Notes: generated from the sequence alone by a model not told the origin. A stretch of 43,980 nt of DNA from Chloroflexota bacterium (GCA_024636135.1 JAGXHP010000046.1:1-43980), one strand, 5' to 3'; positions 1 to 43,980 are shown, counted from the first letter of the stretch. Numbers and translations: made by a program.

Positions 1-242
1 AGGTGGCGCGTCGACTCGTCGGCCTTCATCGCGGCGAGCGTCTCGTAGCCGTCGAGCTCGGGCATGATGACGTCCAGCAGGACGATATCGATGGCGTCGA
101 CGTGTGCCCGCACCAAATCCAGGGCCTCGAGCCCGTTCTCGGCTTCGAGCACCTCCAGGCCGAGTGCGGTCAGCTGACGGGCCAGGACAAGGCGATTGAC
201 GCGACTGTCGTCGACGATGAGCGCGATGCCGGAGTCGGTCAT
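1..242 (-). CDS. Response regulator with a receiver (REC) domain. Only the 5' part is present; the gene runs off the left edge.
   Basis: Minus-strand translation from the ATG at 242 gives [44 protein letters not shown]...IDIVLLDVIMPELDGYETLAAMK. This is the CheY-like DD...D-MPxxDG pattern. It is absent from the ORF track because there is no stop in the window. The ATG overlaps the HPt stop (ATGA, 239-242). Confidence 0.8.
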   Translation of the reverse strand, partial: MTDSGIALIVDDSRVNRLVLARQLTALGLEVLEAENGLEALDLVRAHVDAIDIVLLDVIMPELDGYETLAAMKADESTRH

Positions 243-613
243 GCGCCGCCTTCGGCCACCCAGGCCCGAAGCGCCTCGGATGTGGTGGTCCACTCGTCGT
301 GCACGCGCTTTGCGGCATCTTCCCCGGCGCCAGCCAGCGATCCGCTGCGTGCGGTCAGCTCGAGCTCGCGGGCCGTTGCGGCGAGGCGAGAGGCGCCAAG
401 GGTTGCGCTGCTCGACTTGAGGGTGTGGGCGGGCCGGACGAGTGCTTCGGTATCCCCGGCGGCGACGGCCGCGTCGATTGCTTCGACGTGGCTGGCGCTG
501 TCCGCGAGGTACGCCTCGATCAGCTCGACGACGAAGTCTCGGTCCCCCTCCACGGAGGCCAGGAGCTCGTCAAGCACAGTTGCGTCCAGCGTCGCGCTGT
601 CAGGTTCGCTCAT
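239..613 (-). CDS. Histidine phosphotransfer (HPt) domain protein, 124 aa
   Basis: The motif [18 protein letters not shown] matches the HPt HxxKG/SxxxxxG signature within a predicted helical bundle. The start overlaps the kinase stop (ATGA at 610-613). Confidence 0.85.
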
Positions 614-3600
614 CGGCTCTGTCCCTTCGTTGCTGCGGACGACCTCGGAGCGCGTGCCAGGGCTGCTTGTAGCTCCGCCGGTCGGATCGGCTTGCTGATG
701 TAATCATTCATGCCGGCGGCCAGGCAGGCCTCGCGGTCGCCGGCCATCGCATTGGCCGTCATGGCAATGATCCAGACATCCTGGCCGGGCAGCTCGGCGC
801 GGATGCGGCGCGTTGCTCCAAGCCCGTCGAGCTCTGGCATCTGAACGTCCATCAGCACCACGTCGAAATCCTCGCGCTGCACGGCTTCGAGGGCCTGGAT
901 GCCGTCCTCGGCCAGCTCCGCCACGTAGCTGAATTGCTTCAGCAGGCGTGTCGCAAGCTTCTGGTTCACCGGGTTGTCCTCGGCGAGGAGGATCCGGAGG
1001 GGGTGCCGTTCACCGAGCGGCGACCCATCCGCCTCGACCGGAGCCCGGGCCGGAGTCTCGACCGACGCGCCGAGCAGGATGGTCGCGACGGTGTCATGAA
1101 GCGCGGACGGTTTCACGGGCTTGGCGAGCCAGGCTGAGATCGCGGTGCTCTCGCGGTCTCGAACGCCGATCGACGAGAGGATCACCACCGGAATGTTGCC
1201 GGAACCGTTGTCGCGGACCCGGCTGATCGCCTCCGCCAGCTCCAACCCGTCAAGCTCGGGCATGAGGAGATCGAAGAGGGCGATATCGAAGTGCTGTCCG
1301 CCTTGAATCCATTCGAGCGCGGCGGTCGGGTCGCCCGTTTCCCGAGGAACCATCCCCCACCGTGCCGTCTGCGCCACCAGGATTCGCCGATTCGTCGCAT
1401 TGTCGTCCACGATGAGGACCGATCGCCCGCTGAGATCTGCGTCGATCCTGGTCGGCCGACTGGCAGCCACCGCGTCGTCTGCCGCAACCGGCATGTTGAC
1501 CACGAGGTGGAATGCACTCCCCTCCCCCGCCACCCCGCTGCTCTCCGCCGTGAGCGAGCCGTCCATGAGCTCAGCGAGGCGTCGACTGATCGCGAGGCCG
1601 AGGCCGGTGCCGCCGTACCGTCGGGCAATCGAGGCGTCGACCTGGGTGAAGGATTGGAACAGCTTGCCGATCTTGTCCGCCGGAATGCCGATGCCGGTGT
1701 CACGGACGTCAACGCGCAGCTCGCAGCGGTCCTGGCGACGCCGGCCGTGGGTGGCCACCACGGCTCCACTGACGCTGACGACCACCTCGCCATGTTCGGT
1801 GAACTTCAGCGAGTTGGAGAGCAGGTTGAGAATCACCTGCCGCAGCCGGCCGGCATCGCCGATGAGATTCGCGGGCAGATCGTCGTCGATGGCGTAGATG
1901 AGCTCGAGGCCCTTTGCCGCAGCGGCGGGGGCCAGGATATCCAGCGACGCCTCGATGGCATCGCGGAGCACGAACGGCGTGCTCTCGAGCTCGACGCGAC
2001 CGGCCTCGATCTTCGAGAAGTCCAGCACGTCGTTGATGATCGTGAGCAGGGCGTCGCCCGACGTCCGGATGGTCTCCGCGAAATCGCGCTGCTCGTCATC
2101 CAGCTGGGTGTCGAGCAGCAGGCCACTCATGCCGATCACCGCATTGAGCGGCGTTCGGATCTCGTGGCTCATGGCGGCCAGGAAGCTGCTCTTCGCCTCA
2201 TTCGCCTGTTCGGCGACGGCCTTCGACTCGGTCGCATCGGTGAACAGACGGGCGTTCTGCAAGGCGATCGCCGCCTGCTGGGAGAGGCCGGTCAGGAAGC
2301 TGAGATCGGCGCCCGTGAAGGCATGCTGAACGGTGTCGCGCCACACCGCGAGCACGCCGACCACCTCCCCCTGCACGATGAGGGGTGCGGCCATCAGCCG
2401 TCCGTCCTCGTCGCCTGTTCCGGCAATGTGCTCGGTGCGATCATCGAGCGACGTGCTGTTCACGACTTCCGCGTCGCCGGTGAGGGCAACGGTTCCGATG
2501 ATGCCCTTGCCGCGCGTCACCGGATCGGCCCTGACTTCGTCTGCGATCGCACCGACGGCGATGACGCCCTCGAGCGTCTCACCGTCCTCACGAGGCAGGT
2601 AGAGCGCACTGGTGTCCGCGTCGAGAAGGGTCTGCGCGCGGTTCGCGATCAGCTCGAGGACAACGGACAGCTCGAGCGTGGATGACATCTCGCGGCCCAC
2701 ATCGGCGAGAGCGGCCATCTCCTCGGCCCGGCGGCGCGTCTCGGCATACAGCCGCGCGTTCTGGACGGCCACTCCCACGTTGGCCGCGATGGTGGCGAGC
2801 AGGCGAGCATCGGACTCCGTGAATCTGCCCTCGTGCGTCGTGCTCTGCACACTGATGACCCCGATGGCCCGGTCACCGGTGAGGATGGGAACTCCCAGCC
2901 ACGATTTGGCGAGCGTACCGGTCCCTCGCTGGCCGAGCGTTGCCCAGTCCGCCTCATTGTTGAGCAGCAACGTCTCGCGGCGCTCGATCACGCGCGAGGT
3001 CAGCCCCTCGCCGAGGGTGAGTGGCTCCTGCTCCTGGGTCGCACCTTGTTCGACGTAGTACGGGAAGTCCACGCGGCTCGCCTCTTCGTCGAGGAGCGCC
3101 ACGAACGCGATATCGGCCTCGAAGGCCTCGCGGGCCCGCTCCCCGACCACGGCGAGGAGGGGTCCGACCTCCATCTGCGCGGTGATCGCCTCCCCGATGT
3201 CATTGATCGTGCCGAGCTCCCCGACACGGCGGCGCGTCTCATCGAGCAGGCGCCCCGTCCGCAGCGCGACGCTCAGGCTCGCGGCGATGGTCGTGACCAG
3301 CGAGACGTCCCGCTCGTCGAAGGCGTATTCACGATCGAGGTTCTGGAGAGAGATGGTGCCGAGAATCTCGTCGCCCAGGCCGATCGGCGCGAAGATCGCA
3401 GACCGAGCCGGCTCGCCGAGAAGCTGGGCTGGCTGGCCGAGCTCGCTCGCGCGAGCTTCGAGGTCGTGGCTGACGAGCAGCGGCTCGCGCGTCTCGAGCA
3501 CGTGCTTGCGGAACCCCATGACGGGGATGGGATGGTCCGGTATCCGCACGCCGCGCTCGATGCCGAACGGGAAGTGCATGACTCCCTCGGCCTGGTCGAA

Positions 3601-6531
3601 GATGGCGATGTCCACCACGTGGGTGTCGAAGACGTCGCTTGCCCGCTCCCCAACCAGCTCGTACATCGCCTTGATGTCGAGCTCGGACGCCAGGCCGCGC
3701 TGAATGCTGTTCACGATCGCGAGCTCGCCGGCACGACGCTTTGTCTCGTCAAACAGTCGCGCGTTCTCGAGCGCAACGCTCAGGCTGGCGGCGAGCGTGG
3801 TGATCAGCCGGATGTCCCCATCGCCGAAGGCATCGGTGCGATCCAGGTTCTGGAGTGAGATGCGACCTCGGACTTCGCCACCGGAAATGAGGGGCGCGAT
3901 GAGCAACGCCTTGGCCGGCTCACCCTGGATGGTGGGTATCAACTTCAGACTCTGCTCCCAGGCTGAGACGTCGCTCACGTGGATGACCTGTCGGGTTCGG
4001 ATCACCTCGTCGGTCAGTGGTGATCCGTCGATCGGCGTGGGATCGTCGGGCAGGCGCTCGCCACGCTCGATCGTGTACGGATAGCGCACGAGGCCCGCGT
4101 CGCGATCGATGATCCCGATGTCAACCACCTGTGCGTCGAAGATCTCGCGGATCTTCTCGCCGACCAGCTCGTACATTGCCTGCATCTCGAGGTTCTGGGC
4201 GAGTCCTTCCTGGACGCTGTTGATGATCGCCAGCTCCGCGGCCCGTTCGTCTGTCTCGGTGAGCAGGCGCTTCGTTTCGTCGAACAGCCGCGCGTTCTCG
4301 AGGGCCACGCTCAGGCTTGAGGCGAGGGTCGACAAGAGGCGCACATCGCCATCGGAGAACGCACCTACACGGTCCAGATTCTGGAGAGAGATGCGACCCC
4401 GCACCTCGCCACCGCCCATCAGGGGAGCCATGAGCACGGATCTCGCCGGCTCGCCCTGGTGAACCTGGTTGGCGAGGTCTTCGCCCATCCAGGACATGAC
4501 GTCGTTCAGAAGCACCGGTTGTCGCTGTCGGAGGAGCTCCTGCGTCAGCTTCGAGCCCTCGATCGGCGTTGGTTTGTCCGGGTAGCGGATGCCACGCTCG
4601 ATCGTATACGGATACCGAACCACGCCCGCCTCGTGATCGATCATCCCGATGTCGACCACCTGCGCGTCGAAGATGTCGCGGATCTTGTCACCGACGAGGT
4701 CGTACATGGCCTGCATGTCGAGGTTCTCGGCCAGGCCGCGCTGCACGCTGTTGATGATCGCGAGTTCCGCTGCTCGTTCGTCGGTCTCGGTGAGCAGGCG
4801 CTTCGTTTCGTCGAACAGCCGCGCATTCTCGAGTGCCACGCTCAGGCTCGATGCAAGCGTCGACAGCAGGCGCATGTCCCGCTCCGAGTAGGCATCGGTG
4901 CGGTCGAGGTTTTGAAGCGAGATCCGACCGCGCACGTCGCCGCCGCCCATGAGCGGGGCAAACAGCGCTGATCTCGGGCGCTCGCCCTGCACGATGAGCG
5001 GCAAGGCCTGCTCCTGGGTCCAGGCGTCAAAGTCGCTGATCAGGATCGGCTCTCGCGTGCGAATGAGCTGGTTCGTCGTCGCGGATTCGCCGAGGGCAGT
5101 GGGTTCGTCCGGCAGCCGGACCCCACGTTCGATCGTGTAGGGATAGCGCATGACGCCGGCGTTGGCGTCGATGATCCCGATGTCCACGACCTGGGCGTCG
5201 AAGATCTCCCGGATCTTTTCGCCCACCAGGTCGTACATCGCCTGCATCTCGAGGTTCTCGGCAAGACCCTCCTGGACGCTGTTGATGATGGCAAGTTCGG
5301 CAGCACGCTCGTCCGTCTCGACCAGCAGGCGCCGCGTCTCCTCGAACAGGCGCGCATTCTCGATCGCACCTCCCATGCTCGACGCGAGCGTTGCGAGCAG
5401 GCGTTCGTCGGCCTCGCTGAAAGCATCGGGCTTCTCGTGCTCCAGGTTCACGACCCCGAGCACCCGACCGCTGGCGAGGATCGGGACGCCGAGCCACGAC
5501 ACGCTGCTCTCGTCGTCCCCGGCGTAGCGTGCCACGGTGATCGGGCTATGGGCCGCCATTTCCTCCGCAGAGCCAAGGCGCAGGGGTCGCTGCGTGCGGA
5601 TCACGTGCGAGGTCAACCCCGGGCCGAGCTCGAACGGCTCGACGGGCACTGGCGTGCCTCGGTCGTACGAATATGGGAATGACAGGATGTTGGTCGCGGG
5701 ATCGTAGAGCGAGACGCCGACCGAGTCCGATTCGAAGACCGCCGCGATGCGGTCGCCGACAAGATCGATGATGCCGGCGAAGTCGAGCCTGTTCGCGAGG
5801 CCCAGCCCGATCTCGTTGATGAGCGCGAGCTCCTCGTTGCGCTGGCGCGTCTCCTCGATGGCTCGGACACGTGTCAGGGCCGTAGCAATGTGCTGGGCAA
5901 CGAAGGTCAGGAGCTCCAGGTCCCTGGTGGAGTGACGGCGATCCTCGCGGTAGCTCTGGATGACCACCGCGCCGATCGTCTGTCCCTCGGACCGCAGCGG
6001 CGAGCCCATCCAATCGACGCCGCTGACTCCGAGCATCTCCGCCTCGCCTCGCTCGACGATCTTCTCGTATTCGTCGCGCGTGAGCAGAACGGGCTCTCCC
6101 ATTCGCAGCAGGTATCCGGTCAGGCCGGCAGCCTGCCCAGAGCCAAGGGGTTCCCACCGATTCGGGTCGGGGATGTCGAGGTCGACCTCGTCGCGGTAGA
6201 ACGCGAAGTTGATCGCGTTACGGCGATCGTCGTACAGGGCGATGTAGAAATTGTCGGCGTACATCAGCTCGCCGACAATCCCGTGGATCGCCTCGTAAAA
6301 CGAGGGCATGTCCTGGGCCGCGCTCGCGGTCTCGGCGATGCGGTACAGGGCCGCCTGCATCCGCTCGCCGGACTCGGTCTCCGCGAGTCGCGCCTCGAGC
6401 TCCGCGATCCGCCGCTGTGCCACGGCCAGGTCGTCGCCGACCGTCTCGGATGGGGACGTCTTCCGGGTGGCGGCTATGGAACGACCCTCCTGCAGTTCAC
6501 GGGCGACGGGATTCGGCCGTGCGGCGGACAT
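610..6531 (-). CDS. Soluble hybrid sensor histidine kinase, 1,973 aa: N-terminal coiled coil, about 8 GAF domains, HisKA, HATPase_c, REC, REC
   Basis: - H-box [17 protein letters not shown] (His1456, nt about 2164-2166).
- ATP-lid DTGIGIP...[13 protein letters not shown].
- REC1 LIVDDNATN...[12 protein letters not shown]...LAKP (nt about 1087-1422).
- REC2 [10 protein letters not shown]...[12 protein letters not shown]...MTA...SKP (nt about 652-996).
- GAF array at aa about 60-1430 (nt about 2242-6354), with recurrent ...GVV/ISLQNLD...LL..LA...ALENARLF ends.
- No hydrophobic TM segment seen.
- The start at 6531 is not verified; Met58 is an alternative. Confidence 0.9.
3244..5343 (-). repeat. 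In-frame tandem repeat inside the kinase. Three 531-bp (177-aa) GAF units lie at 4813-5343, 4282-4812 and 3751-4281. A diverged 507-bp fourth unit lies at 3244-3750.
   Basis: The ENARLF boundary motif recurs at aa 391, 568, 745 and 922, an exact 177-aa period. The string ctcggtgagcaggcgcttcgtttcgtcgaacagccgcgc is read identically at about 4255-4293 and about 4786-4824. Confidence 0.85.
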
Positions 6532-6630
6532 TGTGCGCGAAGCACGAGGCGGCGTCGAGAGATATTCGCCCGGCGCCGACGGCGGCCAGCGCGCGGCCTG
6601 GGCCGCGGAAACCGCATTTGTCCGCCCCGC

Positions 6631-7635
6631 TCACTCCTCGGCGGCTCGCGCGTCGGATTCCACGACCGTCGTCGGCGCGCCGTGCACGGCCGGAATGCTC
6701 CCCAGGCGTCCCGCCTGATAGTCCTCGAACGCCTGCATGACCTCTTCGCGGGTGTTCATCACGAACGGTCCCGCCCATGCGACGGGTTCGCGGATCGGCC
6801 GTCCGCCGAGCACGAGAACGTCGAGGTTCGGCGTCCGGCTATCGGGGTTGGCTGTTGCGGCGATGCGCACCGCGTTCCCGGGCCCGAACACCGCCAGCTG
6901 GCCTGCTTCGATCTCGATCCGGTCCGGGCCGACGGTGCCGCGTCCACCGAGGACGTAGACCAGCGCGTTGTAGTCAGCCCGCCATGGCAGGTCGACCGTC
7001 GCGTCGGGGCTGAGCGTCGCGTGGACCAGCGTCATCGGCGTGGACGTCGAGCCCGGCCCGGTATAGCCGGCGAGCTCGCCGGCAATCACCCGGACCAGCG
7101 CACCGCCATCGGCGGAGGCAAGAAGGCCAACCTCACCGGCGCGGATGTCCTGGTAGCGCGGCGGCGACCACTTCTGTGCCGCGGGCAGGTTGACCCACAG
7201 CTGGATGCCGTGGAACAGCCCGCCGCTCACCACCAGCGCCTCCGGCGGCTTCTCGATGTGGAGGATCCCCGCGCCCGCAGTCATCCACTGGGTGTCCCCG
7301 TTCGTGATCACTCCCCCGCCTCCGTTCGAGTCGCTGTGCTCGAACGTGCCGTCCATCATGTAGGTCACGGTTTCGAACCCGCGATGCGGGTGCCACGGCG
7401 TGCCCTTCGGCTCCCCCGGGGCGTATTCGACCTCTCCCATCTGGTCCATGTGGATGAACGGGTCGAGGCTCGCCAGGTCCACGCCGTGGAACGCGCGGCG
7501 CACTGGGAACCCTTCGCCTTCGAAGCCGCGCGGCGCGAGGGTCCGGCTGATCACACCACGTGCCCGCGCGGTCGCCGGGTCCGGAAGCGGGATACGGGGA
7601 AGGACGGTGATGTCGTCGACGGTGATGGCAGGCAT
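6631..7635 (-). CDS. Pirin family protein (bicupin), 334 aa
   Basis: Contains FPVRRAF...DPFIHMDQMG...HPHRGFETVTYMMDG...TQWMTAGAGILHIE, the pirin metal-site pattern. I chose the ATG at 7635 (MPAITVDD). The 70-aa extension in the track ORF (to 7845) overlaps the upstream remnant and is Arg/Pro-rich noise. Confidence 0.85.
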   Translation of the reverse strand: MPAITVDDITVLPRIPLPDPATARARGVISRTLAPRGFEGEGFPVRRAFHGVDLASLDPFIHMDQMGEVEYAPGEPKGTPWHPHRGFETVTYMMDGTFEHSDSNGGGGVITNGDTQWMTAGAGILHIEKPPEALVVSGGLFHGIQLWVNLPAAQKWSPPRYQDIRAGEVGLLASADGGALVRVIAGELAGYTGPGSTSTPMTLVHATLSPDATVDLPWRADYNALVYVLGGRGTVGPDRIEIEAGQLAVFGPGNAVRIAATANPDSRTPNLDVLVLGGRPIREPVAWAGPFVMNTREEVMQAFEDYQAGRLGSIPAVHGAPTTVVESDARAAEE

Positions 7636-7652
7636 GAGGTGAGTGTAGCAGA

Positions 7653-7670
7653 TAGTTGCGAGTGCAACTA
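7653..7670. promoter_or_regulatory. Perfect 7-bp inverted repeat TAGTTGC-gagt-GCAACTA, 18 nt upstream of the pirin start. It could be an operator or a small terminator hairpin.
   Basis: Read directly from the sequence. It is a locally AT-richer patch in a GC-rich genome and overlaps the stop (7668-7670) of the methyltransferase remnant. Confidence 0.25.
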
Positions 7671-8077
7671 GCGCCCGCCACTCCCGCGGTAGAAGAATGG
7701 CTTCTCGGCGTGGACCGATACGGACCAGGCAAGGGCCAGGAGGCGGCGCTCGAGGTCGTCCGGGCGCCATAGCACCTTCACCGCCCGATGCCGGGTGCCG
7801 TCGAGCAGGGTCCGCCACACGAGATCCCGACGCTTGTCGGCCCACTCCTCGTGTCGATCGAGGTTGTCAGCCTCATCGACGAAGAACACGCGCCCATCGG
7901 GCGCCAGCAGCCCGGCCACAACGTCCCAGAAGTCCTCGAAGCGACTCCTCGGGACGTGGAAGAGGAAGAATCCGAAGAAGACCACGTCCCATGCGTGGGT
8001 CGCCTCGAGCGTGAAGGCATCGGCCTGTAGTACGTCACCTGCTCCTCGAGGACGCCACGCTCGTCCGGTCCGCTCAT
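7668..8077 (-). pseudogene. Remnant of a class I SAM-dependent methyltransferase. An internal out-of-frame deletion removes the SAM-binding motif I region.
   Basis: - An N-terminal frame starts at the ATG at 8077 (MSGPDERGVLEEQVTYY).
- A second frame, 1 nt shifted from about 8027, encodes a typical post-motif-I methyltransferase C-half: QADAFTLEATHAWDVVFFGFFLFHVPRSRFEDFWDVVAGLLAPDGRVFFVDE.
- No GxGxG segment exists in either frame.
- The C-half frame has no plausible start after 8077. Confidence 0.5.
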
Positions 8078-8454
8078 CAGCGACGTTCGGCTGGCACCCC
8101 GAGCGTGACTGCGGCCGCAACCGTGGCGGTGGCAAGGGCCATCGCCTGCCCCGTGGTCAGCGCCGCGTCCCCGGCGAAGAGGGCCGTCGCGGCGCTCGGA
8201 ATCGCGCCGAGCACCACCGGGACCAGGGTCCAGCCGAGCACGAGCACGGTCGGGGCGGTCGCACCGGGGAGCCGCAGCATGCGGGTCGCGACCGCCGTGA
8301 GCACGCCGAGGAAGGCGGCAAGGAGGAGGATCAGGATGAGCGCGGGCTGATCGCGCGCTCCCGATGCCTCGACCAGGCCCACGACCCCCTGGTAGGCGAT
8401 CGCGACCGCAATCGCCAGGACGGCACCCAGAACGGCGGAGCGAGCGCCGATCAC
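8077..8454 (-). CDS. Small hydrophobic membrane protein of unknown function (125 aa, about 4 TM segments)
   Basis: The GTG at 8454 overlaps the murC stop (GTGA). The sequence VIGARSAVLGAVLAIAVAIAY...LILILLLAAFLGVLTAVA...VLVLGWTLVPVVLGAI... is strongly hydrophobic. The upstream part of the 236-aa track ORF is antisense-like Arg/Gly noise inside murC. Confidence 0.6.
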   Translation of the reverse strand: MIGARSAVLGAVLAIAVAIAYQGVVGLVEASGARDQPALILILLLAAFLGVLTAVATRMLRLPGATAPTVLVLGWTLVPVVLGAIPSAATALFAGDAALTTGQAMALATATVAAAVTLGVPAERR

Positions 8455-9869
8455 GTGTGGGCCTCCCGCAGGCGCTCGGCCAGGCCGCGCGCGATCCGGT
8501 ACGACTTGCCGGCCCCCATCACCAGCACCGCATCGCGTGCGCCAAGGTGCTCGGCCACGTAGGTCGTCGTCGCGTCGACGTCGCCGGTGGCGATGGCCGG
8601 GACGGCCGAGATGCGCTCGACGGCATCGGCAAGTGCCTCGGCGCTGGTCGACGCCATCGCCTCGGGGGTGTCCCGGCTGGCGAAGATGTCGGCGATGACC
8701 ACCTCGTCCGCATCGGCGAAGGCGGTGGAGAAGTCGTCCATCAGCAGGGCGGTCCGCGAGTACATGTGCGGCTCGAACACGGCCCACAGCCGGCGGTCCG
8801 CGCCGACCTTCTGACGTGCCGCGGCGAGCGCGGCGCGGATCTCAGTCGGGTGATGCCCGTAGTCGTCGTAGATCGTCACGCCGCCAGTATCGGCGATGAG
8901 CTCCATGCGTCGTCCGGCGCCGGCGAATGTCGCCAGGCCTTCGGAGAGCGCGTCGAGATCGGCCCCGAGGGCTCGCGCCAGCACGATGGCGGCGGTCGCG
9001 TTCATGACGTTGTGGCTGCCCGCCAAGCCCATCCTGAACCGATGGTCGAACAGGGTGAAAGCCGTTCCTTCCGGTGTGGCTTCGATCTCCGAGGCCGTGA
9101 TGTCGCCGCCCGGCCCGTAGCGGATGATGCGGCCGTCCCACCCGCCCAGGCGTCGAACGAGGTCGGTCGCGCCCGGATCGTCGGCCGCGATGACGAGGCG
9201 TCGTCCGTTGAGCGCCGGATGCGATCCCATCCCCCGCACGAAGCGCTCGAAGGAATCGAGCACGGCGTCGCGATCGGCGAAGTGATCCGGGTGGTCCATC
9301 TCGACGTTCGTCACGATGGCACCCGCGGGATGGTAGTTGAGGAAGTTGTCGCCGAATTCGTCGGCCTCGACCACGAACGGAGCCCCGGAACCCGCGCGGA
9401 CGGAGGCGCCCCATGCTCCGATGAAGGCTCCGACCTCCACGGTCGGATCGAGGCCCGCGCTGATCAGCAGGTGACCGAGGAGCGCCGTGGTGGTTGACTT
9501 GCCATGCGTCCCGGTGACACCGAGGCCGATCCGCCCGGGTGCGGACTGCAGCTCGCCGAGCAGGGCCTGCCAGGGAACGACGGGGATGCCGCGACTGTTG
9601 GCCGCGGTCAGCTCCGGATGGTCGGGCACGGCGCGCAGCGCGGGCGAGATGGCGACTCGCGTCACCCCGACGAGGTGGTCCGGGTCGTGGCCGATCGCGT
9701 ACCGAATGCCGGCAGCGTCGAGCGGAGGCGTGTACGGCGACGGGGCGTCGAGGTCGCAGCCATCGACGTCAACTCCCGCGTGGTGCAGCAGGACGGCCGT
9801 TCCCGCGGCCCCTGAACCAGCGATGCCGATGATGTGAATGCGCTCGCCAGGTTCCGGCATGCCGGTCAC
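8451..9869 (-). CDS. murC: UDP-N-acetylmuramate--L-alanine ligase
   Basis: Contains HIIGIAGSGAAG (N-terminal Rossmann), GVTGTHGKSTTT (P-loop), VVEADEFGDNFL...IVTNVEMDHPDHF, GRRMEL and YDDYGHHPTEI (MurC-type rather than Mpl-type). The GTG start overlaps the upstream stop. Confidence 0.9.
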   Translation of the reverse strand: MTGMPEPGERIHIIGIAGSGAAGTAVLLHHAGVDVDGCDLDAPSPYTPPLDAAGIRYAIGHDPDHLVGVTRVAISPALRAVPDHPELTAANSRGIPVVPWQALLGELQSAPGRIGLGVTGTHGKSTTTALLGHLLISAGLDPTVEVGAFIGAWGASVRAGSGAPFVVEADEFGDNFLNYHPAGAIVTNVEMDHPDHFADRDAVLDSFERFVRGMGSHPALNGRRLVIAADDPGATDLVRRLGGWDGRIIRYGPGGDITASEIEATPEGTAFTLFDHRFRMGLAGSHNVMNATAAIVLARALGADLDALSEGLATFAGAGRRMELIADTGGVTIYDDYGHHPTEIRAALAAARQKVGADRRLWAVFEPHMYSRTALLMDDFSTAFADADEVVIADIFASRDTPEAMASTSAEALADAVERISAVPAIATGDVDATTTYVAEHLGARDAVLVMGAGKSYRIARGLAERLREAHT

Positions 9870-10381
9870 GCGTCCCCCGCCAGGCGTGCCGCGACCTCGA
9901 GGCAGGCGAGCGTCGACGCTCGCTTGTTACCATCCCGGTCGTGGGGCCAGATATGGCGCTCGATCACCGTGGCGCCGTCTCGGACTCCGGCCGCCACGTA
10001 CGTGAGCCCCACCGGCTTCTCGGCCGACCCACCGTCCGGTCCGGCGATTCCCGTGACCGCCACGGCAAGGTGCGCAGCCGGGAATCGATCGAGCGCGCCT
10101 CCGGCCATGGCCTCGGCGACCTCCGCGGAGACGGCTCCGTCACGCTTGATCAGGTCTGGGCCCACCCCGAGCAGATCCTCCTTCACCGCGTTCGAATAGC
10201 TCACCACGCCGCCGAGGTAGTGGTCGCTTGACCGCGGCACCTGGGTGATCGAGTGCCCGACCAGGCCGCCGGTGCAGGATTCGGCGCTCGCCATCTGCCA
10301 CCCGCGTCGGGCGAGGATCCGGCCGAGGCGGGACGCGGCCGTGCGGAGGTCGTCGTCCGTCGGAGGGCGAGCCGTCGACAT
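9866..10381 (-). CDS. CinA C-terminal domain / PncC-like nicotinamide-nucleotide amidohydrolase, 171 aa
   Basis: Contains ASAESCTGGLVGHSIT...GGVVSYSN.VKE..LGV...GAVS.EVA.AMA.G...AVAVTGIAGPDGG...KPVGLTYV, the CinA/PncC signature. Confidence 0.85.
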   Translation of the reverse strand: MSTARPPTDDDLRTAASRLGRILARRGWQMASAESCTGGLVGHSITQVPRSSDHYLGGVVSYSNAVKEDLLGVGPDLIKRDGAVSAEVAEAMAGGALDRFPAAHLAVAVTGIAGPDGGSAEKPVGLTYVAAGVRDGATVIERHIWPHDRDGNKRASTLACLEVAARLAGDA

Positions 10382-10385
10382 CGGC

Positions 10386-10877
10386 TCAGCGGTAGTTCGT
10401 GAACTGGAGGGCGACCGGGTAGTCGAGTGCCTTCAGGTCGGCGATCACGGCCTGGAGCTCGTCCCGAGACTTGGCCGAGACGCGAACCGCGTCGCCCTGG
10501 ATGGCCGGCTTCGTCTTGGGAAATGCCTCGCGGACGTGCTTGCTCAGCTCCTTGGCCTGCTCGCTCGTCAGGCCGCGCTTGAGCTTGACCTCCTGTCGGA
10601 CCGTGCTGCCTCCCGCCGGCTCGATCTTGCCCCAATCGAAGATCTTCAGACTGAGGTTGCGCCGGACGGCCTTGGATTCGAGAAGGTCCTTGGCGGTTCC
10701 GGCCCGGTACTCGTCGTCGGCGACGAGCACGATCGCGTCCTTCCCAAGCTCGAACGCGACCTTGCTGCCCTTGAAGTCGTAGCGCGTGGCGATCTCGCGC
10801 CGCGCCTGGTCGAGCGCATTCACCAGCTCCTGCTGGTCGAAGTCGCTCACGATGTCGAACGATGAATCTGCTGCCAT
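10386..10877 (-). CDS. yajQ: YajQ family nucleotide / cyclic-di-GMP-binding protein (UPF0234), 163 aa
   Basis: Contains SFDIVSDFDQQELVNALDQARREIATRYDFKGS...LKIFDWGK...FTNYR, which is typical of YajQ in both sequence and length. Confidence 0.9.
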   Translation of the reverse strand: MAADSSFDIVSDFDQQELVNALDQARREIATRYDFKGSKVAFELGKDAIVLVADDEYRAGTAKDLLESKAVRRNLSLKIFDWGKIEPAGGSTVRQEVKLKRGLTSEQAKELSKHVREAFPKTKPAIQGDAVRVSAKSRDELQAVIADLKALDYPVALQFTNYR

Positions 10878-10898
10878 GACTCCCCTATCTTGCGCCCT

Positions 10899-12191
10899 TC
10901 AGCTCCCGCTGCGGGCAATCTGCCATTCGATGACGTCGCCCGCACCGCCCATGGCGCCGAGGACGGCGCCATTGATCGTGAGGCGAACCACGCCGGCGTT
11001 CCCGGCGCGTACGCGGAGGGACCGCTCGGCGCTCAGGGCGATGGATTCTCCGTCACCGGCGATGCCGCCCGAGATGTCCGCGAGGGGCGCGCCGTCCTGG
11101 TCGATCTCGAGATACGTCTCGCCGCCGTCCACGCCCAGTGTGCCCGATAGGCCCGGCGGCGGAGCAATCGTCACGCGACGGGTCACCGGCGCCGAGGAGC
11201 CCGCGACGACGGCGAGGTCCCACGTGCCAGGGCTCAACGTCAGAGATGCGCTGAACGCCCCGGCCGCATCGGCCGCTACGGCCACTGGCGCTGGAGCAGT
11301 GGGATCCGAGGGCGTGACTGGCACCGGCTGACCGTTGGCGTCGGTGATCGTGAAGCTCGGAGCCGCGGCGCTGACGAGGGTCGGGGTGACCGTCAGGCCC
11401 GCTCCCGGAGCCGCTGTGCCGCCGAGCCCGACCGGACCCGTCACGGTGGCGTCGGCCGCGGGTGTGGTGAGCGTGACCGAGGACGCCACCGGCGACGGGC
11501 TGGCGGGATCGACGCTCACGACGTTCACGCGCCTCACGAACTCCTCGGACGTTCGGTTCGTGACCGGATCGCGTGCCGTGAGATGAATCTCGTTCGAGCC
11601 GGGCAGCAGGCCCACGGTGATTTCGAAGTTGCCCTCGGCATCGGCCGTGGCGCTCGGGTTCTCGGGCAGTCCGCTGACATTGATCGTGGCGTTGGGAGCC
11701 GCCATGCCGCGCAGGGTGATCGTCGGGCCGGTGTGCGCCGCCACGTCGCCCGGGGGCTCGAGAATGATGAGCTCGGGCGTCCGGGCGAAATTCACGAATT
11801 GGTACCCGAGCCACGCGACGAAGGCACCGACCAGGACGGTCAGGATGGCGGCCGCAATCGCCCCGGGGGTCACGATGAATGTCCTCCGTCGCCGAACGGA
11901 CATGGGTCGCGGCGGGCTCGGCAGGGTGGGCCGCTCGACACCGCTGGCACGCGTCTCGAGCCGGTAGAGGTCGATCAGGTACTCGGCATCCAGGTCGAGA
12001 TACGCCGCGTAATTGCGCAGGAATCCGCGTGTGTAGACCGACCAGGGCAGCTCCCGATACTCACCGCGTTCGAGGGCGGACAGATATCGCTGGCGGATCT
12101 TCGTCTCGCGCTCGACGCGGGACAGGTCGGCGCCCTTCGCCTCGCGCGCCGCCCGCAGAACCTCCCCAAGCTTGTGGCCGTCGTCGGTCAC
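10899..12191 (-). CDS. RodZ-like cytoskeleton-associated membrane protein: N-terminal HTH, one TM segment, two Ig-like segments and a C-terminal DUF4115-like domain (430 aa)
   Basis: - The GTG at 12191 overlaps the ftsK stop (GTGA).
- HTH: KLGEVLRAAREAKGADLSRVERETKIRQRYLSALERGEY..LP..VYTRGFLRNYA.
- TM: FIVTPGAIAAAILTVLVGAFVAWLGY.
- C-terminal end: YLEIDQDGAPL...LRVRAGNAGVVRLTINGA.
- The 751-aa track ORF is an artefactual extension into ftsK. Confidence 0.75.
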   Translation of the reverse strand: MTDDGHKLGEVLRAAREAKGADLSRVERETKIRQRYLSALERGEYRELPWSVYTRGFLRNYAAYLDLDAEYLIDLYRLETRASGVERPTLPSPPRPMSVRRRRTFIVTPGAIAAAILTVLVGAFVAWLGYQFVNFARTPELIILEPPGDVAAHTGPTITLRGMAAPNATINVSGLPENPSATADAEGNFEITVGLLPGSNEIHLTARDPVTNRTSEEFVRRVNVVSVDPASPSPVASSVTLTTPAADATVTGPVGLGGTAAPGAGLTVTPTLVSAAAPSFTITDANGQPVPVTPSDPTAPAPVAVAADAAGAFSASLTLSPGTWDLAVVAGSSAPVTRRVTIAPPPGLSGTLGVDGGETYLEIDQDGAPLADISGGIAGDGESIALSAERSLRVRAGNAGVVRLTINGAVLGAMGGAGDVIEWQIARSGS

Positions 12192-14566
12192 AGTTCCCCA
12201 TCCTCGTCCGGCTCGACGTCGCCGCCCCAGCCGTCGGAGGTGATGAGTACCTCGCGGAAGCGGCTGCCGTCGGCGGCACCCACGATTCCGCGGTCCTCCA
12301 TCTGGTCGAGGATGCGCGCCGCACGGGCGTAGCCGATTCTCAGCCGGCGCTGGAGCAGTGAGGCGGATGCCTTGTCGGAGCGCCGCACGATGTCCACCGC
12401 CTGCGACAGCAGTGCATCGGCGTCGTCGTCCGCGTCTTCCTCGCCCGGCCTGCCTCCGGGCTTGCCGTCGCGTCGCACGGCGGTGATCTCGGGCCGATAC
12501 TGGGGCCCGCCCTGCGCGCGCCAGTGACGGGCAACGGATTCGATCTCGGGATCCGTGACAAGCACGCCCTGGAGGCGCACGGCGCGCGGCGCGTCGATCG
12601 GCTGGTAGAGCATGTCGCCACGGCCGAGCAGGTCCTCCGCTCCGGTCGTGTCGAGGATCGTGCGGCTGTCGATTCCCGACGTCATGGCGAATGCGATGCG
12701 GCTCGGGATGTTGGCCTTGATGAGCCCGGTGATGACCTGCACCGACGGCCGCTGCGTCGCGACGATGAGGTGGATGCCGGTGGCTCGGGCCAGCTGCGCG
12801 ATCCGCGTGATCGTGGCCTCGACCTCGTAGGCGCTCACCATCATGAGGTCGGCAAGCTCGTCGATCACGATGACGATGTAGGGCATTCTCGGCTCGCCGG
12901 CGCGCAGCGCCTCGTTGTAGCCCGCGATGTTCCGGACGCCGCGGGCGGCGAACTCGCCATAGCGGCTCTCCATGGTGCCGACGGTCCACTTGAGGGCGTT
13001 GACGGCCTTGTCGGGCTCGACGATCACCTCGCACAGCAGGTGCGGGATGCCCTTGTACTGCGCCAGCTCGACGCGCTTGGGGTCGATGAGGATGAGCTTG
13101 ACTTCGGCCGGGGTCGCGTTCATCAGGAAGCTGTCGATGATCGCGTTGACGCACACGCTCTTGCCCGAACCGGTGGCGCCGGCGATGAGGAGGTGCGGCA
13201 TCTTCGCCAGGTCGGCGCTGAAGGGCTGCCCGGCGACATCCTGCCCGAGGGCGAAGGCGAGCTTCGACTTCTTCGACGCCTCGGCGTGGTTGCGGCTGGC
13301 GAGAACCTCCTTCAGGGTGACGAGGTCGAAGGCCGAGTTCGGGATCTCGACGCCGACAAACGGCTCACCGGGAATCGGCGCCTCGATCCGGATGCTGCGG
13401 GCGGCGAGCGCGAGCGCGAGGTTGTCCGACAGCCCCTCGATCCGGCTCAGCTTGATGCCGGGATCGACATCGAGGGCGTACTGCGTGACGACCGGTCCCT
13501 CCTGGATTCGCGCCACCTTCACTCCGATGCCGAAGTGCGCGAGCGTCTCGCGGATGCGCTGGCCCTTGGCGGTCAGATCCATCTGGGCGGCGCTCGACTC
13601 GGGAGCGTCGGCAAGCAGCTCCAGGCGCGGGAGGTCCCACGCCCGCTCCACTGGCTCGAGGGCGGCGTCCAGTCCCTCCGGCGGGGTCACCACGGCAAGG
13701 TGCGCCTCCTCCGTGTGCTCCAGCTCCTCCGTCACCGGGTGCGGGACGTCCGGCATATCGGGCACGGCGACCGCGACCGGCGTCGGCACCTGCGGTCGGG
13801 CGGCACCGTTCGATGGGGCCGGCCGCTCCCGGCGCACGATAACCGGCGGCTCGTCGTCGGCGTCGTGGCCCCCGGCCAGCCGGTCTCGCATGCGATCGAT
13901 CAATCCGGGTGAGGGTTCGCCGCTGGCCGCCGGCTCATCGCGGGACCGCTGATCGGCTGAGCGTCCGCGTCGGGTGGCGGTTCGGCGGCTCTCCTCCGCG
14001 GCAATCTCGCGGCGCTCGTCGCGTCCGGCCAGGTAGGCCGCAATGAGGTCGCCGACCGTCATGTTGAAGTAGAGGAGCAGGCCGACTCCCGCGAGCAGCA
14101 CGAGCACGATCCACGCTCCGGCGTTTCCGACCGCGCCGAGGAGCAGCGCGCTCACGCCGAAGCCGATGGCTCCCCCACCCTGGCCGGTGTCGATGGCTTC
14201 CGCACCGCCGCCGACGCTGAGATGGAACATCCCGAGGAGCGCCATGGCGAACACGGCCGCACCGGTGGCTGCCATCCAGCGCTCGGCGGGCATCGTCTTC
14301 ATCCACAGCATCACGGCGAATCCGGCCAGGAGCGGCGCCGCGAAAGCGATCCCCCATCCCAGGGATGTCGTCAGCAGATCGTGCCAGGGCCGGACGATCG
14401 CGCCAGCGTCTGGAGCGAACAGCGCGATGACGCTGATGATGGCCAGCAGCAGCATGACGAGGGCCATCGCCTCGCGCACGAACCGCGCGCTGATGACCAT
14501 CGGGCTCTTCTGCCGGCGCCGTCGCGTCGGTCGTCGTCGGGTTGTCGTCCTGCGTCGAGTCGCCAC
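12188..14566 (-). CDS. ftsK: DNA translocase FtsK/SpoIIIE
   Basis: - N-terminal TM block.
- Walker A: LLIAGATGSGKSVCVNAII.
- Motor domain: IVIDELADLMM...IHLIVATQRPSV.VITG.IKANIPSRIAF.
- Gamma/winged-helix tail: ASASLLQRRLRIGYARAARILDQMEDRGIVG.
- The start is set at GTG 14566, 8 nt after the rnj stop. ATG 14500 is an alternative. The track start at 14965 overlaps rnj and is rejected. Confidence 0.9.
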   Translation of the reverse strand: MATRRRTTTRRRPTRRRRQKSPMVISARFVREAMALVMLLLAIISVIALFAPDAGAIVRPWHDLLTTSLGWGIAFAAPLLAGFAVMLWMKTMPAERWMAATGAAVFAMALLGMFHLSVGGGAEAIDTGQGGGAIGFGVSALLLGAVGNAGAWIVLVLLAGVGLLLYFNMTVGDLIAAYLAGRDERREIAAEESRRTATRRGRSADQRSRDEPAASGEPSPGLIDRMRDRLAGGHDADDEPPVIVRRERPAPSNGAARPQVPTPVAVAVPDMPDVPHPVTEELEHTEEAHLAVVTPPEGLDAALEPVERAWDLPRLELLADAPESSAAQMDLTAKGQRIRETLAHFGIGVKVARIQEGPVVTQYALDVDPGIKLSRIEGLSDNLALALAARSIRIEAPIPGEPFVGVEIPNSAFDLVTLKEVLASRNHAEASKKSKLAFALGQDVAGQPFSADLAKMPHLLIAGATGSGKSVCVNAIIDSFLMNATPAEVKLILIDPKRVELAQYKGIPHLLCEVIVEPDKAVNALKWTVGTMESRYGEFAARGVRNIAGYNEALRAGEPRMPYIVIVIDELADLMMVSAYEVEATITRIAQLARATGIHLIVATQRPSVQVITGLIKANIPSRIAFAMTSGIDSRTILDTTGAEDLLGRGDMLYQPIDAPRAVRLQGVLVTDPEIESVARHWRAQGGPQYRPEITAVRRDGKPGGRPGEEDADDDADALLSQAVDIVRRSDKASASLLQRRLRIGYARAARILDQMEDRGIVGAADGSRFREVLITSDGWGGDVEPDEDGEL

Positions 14567-14574
14567 GTGCCGGG

Positions 14575-16239
14575 TCAGACCTCCATCACGATCGGGAGGA
14601 TCATCGGGCGACGCTTCGTCTTCTGGTGGAAGTAGCGGCTGAGCGTGTCCCGAATCTTCGTCTTCACGTAGCCGGCCTCGGCGTTGTGCTCGTCCTCGTG
14701 CCGCTGGCGCAGTGCGTTCATGAGGTGATCGCGTGCGGCTCCCATGATCGGATCCTCGGGATCCGATAGGAATCCACGGCTGACGAGATCGGGCAGACCG
14801 ACCGGCTGGCCGGTCTTCGCATCGATGGTCAACGCCACCATCACGACGCCGTCGGACGCCAGCATGCGGCGATCCCGCAGGACCACCCCGTCGATCCCGT
14901 CGATCGCGGCGATCCCGTCGACGAGGACGGCGCCCGCGGTGACACTTCCCGCCATGCGGCCCCACTCGCCGTCGAAGTCGACCACCTGGCCGTTCTCAAG
15001 CACAAAGATCTTGTCGACGTCGACTCCGGCTCCCTCGGCCAGGAGAGCGTGCTGAACGAGCATCCGGTACTCGCCGTGGATCGGGATGAAGTGCCGAGGC
15101 TTCACGAGGCCCAACATCAGCTTGAGCTCCTCGCGCGAGCCATGTCCGGAGACGTGGCAATGCACGATCGGCTCGTAGTGGACCATCGCCCCTTCCTTGA
15201 ACAGGTTGTCGATCGTCTTGGCGACCGCCTCCTCGTTCCCGGGAATCGGGCTGGCCGAGACGATGACCGTGTCACCGGGCTCAATCGTGATGTTGCGGTG
15301 ATCGCGGTTGCTCATGCGTGTCAGCCCGCTCATCGGCTCACCCTGAGAACCGGTGGTCATGACCACGAGCTGATCCTTGGAGAGCCGCTGAAGCTGGTCC
15401 TTCTTGACCAGGGTGCCGTCGCGGGCGTCGAGGTAGCCTCGCTCGAGGGCGATCGCCGTGTTCTGCTCCATGCTTCGGCCGAGCGCCACCATCTTTCGCC
15501 CATGTGCCCAGGCGGCGTCGATCACCTGCTGGACGCGGCCGATGTTGCTGGCGAAGGTGGCCACGATCACCCGTCCGGGCGCCTCACCCACGAGGCGATG
15601 CAGGCTCTCGCCGACAGTCGTCTCCGAGAGGGTGTAGCCCTCCTTCTCGGCGCGCGTCGAGTCGGAGAGGAGGAACTCCACTCCCCGGTTGCCGATCTCG
15701 GCGATGAGGCCGAGGTCTGCGCGACGTCCATCGGGTGGCGTGTGGTCGAACTTGAAGTCGCCGGTATGCACGATCGTGCCGAGGCGGGTCGTGATCGCGT
15801 ACCCGACGCCATCCGGGATCGAGTGGTTCACCCGGAATGGGGTGATGCGGAATGAGCCGACCGCGAACTCCCGTCCCGGCTCGATGACGTGGAGCGGCGT
15901 CGAGTCGAGCAGCTTGTGCTCGCGCAGCTTGCCCTGCACGAGTCCCTCGGTGAGGCGCGTCGCGTAGATCGGCGTGCCGGGGATCTTGGGCAGGACGTAC
16001 GGCAGCGCCCCGGTGTGGTCCTCGTGGCCGTGCGTGAGGACGATGCCGCGCACGCGATCTCGGTTCTCGGCCAGATAGGTGGCGTCGGGGATCACGAGGT
16101 CGATGCCAAGCATCTCCGGCTCGGGAAACGCGAGGCCGCAGTCGACAACGAGGATCTCGTCGTCAACTTCGATGACGGTGATGTTCTTGCCGACCTCGCC
16201 CACCCCGCCGAGCGGGATGATGCGCAGGGAATCAGGCAT
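14575..16239 (-). CDS. rnj: Ribonuclease J (beta-CASP metallo-beta-lactamase RNase)
   Basis: Contains LRIIPLGGVGEVGKN...VVDCG..FP......GIDLVIPD..YL......GIVLTHGHEDHTGALPY. The HxHxDH motif and the 554-aa length are typical of RNase J. Confidence 0.92.
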   Translation of the reverse strand: MPDSLRIIPLGGVGEVGKNITVIEVDDEILVVDCGLAFPEPEMLGIDLVIPDATYLAENRDRVRGIVLTHGHEDHTGALPYVLPKIPGTPIYATRLTEGLVQGKLREHKLLDSTPLHVIEPGREFAVGSFRITPFRVNHSIPDGVGYAITTRLGTIVHTGDFKFDHTPPDGRRADLGLIAEIGNRGVEFLLSDSTRAEKEGYTLSETTVGESLHRLVGEAPGRVIVATFASNIGRVQQVIDAAWAHGRKMVALGRSMEQNTAIALERGYLDARDGTLVKKDQLQRLSKDQLVVMTTGSQGEPMSGLTRMSNRDHRNITIEPGDTVIVSASPIPGNEEAVAKTIDNLFKEGAMVHYEPIVHCHVSGHGSREELKLMLGLVKPRHFIPIHGEYRMLVQHALLAEGAGVDVDKIFVLENGQVVDFDGEWGRMAGSVTAGAVLVDGIAAIDGIDGVVLRDRRMLASDGVVMVALTIDAKTGQPVGLPDLVSRGFLSDPEDPIMGAARDHLMNALRQRHEDEHNAEAGYVKTKIRDTLSRYFHQKTKRRPMILPIVMEV

Positions 16240-16941
16240 TCAATGCTCCTGGAAGAGGGTCATCTGTTCGGCCTCGTCGGCTGCCGGGTCGGGACTCTGC
16301 TCCCGATCGACCGCCTCCTGGGCCTGGACCGATGCCGGTCGCTCTTCCGCGAGCGCCCGACGGGCGTCCAGCAGCGCCGCCGGCAGGCCTCGGATGTCAC
16401 GGAACAGCGTTTCGCGCAGCGAGGCCTGGTGCAGCGCCGCAGCAGGATGGTACATCGGGAAGACGTGCTGCCCGGTGAACGACCGACGAAGTTGCCCGTG
16501 GGCGCCGCCGATCCGAGCACCGGGCAGGTAGCGTTGGAGCGAGTGACGGCCGAGCGTCACCACGACCGCGGGCTGGAGAGCGCGCTCCTGTGCGTCGAGG
16601 TACGGGGCGCAGGCTGCCTTCTCCTCGGGCTCGGGATCGCGGTTGGCTGGCGGCCGGCACTTCACGACGTTCGTGATGAAGACGTCCGCCCGTGTCCAGC
16701 CGATCGCGGCCAGCAGCTCCGACAGCAGCTCGCCGGCCGGTCCCACGAACGGACGGCCCGTTCGATCCTCGCGCGCCCCTGGGCCCTCCCCCACGAGGAG
16801 AACGTCGCTCATGTCGTTTCCCTCGCCGGGGACCGCGTGCGATCGGCCGGCTGAGAGCGGACAGCGCGTGCAGGAGCGGACCGTGTCCGCGATCTCCGCC
16901 AGCGCCGTCGCGCTCCCTGCCGGCCCGCTCGCGTCGTCCAT
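16240..16941 (-). CDS. Uracil-DNA glycosylase, family 4
   Basis: Contains CTRCPL......VPGEG.....VLLVGEGPGAREDRTGRPFVGPAGELL...VFITNVVKCRPP.NR.P......C.PYL...HPAA, the family-4 UDG motifs. The stop abuts the rnj start with a 0-nt gap. Confidence 0.85.
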   Translation of the reverse strand: MDDASGPAGSATALAEIADTVRSCTRCPLSAGRSHAVPGEGNDMSDVLLVGEGPGAREDRTGRPFVGPAGELLSELLAAIGWTRADVFITNVVKCRPPANRDPEPEEKAACAPYLDAQERALQPAVVVTLGRHSLQRYLPGARIGGAHGQLRRSFTGQHVFPMYHPAAALHQASLRETLFRDIRGLPAALLDARRALAEERPASVQAQEAVDREQSPDPAADEAEQMTLFQEH

Positions 16942-16960
16942 CGCGTGCGGCCGGCCCGGC

Positions 16961-19570
16961 TCAGCTTCGGTCGCCGGCCTTGGCCATGTGTCGCTCCATC
17001 GCCGCGCGGCGGCTCAGGTTGACGCGACCCATGCGGTCGATCTCGGTCACGATCACCATCAGCTCGTCGCCGATGCTGACCACGTCCTCGACGCGCGGCA
17101 CCCGATAGTCGGCAAGCTGGCTGATGTGGACCAGCCCCTCCTTGCCGGGCAGGATCTCGACGAATGCCCCGAAGTTCATGATCCGGGTCACCTTGCCGAG
17201 GTACTCCTTGCCGACCTCGACGTCCTTCGTCAGGCCCTCGATCCACGCGATCGCCTTCTTGGCGGCCTCGCCGTCGGTTGCGGCGATCTGGATCGTGCCG
17301 TCGTCCTCGACGTTGATCTGCGTCCCGGTCTCGGCGGTGATCTGGCGGATCACCTTGCCACCGGCGCCGATGACGTCGCGGATCTTGTCGACGGGGATCT
17401 TCAGGGTCGTGATGCGCGGGGCGTACTGGCTCAGCTCCTCACGGCTGGCGCCGATGACCTCGGTCATCTTGCCGAGGATGTGGAGCCGTGCCGTCCGAGC
17501 CTGCTCGAGCGCGTCGCGCATGATCTCGGTCGTGATGCCGGCGACCTTGATGTCCATCTGCAGCGCGGTCACGCCTTCGGCGGTCCCGGTCACCTTGAAG
17601 TCCATGTCCCCGTAGGCATCTTCCTTGCCGGTGATGTCGGTCAGAACGGCGTAGCGGCCGGTCTCCTTGTCGTTGATCAGGCCCATGGCCGCGCCGGCCA
17701 CCGGTGCCTTGATCGGGACACCGGCATCCATGAGCGCCAGGGTCGAGCCGCAGGTCGATGCCATCGAGGTCGAGCCGTTCGAGCTCACGCACTCGCTCAC
17801 GACGCGGATCACGTACGGGAACTCGCTGACGTCCGGCAGCACCGGCACCAGGGCCCGCTCGGCGAGCGCACCGTGGCCGATCTCGCGGCGGCCGGGACCG
17901 CGCATGAAGCGCGCCTCGCCAACGGAGTACGGCGGCATGTTGTAGTGGTGCATGTAGCGCTTCTCGGTCTCCGGAGAGATCGTGTCCATGCGCTGCACGT
18001 CACTGCTCGGCCCCAGCGTGGCGATCGAGAGCGCCTGCGTCTGGCCGCGCGTGAAGAGGCCCGAGCCGTGGGTTCGCGGCAGGACGCCGACCTCGACGCT
18101 GATCGGCCGGATGGTCGTCGTATCGCGGCCGTCGATCCGGACGTTCTCGTTCAGGACGAGCTCACGCACGGTCGCCTTGGTCAAGGTGTCCATGAGGGAC
18201 GAGCCGATGCCGTGGCGTCGGCGGATGTCCTCGAGACGGTCGCCCTGCTCGGCGCGGTCGTAGTTCTCGCGCGCCCGGCGAACCTCGTCGGCGATGTCCT
18301 GGCGCAGTGCGTCCAGCCGCTCGGACAGCCCGCTGGTGAAGTGAAGGAACAGCTCGGCTGTGGCCTCCGCGTCGGGCATGGCGCGATGGGCGGTCGCATG
18401 GTCGCGGCCGAACACGAATCGGACGAGATCGGCAAGCTTGTAGCCGCCGGCATCGGGGTAGAGCTGGTACCCGAGCTGCAGCGTGTCGTACACGGCGGTC
18501 GGCTGCCAGGCCTTGTCGTTCGGGAGGTGACGGAGGACGAACGGGACGTCGAACGACGAGTTGTGTGCGACGACGGGCGTATCCCCGACCCAATCGACGA
18601 AGTTCGACAGGGCCTCGGCGGCCGTCGGTGCGTTGGCCACATCATCGGTCGTGATGCCGTGCACCTGGTGGCCGACGATCGGCCGGCCCGGGTTCACGAG
18701 CGACTCGAATCGGTCGACGATCTGGCCGTCACGGAGCCGCAGGGCGGCGACGTCCACGATGTAGCCGTGCTCGGGCTTCATGGCCGTCGTCTCGAGGTCG
18801 AAGACCACAAACTCATTGCGTGAGGCCGCCAGCTCGTTGCCGAGCTGGACGACGGACGGGGCCTTGGGTCCGACGAACGGCACCTTCTTCGGGCTGCCGG
18901 CGGATGCGACCAGCTTGTCCTGCAGGTCGATCGACTTCTGGAGCTCGCTGTGACCGTAGGCGATCGCATCGGCCATGACGGATTCGGGCAGGATGTTCGC
19001 TCCGGCCTCGACCATCATCACGGCGTCGCGGGTGCCGGCGACCACGAGATCCAGCTCGCTCTCCGCGAGCTCGGAGTTCGTGGGATTGGTGACGAACTCG
19101 CCGCCGATGCGACCGACGCGCACCGCACCGACCGGACCCATGAACGGGATGTGGCTGATGCTGAGCGCCGCGGACGCCCCGTTGAGCGCCAGGATGTCCG
19201 GGTCGTTCTCCTGGTCGGTCGACAGGACCGTCAGGACGACCTGGACGTCGTTGAAGTAGCCCTTCGGGAAGAGTGGGCGCAGCGGACGGTCGGTGAGGCG
19301 CATGGCCAGGATGGCCGCCTCCGACGGGCGTGATTCGCGCTTGATGAAGCCGCCGGGAATCTTGCCCGCGGCGTACATCCGCTCCTCGTAGTCGACGGTG
19401 AGCGGGAAGAAGTCGGCCCCTTCGCGGGGCTCCTTGGATGCGACCGCGGTCGCGAGAACAACGGAGTCACCGTATCGGACGATGACCGCGCCATCTGCCT
19501 GCTCGGCGAGCTTGCCGGCCTCCATGCTGAAGACCTTGCCGCCGATTTCGGCTTCGTGCTTGATTGCCAC
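16961..19570 (-). CDS. pnp: Polyribonucleotide nucleotidyltransferase (PNPase) with an inserted DEDDh exonuclease domain, 869 aa
   Basis: - PH1: [31 protein letters not shown]...DRPLRPLFP.
- PH2: [14 protein letters not shown]...[14 protein letters not shown]...[26 protein letters not shown]...[10 protein letters not shown].
- KH: [12 protein letters not shown].
- S1: [29 protein letters not shown].
- GTG start preceded by GGAGGAA (19574-19580).
- About 160-170 aa longer than ordinary PNPases. Confidence 0.92.
18335..18817 (-). other. DEDDh (DnaQ / RNase T-like) 3'-5' exonuclease domain embedded in PNPase (aa about 252-412)
   Basis: Three motifs occur in the canonical order and spacing. ExoI is FVVFDLETT (D258/E260, nt 18791-18799). 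ExoII is [13 protein letters not shown] (D341, nt 18548-18550). ExoIII is [17 protein letters not shown] (H395/D400, nt 18371-18388). Confidence 0.75.
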
Positions 19571-19619
19571 TGATTCCTCCAGAGATGTTGTGATGACATC
19601 CCACGCTCGATTCCCGTGG

Positions 19620-19636
19620 CGCGCTCGGTGAGCGCG
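19620..19636 (-). promoter_or_regulatory. GC-rich hairpin (7-bp stem CGCGCTC/GAGCGCG, 3-nt loop) in the pnp 5' leader
   Basis: Read directly from the sequence. It lies 50-66 nt upstream of the pnp GTG. Confidence 0.35.
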
Positions 19637-19681
19637 GCGTCAGGCGGGGGTGGGTGCCAGGTGAGTGCGTGCGATGTGCGA

Positions 19682-19709
19682 AACCCAGGTCCGACCCGGT
19701 TCCTGGGTT
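19682..19709 (-). terminator. Hairpin AACCCAGG-12nt-CCTGGGTT followed by UUU, just downstream of rpsO. Candidate partial terminator or processing site between rpsO and pnp.
   Basis: Read directly from the sequence: an 8-bp stem 15 nt after the rpsO stop. The U-tract is short, so termination would be leaky at best. Confidence 0.4.
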
Positions 19710-19724
19710 GATCGCGAAATGGTG

Positions 19725-19994
19725 TTAGCGGCGGAGCCCCAGGCTGCCGATGACGGTGCGGTACCGGTCCACGTCGTTGCGAACGAGGTACGCCAGCAGC
19801 CGCCGGCGCTGCCCGACGAGCTTCAGAAGCCCGCGGCGCGAGTGATTGTCCTTGGGGTAGCTGCGCAGGTGATCAGTCAGCGACTTGATCCGCTCGGTGA
19901 GAAGCGCAATCTGCACCTCGGGCGACCCGGTGTCTCCCTCGTGCGTGGCATACCCGTCGACGATTGCGCTTTTCGCGTCCTTGGCGAGCGGCAC
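19725..19994 (-). CDS. rpsO: 30S ribosomal protein S15 (89 aa)
   Basis: Contains ...[23 protein letters not shown]....[23 protein letters not shown]......RY..VI..LGLRR. The start is refined to GTG 19994. This gives the canonical 89 aa, with DTGS at the same position as in E. coli S15, and is preceded by GGAGGAA with a 5-nt spacer. The track start (20024) would lie 3 nt from a -10-like box. Confidence 0.9.
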
Positions 19995-20027
19995 GTATTC
20001 CTCCACATTCGTTTCCGTAACCATCGG

Positions 20028-20056
20028 AGTCTACCAGAGGGTCGAGCGCGTCGCCA
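20028..20056 (-). promoter_or_regulatory. Candidate rpsO promoter: TGGCGA (-35, 20051-20056), 17 nt spacer, TAGACT (-10, 20028-20033)
   Basis: Read directly from the sequence. The -35 box is weak (3/6) and the -10 box is 4/6. It lies between the ribF stop and rpsO. Confidence 0.3.
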
Positions 20057-20064
20057 CGCCGCGG

Positions 20065-20991
20065 TCAGCCGATCCGCGCCCGGGCGTCCGCCTCGTCCAT
20101 TCGCATCTGGGTCACGAGCGCGTCGGCGCTCTCGAAGCGGCGCTCGGGCCGCAGGCGCTCCTCGATCTCGACGTCGAGCACGGCATCGTACAGGTCGCCG
20201 TCCCAGTCGAGGAGGTAGACCTCCACCAGGACGCGGCCGTCGTCGTGGAAGGTGGGTCGCACCCCGACGCTGACGAGAGCCGGATGGCCCGGCCCGACGC
20301 CCCGATCCGGGACATGAACCCGCCCGAGGTAGATGCCGAGCGCCGGCAGTGCCGGCCGATAGGCGAAGGCGAGGTTCGCCGTCGGGAATCCCAGCTCGCG
20401 GCCCCGCTCATCGCCGTGGACGACGGTGCCGCGCAGGAGCGGCTGTCTGCCGAGCAGCGAGCTTGCCTCCCCCATGTCTCCGGACGCCAGGGCGGATCGA
20501 ATTCGCGTGGACGACACGGGGGATCCGTTGAGTACTAACGGTCCGACCGCGATGCACTCCCACCCGTTGACGGCACCGATCTCGGAGATGCGGTCGAGCG
20601 TTCCGGCGCGCGCCCGACCGAAGGCGCTGTCGGGGGTCATCGTGATGCCGCGCAGCTCGATGGCCGGTCCGAGCGCCGCAAGAAATGCCTCTGGATCAAG
20701 CGCACGCACTGCGTCGTCGAATCGCAGCTCCACGACGTGGTCTGCGTGAGCCGCGAGCCGCTCCAGGGTGACCTCGGGGGGAAGCAGTCGCTCGACGACC
20801 ACTCCCGGCCGGATCACCTCGTCCGGGTGCGGTGCGAAGACGAGCGCCACGCTGGAGGCTCCCCGATCCCGCGCCGCGACCGCGGTGGCGGCCAGCACAT
20901 GCCGGTGGCCGAGATGCACGCCATCGAAGACCCCCAGCGTGATCACCGCCGGCCCGATCGCCGGGAGGCCTGTCACTTCCACCGCGCTCAC
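20065..20991 (-). CDS. ribF: Bifunctional riboflavin kinase / FAD synthetase
   Basis: Contains VITLGVFDGVHLGHRHVL in the FMN adenylyltransferase N-terminus and G.VVHGDERGRELGFPTANL...GIY...RPTF in the riboflavin kinase C-terminus. The GTG start overlaps the truB stop. Confidence 0.9.
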   Translation of the reverse strand: MSAVEVTGLPAIGPAVITLGVFDGVHLGHRHVLAATAVAARDRGASSVALVFAPHPDEVIRPGVVVERLLPPEVTLERLAAHADHVVELRFDDAVRALDPEAFLAALGPAIELRGITMTPDSAFGRARAGTLDRISEIGAVNGWECIAVGPLVLNGSPVSSTRIRSALASGDMGEASSLLGRQPLLRGTVVHGDERGRELGFPTANLAFAYRPALPALGIYLGRVHVPDRGVGPGHPALVSVGVRPTFHDDGRVLVEVYLLDWDGDLYDAVLDVEIEERLRPERRFESADALVTQMRMDEADARARIG

Positions 20992-21872
20992 GGGGCACCG
21001 ATCGTGGGCAGGACCTTCTCGGGTTGCAGGATGCCGTCCGTGATCGATCCCACGCCGATCACCTCACCGTCGACGAACACGGCCACCCGCCCGTCTCCGC
21101 CGGCCACGGCCCGGGCCGATCCGTGCCGGAAGGCGTCAGCCGCCTCGTCCCGGAGCACGACGCGGCGGAGCGGCAGGAGGTCACCGACGGACAGCACGGC
21201 CTCGGACAGGCGACCCTCGGATGCGAGGGTCTCGAGCATGTCGGGCGTGACGGCCTGATCCACCCTGAGGCCCGCGGCCTCGGTGCGGCGGAGTGCGCTG
21301 AGGTATCCCCCGCATCCCAAACGTTCGCCGAGGTCACGGGCGACAGAGCGCACGTAGGTGCCGGCCGCGCACTGCAGGTCGATTCGGACGTCGACGACGT
21401 CGGTGCCGCGCTCGATCGCAATCAGGTCGATGGCGCGGATCGTCACGGATCGTGCCGGGACGACGATCGGGTCGCCCGATCGGGCCGCGCGATGGGCGGT
21501 CCGGCCACCGAACTTCCGAGCGCTGAAGCTGGGCGGCTGCTGATCGAATGTCCCGACGAACTCGGCGAGCACAGACCGCACGTCATCGTCTTCCGGCATC
21601 GGGCCACTCCCCGGCTCGATCGGGCCCTCGGCATCGTCGGTCGCGCTCCGCGCCCCGAGGCGGATCACCGCGTCGTAGCGTTTGCGCCCGCCGGTGAGCT
21701 CCTCGCTGAACCGCGTCGCCGCGCCGACCAGGATCGGGAGGACGCCGGACGCCAGAGGATCGAGCGTGCCCGCATGTCCGATGCGGCGGGTCCCGCTCAG
21801 CCGTCGCAGCATGCCCACCATGTCGTGGCTCGTCGGCCCGACCGGCTTGTCGAGGTTAACGACCCCGAGCAT
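20988..21872 (-). CDS. truB: tRNA pseudouridine(55) synthase
   Basis: Contains GVVNLDKPVGPTSHDMV...LRR....RRIGHAGTLDPLASGVLPILVG, which includes the catalytic Asp motif. The start is set at ATG 21872 (MLGVVNL) and overlaps the upstream gene by 17 nt. Confidence 0.9.
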   Translation of the reverse strand: MLGVVNLDKPVGPTSHDMVGMLRRLSGTRRIGHAGTLDPLASGVLPILVGAATRFSEELTGGRKRYDAVIRLGARSATDDAEGPIEPGSGPMPEDDDVRSVLAEFVGTFDQQPPSFSARKFGGRTAHRAARSGDPIVVPARSVTIRAIDLIAIERGTDVVDVRIDLQCAAGTYVRSVARDLGERLGCGGYLSALRRTEAAGLRVDQAVTPDMLETLASEGRLSEAVLSVGDLLPLRRVVLRDEAADAFRHGSARAVAGGDGRVAVFVDGEVIGVGSITDGILQPEKVLPTIGAP

Positions 21873-22839
21873 CGGCTCGATCGAGCTCACGCTCGCACTC
21901 GGCCAGCAGCAGCGTCGTCGCCTCGTCGAGCGGGGCATCGATCGAGCACCCGGCCGCCCGTGCGTGGCCGCCGCCTCCGAACGCCCCGGTGATCGCCACC
22001 GCGTCCGCTCGGGCCGACGTGCGGACGCTGGCGCGGGTGTGCGTGGCGTCCACCTCCTTGAGCAGCACGGTGATGTCCGCGACCTTGGTCGTGGCCAGCA
22101 GGTCGATGAACCCCTCGGATGCCACCGCCTCGGTGCCGGTCTCGGCGAGCATGGCGTTCGTCATCGCCGCATACACCAGGCGGCCGTCGCGTCGCTGATC
22201 CATGCCGGCCATGATGCGACCCCAGAGGGCAAGGGTTCCGAATGGCTTGTCGGCGTAGATCGAGCGATGGATGGCGGCCAACGGCGCGCCGGCCGCGACG
22301 AGGTCCGCCCCGACTCGGAGCGTCCTCGGGGTCGCGTTCGGATGCGAGAAGGTGTGAGTGTCCTGCACGATGCCGGCAGTCAGCAGGGTGGCAATCGGGA
22401 CGTCCAGCTCGACCCCCAGGTCGGGGATGAGCAGTGCCATCATCTCGCAGGTCGCCGCCGCGTCGGCGTCGATCCAGGAAGCCACCGCACCGGCTCCGTC
22501 GTTCGACACGTGATGGTCGACGTTCACGATGCGAGCGCGTACCAGCCACTCGGCTGCCTCGGTGACGACCGAGCCCGTCCGGGACAAGGGGCCATCGAGC
22601 ACGACGGCGAGGTCCGGCTCGAGCTGGGGACGGGTTCGCACGGCCAACGCGCCGGGAAGCTCAACCAGGCTGGGCGGCACCGGATCGGCGGCGACCACCT
22701 CACCTTGCTTGCCGAGCTTCTCGACCGCCATGCACAGGGCCAGCGCCGAGCCGAGAGTGTCGGCGTCCGGATTCTCGTGGCAGATCGCGGTCACGCGGTC
22801 GGCGGCAAGGATGGCTTCCACAACGTCGGCGCGGCTCAA
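21856..22839 (-). CDS. nrnA: DHH/DHHA1 family phosphoesterase (NrnA-like oligoribonuclease / pAp or cyclic-dinucleotide phosphodiesterase)
   Basis: Contains ICHENPDADTLGSALAL, VNVDHH, DT..F....T and GGGGHARAAG (DHHA1). It sits between rbfA and truB, as in many Actinomycetota. The TTG start overlaps the rbfA stop (TTGA). Confidence 0.8.
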   Translation of the reverse strand: MSRADVVEAILAADRVTAICHENPDADTLGSALALCMAVEKLGKQGEVVAADPVPPSLVELPGALAVRTRPQLEPDLAVVLDGPLSRTGSVVTEAAEWLVRARIVNVDHHVSNDGAGAVASWIDADAAATCEMMALLIPDLGVELDVPIATLLTAGIVQDTHTFSHPNATPRTLRVGADLVAAGAPLAAIHRSIYADKPFGTLALWGRIMAGMDQRRDGRLVYAAMTNAMLAETGTEAVASEGFIDLLATTKVADITVLLKEVDATHTRASVRTSARADAVAITGAFGGGGHARAAGCSIDAPLDEATTLLLAECERELDRADARGR

Positions 22840-23183
22840 TCCTGATCCTCCTCGATCTCGCGCAGCAGGCGCAGCACCCGATCCCCTGCCTCGATCGAGT
22901 CGTCATGCTTGATGATCAGCTGCGGGATGTGCCGCAGCGTCAGGCGACTCCCGAGCTGGCGGCGCATCCACGGCGCGGCATCCCCGAGCGCCTTCATCGT
23001 CTGCTCTCGCTCGTCATCGGTTCCCATGATGCTGACCCACACCTTGGCCGAGCCGAGATCACGCGCCGTTTCGACGCGCGTGATGGTCGCGAACCCGATG
23101 CGCGGGTCCTTCATCTCGCGATGCATCAGCTCGGCGAGCTCGGCCCGGATCTGGCTGTCGAGCCGATCCGTTCGCTGGCTCAT
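22836..23183 (-). CDS. rbfA: Ribosome-binding factor A
   Basis: Contains R..R....IR.ELAEL...EMKDPRIGF.TIT.VE...DL..AKVWVS. Length (115 aa) and position after infB fit rbfA. Confidence 0.9.
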   Translation of the reverse strand: MSQRTDRLDSQIRAELAELMHREMKDPRIGFATITRVETARDLGSAKVWVSIMGTDDEREQTMKALGDAAPWMRRQLGSRLTLRHIPQLIIKHDDSIEAGDRVLRLLREIEEDQD

Positions 23184-23186
23184 CGG

Positions 23187-25080
<1,894 letters not shown>

Positions 25081-25094
<14 letters not shown>

Positions 25095-25356
25095 GTGGTG
25101 CTCCCTTGATGTCGAGCGTTTCGGGTGATGGCTCGGTCCCGAGCGCTCGCTTCACGGCGGCCGCGCTGCGCTCGATGTCGCGGCAGGCCGGGTCCTGGCA
25201 GATGTAGGTTCCGCGACCGGGCACGCGGCCCGTTTCGTCGCGATGGATGGATCCGTCGGGGGCGCGCACGATGCGCGTCATGTCGCGCTTCGGGTGCGAC
25301 TGGCGGCAGACGGCGCACGTCCTCGTCGGGACGTGATCAGGTCGCCGCTTCGGCAT
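25081..25356 (-). CDS. ylxR: YlxR/DUF448 family RNA-binding protein (91 aa)
   Basis: Contains PTRTCAVCRQSHPKRDMTRIVRAPDGSIHRDETGRVPGRGTYICQDPAC, the YlxR pattern, between nusA and infB. The start is set at ATG 25356. It overlaps nusA by 20 nt and infB by 14 nt. Confidence 0.85.
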
Positions 25357-26482
25357 CGACGGCTGCCTCCTCGTGGGCTTCGGCCTGGTGCTCGGGCTCG
25401 CCGTCAGGGTGCTCGCCGCCGGCTGCGGCGGTCGCGACGCCGGCATCTGAGCGGATGTCGATGCGCCAGCTCGTCAGCTTTGCCGCCAGACGGGCGTTCT
25501 GGCCCTCCTTGCCGATGGCCAGGCTGAGCTGTCGCTCGGGCACGATGACGTTCGCGATCTTGTGCTCTTCATCCACCCGTACGCTCAGCACCTCGGCCGG
25601 GCTGAGCGCCTCGGCCACGAAGCGGCCCGGGTCCTCGTCCCACAGGACGATGTCCACCTTCTCGCCATTGAGCTCGGCCACGATCGACTGGATCCGGGCG
25701 CCACGCTGTCCGACGGCCGCGCCCTTGGCGTCGACGCCCTGCTGGCGGCTCTCGACGGCCACCTTCGAGCGGCTGCCGGCCTCGCGGGCGATCCCGCGAA
25801 TCACGACGGTGCCGTTGTAGATCTCCGGGATCTCCATCTCCATCAGGCGACGCAGGAAGCCGCGGTGGGTGCGGCTGGCGACGATGACGGGACCCCGGGT
25901 CGTGCGGCGCACCTCCATGACGTAGACCTTGAGGTGCTGGCCGATGCGGTACGTCTCGTTCGGGAGCTGCTCCGTGACGGCCAGGACCGCCTCGACGTCC
26001 TTGCCCATGTCGAGCACGACGGCCGATTCGGTCGTGCGCTGCACGGTGCCGGTCATGATCTCGCCCTCGCGGGACGCGTACTGCTGGAAGACGACGTCAC
26101 GCTGTGCCTCGCGCAATCGCTGCCGATACACCTGGCCGGCCGTCTGGGCCGCGATCCGACCGAGTTGGGCCTGGGTAACGTTCTCCGGGATGCGAACCTT
26201 GGCGCCAACGCCGGTCGCCGGGTCGATCTTCTGCGCGTCGGCGACGAACATCTGGGCCTCGGGGTCCTCCACCTCTTCAATGGTGGCCATGACCTCGTAT
26301 TCGCGCGCGACGCTGATCTCGCCTGTCTCCGGGTTCACGGTCACGACGACGTTCTCCGGCGCATCGGCATTGCGGCGATACGCCGATTCGATCGCCTGCT
26401 CCAGGGTCCGGATCAGGATCTCCTGCGGCACACCCTTCTCGGCGTTCAGCTGGAGCAGTGCTCCGATGAAGTCTCGATTCAT
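25337..26482 (-). CDS. nusA: Transcription termination/antitermination factor NusA (381 aa)
   Basis: Contains MNRDFIGALLQLNAEKGVPQE.L...LE.A...AY, S1 and 2xKH segments (RTHRGFLRRLME.EIPEI..G.V.I.GIAREAG.RSKVAV...GVDA.GA.VG.RGARIQ.IV.EL.GEK.DIV.W). ATG 26482 is preceded by GAGGAG. The track extension to 26638 is rejected. Confidence 0.95.
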   Translation of the reverse strand: MNRDFIGALLQLNAEKGVPQEILIRTLEQAIESAYRRNADAPENVVVTVNPETGEISVAREYEVMATIEEVEDPEAQMFVADAQKIDPATGVGAKVRIPENVTQAQLGRIAAQTAGQVYRQRLREAQRDVVFQQYASREGEIMTGTVQRTTESAVVLDMGKDVEAVLAVTEQLPNETYRIGQHLKVYVMEVRRTTRGPVIVASRTHRGFLRRLMEMEIPEIYNGTVVIRGIAREAGSRSKVAVESRQQGVDAKGAAVGQRGARIQSIVAELNGEKVDIVLWDEDPGRFVAEALSPAEVLSVRVDEEHKIANVIVPERQLSLAIGKEGQNARLAAKLTSWRIDIRSDAGVATAAAGGEHPDGEPEHQAEAHEEAAVDAEAAT

Positions 26483-26526
26483 GGCCACTCCTCGTTCCGC
26501 GATCGCCGGACCCATCTCGGCCGGGG

Positions 26527-26563
26527 ACAAACAAAGACGTGGGATGGCGAACCGACCCACGTC
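26527..26563 (-). terminator. Intrinsic-terminator-like hairpin in the nusA leader: GACGUGGG-12nt-CCCACGUC followed by UUUGUUUGU. Candidate attenuator, and/or the ancestral rseP terminator.
   Basis: Read directly from the sequence: an 8-bp GC-rich stem plus a U-rich tail ending 45 nt upstream of the nusA ATG. A -10-like TATACT lies at 26620-26625. Confidence 0.5.
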
Positions 26564-26662
26564 CTCGTTACTTAGTTCAATATGTGTGGTTCGTCGATTG
26601 GTCGGTCGAACCGTCCCGGAGTATACCCGATGGCCCATTCCCCCGCATGCGCAGGGCCAGGC

Positions 26663-26705
26663 TCAGCCGCCCGTCACCAGGCGTTGGATGTCCTGGATGC
26701 TGATC
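26663..26705 (-). pseudogene. Orphan copy of the last 14 codons plus stop of rseP (ISIQDIQRLVTGG*). It forms a direct repeat with 28728-28770.
   Basis: 39 of 43 nt are identical to the authentic rseP 3' end, in the same orientation. Homology starts at the stop codon and ends at the same internal point. An in-frame TAG lies 2 codons upstream, so it is not part of a longer ORF. Confidence 0.7.
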
Positions 26706-26970
26706 CGTCCCTACCGTGCTCAGAATCTCGCTTCGTGCTCGGTCGGGGTCCGTAGGAGTCCTCCGAATGCCACCGATATCCGCCCCGTTGTGGGTGCGGG
26801 TGTGGGTACGGCGCGCCCTTGTTTCAGGCGGCAGCCCTTCGACTGAGCAGTCCGTAGTCCCGGTTCAGGCGACGCTTTGATGAAGACTGCAGTCTGCGGG
26901 CTGCCCCGCCAGGCCGGCGCCAACGATCGGGTAAGGTACCGGGACCCGTATCCGCTCGTGAAGATTGCCA

Positions 26971-28365
26971 GTGCGCCGCCTGATCACCGCCGTGGCCGCC
27001 ATCGCCCTCTCTCTTCCGCTCTCCGTCGCCGGCCCGACGCCGACGGCCGCGAGCACACCGTTCACGGATGTCGCAGACAGCCCATTCATCCATGACATCA
27101 CGTGGGCCTACGAGAACGGGCTCACCGCGGGTTGCACGACGACGGCATTCTGCCCGGGCTCGATGGTCACGCGCGAGCAGATGGCCTCCTTCCTCGACCG
27201 GATGTTCCGGCTCAAGCCGACGTCGCGTGACTATTTCTCGGACGACGCGACCAGCCAGCACCAGGCTGCGATCAATCGGCTTGCCGCGGCGGGCATCACC
27301 GGCGGCTGTGCCGAAGCCCGCTACTGCCCGAGCGCCCGCGTCACACGCGAGCAGATGGCCTCCTTCATCGCCCGGGCCGCGCGCCTGACCATCGGCTCGG
27401 GACGGAACTACTTCGGCGACGACGACGGGCGGTCACACGAGTCGAACATCGACCGTCTCGCCGCCGCGGGGATCGGAAGCGGATGCGGAACGTGGCGCTT
27501 CTGCCCCACGTCTTCGGTGACGCGTGAGCAGATGGCCGCGTTCCTCCACCGAATCGTGGCGCCGCTGCGGCCGCCGCCCTACCCGGCTCCGGCTTCGTCG
27601 GGCGCCGTCGTGCTCGTCGGCGCCGGCGACATTGCGAGCTGCTCAAACGCCACGGACGAGGCCACCGCCAAGCTGCTGGACACGATCGCGGGCACAGTGT
27701 TCACCGCCGGTGACAACGTGTACCTCGATGGCAAGGCCGCGGAGTTCACGAAGTGCTACGGCCCATCGTGGGGGCGACACCGGTCGCGGACACGCCCGGC
27801 CCCCGGCAACCATGACTATCACGTCTCCGGCGCGGCCGGCTACTTCGGGTACTTCGGGGCGGCCGCCGGTCCGGCGGGGCGCGGCTACTACGCCTATGCG
27901 CTCGGTGCTTGGCGCGTGTACAGCCTCAACAGCGACGTGATCACCAGCGCACAGGTCGCGTGGCTGAGGAGTGACCTCGCCGCCCATCCCACCCGCTGCG
28001 TCGTCGCGTATTGGCACCATCCCAGATTCGCCACGTTGAATGACAACGGAAGCCACGGCTCCAATGCCGACACCGAACCTCTGTGGGACGCGCTCGCGGA
28101 CGCCGGCGCTGAGCTGGTGATCAATGGACACAGCCACCACTACGAGCGATTCGGGCCGATCCGCGGCATCACCGAGATCGTCGCGGGCACTGGCGGTGCC
28201 GGGTTGGACGGGTTCTCGAACCGGGTCCTGTCGAACAGTGTCGTCCGCAGCTCGGCCGCCCACGGCGTCGTCAAGCTGAACCTCACGGCGACCGGCTACA
28301 CCGGATCCTTCGTCCCGGTTGCCGGGGCCCGGTTCACCGACTCCTTTAGCGGCTCCTGCCACTGA
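26971..28365 (+). CDS. Secreted protein with three SLH-like repeats and a calcineurin-like metallophosphoesterase domain
   Basis: - Signal peptide after GTG 26971: RRLITAVAAIALSLPLSVAGPTPTAAS. TTG 26965 is an alternative start.
- Three repeats of about 55 aa: F.D....H...I..LA.AGIT.GC....(F/Y)CP...VTREQMA.F..R.
- Metallophosphoesterase motifs: GAGDIASC, GDNVY, PAPGNHDY, YWHHP, NGHSHHYERF. Confidence 0.8.
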   Translation: MRRLITAVAAIALSLPLSVAGPTPTAASTPFTDVADSPFIHDITWAYENGLTAGCTTTAFCPGSMVTREQMASFLDRMFRLKPTSRDYFSDDATSQHQAAINRLAAAGITGGCAEARYCPSARVTREQMASFIARAARLTIGSGRNYFGDDDGRSHESNIDRLAAAGIGSGCGTWRFCPTSSVTREQMAAFLHRIVAPLRPPPYPAPASSGAVVLVGAGDIASCSNATDEATAKLLDTIAGTVFTAGDNVYLDGKAAEFTKCYGPSWGRHRSRTRPAPGNHDYHVSGAAGYFGYFGAAAGPAGRGYYAYALGAWRVYSLNSDVITSAQVAWLRSDLAAHPTRCVVAYWHHPRFATLNDNGSHGSNADTEPLWDALADAGAELVINGHSHHYERFGPIRGITEIVAGTGGAGLDGFSNRVLSNSVVRSSAAHGVVKLNLTATGYTGSFVPVAGARFTDSFSGSCH

Positions 28366-28374
28366 TCCGCAGCC

Positions 28375-28418
28375 TGGAGCCGAGGGTGGGAGTCGAACCC
28401 ACAACCGTCGGTTTACAA
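28375..28418 (-). pseudogene. 3' half of a tRNA gene (anticodon-loop remnant, variable loop, T-arm, acceptor 3' strand, encoded CCA) with no matching 5' half
   Basis: The minus strand reads ...TTGTAAACCGACGGTTGTGGGTTCGACTCCCACCCTCGGCTCCA. The T-arm GTGGG-TTCGACT-CCCAC is canonical. The required 5' acceptor GCCGAGG, a D-arm and the 5' anticodon-stem strand are all absent in the next ~350 nt. Confidence 0.55.
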
Positions 28419-28665
28419 ACTGCGCAGCACCATGTCTACCTGTTCCTTCCCGAGGCGCATTGCATGCTCGAAGGAGCCTGTCGCGAGGGCAATCTGTCCA
28501 CGCAGCCCCTCCCAATGCAGCGCCGCGGGCGTCAGCAGGGGCGTCAATCGGGCATGGCTGGGCGGGGCGGCGTTGTCGGCCGCGGCCTTTCATTCAGTCT
28601 GCACGCCTCGACGGCCAAGTCGCTTGGCAAGCGTGAGCCCAACCCCGACTCCCGCCCTTGCCAAG

Positions 28666-28687
28666 TAGTGGGTAACTAGTGGGTACG
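28666..28687. repeat. Tandem 11-mer TAGTGGGTAAC / TAGTGGGTACG in non-coding DNA downstream of rseP
   Basis: Read directly from the sequence. It is adjacent to a 9-bp inverted repeat, CTTGGCAAG (28623-28631) and CTTGCCAAG (28657-28665). Confidence 0.4.
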
Positions 28688-28690
28688 CGG

Positions 28691-28713
28691 GCCTTTGGCA
28701 CATCGCCCAAGGC
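28691..28713 (-). terminator. Hairpin GCCUUGGGC-5nt-GCCAAAGGC (8 of 9 positions paired) 15 nt downstream of the rseP stop. It has no U-tract.
   Basis: Read directly from the sequence. It is a candidate GC-type terminator or 3' end stabiliser. Confidence 0.3.
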
Positions 28714-28727
28714 CTGACTTCACGCTC

Positions 28728-29855
28728 CTAGCCGCCCCTCACCAGGCGCTGGATGTCCTGGATGCTGATCAGGATCACGAGGGCCAGGAGCACGGCGAAA
28801 CCGGTCAGGTAGATCAGCGCCTCGCGCTCCGCCGGGAGCCGCCGCCGCCGCGCGGACTCCAGCAGGACGACCATGATGCGGCCGCCGTCGAGCGGCGGGA
28901 ATGGCAGCACGTTGAGGACCGCCAGGTTGATCGAGAGCACGCCCATGAACAGCAGCTGGCTGACCAGCGGAGCCTCGAGCACCCGCCCAGTCTCCTGGGC
29001 GATCCCGATCGGGCCCATGGCGTCGCCGGCGTTGGGGTTGAGGCCGAGCAGGCCACCCACCGCCTCGGCCAGACCACCCGGAATCTGGACGGCGAGCGTC
29101 GCCGCAGCGGTCGTGCCACGGCCGACGGCATCCAGGGGACCCTCCACCGTCGAGGGCTCCTCGACGAGCCGATCGGGCTCATAGGAGAAGCCGACTGGAC
29201 CGATGCCGCGCTGTCGCTCTTCGCGGGTGACCGACCGCGGGATGAGCGACACCGTGACCTCGTCGCCGCCACGCTGCACGGAGAGATCCACCAGGAAGCC
29301 GGCGCGGCCGGCAACGTATTCCGTCAGGTCCGCCGAACGCTCGAACGTCCTTCCATCGGCTCCGAGGATCACGTCGCCCTCGGCCAGCCGGCCCTCGGCG
29401 GGGCTGCTGTCCTGGACGCTGATGACCGTCAGGGGTCCGTGCCCGATCGGGATCGGCAGGCTCAGGGCAACGGCGAACAGACCGGCAGCGAGGATGAAGT
29501 TCATCACGACGCCCGCCAGCAGGACTCCGAGCTGGATCCACAGCGGCTTGCGGTTGAACGCCCCGGCCATTGCGGTGTCGATCTCGGTCGAGGTGAGGCC
29601 CTGCTCGCGGAGGCGTCGGAGCTCGACGTCGCCGTCCTCTCCCAGCATGCGGACGAAGCCGCCGAGGGGGATCCAGTTCAGGCTGTAGCGCGTGCCGCGC
29701 CACATCACCGAGCCGATGCGCGGCGGGAACCCGATTCCGAACTCCTGCACCGTGATTCCGGCGCGCTTGGCCACGAGAAAGTGACCGAGCTCGTGAACGA
29801 GCACGAGGACGACCAACACCGCGAGGAAGGCGGCAACGGTGCCGATGACGTCCAT
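28728..29855 (-). CDS. rseP: RIP metalloprotease RseP (site-2 protease, M50 family with PDZ domain)
   Basis: Contains LVHELGHFLVAKRAGI (HExxH) and NWIPLGGFVRM, a PDZ-like middle region, and C-terminal NLAVLNVLPFPPLDGG. Confidence 0.9.
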   Translation of the reverse strand: MDVIGTVAAFLAVLVVLVLVHELGHFLVAKRAGITVQEFGIGFPPRIGSVMWRGTRYSLNWIPLGGFVRMLGEDGDVELRRLREQGLTSTEIDTAMAGAFNRKPLWIQLGVLLAGVVMNFILAAGLFAVALSLPIPIGHGPLTVISVQDSSPAEGRLAEGDVILGADGRTFERSADLTEYVAGRAGFLVDLSVQRGGDEVTVSLIPRSVTREERQRGIGPVGFSYEPDRLVEEPSTVEGPLDAVGRGTTAAATLAVQIPGGLAEAVGGLLGLNPNAGDAMGPIGIAQETGRVLEAPLVSQLLFMGVLSINLAVLNVLPFPPLDGGRIMVVLLESARRRRLPAEREALIYLTGFAVLLALVILISIQDIQRLVRGG

Positions 29856-31000
29856 CAGGCCCGCGCCGGACCGATATCCGCTCGAAGCTGGGCCCGCACC
29901 TCGCGGTCGAGGCTGTCGATGGCCTCGAGATCGGGCTCCTCATCGGCGCCCCACCGAGCGACGGCCTCGTCGATCGTCGTGGCGATCGCACCGAAGGCGA
30001 TCCGACCTTCAAGGAAGGCCGCGACCGCGATCTCGTCCGCCGCGTTGAGCACGACCCCGCGGTTCCCACCCGCCTCCGCGGCCTCCCGGACGACGCGAAA
30101 GGCCGGGTAGGCCGCGGCGTCGAGCGGGGCGAAGTCGAGGGACGTCCAGTCACTCGGATGCGATCGGCGCGTCGGCGACGGCAGCCGGTCGGGATAGGTC
30201 AGCGCGTACTGGATGGGGAGGCGCATGTCGGGGAGGCCGAGCTGTGCCTTGAATGAGCCGTCGACGAACTCCACGAGGGAGTGCACCACGCTCTGCGGGT
30301 GGATCACGGCATCGATCTTAGGGTACGGGAGCCGATACAGCCATTTGGCCTCGATGACCTCGAACGCCTTGTTCACCAGGGTGGCCGAATCGACGGTGAT
30401 CTTCGGCCCCATCAGCCACGTGGGGTGCGCCAGCGCCTCCGCCGGCGTGACCGCGTCGAGTGATTCCGGTGCGCGATCGCGAAGCGGTCCCCCGCTGGCG
30501 GTCAGCACCAGACGCTCGACATCCTCGATGCGTTCCCCCACCAGGCACTGCCAGATCGCCGAGTGCTCGCTGTCGATCGGGCGCAGGCGATCCAGCGCGT
30601 CCCCGCCGGCGTCATCCACGACCCGCATGACGAGGTGGCCGCCGGTGATCAAGGTCTCCTTGTTGGCGAGTGCCACGCGGCGGCCCGAGCGAAGCGCCGC
30701 CAGGACGGCGGACAGCGCTGCCATCCCGGTGGTGGCGACGACCACGAGATCCACGCCATCGGCGGTGGCGAGAGCCTCGAGGCCGCCGTCGGCCCAGCGA
30801 CCCGGGCTTCGCTGCCGCGCCCGTTCGTCGGCACACCACCAGCGCGCATCGGGCCAGGCGGCAAGCTGGTCGCCGATCAGCGCCCCGTCGTGGCCGCTGG
30901 CCAGTCCGACGACTCGGATCCGGTCAAGGTGGGCCGCGGCCACCTCCAGCGTCTGGGTGCCGATGGAGCCCGTCGAGCCCAGGACGGCGATCCCCGTCAC
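29855..31000 (-). CDS. dxr: 1-deoxy-D-xylulose-5-phosphate reductoisomerase
   Basis: Contains IAVLGSTGSIGTQTLEV, LANKE.LI.GG, DSEHSAIWQCL, LTASGGP and HP.W.MG.KITVDSATL.NK. The GTG start overlaps the cdsA stop. Confidence 0.95.
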   Translation of the reverse strand: MTGIAVLGSTGSIGTQTLEVAAAHLDRIRVVGLASGHDGALIGDQLAAWPDARWWCADERARQRSPGRWADGGLEALATADGVDLVVVATTGMAALSAVLAALRSGRRVALANKETLITGGHLVMRVVDDAGGDALDRLRPIDSEHSAIWQCLVGERIEDVERLVLTASGGPLRDRAPESLDAVTPAEALAHPTWLMGPKITVDSATLVNKAFEVIEAKWLYRLPYPKIDAVIHPQSVVHSLVEFVDGSFKAQLGLPDMRLPIQYALTYPDRLPSPTRRSHPSDWTSLDFAPLDAAAYPAFRVVREAAEAGGNRGVVLNAADEIAVAAFLEGRIAFGAIATTIDEAVARWGADEEPDLEAIDSLDREVRAQLRADIGPARA

Positions 31001-31896
31001 GCCACCCGCCCGGCGACGAGGAGGGCGTAGCCGGCGAGGACCGGCGCGGCGAACAGTAGTGAGTCCATTCGGTCGAGGATCCCGCCATGGCCCGGCACCA
31101 GGAATCCCGATTCCTTCCGACCCGCCGCCCGTTTGATCATCGACTCCGCGAGATCACCAGCCTGGGCCGCCAGTCCCACGAGCGGTCCGATCACGAGGGG
31201 ATGCCACGCGTCGAGCCCGAGGACGAGTGCGCCGATGCCGGCGCCCAAGGTGGCCACGACCAGGCCGCCCGTGAGCCCCTCGATCGTCTTTGACGGACTG
31301 ATGTGGTCGAGCATATGTCGCCGCCCGAGCCACCGCCCGGTCAGGTACGCGCCGGTGTCGTAGCCCCACACCACGAGCAGCAGCATCAGGCCCCAGGCGG
31401 GGCCCGAGGCGATGCCGAAGGGGCCCACGGGTGAGGTCGCCGACGCGCCCGGCGGCGAGAGGTGGGCGACGAGGGCGATGGTCGGCAGGAGCAGCCCCAC
31501 GTACGCGAGGCCGAACGAGGTGGTGGCCCAGGTCATGAAGCCGGTCCGAGGATCGGCGCGCGTGAACGCGGCAACGCTCACGAGGAGCACGGCTGCCACG
31601 GCCGTCGCCGCGACGAGGCCCGGTGGATCGAGGGCGCCGAGCAGCGTTGCGACGCCCCCGCCCATGCTTGCTTCGTTGATCGAGATCAGCCCGGCGGCGA
31701 TGAGGCTCATGCCCGCCAGAATGGTCAGCACCTGCGGCGGATGGTAGTCCGCGGCGTCGAGCAGCCCGACGAGCTCGACCAAAGCGAGGAACCCGGCGAC
31801 GCCGAGCAGCAGGGAGAGCCATGGCTCGCCGAGCAGCACGATTGCCAGGATCACCGGCGCGAGGACGGCCGCGGTCAGCAGCCGCGTTCTCAGCAT
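30997..31896 (-). CDS. cdsA: Phosphatidate cytidylyltransferase
   Basis: Polytopic membrane protein with the C-terminal signature SMIKRAAGRKESGFLVPGHGGILDRMDSLLFAAP. Confidence 0.9.
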   Translation of the reverse strand: MLRTRLLTAAVLAPVILAIVLLGEPWLSLLLGVAGFLALVELVGLLDAADYHPPQVLTILAGMSLIAAGLISINEASMGGGVATLLGALDPPGLVAATAVAAVLLVSVAAFTRADPRTGFMTWATTSFGLAYVGLLLPTIALVAHLSPPGASATSPVGPFGIASGPAWGLMLLLVVWGYDTGAYLTGRWLGRRHMLDHISPSKTIEGLTGGLVVATLGAGIGALVLGLDAWHPLVIGPLVGLAAQAGDLAESMIKRAAGRKESGFLVPGHGGILDRMDSLLFAAPVLAGYALLVAGRVA

Positions 31897-31904
31897 CGAG
31901 TCAC

Positions 31905-32597
31905 CTACCCACCGAAGCGCCGGTCGCGGCGCACGTACTCGGCCAGCGCCGCGTCGAAGTCGTCATCGGTGAAGTCCGGCCAGTACTTCGGGCAGAAGAT
32001 GAGCTCGGCGTACGCCGCCTGCCAGAGCAGGAAGTTGCTGGTTCGCTGGTCGCCTCCGGTTCGGATGACGAGGTCGACCTGGGGCTGCCCCGCGGTGTAG
32101 AGGTGCTCCGCGAAATGCTCTTCGTCGATCGCGGAAGGGTCGACCTGCGCGGCCATCATGGCGCGCGCCGCGTCGACGATCTCCGCTCGGCCGGAATAGT
32201 TGAAGCAGATGTTCAGCGTCAGCCGAGACCCGGCGGCGGTCCGCTCCTCCGCCGCGCGGATCGAACGCTGGACGTCGGACGGAGCCTCGTGCAGGCGGCC
32301 GATGACCCGGACGCGCACGTCCTCGGCGATGAGCTCATCGGTGTACTGGCGGACGGCACCGTCGATCAGGCCGAAGAGGCCGGTCACCTCGTCCTGTGGT
32401 CGACTCCAGTTCTCCGTGCTGAACGTGTAGACCGATAACGTCTCCACGCCGGCATCGCGTGCCCGACGGACCACGGGCCGGATGGCCTCGACGCCCTGGA
32501 TATGCCCGGCGAGCACCGGCAGGCCGCGTTCACGGGCCCAGCGCCGATTCCCGTCGGCGATGATGGCGACGTGCCGGGGTCGGACCTCGTCCGGCAC
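31905..32597 (-). CDS. uppS: Isoprenyl transferase (undecaprenyl/decaprenyl diphosphate synthase family)
   Basis: Contains PRHVAIIADGNRRWARERGL, FSTENW.RP..EV, NYSGRAEIV, IRTGG..R.SNFLLWQ.AY.E and RR.RRFGG. Confidence 0.92.
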   Translation of the reverse strand: MPDEVRPRHVAIIADGNRRWARERGLPVLAGHIQGVEAIRPVVRRARDAGVETLSVYTFSTENWSRPQDEVTGLFGLIDGAVRQYTDELIAEDVRVRVIGRLHEAPSDVQRSIRAAEERTAAGSRLTLNICFNYSGRAEIVDAARAMMAAQVDPSAIDEEHFAEHLYTAGQPQVDLVIRTGGDQRTSNFLLWQAAYAELIFCPKYWPDFTDDDFDAALAEYVRRDRRFGG

Positions 32598-32600
32598 CGG

Positions 32601-33158
32601 TCAGACCTCCAGGATCTCGGCTTCCTTGCGCTCGGACCGCGCGTCGATGACCTCAACGTGGCGATCCGTGAGCTTCTGGAGCGCGTCGAGCTCGCGATGT
32701 TCCTCGTCCTCGGACAGGTCGCTATCGCGGAGCGCCTTCTTCAGCGCATCGGCAGCCTCGCGTCGATGGTTGCGGACTTCGACCCGGGCCTCCTCGGCAC
32801 GCCGGCGAACCTGCTTCACCATCTCCTTGCGACGATCCTCGGTGAGCGGCGGCACGTTGAGACGCACCACCGTGCCGTCGACGTTCGGCATCAGGCCGAT
32901 GTCACTCTTGGTTATGGCCTTCTCGATCGCGGACAGGACGGAACGGTCCCAGGGCTGGATGACGATGAGGTGCGCGTCGGGCGTGCTGATGCCCGCGACC
33001 TGGTTCAGCGGCGTCTGGGCGCCGTAATAGTCGACCGTGATGCGCTCGACGAGCGCCGTGGAGGCGCGGCCCGTGCGAATCCCGGAGAAATCTCGTTCCA
33101 TGGCCTCGATCGCCCGCTGCATCTTGGGTTCGATCTCGATCAGCGCTTCGTGCGTCAT
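32601..33158 (-). CDS. frr: Ribosome recycling factor
   Basis: Contains M......F..IRTGRAS..L...I.VDYYG..TPLNQ.A.IS.PDA....I.PWD...L..IEKAI..SD.G..P..DG..VRL..P.LTE.RR. Confidence 0.95.
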   Translation of the reverse strand: MTHEALIEIEPKMQRAIEAMERDFSGIRTGRASTALVERITVDYYGAQTPLNQVAGISTPDAHLIVIQPWDRSVLSAIEKAITKSDIGLMPNVDGTVVRLNVPPLTEDRRKEMVKQVRRRAEEARVEVRNHRREAADALKKALRDSDLSEDEEHRELDALQKLTDRHVEVIDARSERKEAEILEV

Positions 33159-33162
33159 CGGT

Positions 33163-33903
33163 TCACTCTCCTGAGATCAGCGTGCCGATTCTCTCGCCGG
33201 CGATCGCGCGGGTGATGTTTCCCGGGACCGTCATGTCGAAGACGACGATCGGCATCTCGTTGTCCATCGCCAGGCTCACGGCGGTCGCATCCAGCGCCTG
33301 GAGTCGGTTGCTCAGCAGGTCGGTATAGCCGATCTGGCTGTAACGCCGGGCATCGGGATGCGTCTCGGGGTCGGCATCGTACACCCCGTCGACGCGGGTC
33401 GCCTTGAGGATGACCTGCGCATGGACCTCGACCGCGCGCAGCGTCGCGGCGGTGTCCGTCGTGAAGTACGGGTTGCCGGTCCCCGCCACCATGACCACTA
33501 CGCGGCCCTTTTCGAGGTGACGTTCCGCGCGACGGCGAATGTAGGGCTCGCAGATCTCGTTCATGGCGATCGCGCTCATCACCCGCGTGGGGCACTTTGC
33601 CTGCTCCAGGGCGTCCTGGATCGCCAGGCCGTTCATGACGGTCGCCAGCATTCCCATGTAGTCGCCGGTGGAGCGATCCATGCCCCGCGCGCTGGCCGCG
33701 AGCCCTCGGAAGATGTTTCCCCCGCCGACCACGACCGCGATCTCGGTGCCGTCGGACTTGGCGGCGGCGATCTGCCCCGCGATGCCGCGCACGATCTCGG
33801 GGTCGATCCCGTACTCGTGCTCACCCATCAGCGCCTCGCCGGACAGCTTCAGGAGCACCCGGCGGCGTGACGGACCCTTCGCAGCCTGCCCAGCATCGGC
33901 CAC
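33163..33903 (-). CDS. pyrH: UMP kinase
   Basis: Contains [46 protein letters not shown] and [23 protein letters not shown]. The start is set at GTG 33903, 2 nt after the tsf stop and preceded by GAGGAGG. The track extension to 34077 overlaps tsf. Confidence 0.92.
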
Positions 33904-33905
33904 CG

Positions 33906-34538
33906 TCAGGCGGCCTCCTCGGTCTCGGGCCCGGTCGTCTCCCCAACGCCCATGCGGACGAAGCGCGCGACCCGGATGTTCTCGCCGAGCAACGCAACCT
34001 TCTCGGTGATCAGGTCGGACATGCGTCGGTCGGTGTCGCGGTACGGCTGCTCGAGCAGGCAGACCGACTCCAGCCACTTGTTCAGCTTGCCTTCCACGAT
34101 CATCGGGATGCGGTCCGCCGGGCGGCCGTCGCGTTCAGCATCGACGGCGAAGAGCCGCTTCTGCTCCTCGAGGATCTCCGCCGGGACGTCGTCGCGGCTC
34201 ACGTACTGCGGGGCCATTCCGGCGACCTGCATCGCGATCTCACGCGCGAGCTGCTGGAAGTCCTCGGTGCGCGCCACGAAATCGGTCTCGCAGTTGAGCT
34301 CGAGCAGCACGCCGAGACGCGAACCATGGTGGATGTAGCTCGTGACGATCCCCTCGCGGGCATCGCGTCCGGCCTTCTTGGCCGCGGTCGAAAGGCCCTT
34401 CTCGCGCAGGGCAAGCACGGCCTTCTCGTAGTCCCCGTCCGACTCGGTGAGGGCGCGCTTACAGTCCATGATGCCGGCGCCGGTCTGCTCGCGCAGCCGC
34501 TTCACGTCCTCGGGCTTGATCATCAATGTGTTCGTCAT
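33906..34538 (-). CDS. tsf: Elongation factor Ts (short form, 210 aa)
   Basis: Contains [23 protein letters not shown]...LREKG...A.KKAGR.A.EG and [18 protein letters not shown]. Confidence 0.92.
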
Positions 34539-34555
34539 GTCCCTTCCCCCGCCGG

Positions 34556-35512
34556 CTACGGGCGGGGCTCCTCTTTCTTGGTCAGCTCGTCGATCTGGCG
34601 CTCGTGCTCGCGATCGGGGTTGTGCTCGGGCTCGCCCTCTTCGAGGTGGGCAGCTCGTCGGGCGCGTGCCTTTCGCTCCTCTTCCTCGTCGTCCTCGGGC
34701 TCCGGCTCGAAGACCAGGGCCTCACCGGTGGCGAGGGCCGCGGTGTAATCGGCCTCCGAACCGAGCGCGGTGTCGTCCACCGGCGGCATGGCCTCGGCCT
34801 GCTCGAACTCCTCGTCGAGCTTCGCCTGGCGCTCCTGCTGGGCGACGCTCGCCGCATCGGAAACCAGCGCGCAGATCAGCCGCACGGAGCGAATCGCGTC
34901 GTCGTTGGCGGGAATGACCCAATCGATGAGATCCGGATCGCAGTTGGTGTCGGTCATCGCGACGATCGGGATCTCCAGGCGGCGTGCTTCGGCGACCGCG
35001 ATCTCCTCCCGATGGGGGTCGACGATGAAGACGGCCCCGGGCAATCGGCGCATCTTGCGGATTCCACCGAGCACCGAGTTGAGCTTGTTGATCTCCTCGG
35101 TGAGCTTCGAGGCTTCCTTCTTGGTCAGGCGCTCGAACTCGCCAGCGTCGCGACGTGCCTCGAGCGCCTCGAGGCGCTGAATCCGGCGCTTGATCGTGGT
35201 GAAGTTCGTGAGCATCCCGCCGAGCCAGCGGGTGTTGACGAAGTGCTGGCCGGAGCGGGTGGCCGCTTCCGACAGCGCGTCCTGCGCCTGCTTCTTCGTC
35301 CCGACGAAGAGCACGCTGTCGCCGCGCCGCACGGTCTCGCGAACGAACTCGAGCGCGGCTTCGAGGCGCGAGACGGTCTGGGCCAGGTCGATGATGTGGA
35401 TCCCGTTCCGCTCGGCGAAGATGTACTCGCGCATCTTCGGATTCCAGCGGCGGGTCTGGTGCCCGAAGTGGACGCCCGCTTCGAGCAGCTGCTTCATGCT
35501 GGTGGCAGCCAA
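34556..35512 (-). CDS. rpsB: 30S ribosomal protein S2, with a C-terminal acidic extension of about 70 aa
   Basis: Contains [40 protein letters not shown] and [10 protein letters not shown]. The apparent start is TTG at 35512, with GGAGGT 6 nt upstream; ATG 35497 is an alternative. The tail is [15 protein letters not shown]... Confidence 0.93.
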
Positions 35513-35838
35513 GAGATACCTCCGGTTCGTTCCTCCGCCCGACCTCGACTCCCGAGGTCAACCTCTCCGCGGAGCGTGGCTCCGTCCGAGGCACCGACGA
35601 CCAGTCAGGATCAGCCGGGCGTGTGAGATGGGTCCCGTGCGGCTGCACGAGGAATCGAGTATAGCAGAGGTGGCTCCATTATCCCGACTCCCCTCGGGTC
35701 GCCCGGAGTGCGCAGACCGCACCACACGGTACCGAAGTACTCCCTCGCCATCCGCAGGTACCTTGACCCTCCCGGGATCGGTCCTAGCATCCGCCCGCAT
35801 CGTGAGACGAGGAGTCGAGCAGGTCGCTCCACGTCACA

Positions 35839-36768
35839 GTGAACCGCAGGTGGAGGATCGACACATTGCACCGAGCCCGGCTCATCGCGCTCCTGGCACT
35901 CCTTGGCCTTACCCTCGTCACGGGTCCGATTCTCGGCAGCGCGGCGATGGCCGCGGACCCGATCGTGATCGTCCAGTCGGGCGATACGCTGACGAGCATC
36001 GCGAAGCGTCATGACGTCGAGATCGGCACGTTGGTCAAGCTCAATGCGCTCGCCAACCCGAATCGCATTTACGCCGGCCAGCGACTCCGCACGACCGCGG
36101 CATCTCCCGCGACCGTCGCGCCGACGGCGGCACCAATCGCGGCCTCCGCGCGCGTGCACACCGTGCAGTCGGGCGAGCATCTCACCGGGATCGCGCGACG
36201 CTATGGCGTGTCGATCACGAGCATCAGCCAGGCGAACGGCATCAGCAACCCGAGCCGCATCTACGCCGGCCAGCGACTGACGATCCCCGGCTCGGCGCCG
36301 GCTGCGGCTCCGGCCGCACCCGCGGCGAACACACCGTCCATGCCGGGCTCGATGGCGGCGCTCGTGTCGAAGCGTGCCGGCGTCCGCGCCGTCATTCTCG
36401 AGGAGGCTGCCCGGTACGGCGTTTCGGGACCGTTCGCCCTCGCGGTGGCATGGCAGGAGTCCGGCTGGCAGCAGGGTGTGGTCAGCCACGCCGGGGCGGT
36501 GGGCGTCATGCAGCTCATGCCAGCCACGGCCGAATGGGTCGGCGACGCCATGCTCGGCTCCGCGGTGAACATCAACGATACGCGTGCCAACATCCGCGCC
36601 GGCGTCCGCCTCCTGGCGCACTACCTCGACCGCTACGACGGCGATCGAGCGCGGGTGCTCGCCGCCTACTACCAGGGCCAATGGGCAACCGACCACCACG
36701 GGATCTACGCCATCACCCGTCCCTATGTCGCGTCGATCGTCGAGCTCGAGCGCATCTTCGGCGGCTGA
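35839..36768 (+). CDS. Secreted peptidoglycan lytic transglycosylase with two LysM domains
   Basis: - Signal/TM: LIALLALLGLTLVTGPILGSAAMA.
- Two LysM repeats: VQSGDTLTSIAKRH.V....L..LN.L.NPN.IYAGQ.L and VQSGEHLTGIARRYGVSI.SI..ANGISNPSRIYAGQRL.
- SLT core: ALAVAWQESGW......S.AGAVGVMQLMPATA.
- The start codon is uncertain (GTG 35839 or the downstream TTG). Confidence 0.85.
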   Translation: MNRRWRIDTLHRARLIALLALLGLTLVTGPILGSAAMAADPIVIVQSGDTLTSIAKRHDVEIGTLVKLNALANPNRIYAGQRLRTTAASPATVAPTAAPIAASARVHTVQSGEHLTGIARRYGVSITSISQANGISNPSRIYAGQRLTIPGSAPAAAPAAPAANTPSMPGSMAALVSKRAGVRAVILEEAARYGVSGPFALAVAWQESGWQQGVVSHAGAVGVMQLMPATAEWVGDAMLGSAVNINDTRANIRAGVRLLAHYLDRYDGDRARVLAAYYQGQWATDHHGIYAITRPYVASIVELERIFGG

Positions 36769-36771
36769 GCC

Positions 36772-37149
36772 TCAGCCCGACCCGACGTCGGGAATGCGTC
36801 GAGCTTTCCACCCGCTCGACTCGACATCGGAGGGCGCAACCAGCACGAGGTCGACCCGCGTCCCGAGATGCGTGATTCGCGTCGAGGACGCGTATTCGAC
36901 GACTGAGTGCCCGATGCGAGCCGTGCGGCGGGCGTCGATCGACTCCGAGCCATCGCCCGCCCTCGCACTGCGCCGCGCACGCACCTCGACGCCGACGAGC
37001 ACGCGGCCGGGATCGAGGGCGATGAGATCGACTTCGCCGCCGCTCCGCGTCCGATGCCGGCGGGCGACGACATGCCAGCCCGTCGCCTCCAGCCACGCGG
37101 CCACGGCGTGTTCGGCCGCCAGCCCCAGCTCGTGGCGTGCATCACCCAT
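36772..37149 (-). CDS. yraN: YraN family endonuclease-like protein (UPF0102)
   Basis: Contains G..GE..A..WLE..GW.VVARR.R.R.GEVDLIALD....L.GVEVR.R. ATG 37149 is preferred. TTG 37188, 1 nt after the rnhB stop, is an alternative. Confidence 0.8.
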   Translation of the reverse strand: MGDARHELGLAAEHAVAAWLEATGWHVVARRHRTRSGGEVDLIALDPGRVLVGVEVRARRSARAGDGSESIDARRTARIGHSVVEYASSTRITHLGTRVDLVLVAPSDVESSGWKARRIPDVGSG

Positions 37150-37189
37150 CCGGAACCGATCTCCCCGCGGGAGGCGAGCGATCGTCAAG

Positions 37190-37849
37190 TCAGTCGAGTC
37201 CGAGCAACTCCTCGTCCACGATCTCCCAATCGAGGTCCAGGGAAAGCTGCGTGCCGGCCAGGAGCAACCGGATCGGGGCGAAGGAACGGCGATGCCACTC
37301 GCAAGGCCCCAAGCTCACCAGCGCGTCGACGTGGCGCCGCGTCCCGTATCCCTTGTGGCGTGAGAATCCGTACGCCGGGTACCGGTGGTCGATCTCGTCG
37401 CAGATTCGATCCCTCGTCACCTTTGCCACGATGCTGGCGGCGGCGATCGAGGCGCTGATCGCATCGCCGTCGATGATCGGGCGCTGCGGCAGGTCAACCT
37501 CCCGCAGGCGCAGCGCATCGATGAGCAGGTGGTCGGGTGGCTCGGCCAGGCGGCCGAGGGCCTCGCGCATCGCGAGCTTCGTCGCCTGGAGGATGTTGAC
37601 GCGGTCGATCACCTCGACCTCTACGCATCCGACGCCGACGTCGAGCGCCCGATCGAGGATCAGCTCGTAGAGGGCTTCGCGCCGTGCGCGGGGCAGGACC
37701 TTGGAGTCGCGGATGCCCTTGATCCGGTGTCGTTCCGGGAGCACGACGGCGGCGGCGACCACCGGCCCGGCCAGGCACCCGCGCCCGACCTCGTCGATGC
37801 CGGCGACGCGCTGAAACCCGGCGAGATGGAGTTCACGCTCGTTGCGCAT
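37190..37849 (-). CDS. rnhB: Ribonuclease HII
   Basis: Contains VAGIDEVGRGCLAGPVVAAAVVL, DSK.L and SIAAASIVAKVTRD......D..YP.YGF..HKGYGT..H. The start is set at ATG 37849. The track extension to 38011 overlaps rplS. Confidence 0.9.
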   Translation of the reverse strand: MRNERELHLAGFQRVAGIDEVGRGCLAGPVVAAAVVLPERHRIKGIRDSKVLPRARREALYELILDRALDVGVGCVEVEVIDRVNILQATKLAMREALGRLAEPPDHLLIDALRLREVDLPQRPIIDGDAISASIAAASIVAKVTRDRICDEIDHRYPAYGFSRHKGYGTRRHVDALVSLGPCEWHRRSFAPIRLLLAGTQLSLDLDWEIVDEELLGLD

Positions 37850-37925
37850 GTGCGCGTCGCGGATCTTGTGGCGTCGAGGGGGCCGACGCGCCGTGACCGG
37901 TCTCGATGCGAGCCGGTTCACCGTG

Positions 37926-38273
37926 TCAGTTGCTTCGGCGCTCGCGGAGCGTGGCCGACTTGCCGACCCGGTCGCGGAGGAAGTAGAGCTGCGCGCGGCG
38001 TGCGACGCCATGTCGGACCACCTCGATGCGGTCGATGCGCGGTGCGTGCACCATGAAGGTGCGCTCCACGCCGACCCCGCTCGCGATGCGTCGCACGGTG
38101 ATGGCCCGGTTCAGGCCACCGCCACGCATGCGCATCACGGTGCCCTCGAAGACCTGGATCCGCTCACGGCTGCCCTCGACCACCTTCACCGCCACGCGGA
38201 CCGTGTCGCCGGGGGCAAGCTCCGGGACGTCGGTGCGGAGCTGCTCGCGCTCGAGCTCCTTGATGGCGTTCAT
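37926..38273 (-). CDS. rplS: 50S ribosomal protein L19
   Basis: Contains P...PGDTVRV.VKV.EG.RERIQ.FEG.V.R.RGGG.....TVRRI.SGVGVER.F..H.P.ID.IEV. Confidence 0.95.
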
Positions 38274-38362
38274 CCTGGGGCGACCTCATGATCGCGGGCT
38301 TACCCGCGGCTTACGGAAATGACACACGAACGCGACCGCGCTGCGCGGCCGCGACGGGCAGG

Positions 38363-38391
38363 AGTATATCGCGCTGAGGATCGAGCGGCAA
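38363..38391 (-). promoter_or_regulatory. Candidate sigma-A-type promoter for rplS: TTGCCG (-35, 38386-38391), 17 nt spacer, TATACT (-10, 38363-38368). The leader contains the hairpin CGCGGG-cuua-CCCGCG (38293-38308).
   Basis: Read directly from the sequence, in the 131-nt trmD-rplS spacer. The spacing is exactly 17 nt. Confidence 0.45.
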
Positions 38392-38404
38392 GGCGCCGCG
38401 ACCG

Positions 38405-39127
38405 TCACTCGGGCTCGAAGCCGATGCTCCGCAGGAATGCGTGGTCGTCATCGTCAAGGGCGATGGCCCCGAGGAGATCTGGTCGCCGCTCGGAGGTCCG
38501 TCGCAGAGCTTCCTGGCGTCGCCAGCGAGCGACCTCGCCGTGGTGGCCGGAGAGCAGGACGGGTGGGACAGTGAGGTCGCGGAACGTCTCGGGTCGCGTG
38601 TACTGCGGGTACTCGAGGAGTCCCGAGGCGAAGGAGTCGCCCCGGTGCGACTCCTCCTGGATGACACCCGGCAGGAGGCGGACGACCGCGTCGACGAGCA
38701 CCAGGGCCGGCAGCTCCCCGCCGGTCAGCACGTAGTCGCCGATGCTCACCTCGCGGTCGACAAGGGTCCGGATGCGCTCGTCGAAGCCCTCGTATCGCCC
38801 GCATACCAGCGCCAGGTGGTCGTACGTGGCGAGCTCCCGCGCCGATGCGTCGTCGAGCTGCTCGCCGGCGGGGTCCATCAGCACGACGTGGGCACCGGCG
38901 TCTCGGAGTGGCTCCACCGCAGCAAACAGCGGCTCGGGCCGCATCACCATTCCCGCGCCCCCACCGTACGGCTCATCGTCCACCGACCGATGCCGTCCGA
39001 GGCCATGATCGCGAAGGTCGTGGACCGTGAAATCGACCAGGCCGGCGTCGGCCGCGCGCCCGATGATCGACGTTCCCAACGGCCCGGCGACCAGGTCGGG
39101 GAAGATCGTGACGATGTCGACCTTCAT
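38405..39127 (-). CDS. trmD: tRNA (guanine37-N1)-methyltransferase
   Basis: Contains [56 protein letters not shown] and GHH..V..WR. Confidence 0.95.
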
Positions 39128-39606
39128 CGGTCCCCGACGATTTCGGCGTCGTCCGCCGCGATGACGATCAGGCCCGCCGTGAGATCGATCCGCAGCACGG
39201 TCGATCGCAGCGCGGGAACGAGCCGCTCCCCCGCCGGACCCGTCACGCGGTACACCTCGTTCCCGCCCGATCGGAAGATCTCGACCAGTTCGCCGACGTG
39301 GCGACCATCGGTCTCCTCGACGCGCAGCCCGACGAGGTCGTCCCAGTAGAACGCGTCATCGGGAAGGGCGTGGGGCGGTGCCTCGAGGTACCGCCCATTG
39401 AGAGCCTCTGCCGCCTCGCGCGTCTCCACGCCTTCGAGGTGGAGAACACTCCCCCGCCCTCCCGTCTCGACGCGAGCGATCGTCATGGGAGTCGGCTGAC
39501 CTTCGAGGAACAGCGTGGCGCCGGGAGTGAGTCGCTCCGGCCAATCCGTGAGCACCTCGACCCGGACAGCACCGGCAAGGCCCTTGGCGCCCAGGACCCT
39601 GGCCAC
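39124..39606 (-). CDS. rimM: 16S rRNA processing protein RimM
   Basis: Contains G.KG..G.V.VEVLTD.PERL, an N-terminal PRC-barrel-like domain, and C-terminal YW.DL.GL.V....G...G.L......G.N.V. The GTG start is at 39606. The stop overlaps the trmD start. Confidence 0.88.
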
Positions 39607-39619
39607 GGCCAGGCGACGC

Positions 39620-39859
39620 TCAGTCGGCGTCGGAGACGATCTCGAGCTCGACGTGGCGTCCGTCCTTGGTGGCCATCACCTTCAGCAGGCTGCGAATCGC
39701 ATTGGCGATCCGACCATCGCGACCGATCACGCGACCCATGTCCTCCTGGTCGACGCCCAGGGTGAGTACGGTTTCGTCCCCGTCCTCGTCAACCTCGACC
39801 CAGACGGCGTCCGGCTTGTCGACCAATCCGCGTGCGATGTACTCAAGAAAGGCCTTCAC
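39620..39859 (-). CDS. KH domain RNA-binding protein (YlqC/UPF0109 family), 79 aa
   Basis: Contains L..I...LVD.PD.V.V.........L.L.V...DMGRVIGR.GR.A.AIR.LL. It occupies the conserved position between rpsP and rimM. The GTG start overlaps the rpsP stop. Confidence 0.85.
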   Translation of the reverse strand: MKAFLEYIARGLVDKPDAVWVEVDEDGDETVLTLGVDQEDMGRVIGRDGRIANAIRSLLKVMATKDGRHVELEIVSDAD

Positions 39860-40353
39860 GCGTCGGCCTTGTCGCCGTCGGCGGCATCCGCTGCGGCCGA
39901 ATCGTCGGTGACGGACTCGGCTACCGGTGTTTCCGCATCAGCGGCGGGCGCTCCATCGGCCTCTGCTTCGGCCGCAGGGGCGATTTCCGGCTCCGCCGCC
40001 GGGGCGGCATCGGCTTCTGCGGCCGCCGCGGCCTTGGCCTTGGCCTTCGCGCTCTGCTTCGGCTTGGTGGCCTTGGTGGCGCGCTTCGGCTTCTCGGTCG
40101 CGGGCTCGAGCGCCGCCTTCTCGGCCTGGCGCATGAGCTTGGCGACGGTCTCGGACGGCTGGGCTCCCTGTCCGATCCAGGCCTGGATCCTGTCGGTTTC
40201 GAGATGAACCGTGGCCGGCTCGGTGAGCGGGTCGTAATAGCCCAGGATCTCGAGCGCGCGCCCGTCGCGCGATCGGCGCTTGTCGATGGCGACGACCCGG
40301 TACGAGGGACGCTTCGTCGCGCCAACCCGGGTCAATCGAATGCGAACTGCCAA
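39856..40353 (-). CDS. rpsP: 30S ribosomal protein S16 with an Ala/Glu/Lys/Pro-rich C-terminal extension of about 85 aa
   Basis: Contains (M)AVRIRLTRVGATKRPSYRVVAIDKR..RDGR..E.LG.YDP. The start codon reads as TTG (TTGGCAGTTCGC). The low-complexity tail is AKAKAKAAAAAEADAAPAAEPE... Confidence 0.92.
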   Translation of the reverse strand: MAVRIRLTRVGATKRPSYRVVAIDKRRSRDGRALEILGYYDPLTEPATVHLETDRIQAWIGQGAQPSETVAKLMRQAEKAALEPATEKPKRATKATKPKQSAKAKAKAAAAAEADAAPAAEPEIAPAAEAEADGAPAADAETPVAESVTDDSAAADAADGDKADA

Positions 40354-40400
40354 GTGGTGGATACCTCTGTGTGGGTTGCTACTGGTTCAAATTCGGTGAC

Positions 40401-41960
40401 TCACGGCCCATCGACCGTCAGCACCGCGTGGAATTCGATCTGATCATCGCGGGACGGGGCGGTGAATCCGAACGTCCCGATCCGGGACAGGATATCGCGC
40501 GCGTCGGCCGGGAGCTCGACGGTACCCCCCATGAGCTCGATCGCCGCGCCGACATCGACGAACCCTTCGTTCCCCGCGCGGGTGCCCGCCACCTCGAACG
40601 CGCGCACGTACGGCTCGCTGCCCGCGAGAGTCTCGCCGCTCGCGTGCGCGTCGAGCGACGCGGTCACGTCCTCGACCGAGGCGCCGATGATGATGATGCC
40701 GTCCCGGACGGCGAACGCAAGGTCCACCACGTCGGGGATGCTGACGATGGTGATCTCGTCGTCCTCGTGCTGCTCCGTGCTGGTCGAGGCGCCGATGACG
40801 GCGAGCCGCTCGACGACGCGGCGCAGGGCGGCCTCCCCCGCCTCGGGATCCTCCGGCCGCAGCAGGATCTGGCCGCGGGGCAGCTCCCCGTCCAGGCCGG
40901 CCAGCGCGATGCCGACCTCGCGGTCGAGGAGCGGCAGCAGATCCGCGTCGATGTCGATGCCGAGGCCGAAAGCGGCCAACGCCCGGAGCGTATCGATGCC
41001 CCCGATGACCTCCTGGCCCTCGGGGATCTCGCCGGCCGCTGCCTCCGCATCCTCGAGCGTCTGTCGCAGCCCGAACACGACGACCTCGGCCACGGTGTCG
41101 GGTGGCATCCAGTCGACGAGGCTCGACGGCTCGCCGCCGAGGCCGAATCCGGCCGTGGCCGATGACGCGGCGTCGGTCACGTCGAACGGCGCACGACCGC
41201 TGAGGCGCAGCCCATCGCGCTCGGCGACGAGGGCGGCGCCGGCCGTGCTGAGCGCAGCGAGCTGCTGGTCGGTGTCGGTCGCCTCGCCAATGGCCGCCAG
41301 GTCGACGAACAGGCTGGCGAGGTGATCCGCGGGCAGGTCGGCCATCGTGGCCCGGAAGTCGTCACGCCCGGCGAGGGCCGCCGCCCCGGCTTCGACGTCC
41401 ACGATGGCCTCGATCGGCGTGCGCGACTCGGCGATCACCAGCAGGTCATCGATGAAGGCGTACGCGGAGTCGGCGACCACGCGGATCTCGATACCGCGGT
41501 AGTCGGCCGTGCTGGCCTGCGCGCCGGTGCGTTCCCACAGGTCGGCGAGGGCGGCCTCAGCCGCCTCCACGTCCTTCACGTCGACGATTGCCACCATCAC
41601 CGGATCCGGGTCGCCGGCCCAGCCGGCCAGCGCGACCTGGTTGCCGAGCCAAGGCTTGACCTCATCCTCGTAGTCGACGTCCAGTCCGGCCGATGTCAGG
41701 AGGTTCGCGACCACCTGGTCCACCTTCTCGTCGAGCGATGCCTCGTCGGCGAATCCGGGGAGTCTCCCGATCAACCCGCCGAGGTTCATCTGCTGTCCCG
41801 CCGATGGCTGCAGGTAGACGTTCGCGTAGAACGCGGTGTCCGCGGGGGCTAGGGCCGCTGCGCGATCGGTGGTGGCCGAGAAGAACAGCAGGTAGGCGCC
41901 GAGGAATGTGGCGCCCGTCAGCCCGATGAGGGTGACGAGCGCGACGACGAGTCTGTGCAC
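40401..41960 (-). CDS. Membrane-anchored hypothetical protein, possibly DUF3352 family (519 aa)
   Basis: It has an N-terminal TM segment (LVVALVTLIGLTGATFLGAYLLFF), then a large Ala/Asp/Glu-rich extracytoplasmic region. The GTG start is preceded by GAGGA. The family assignment comes from memory of the overall pattern only. Confidence 0.55.
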   Translation of the reverse strand: MHRLVVALVTLIGLTGATFLGAYLLFFSATTDRAAALAPADTAFYANVYLQPSAGQQMNLGGLIGRLPGFADEASLDEKVDQVVANLLTSAGLDVDYEDEVKPWLGNQVALAGWAGDPDPVMVAIVDVKDVEAAEAALADLWERTGAQASTADYRGIEIRVVADSAYAFIDDLLVIAESRTPIEAIVDVEAGAAALAGRDDFRATMADLPADHLASLFVDLAAIGEATDTDQQLAALSTAGAALVAERDGLRLSGRAPFDVTDAASSATAGFGLGGEPSSLVDWMPPDTVAEVVVFGLRQTLEDAEAAAGEIPEGQEVIGGIDTLRALAAFGLGIDIDADLLPLLDREVGIALAGLDGELPRGQILLRPEDPEAGEAALRRVVERLAVIGASTSTEQHEDDEITIVSIPDVVDLAFAVRDGIIIIGASVEDVTASLDAHASGETLAGSEPYVRAFEVAGTRAGNEGFVDVGAAIELMGGTVELPADARDILSRIGTFGFTAPSRDDQIEFHAVLTVDGP

Positions 41961-41967
41961 CCGGTCC

Positions 41968-43305
41968 TCAGCGTCCGAGCAGGGCGCCGAGGCCCCCGCC
42001 CATGCGCGGCATCTTCCCGCCGCTGAACATCTTCATCATCTTCTGCATCTCGACGAACTGCTTGAGCAGCCGATTCACCTCGGCGGTGCTCGTGCCGCTG
42101 CCGACCGCGATGCGCCGCCGCCGGCTGGCCTTGATGATCTCGGGCCGACGACGCTCGTCAGGGGTCATCGAGTCGATGATCGCCTCGATTCGCTTCATCT
42201 GCCCCGAGTCGACCGCCTCCTGGGCAGCGCCGGCCATCTCGCCTGCGCCCGGCACCATCTGGAGCAGCTGGCCGATCGGCCCCATCTTCTTGATCTGGTT
42301 CAGCTGGCTTCGGAAGTCCTCGAGGGTGAAGCGGTTCTCCATCATCCGCTTGGCGGCCGCCTCCGCCTCCCCTTGGTCGACGTTCTCCTGCACCCGCTCG
42401 ACGAAGCTCAGGATGTCGCCCATGCCGAGGATCCGCTGCGCGAGCCGATCCGGATGGAATGCCTCGAGGCCGTCGGTGCGCTCCCCGGTCCCGAGGAAGG
42501 CGACCGGGAGGCCGGTGGCCGCCCGGATGCTCAGCGCCGCGCCACCTCGCGCGTCTCCATCCATCTTGGTCAGAATCAGGCCGGTGATCGGCAGACGTGC
42601 GTGGAATGCCTCGGCGACCGTCACCGACTCCTGCCCGGTCATGGCGTCGACGACGAGCAGGGTTTCCGACGGCGTCACGCTGCCGACGATGCGCACGAGC
42701 TCGTCCATCATCGCTTCGTCGACGTGGAGGCGGCCCGCGGTATCGAGGATCATGACGTCCGCGCCGCGCTGGCGGGCCACCTCCAGCCCCGATCGCGCCA
42801 CCTCGAGCGCCGGTGTACCGACCGGGCGCGTGTGAACCTCGACCCCGATCTGGTCACCCAGCTGGACCAGCTGGTCGACGGCCGCCGGACGGTAGACGTC
42901 CGCGGCAACGAGCAACGGCCGCTTGCCCTCCTTGCGAAGGCGCACGGCGAGCTTCGCTGCCGACGTTGTCTTTCCGGAGCCCTGGAGCCCAACCATCATC
43001 AGGACGGCGGGTGTCGCGTCGAGCGCAAGGTGATGGCGCGCTCCACCTAGGATCTCGACCAGCTCCTCGTGGACGATCTTCACGATCTGCTGCCCCGGAT
43101 TCAGGCCGGTGAGAAGGTCTGCGCCGATCGCGCGCTCCCGGATGCGAGCCACGAAGTCCTTGACGACCCGGAAGTTCACATCGGCCTCGAGCAGGGCGAG
43201 TCGAATCTCGCGCAGCGCGACATCGAGGTCGGCGTCGGTGATACGTGCCTTGCCCCGCAGGCGCTCGGTGATGCCCTGCAGGCGCGTTGAGAGAGACTCG
43301 AACAT
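41968..43305 (-). CDS. ffh: Signal recognition particle protein Ffh
   Basis: Contains MFESLS.RL, the N-domain, the G-domain VGLQGSGKTTS.AKLA...DTAGRL...LTK.DGDARGGAALS, and a Met-rich M-domain (LLQMVPG...MKRIEAII.SMT..ER). Confidence 0.95.
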   Translation of the reverse strand: MFESLSTRLQGITERLRGKARITDADLDVALREIRLALLEADVNFRVVKDFVARIRERAIGADLLTGLNPGQQIVKIVHEELVEILGGARHHLALDATPAVLMMVGLQGSGKTTSAAKLAVRLRKEGKRPLLVAADVYRPAAVDQLVQLGDQIGVEVHTRPVGTPALEVARSGLEVARQRGADVMILDTAGRLHVDEAMMDELVRIVGSVTPSETLLVVDAMTGQESVTVAEAFHARLPITGLILTKMDGDARGGAALSIRAATGLPVAFLGTGERTDGLEAFHPDRLAQRILGMGDILSFVERVQENVDQGEAEAAAKRMMENRFTLEDFRSQLNQIKKMGPIGQLLQMVPGAGEMAGAAQEAVDSGQMKRIEAIIDSMTPDERRRPEIIKASRRRRIAVGSGTSTAEVNRLLKQFVEMQKMMKMFSGGKMPRMGGGLGALLGR

Positions 43306-43361
43306 GAATCGACCGGTACGGGATCAGGTGCCGGCGCCAGGCGGCCGGCAAACGGCTGCCC

Positions 43362-43390
43362 ATTCTACGGGCCACCGCCCACGGGGGCAA
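43362..43390 (-). promoter_or_regulatory. Candidate sigma-A-type promoter for ffh: TTGCCC (-35, 43385-43390), 17 nt spacer, TAGAAT (-10, 43362-43367)
   Basis: Read directly from the sequence, in the 92-nt ftsY-ffh spacer. It has the same architecture as the rplS candidate. Confidence 0.4.
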
Positions 43391-43397
43391 CGGAACC

Positions 43398-43980
43398 CTA
43401 TTCGGCGAAGAGCCACTCCACGAACGCTTCGGGATCGAAGGGGGCGAGCGCATCGATCTCCTCGCCGATGCCCGCAAACAGGATCGGCACGCCCAGTCGC
43501 TCGGCAACGGCCAGGGCCACGCCGCCCTTGGCGGTCCCGTCGAGCTTCGTGAGCACGATGCCGGTGACCCCGGCCTCGCGGCTGAAGGCCTCGGCCTGCA
43601 GCAGCCCGTTCTGGCCGGTCGTCGCGTCGAGCACGAGGAGGACGTGACGCGGCTGACCCGGAAGTCGCCGCTCGATCACGCGGCGGATCTTCGCCAGCTC
43701 TTCCATGAGCTGCCGCTTGTTCTGGAGTCGGCCGGCGGTGTCGACCAGGACGGCGTCGAGCCCGCGCGAGACCGCTGCCTCGACCGCGTCGAACGCGACG
43801 GCCCCCGGGTCGGCCCCTGGTCGCTGCGCGATCACCGCCACACCGAGCTGCTCACCCCAGATGCGCAGCTGCTCGACCGCCGCCGCCCGAAAGGTATCGG
43901 CCGCTGCCAGGGCCACGCTGTGGCCATCGGCCAGGAGCCGCGATGCCAGCTTCGCGATCGACGTCGTCTTTCCGGTTCCG
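43398..43980 (-). CDS. ftsY: Signal recognition particle receptor FtsY. Only the 3' part is present; the gene continues beyond the right edge.
   Basis: Contains GTGKTTSIAKLA (P-loop, from the last 60 nt of the window), AAADTFRAAAVEQL, DTAGRL and LTKLDGTAKGG. Confidence 0.9.
   Translation of the reverse strand, partial: GTGKTTSIAKLASRLLADGHSVALAAADTFRAAAVEQLRIWGEQLGVAVIAQRPGADPGAVAFDAVEAAVSRGLDAVLVDTAGRLQNKRQLMEELAKIRRVIERRLPGQPRHVLLVLDATTGQNGLLQAEAFSREAGVTGIVLTKLDGTAKGGVALAVAERLGVPILFAGIGEEIDALAPFDPEAFVEWLFAE

What the first reader, a model, noticed from the sequence alone, without database searches (positions are those of the whole stretch)
18335..18817. PNPase with an in-frame DnaQ/RNase T-type (DEDDh) exonuclease domain inserted in its alpha-helical linker
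**What the sequence shows**
- The 869-aa pnp ORF has every canonical PNPase module with catalytic motifs intact: both RNase PH cores, [30 protein letters not shown], a KH GxxG and an S1 domain.
- It is about 160-170 aa longer than ordinary PNPases, which are roughly 700-740 aa.
- The surplus is one contiguous block (aa about 252-412) at the start of the all-alpha domain that links the two PH cores.
- That block carries the three DEDDh motifs in the right order and spacing: [22 protein letters not shown] and [14 protein letters not shown].
- Residual linker helices follow ([28 protein letters not shown]...), and the frame is continuous.
- Codon style looks native.

**Interpretation**
- One polypeptide would combine a phosphorolytic and a hydrolytic 3'-5' exonuclease. 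By inference the trimer would carry three of each.
- I do not know of a described PNPase with this architecture.

**Possible roles (inference)**
- Clearing the short limit oligonucleotides PNPase leaves behind.
- Trimming structured or modified 3' ends that stall phosphorolysis.
- DNA-end processing. PNPase has reported DNA-repair links, and a UDG gene starts 19 nt downstream.
Basis: partly seen in the sequence, partly recalled or inferred. Interest (0 to 1): 0.88.

Follow-up and report, generated by a model that had tools for sequence, protein, structure and literature searches.

The report
PNPase with a built-in second exonuclease
The main RNA-degrading enzyme PNPase of a whole class of soil and freshwater bacteria (Limnocylindria, Chloroflexota) carries a second, apparently functional DEDDh-type exonuclease domain inserted in its middle, a conserved and real architecture for which my literature searches found no description or test.

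Summary

**What is there**
- ORF 16961-19570 (-) is an 869-aa PNPase (TIGR03591, 984 bits).
- A Pfam RNase_T/DEDDh domain sits at aa 255-408 (E 2.8e-23 in the protein, 8.5e-25 alone).
- It is nested between helix 1 and helices 2-4 of the alpha-helical linker. The net gain is about 160 aa.

**It is not an assembly artefact**
- The same insertion, at the same position, occurs in at least 240 protein clusters.
- It also occurs in at least 26 GTDB species representatives, in two deep clades of Candidatus Limnocylindria.
- Every one of these loci has the canonical rpsO-pnp arrangement.

**It looks functional**
- All five catalytic residues (D258, E260, D341, H395, D400) are invariant, although the insert has diverged to 42-48% identity between clades.
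- Insert dN/dS is 0.21-0.32, and GC3 is native.
- AlphaFold gives a confident, rigid alpha-domain plus DEDDh module (pLDDT 94.8, pTM 0.91).
- Its closest folds are the exonuclease domains of S. aureus DinG, PolC and Pol III epsilon.

**What remains inference**
- No paper found describes the architecture, though databases already annotate it automatically.
- Substrate and role are inferred. The most likely role is a phosphate-independent hydrolytic 3'-5' exonuclease working alongside phosphorolysis in RNA decay. A DNA or R-loop role is the main rival.

It is a new variant of a known kind.

The parts
16961..19570 (-). pnp CDS, 869 aa: PNPase with nested DEDDh exonuclease
   Evidence: ORF. TIGR03591 scores 983.7 bits against a cutoff of 525. 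Pfam architecture. At least 240 homologous clusters share the same architecture.
18947..19528 (-). First RNase PH core (RNase_PH + RNase_PH_C, aa 15-208)
   Evidence: Pfam PF01138 at aa 15-142 and PF03725 at aa 145-208. Aligns to solved PNPases over aa 7-233.
18818..18871 (-). Alpha-domain helix 1 and a 4-residue linker (aa 234-251)
   Evidence: AlphaFold helix at aa 237-248, followed by beta-strand 253-261 of the insert.
18335..18817 (-). Nested DEDDh (DnaQ/epsilon/PolC-type) 3'-5' exonuclease domain, aa 252-412
   Evidence: - PF00929, E 8.5e-25, full-length profile match.
- TIGR00573 scores 79 bits against a cutoff of 71.5.
- Foldseek matches the DinG, PolC and epsilon exonuclease domains at rmsd 2.0-2.7 A.
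- dN/dS is 0.21-0.32.
18785..18811 (-). Exo I motif FVVFDLETT (catalytic D258, E260)
   Evidence: D258 and E260 are invariant in 48 sequences spanning both clades and in alignment A2.
18536..18574 (-). Exo II motif [13 protein letters not shown] (catalytic D341)
   Evidence: F340 and D341 are invariant; H336 is nearly invariant.
18347..18388 (-). Exo III motif [14 protein letters not shown] (H395, D400; H-x4-D, i.e. DEDDh)
   Evidence: H395, R396, A397 and D400 are invariant.
18146..18334 (-). Alpha-domain helices 2-4 (aa 413-475)
   Evidence: AlphaFold helices at aa 415-432, 439-453 and 457-475. PF03726 profile positions 55-81 match aa 457-483.
17423..18145 (-). Second RNase PH core with the phosphorolytic site (RREIGHG 561-567, [13 protein letters not shown] 596-608, [10 protein letters not shown] 654-663)
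   Evidence: The motifs are invariant across both clades and align to solved PNPases.
17237..17410 (-). KH domain (aa 721-778)
   Evidence: Pfam PF00013, E 7.3e-12.
17006..17221 (-). S1 domain (aa 784-855)
   Evidence: Pfam PF00575, E 8.8e-18.
19725..19994 (-). rpsO (ribosomal protein S15), the canonical upstream partner of pnp
   Evidence: Read from the sequence. rpsO lies immediately upstream of pnp in every related locus whose DNA covers that region (25 of 26).

Best explanation
**Shown**
- This is the housekeeping PNPase of a Limnocylindria bacterium.
- It acquired, once in the ancestor of the class, an epsilon/PolC/DinG-type DEDDh 3'-5' exonuclease domain.
- The domain sits between helix 1 and helix 2 of the alpha-helical linker. 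Its connectors are very short (about 4 and 2 residues), so it forms one rigid module with the helical bundle.
- All PNPase modules and motifs are intact.
- All five DEDDh metal-binding/general-base residues are invariant, and the domain is under purifying selection.

**Inferred**
- In solved PNPases the helical domain lies on the ring face opposite KH/S1 and lines a side pore to the phosphorolytic site. By inference, the trimer carries three hydrolytic active sites on that distal face.
- Most likely function: a phosphate-independent hydrolytic 3'-5' exonuclease acting in cis with phosphorolysis during RNA decay. It would take over 3' ends or short fragments that PNPase handles poorly or releases.
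- This would do in a single polypeptide what other systems achieve by assembling separate proteins: PH ring plus Rrp6/Rrp44, PNPase plus RNase D, PNPase-SUV3 plus REXO2.
For: **Architecture**
- Pfam and NCBIfam domain calls.
- The insertion point is defined against solved PNPases.

**Lineage-wide occurrence, native locus**
- At least 120 clusters at 87-97% identity, plus at least 120 clusters of a second clade that includes Ca. Limnocylindrus. All carry PF00929.
- 26 GTDB species representatives show the order N-core, insert, C-core.
- rpsO lies directly upstream of pnp wherever the upstream DNA is held (25 of 26 loci).

**Single origin**
- The PNPase inserts are monophyletic among 81 DEDDh domains (133/200 bootstraps; clade 1 200/200, clade 2 198/200).
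- Core and insert dN correlate across pairs (Pearson 0.96).

**Functional constraint**
- D258, E260, D341, H395 and D400 are invariant, while only 20 of 161 insert columns are invariant. My own hypergeometric estimate of that coincidence is about 2e-5.
- dN/dS is 0.21-0.32 for the insert, against 0.18-0.21 for the core and 0.35-0.49 for the remaining alpha helices.

**Fold and rigidity**
- The model of aa 234-475 has pLDDT 94.8 and pTM 0.91.
- Foldseek matches the exonuclease domains of S. aureus DinG, PolC and epsilon.

**Literature**
- Position and role of the helical domain: PMC2723993.
- Relatives of this DEDDh subtype can act on RNA:
  - B. subtilis DinG degrades RNA in RNA-DNA hybrids, and ssRNA with Mn2+ (PMC12525004).
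  - Listeria DinG removes unprocessed rRNA (PMC12774634).
Against: - No biochemical data exist, and the substrate (RNA or DNA) cannot be read from the sequence.
- The closest characterised relatives are mainly DNA exonucleases: PolC and epsilon proofreaders, DinG and ExoX.
- Orn, RNase T and REXO2, the classical RNA-acting DEDDh enzymes, do not reach E <= 0.001 by sequence against the PDB.
- A DHH/DHHA1 NrnA-like gene lies in the same gene cluster. It could already cover nanoRNA clearance.
- No model coordinates were available. The position of the exonuclease site relative to the channel or side pore is inferred from the literature, not measured.
- Whether these genomes also hold an insert-free pnp copy could not be checked.
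Confidence: 0.5

Rival explanations
1. DNA- or R-loop-directed role. [quoted passage not shown] This would give PNPase, which has reported links to DNA repair and R-loop processing, a hydrolytic partner for repair or replication-stress tasks rather than for bulk RNA decay.
For: - The best profile and structure matches are DNA-acting DEDDh domains:
  - The exonuclease domain of the NF005906/PRK07883 DEDD + UvrC-like fusion protein (141 bits).
  - The PolC proofreader.
  - DinG, epsilon and ExoX.
- The nearest non-PNPase genomic relatives are Bacillaceae PolC.
- B. subtilis DinG prefers ssDNA and RNA-DNA hybrids over ssRNA (PMC12525004).
- Human PNPase is linked to R-loops (PMC10362022 abstract).
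- A family-4 UDG gene follows pnp by 19 nt in this window and throughout clade 1.
Against: - The host protein is a complete RNA-decay enzyme in the rpsO-pnp operon, flanked by RNA-metabolism genes: truB, a DHH/DHHA1 gene and RNase J.
- UDG adjacency is not conserved in clade 2, where an asd-like gene intervenes or UDG is absent from the fetched DNA.
- Sugar specificity in DEDDh enzymes is often loose. REXO2 shows no RNA/DNA preference on dinucleotides (PMC6900737 abstract).
Confidence: 0.25
2. Tail editing. PNPase also polymerises NDPs into heteropolymeric 3' tails. The nested exonuclease would trim or limit those tails, or reset stalled 3' ends, much as the DEDDh domain nested in PolC edits that enzyme's own product.
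For: - The insert is of the PolC-proofreader type, and in PolC that domain is itself nested inside a polymerase.
- The mounting next to the PNPase catalytic core is rigid.
- PNPase's polymerase activity is established knowledge (e.g. PMC12599292 abstract).
Against: - This is pure analogy, with no direct evidence.
- The phosphorolytic site already reverses tailing.
- The geometry could not be measured.
Confidence: 0.07
3. Non-catalytic module. The DEDDh fold serves only as an RNA/nucleotide-binding or protein-docking platform, or as a regulator of the side pore, without hydrolysing anything.
For: - The helical domain that hosts it is thought to gate NDP and phosphate access to the active site (PMC2723993).
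- The insert evolves faster than the PNPase core: 45% against 69% identity between clades.
Against: - All five catalytic residues, plus neighbouring motif residues (T261, T262, F340, R396), are invariant across both clades, while 88% of insert columns vary.
- Inactivated DEDD domains typically lose these residues (general knowledge).
Confidence: 0.08
4. Artefact: a chimeric assembly, a frameshifted gene fusion, or a recent mobile insertion with no functional meaning.
For: Several metagenomic representatives are frameshifted inside the insert (P0121, P0128, P0129, P0148).
Against: - More than 240 intact clusters from NCBI, ENA, JGI and Logan carry identical junctions. Some sit on contigs of up to 2.2 Mb.
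- 26 species representatives carry it.
- GC3 is native and selection is purifying.
- The insertion position is the same in two clades that share only 42-48% identity in the insert.
Confidence: 0.01

Closest known systems
Canonical bacterial PNPase (TIGR03591; e.g. E. coli 3CDI/3GCM, C. crescentus 4AM3, S. aureus 5XEX)
   Same: - Two RNase PH cores, the phosphorolytic-site motifs, and KH and S1 domains.
- The rpsO-pnp operon.
- 36-42% identity to solved PNPases, with TM-scores (normalised by target length) of 0.7-0.87.
   Different: - Carries a 160-aa DEDDh domain between helix 1 and helix 2 of the alpha-helical linker.
- No solved PNPase chain (maximum 784 aa by sequence) has such an insert.
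PolC-type DNA polymerase III, with a proofreading DEDDh domain nested inside the polymerase
   Same: - The same DEDDh subtype: T. maritima PolC exonuclease 2p1j at E 2e-20, 9qrn at rmsd 2.3 A, and 41-42% identity to Bacillaceae PolC.
- In both cases the exonuclease is a nested insertion in a larger nucleotidyl-transfer enzyme.
   Different: - The host enzyme is an RNA phosphorylase, not a DNA polymerase.
- No PHP or polymerase context.
- The substrate is unknown.
DinG with an N-terminal DEDDh exonuclease (S. aureus 8ZEF, B. subtilis, Listeria)
   Same: - Best Foldseek hit (E 1.3e-11, rmsd 2.7 A).
- The domain acts 3'-5' on ssDNA and, depending on the homologue and conditions, on RNA, RNA-DNA hybrids or rRNA precursors.
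   Different: There it is fused at the terminus of a helicase. Here it is nested in a PH-ring exonuclease.
DEDD exonuclease + GIY-YIG/UvrC-like fusion proteins (NCBIfam PRK07883 set, NF005906)
   Same: - Best NCBIfam profile for the insert (141 bits over the exonuclease part).
- A full member occurs in Chloroflexota: Dictyobacter L080, 505 bits against a cutoff of 495.
- This family is a plausible donor.
   Different: Only the exonuclease domain matches. There is no GIY-YIG part, and the score is far below the family cutoff of 495.
Eukaryotic RNA exosome (Exo9 PH ring + Rrp6 DEDD exonuclease + Rrp44)
   Same: A PH-fold ring with an S1/KH cap, combined with hydrolytic 3'-5' exonucleases, one of them of the DEDD superfamily (PMC3838930).
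   Different: - In the exosome the ring is catalytically dead and the nucleases are separate subunits. Rrp6 sits on the cap side.
- Here the ring keeps its phosphorolytic sites.
- The DEDDh domain is covalently nested, and by inference it lies on the face opposite the cap.
PNPase working with a separate DEDD exonuclease: Caulobacter degradosome (PNPase + RNase D) and human mitochondria (PNPase-SUV3 + REXO2)
   Same: Functional pairing of phosphorolytic PNPase with a hydrolytic DEDD-family 3'-5' exonuclease in RNA decay (PMC4245959; PMC7261184 and PMC6521605).
   Different: - Those partners are separate proteins of other DEDD subfamilies: RNase D is DEDDy, and REXO2/Orn are dimeric DEDDh enzymes.
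- Here a single polypeptide carries an epsilon/PolC-type domain.

Membership tests
PNPase (TIGR03591 / NF008805 equivalog) | Whole-protein score above the curated equivalog cutoff | tested here: met
   TIGR03591 scores 983.7 bits (cutoff 525) and NF008805 scores 980.7 bits (cutoff 471), each in two stretches split by the insert.
PNPase (TIGR03591 / NF008805 equivalog) | Duplicated RNase PH cores with an intact phosphorolytic site in the second core | tested here: met
   - PF01138 and PF03725 each match in 2 stretches.
- [20 protein letters not shown] and [10 protein letters not shown] are invariant in 48 sequences and align to solved PNPases.
PNPase (TIGR03591 / NF008805 equivalog) | C-terminal KH and S1 RNA-binding domains | tested here: met
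   PF00013 at aa 721-778 and PF00575 at aa 784-855.
PNPase (TIGR03591 / NF008805 equivalog) | All-alpha linker domain between the PH cores | tested here: inconclusive
   - PF03726 matches only profile positions 55-81, at 22.6 bits (cutoff 24.6).
- AlphaFold nevertheless shows four helices (237-248, 415-432, 439-453, 457-475) totalling about 64 aa, the normal domain size, split by the insert.
PNPase (TIGR03591 / NF008805 equivalog) | Homotrimeric ring with a central channel | not testable with these tools
   Only monomer models were possible and no coordinates were returned. This needs a multimer prediction or cryo-EM.
DEDDh / DnaQ-like exonuclease superfamily (Pfam PF00929; TIGR00573) | Exo I (D-x-E), Exo II (D) and Exo III (H-x4-D) motifs in order | tested here: met
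   D258, E260, D341, H395 and D400 are present and invariant in both clades.
DEDDh / DnaQ-like exonuclease superfamily (Pfam PF00929; TIGR00573) | Profile score above the curated cutoff | tested here: met
   PF00929 scores 88.6 bits (cutoff 24) over the full-length profile. TIGR00573 scores 79 bits (cutoff 71.5).
DEDDh / DnaQ-like exonuclease superfamily (Pfam PF00929; TIGR00573) | RNase H-like alpha/beta fold of DnaQ-type exonucleases | tested here: met
   The model has pLDDT 94.8. Foldseek matches 8zef, 9qrn, 2ido, 2gui and 8h2f at probability 1.00, rmsd 2.0-3.4 A.
DEDDh / DnaQ-like exonuclease superfamily (Pfam PF00929; TIGR00573) | Metal-dependent 3'-5' exonuclease activity | not testable with these tools
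   Requires an enzyme assay of wild type against D258A/E260A.
Oligoribonuclease / RNase T / REXO2 (RNA-acting dimeric DEDDh enzymes) | Significant sequence similarity to Orn, RNase T or REXO2 | tested here: not met
   - No Orn, RNase T or REXO2 chain reaches E <= 0.001 in the PDB sequence search. The hits are PolC, DinG, epsilon, ExoX and Cas-associated DnaQ.
- None is among the best 25 NCBIfam families.
- RNase T appears only as a weaker fold match, from rank 16 down.
DNA polymerase III epsilon subunit (TIGR01406 / PRK05711 equivalogs) | Score above the equivalog cutoff | tested here: not met
   TIGR01406 scores 73.8-75.8 bits (cutoff 222.7) and NF004316 scores 64.9-68.1 bits (cutoff 196). 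The relation is at domain level only.
PRK07883 DEDD exonuclease + GIY-YIG (UvrC-like) fusion proteins | Full-length match including the UvrC-like nuclease part | tested here: not met
   NF005906 scores 141 bits (cutoff 495) and only profile positions 7-167 are matched. True members L062 and L080 score 505-730 bits.

The most novel reading that the evidence does not exclude
The fused enzyme is a self-contained bacterial 'mini-exosome'. The three DEDDh sites would be rigidly mounted at the side pore or exit face of the PNPase ring. They would receive RNA 3' ends or limit oligonucleotides directly from the phosphorolytic chamber.

The machine could then switch between, or couple, phosphorolytic and hydrolytic decay. 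For example, it could degrade RNA completely, or degrade it when phosphate is scarce in the oligotrophic soils and lakes where Limnocylindria live. This would be substrate hand-off in cis, of the kind the eukaryotic exosome achieves with separate subunits.
Probability: 0.25. Interest if true: 0.8.

Novelty: new variant of a known kind. Interest (0 to 1): 0.62.

Why it matters
- **Two chemistries that are normally separate.** PNPase is one of the most conserved and best-studied RNA-decay enzymes. Phosphorolytic and hydrolytic 3'-5' exonucleases are normally separate proteins that cooperate through complexes: the degradosome, the exosome, and the mitochondrial PNPase/REXO2 pair.
- **A natural fusion to experiment on.** A natural, lineage-wide covalent fusion, with both active sites conserved, gives a simple system for asking how the two chemistries are coupled. 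It could also show what limits PNPase (structured ends, limit oligonucleotides, phosphate supply) and what the poorly understood alpha-helical domain and its side pore do.
- **A taxonomic marker.** The insert is a clean molecular synapomorphy for Limnocylindria, an abundant, uncultured soil and freshwater class.
- **An annotation problem.** Many copies are auto-named 'DNA polymerase III epsilon subunit family exonuclease', which hides the housekeeping pnp gene.

Tried and rejected
- **Assembly artefact or chimera.** Rejected. The junctions are identical in more than 240 clusters and 26 species representatives. Composition is native and selection is purifying.
- **Degenerate or inactive domain.** Judged unlikely. 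All five catalytic residues are invariant.
- **Recent or repeated horizontal insertion.** Rejected. The insertion position is the same, the inserts are monophyletic, and core and insert divergence correlate. Within-clade correlation is weaker (Spearman 0.39 and 0.67).
- **UDG adjacency as functional linkage.** Not conserved in clade 2.
- **Rfam and tRNA scans of the window.** Nothing found.
- **Fold of the rpsO-pnp leader.** z = -1.8, not significant.
- **Foldseek with the full-length model.** It returned only PNPases, so a second model of aa 234-475 was needed to see the DEDDh neighbours.
- **First bootstrap script.** It timed out and was rewritten.
  - Scanning whole Limnocylindria genomes for a second pnp or for orn, rnt, rnr and rnd.
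  - Finding the nearest insert-free relatives, because hit lists are capped at 120 and were filled by fused proteins.
  - Measuring distances in the models, because no coordinates are returned.
- **Literature.** Seven searches and one targeted read found no description of the architecture.
Full report
**1. Observation**

The window holds an 869-aa ORF on the minus strand (16961-19570, GTG start). A GGAGG lies 7 nt upstream of the start.

Pfam finds the following:
- RNase_PH twice and RNase_PH_C twice.
- KH_1 at aa 721-778 and S1 at aa 784-855.
- A sub-threshold tail of the PNPase alpha domain (PF03726 profile positions 55-81, at aa 457-483).
- Between the first PH core and that tail, a full-length RNase_T/DEDD match (PF00929, aa 255-408, profile 1-164/164, E 2.8e-23).

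The 161-aa block named in the finding (18335-18817, aa 252-412) scores E 8.5e-25 on its own.

NCBIfam identifies the protein as the PNPase equivalog: TIGR03591 scores 983.7 bits against a cutoff of 525. The match is split into two stretches, and the second maps aa 428-856 onto profile positions 260-688.

Solved PNPases of 705-731 aa align to aa ~7-233 and ~437/459-856. For Coxiella PNPase the unaligned linker is 48 aa against 208 aa here, a net gain of 160 aa.

The quoted Exo I, II and III motifs, the continuous frame and the 19-nt gap to a family-4 UDG gene are all as described.

**2. Not an artefact: a lineage-wide trait**

Protein searches:
- A search with the whole protein returned at least 120 clusters at 87-97% identity, 854-892 aa long. 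Every one carries PF00929. They come from NCBI, ENA, JGI and Logan, some on contigs of up to 2.2 Mb. Where named, they are Candidatus Limnocylindria.
- An exhaustive search with aa 201-490 revealed a second, divergent set, about 41% identical in this region (P0123, 864 aa).
- Searching with P0123 gave another 120 or more clusters of 858-871 aa (plus one 729-aa truncated entry), all with PF00929. Their names include Ca. Limnocylindrus sp. and Ca. Limnocylindrales.

Genome scan:
- A scan of GTDB species representatives with an alignment of the insert found 26 loci in which PNPase N-core, insert and C-core follow one another.
- Ten of these (clade 1) have inserts 70-88% identical to the window. 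Sixteen (clade 2) are 42-48% identical.
- Three record titles point to other phyla. They are probably mis-binned.
- Loci L027-L080 are other DEDDh proteins with no PNPase.

Synteny:
- rpsO lies directly upstream of pnp in every locus whose DNA covers that region (25 of 26).
- The window shows the classical cluster: nusA, infB, DHH/DHHA1, truB, ribF, rpsO, pnp.
- This is therefore the native housekeeping locus.

A 2026 genomics paper on Limnocylindria describes two sister families, CSP1-4 and Limnocylindraceae. It does not mention PNPase or any exonuclease.

**3. Anatomy**

- AlphaFold on a 48-sequence alignment of both clades gives a modest full-length model (pLDDT 72.7). Within it, aa 240-480 are at about 80-95.
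- A separate model of aa 234-475 is very confident (pLDDT 94.8, pTM 0.91).
- The order of elements is: helix 237-248, a 4-residue linker, the DEDDh alpha/beta fold (strand 253-261 through helix 397-412), a 2-residue break, then helices 415-432, 439-453 and 457-475.
- The non-insert helices sum to about 64 aa, the size of a normal PNPase alpha domain. This is therefore a clean nested insertion after helix 1.
- The short connectors and the high pTM indicate a rigid alpha-plus-DEDDh module (inference).
- Foldseek places the module next to these exonuclease domains:
  - S. aureus DinG (8zef, rmsd 2.7 A).
  - PolC (9qrn, rmsd 2.3 A).
  - A Cas-associated DnaQ (8h2f).
  - Pol III epsilon (2ido, rmsd 2.0 A).
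  - ExoI, ExoX, RNase T and TREX2 follow.
- The full-length model matches only PNPases.
- Among solved chains matched by sequence, none exceeds 784 aa.

**4. Constraint and history**

Conservation:
- Across 48 sequences from both clades, D258, E260, D341, H395 and D400 are invariant. So are T261, T262, Q302, H304, G305, F340, D362, T363 and R396.
- Only 20 of the 161 insert columns are invariant. I estimate the chance that all five catalytic columns are among them at about 2e-5 (hypergeometric).
- The H-x4-D form of Exo III makes this a DEDDh domain.

| Measure | PNPase core | Insert | Remaining alpha helices |
|---|---|---|---|
| Identity of clade 2 to the window | 0.69 | 0.45 | 0.27 |
| dN/dS (NG86), clade 1 | 0.18 | 0.21 | 0.35 |
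| dN/dS (NG86), clade 2 | 0.21 | 0.32 | 0.49 |
| GC3 in the window | 0.92 | 0.88 | 0.91 |

dS is probably underestimated at 90% GC3, but the ranking of the three regions is informative.

Origin:
- In a neighbour-joining tree of 81 DEDDh domains the PNPase inserts are monophyletic (133/200 bootstraps). Each clade is well supported (200/200 and 198/200).
- Core and insert dN correlate over all pairs (Pearson 0.96, Spearman 0.81).
- Together with the identical insertion point, this argues for one acquisition in the Limnocylindria ancestor, followed by vertical descent.

Possible donor:
- The best NCBIfam profile for the insert is the exonuclease part of the DEDD + UvrC-like fusion family NF005906 (141 bits).
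- A full member of that family occurs in Chloroflexota (Dictyobacter L080, 505 bits against a cutoff of 495).
- The nearest genomic non-PNPase relatives are Bacillaceae PolC, at 41-42% identity.
- A donor of this type is plausible but not shown.

**5. How it most likely works**

Shown: a motif-complete PNPase and a motif-complete, selectively maintained DEDDh domain share one polypeptide.

From the literature (Nurmohamed et al. 2009, PMC2723993):
- The helical domain lies on the torus face opposite S1/KH.
- It is dynamic.
- It forms part of a pore that gives a second route to the phosphorolytic site. That pore probably serves NDP and phosphate traffic.

Inference:
- The trimer displays three hydrolytic sites on that distal face, beside the side pores.
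- My preferred reading (confidence about 0.5) is that the domain adds a phosphate-independent hydrolytic 3'-5' exonuclease to the RNA-decay machine.
- It would act on 3' ends or short fragments that PNPase stalls on or releases.
- Elsewhere the same pairing is assembled from separate proteins:
  - Exo9 with Rrp6 and Rrp44 (PMC3838930).
  - Caulobacter PNPase with RNase D (PMC4245959).
  - Mitochondrial PNPase-SUV3 with the DEDDh enzyme REXO2 (PMC7261184 and PMC6521605).

Relatives of this DEDDh subtype can act on RNA:
- Listeria DinG removes unprocessed rRNA (PMC12774634).

**6. Rivals**

- **DNA or R-loop role (about 0.25).**
  - For: the closest characterised relatives are DNA exonucleases, and UDG abuts pnp in clade 1.
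  - Against: in the inspected clade-2 locus an asd-like gene separates pnp from UDG, some clade-2 loci show no UDG in the fetched DNA, and the surrounding genes are RNA-centred.
- **Editing of PNPase-made tails, by analogy with PolC (about 0.07).** Pure analogy.
- **Non-catalytic module (about 0.08).** Disfavoured by the invariant catalytic residues.
- **Artefact (about 0.01).** Refuted.

The specific 'nanoRNA clearing' idea is neither supported nor excluded:
- The insert is not of the Orn/RNase T/REXO2 type by sequence.
- A DHH/DHHA1 gene with a weak NrnA match (81 bits against a cutoff of 350) sits in the same cluster.

**7. Comparison with what is known, and novelty**

- Membership in PNPase and in the DEDDh/DnaQ-like superfamily is met on every feature I could test.
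- Membership in the epsilon, Orn/RNase T and PRK07883 equivalogs is not met.
- I found no paper describing a PNPase with a nested DEDD exonuclease.
- The library searched is incomplete. The architecture is visible in public databases, with precomputed Pfam hits and JGI names such as 'DNA polymerase III epsilon subunit family exonuclease'.
- I rate it a new variant of a known kind: real, ancient, conserved and unstudied, built from two well-known modules.
- Interest is 0.62. An RNA-decay specialist would find a class-wide covalent fusion of phosphorolytic and hydrolytic exonucleases notable and directly testable. The function is still inferred, and domain fusions of DEDDh modules are common.

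**8. Limits**

- No coordinates were returned, so no inter-site distances could be measured.
- No trimer model was possible.
- No whole-genome scan was possible for a second pnp or for other RNases.
- The nearest insert-free relatives were not reached.
- dN/dS rests on a simple NG86 estimate under extreme GC3.

Noticed in passing
window 21856-22839 (-): A DHH/DHHA1 protein sits in the nusA-infB-truB-ribF-rpsO-pnp cluster. Its NrnA match is weak (NF053633, 81 bits against a cutoff of 350). It may be a nanoRNase encoded next to pnp, which bears on the 'limit oligonucleotide' idea.
   Followed up: partly
window 14575-16941 (-): A family-4 (Fe-S type) UDG (16240-16941) is followed without a gap by RNase J (14575-16239). 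In clade-2 loci the UDG and RNase J genes also lie close together, about 0.2-0.3 kb apart, downstream of pnp. They sit about 1.2 kb from pnp; in L012 an asd-like gene (L012 5964-7094) fills that gap.
   Followed up: partly
window 610-6531 (-): A 1973-aa hybrid histidine kinase with eight GAF-domain stretches, HisKA/HATPase_c and two receiver domains.
   Followed up: no
window 16643-18823 (+): A 726-aa ORF runs antisense to pnp. It is typical of the shadow ORFs seen in 68% GC DNA. There is no evidence that it is a gene.
   Followed up: no
window 19571-19724 (-): The rpsO-pnp leader contains a hairpin (AACCCAGG...CCUGGGUU) just after the rpsO stop. The fold of the whole leader is not significantly stable (z = -1.8). 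It could be a terminator or processing site like the E. coli pnp leader.
   Followed up: partly
P0121, P0128, P0129, P0148 (metagenome representatives of the fused PNPase): Several database representatives are frameshifted inside or around the insert and then return to frame. These are probably indel errors in GC-rich assemblies. They fragment the family in 50%-identity clustering.
   Followed up: no
P0130, P0132, P0133, P0134, P0146, P0150, P0154: The same DEDDh subtype occurs in many other multi-domain contexts:
- A 1631-aa PolC-like protein with two tandem copies.
- Three copies plus what looks, read by eye and not scanned, like a GIY-YIG/UvrC-like nuclease region.
- Two copies plus a DinG helicase.
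- Tandem copies with a BRCT-like tail.
   Followed up: no
L013, L021, L026: Three contigs carrying the fused pnp are titled Verrucomicrobiia, Anaerolineaceae and Polarisedimenticolia. Their PNPase is typical of clade-2 Limnocylindria, so these short contigs are probably mis-binned.
   Followed up: no
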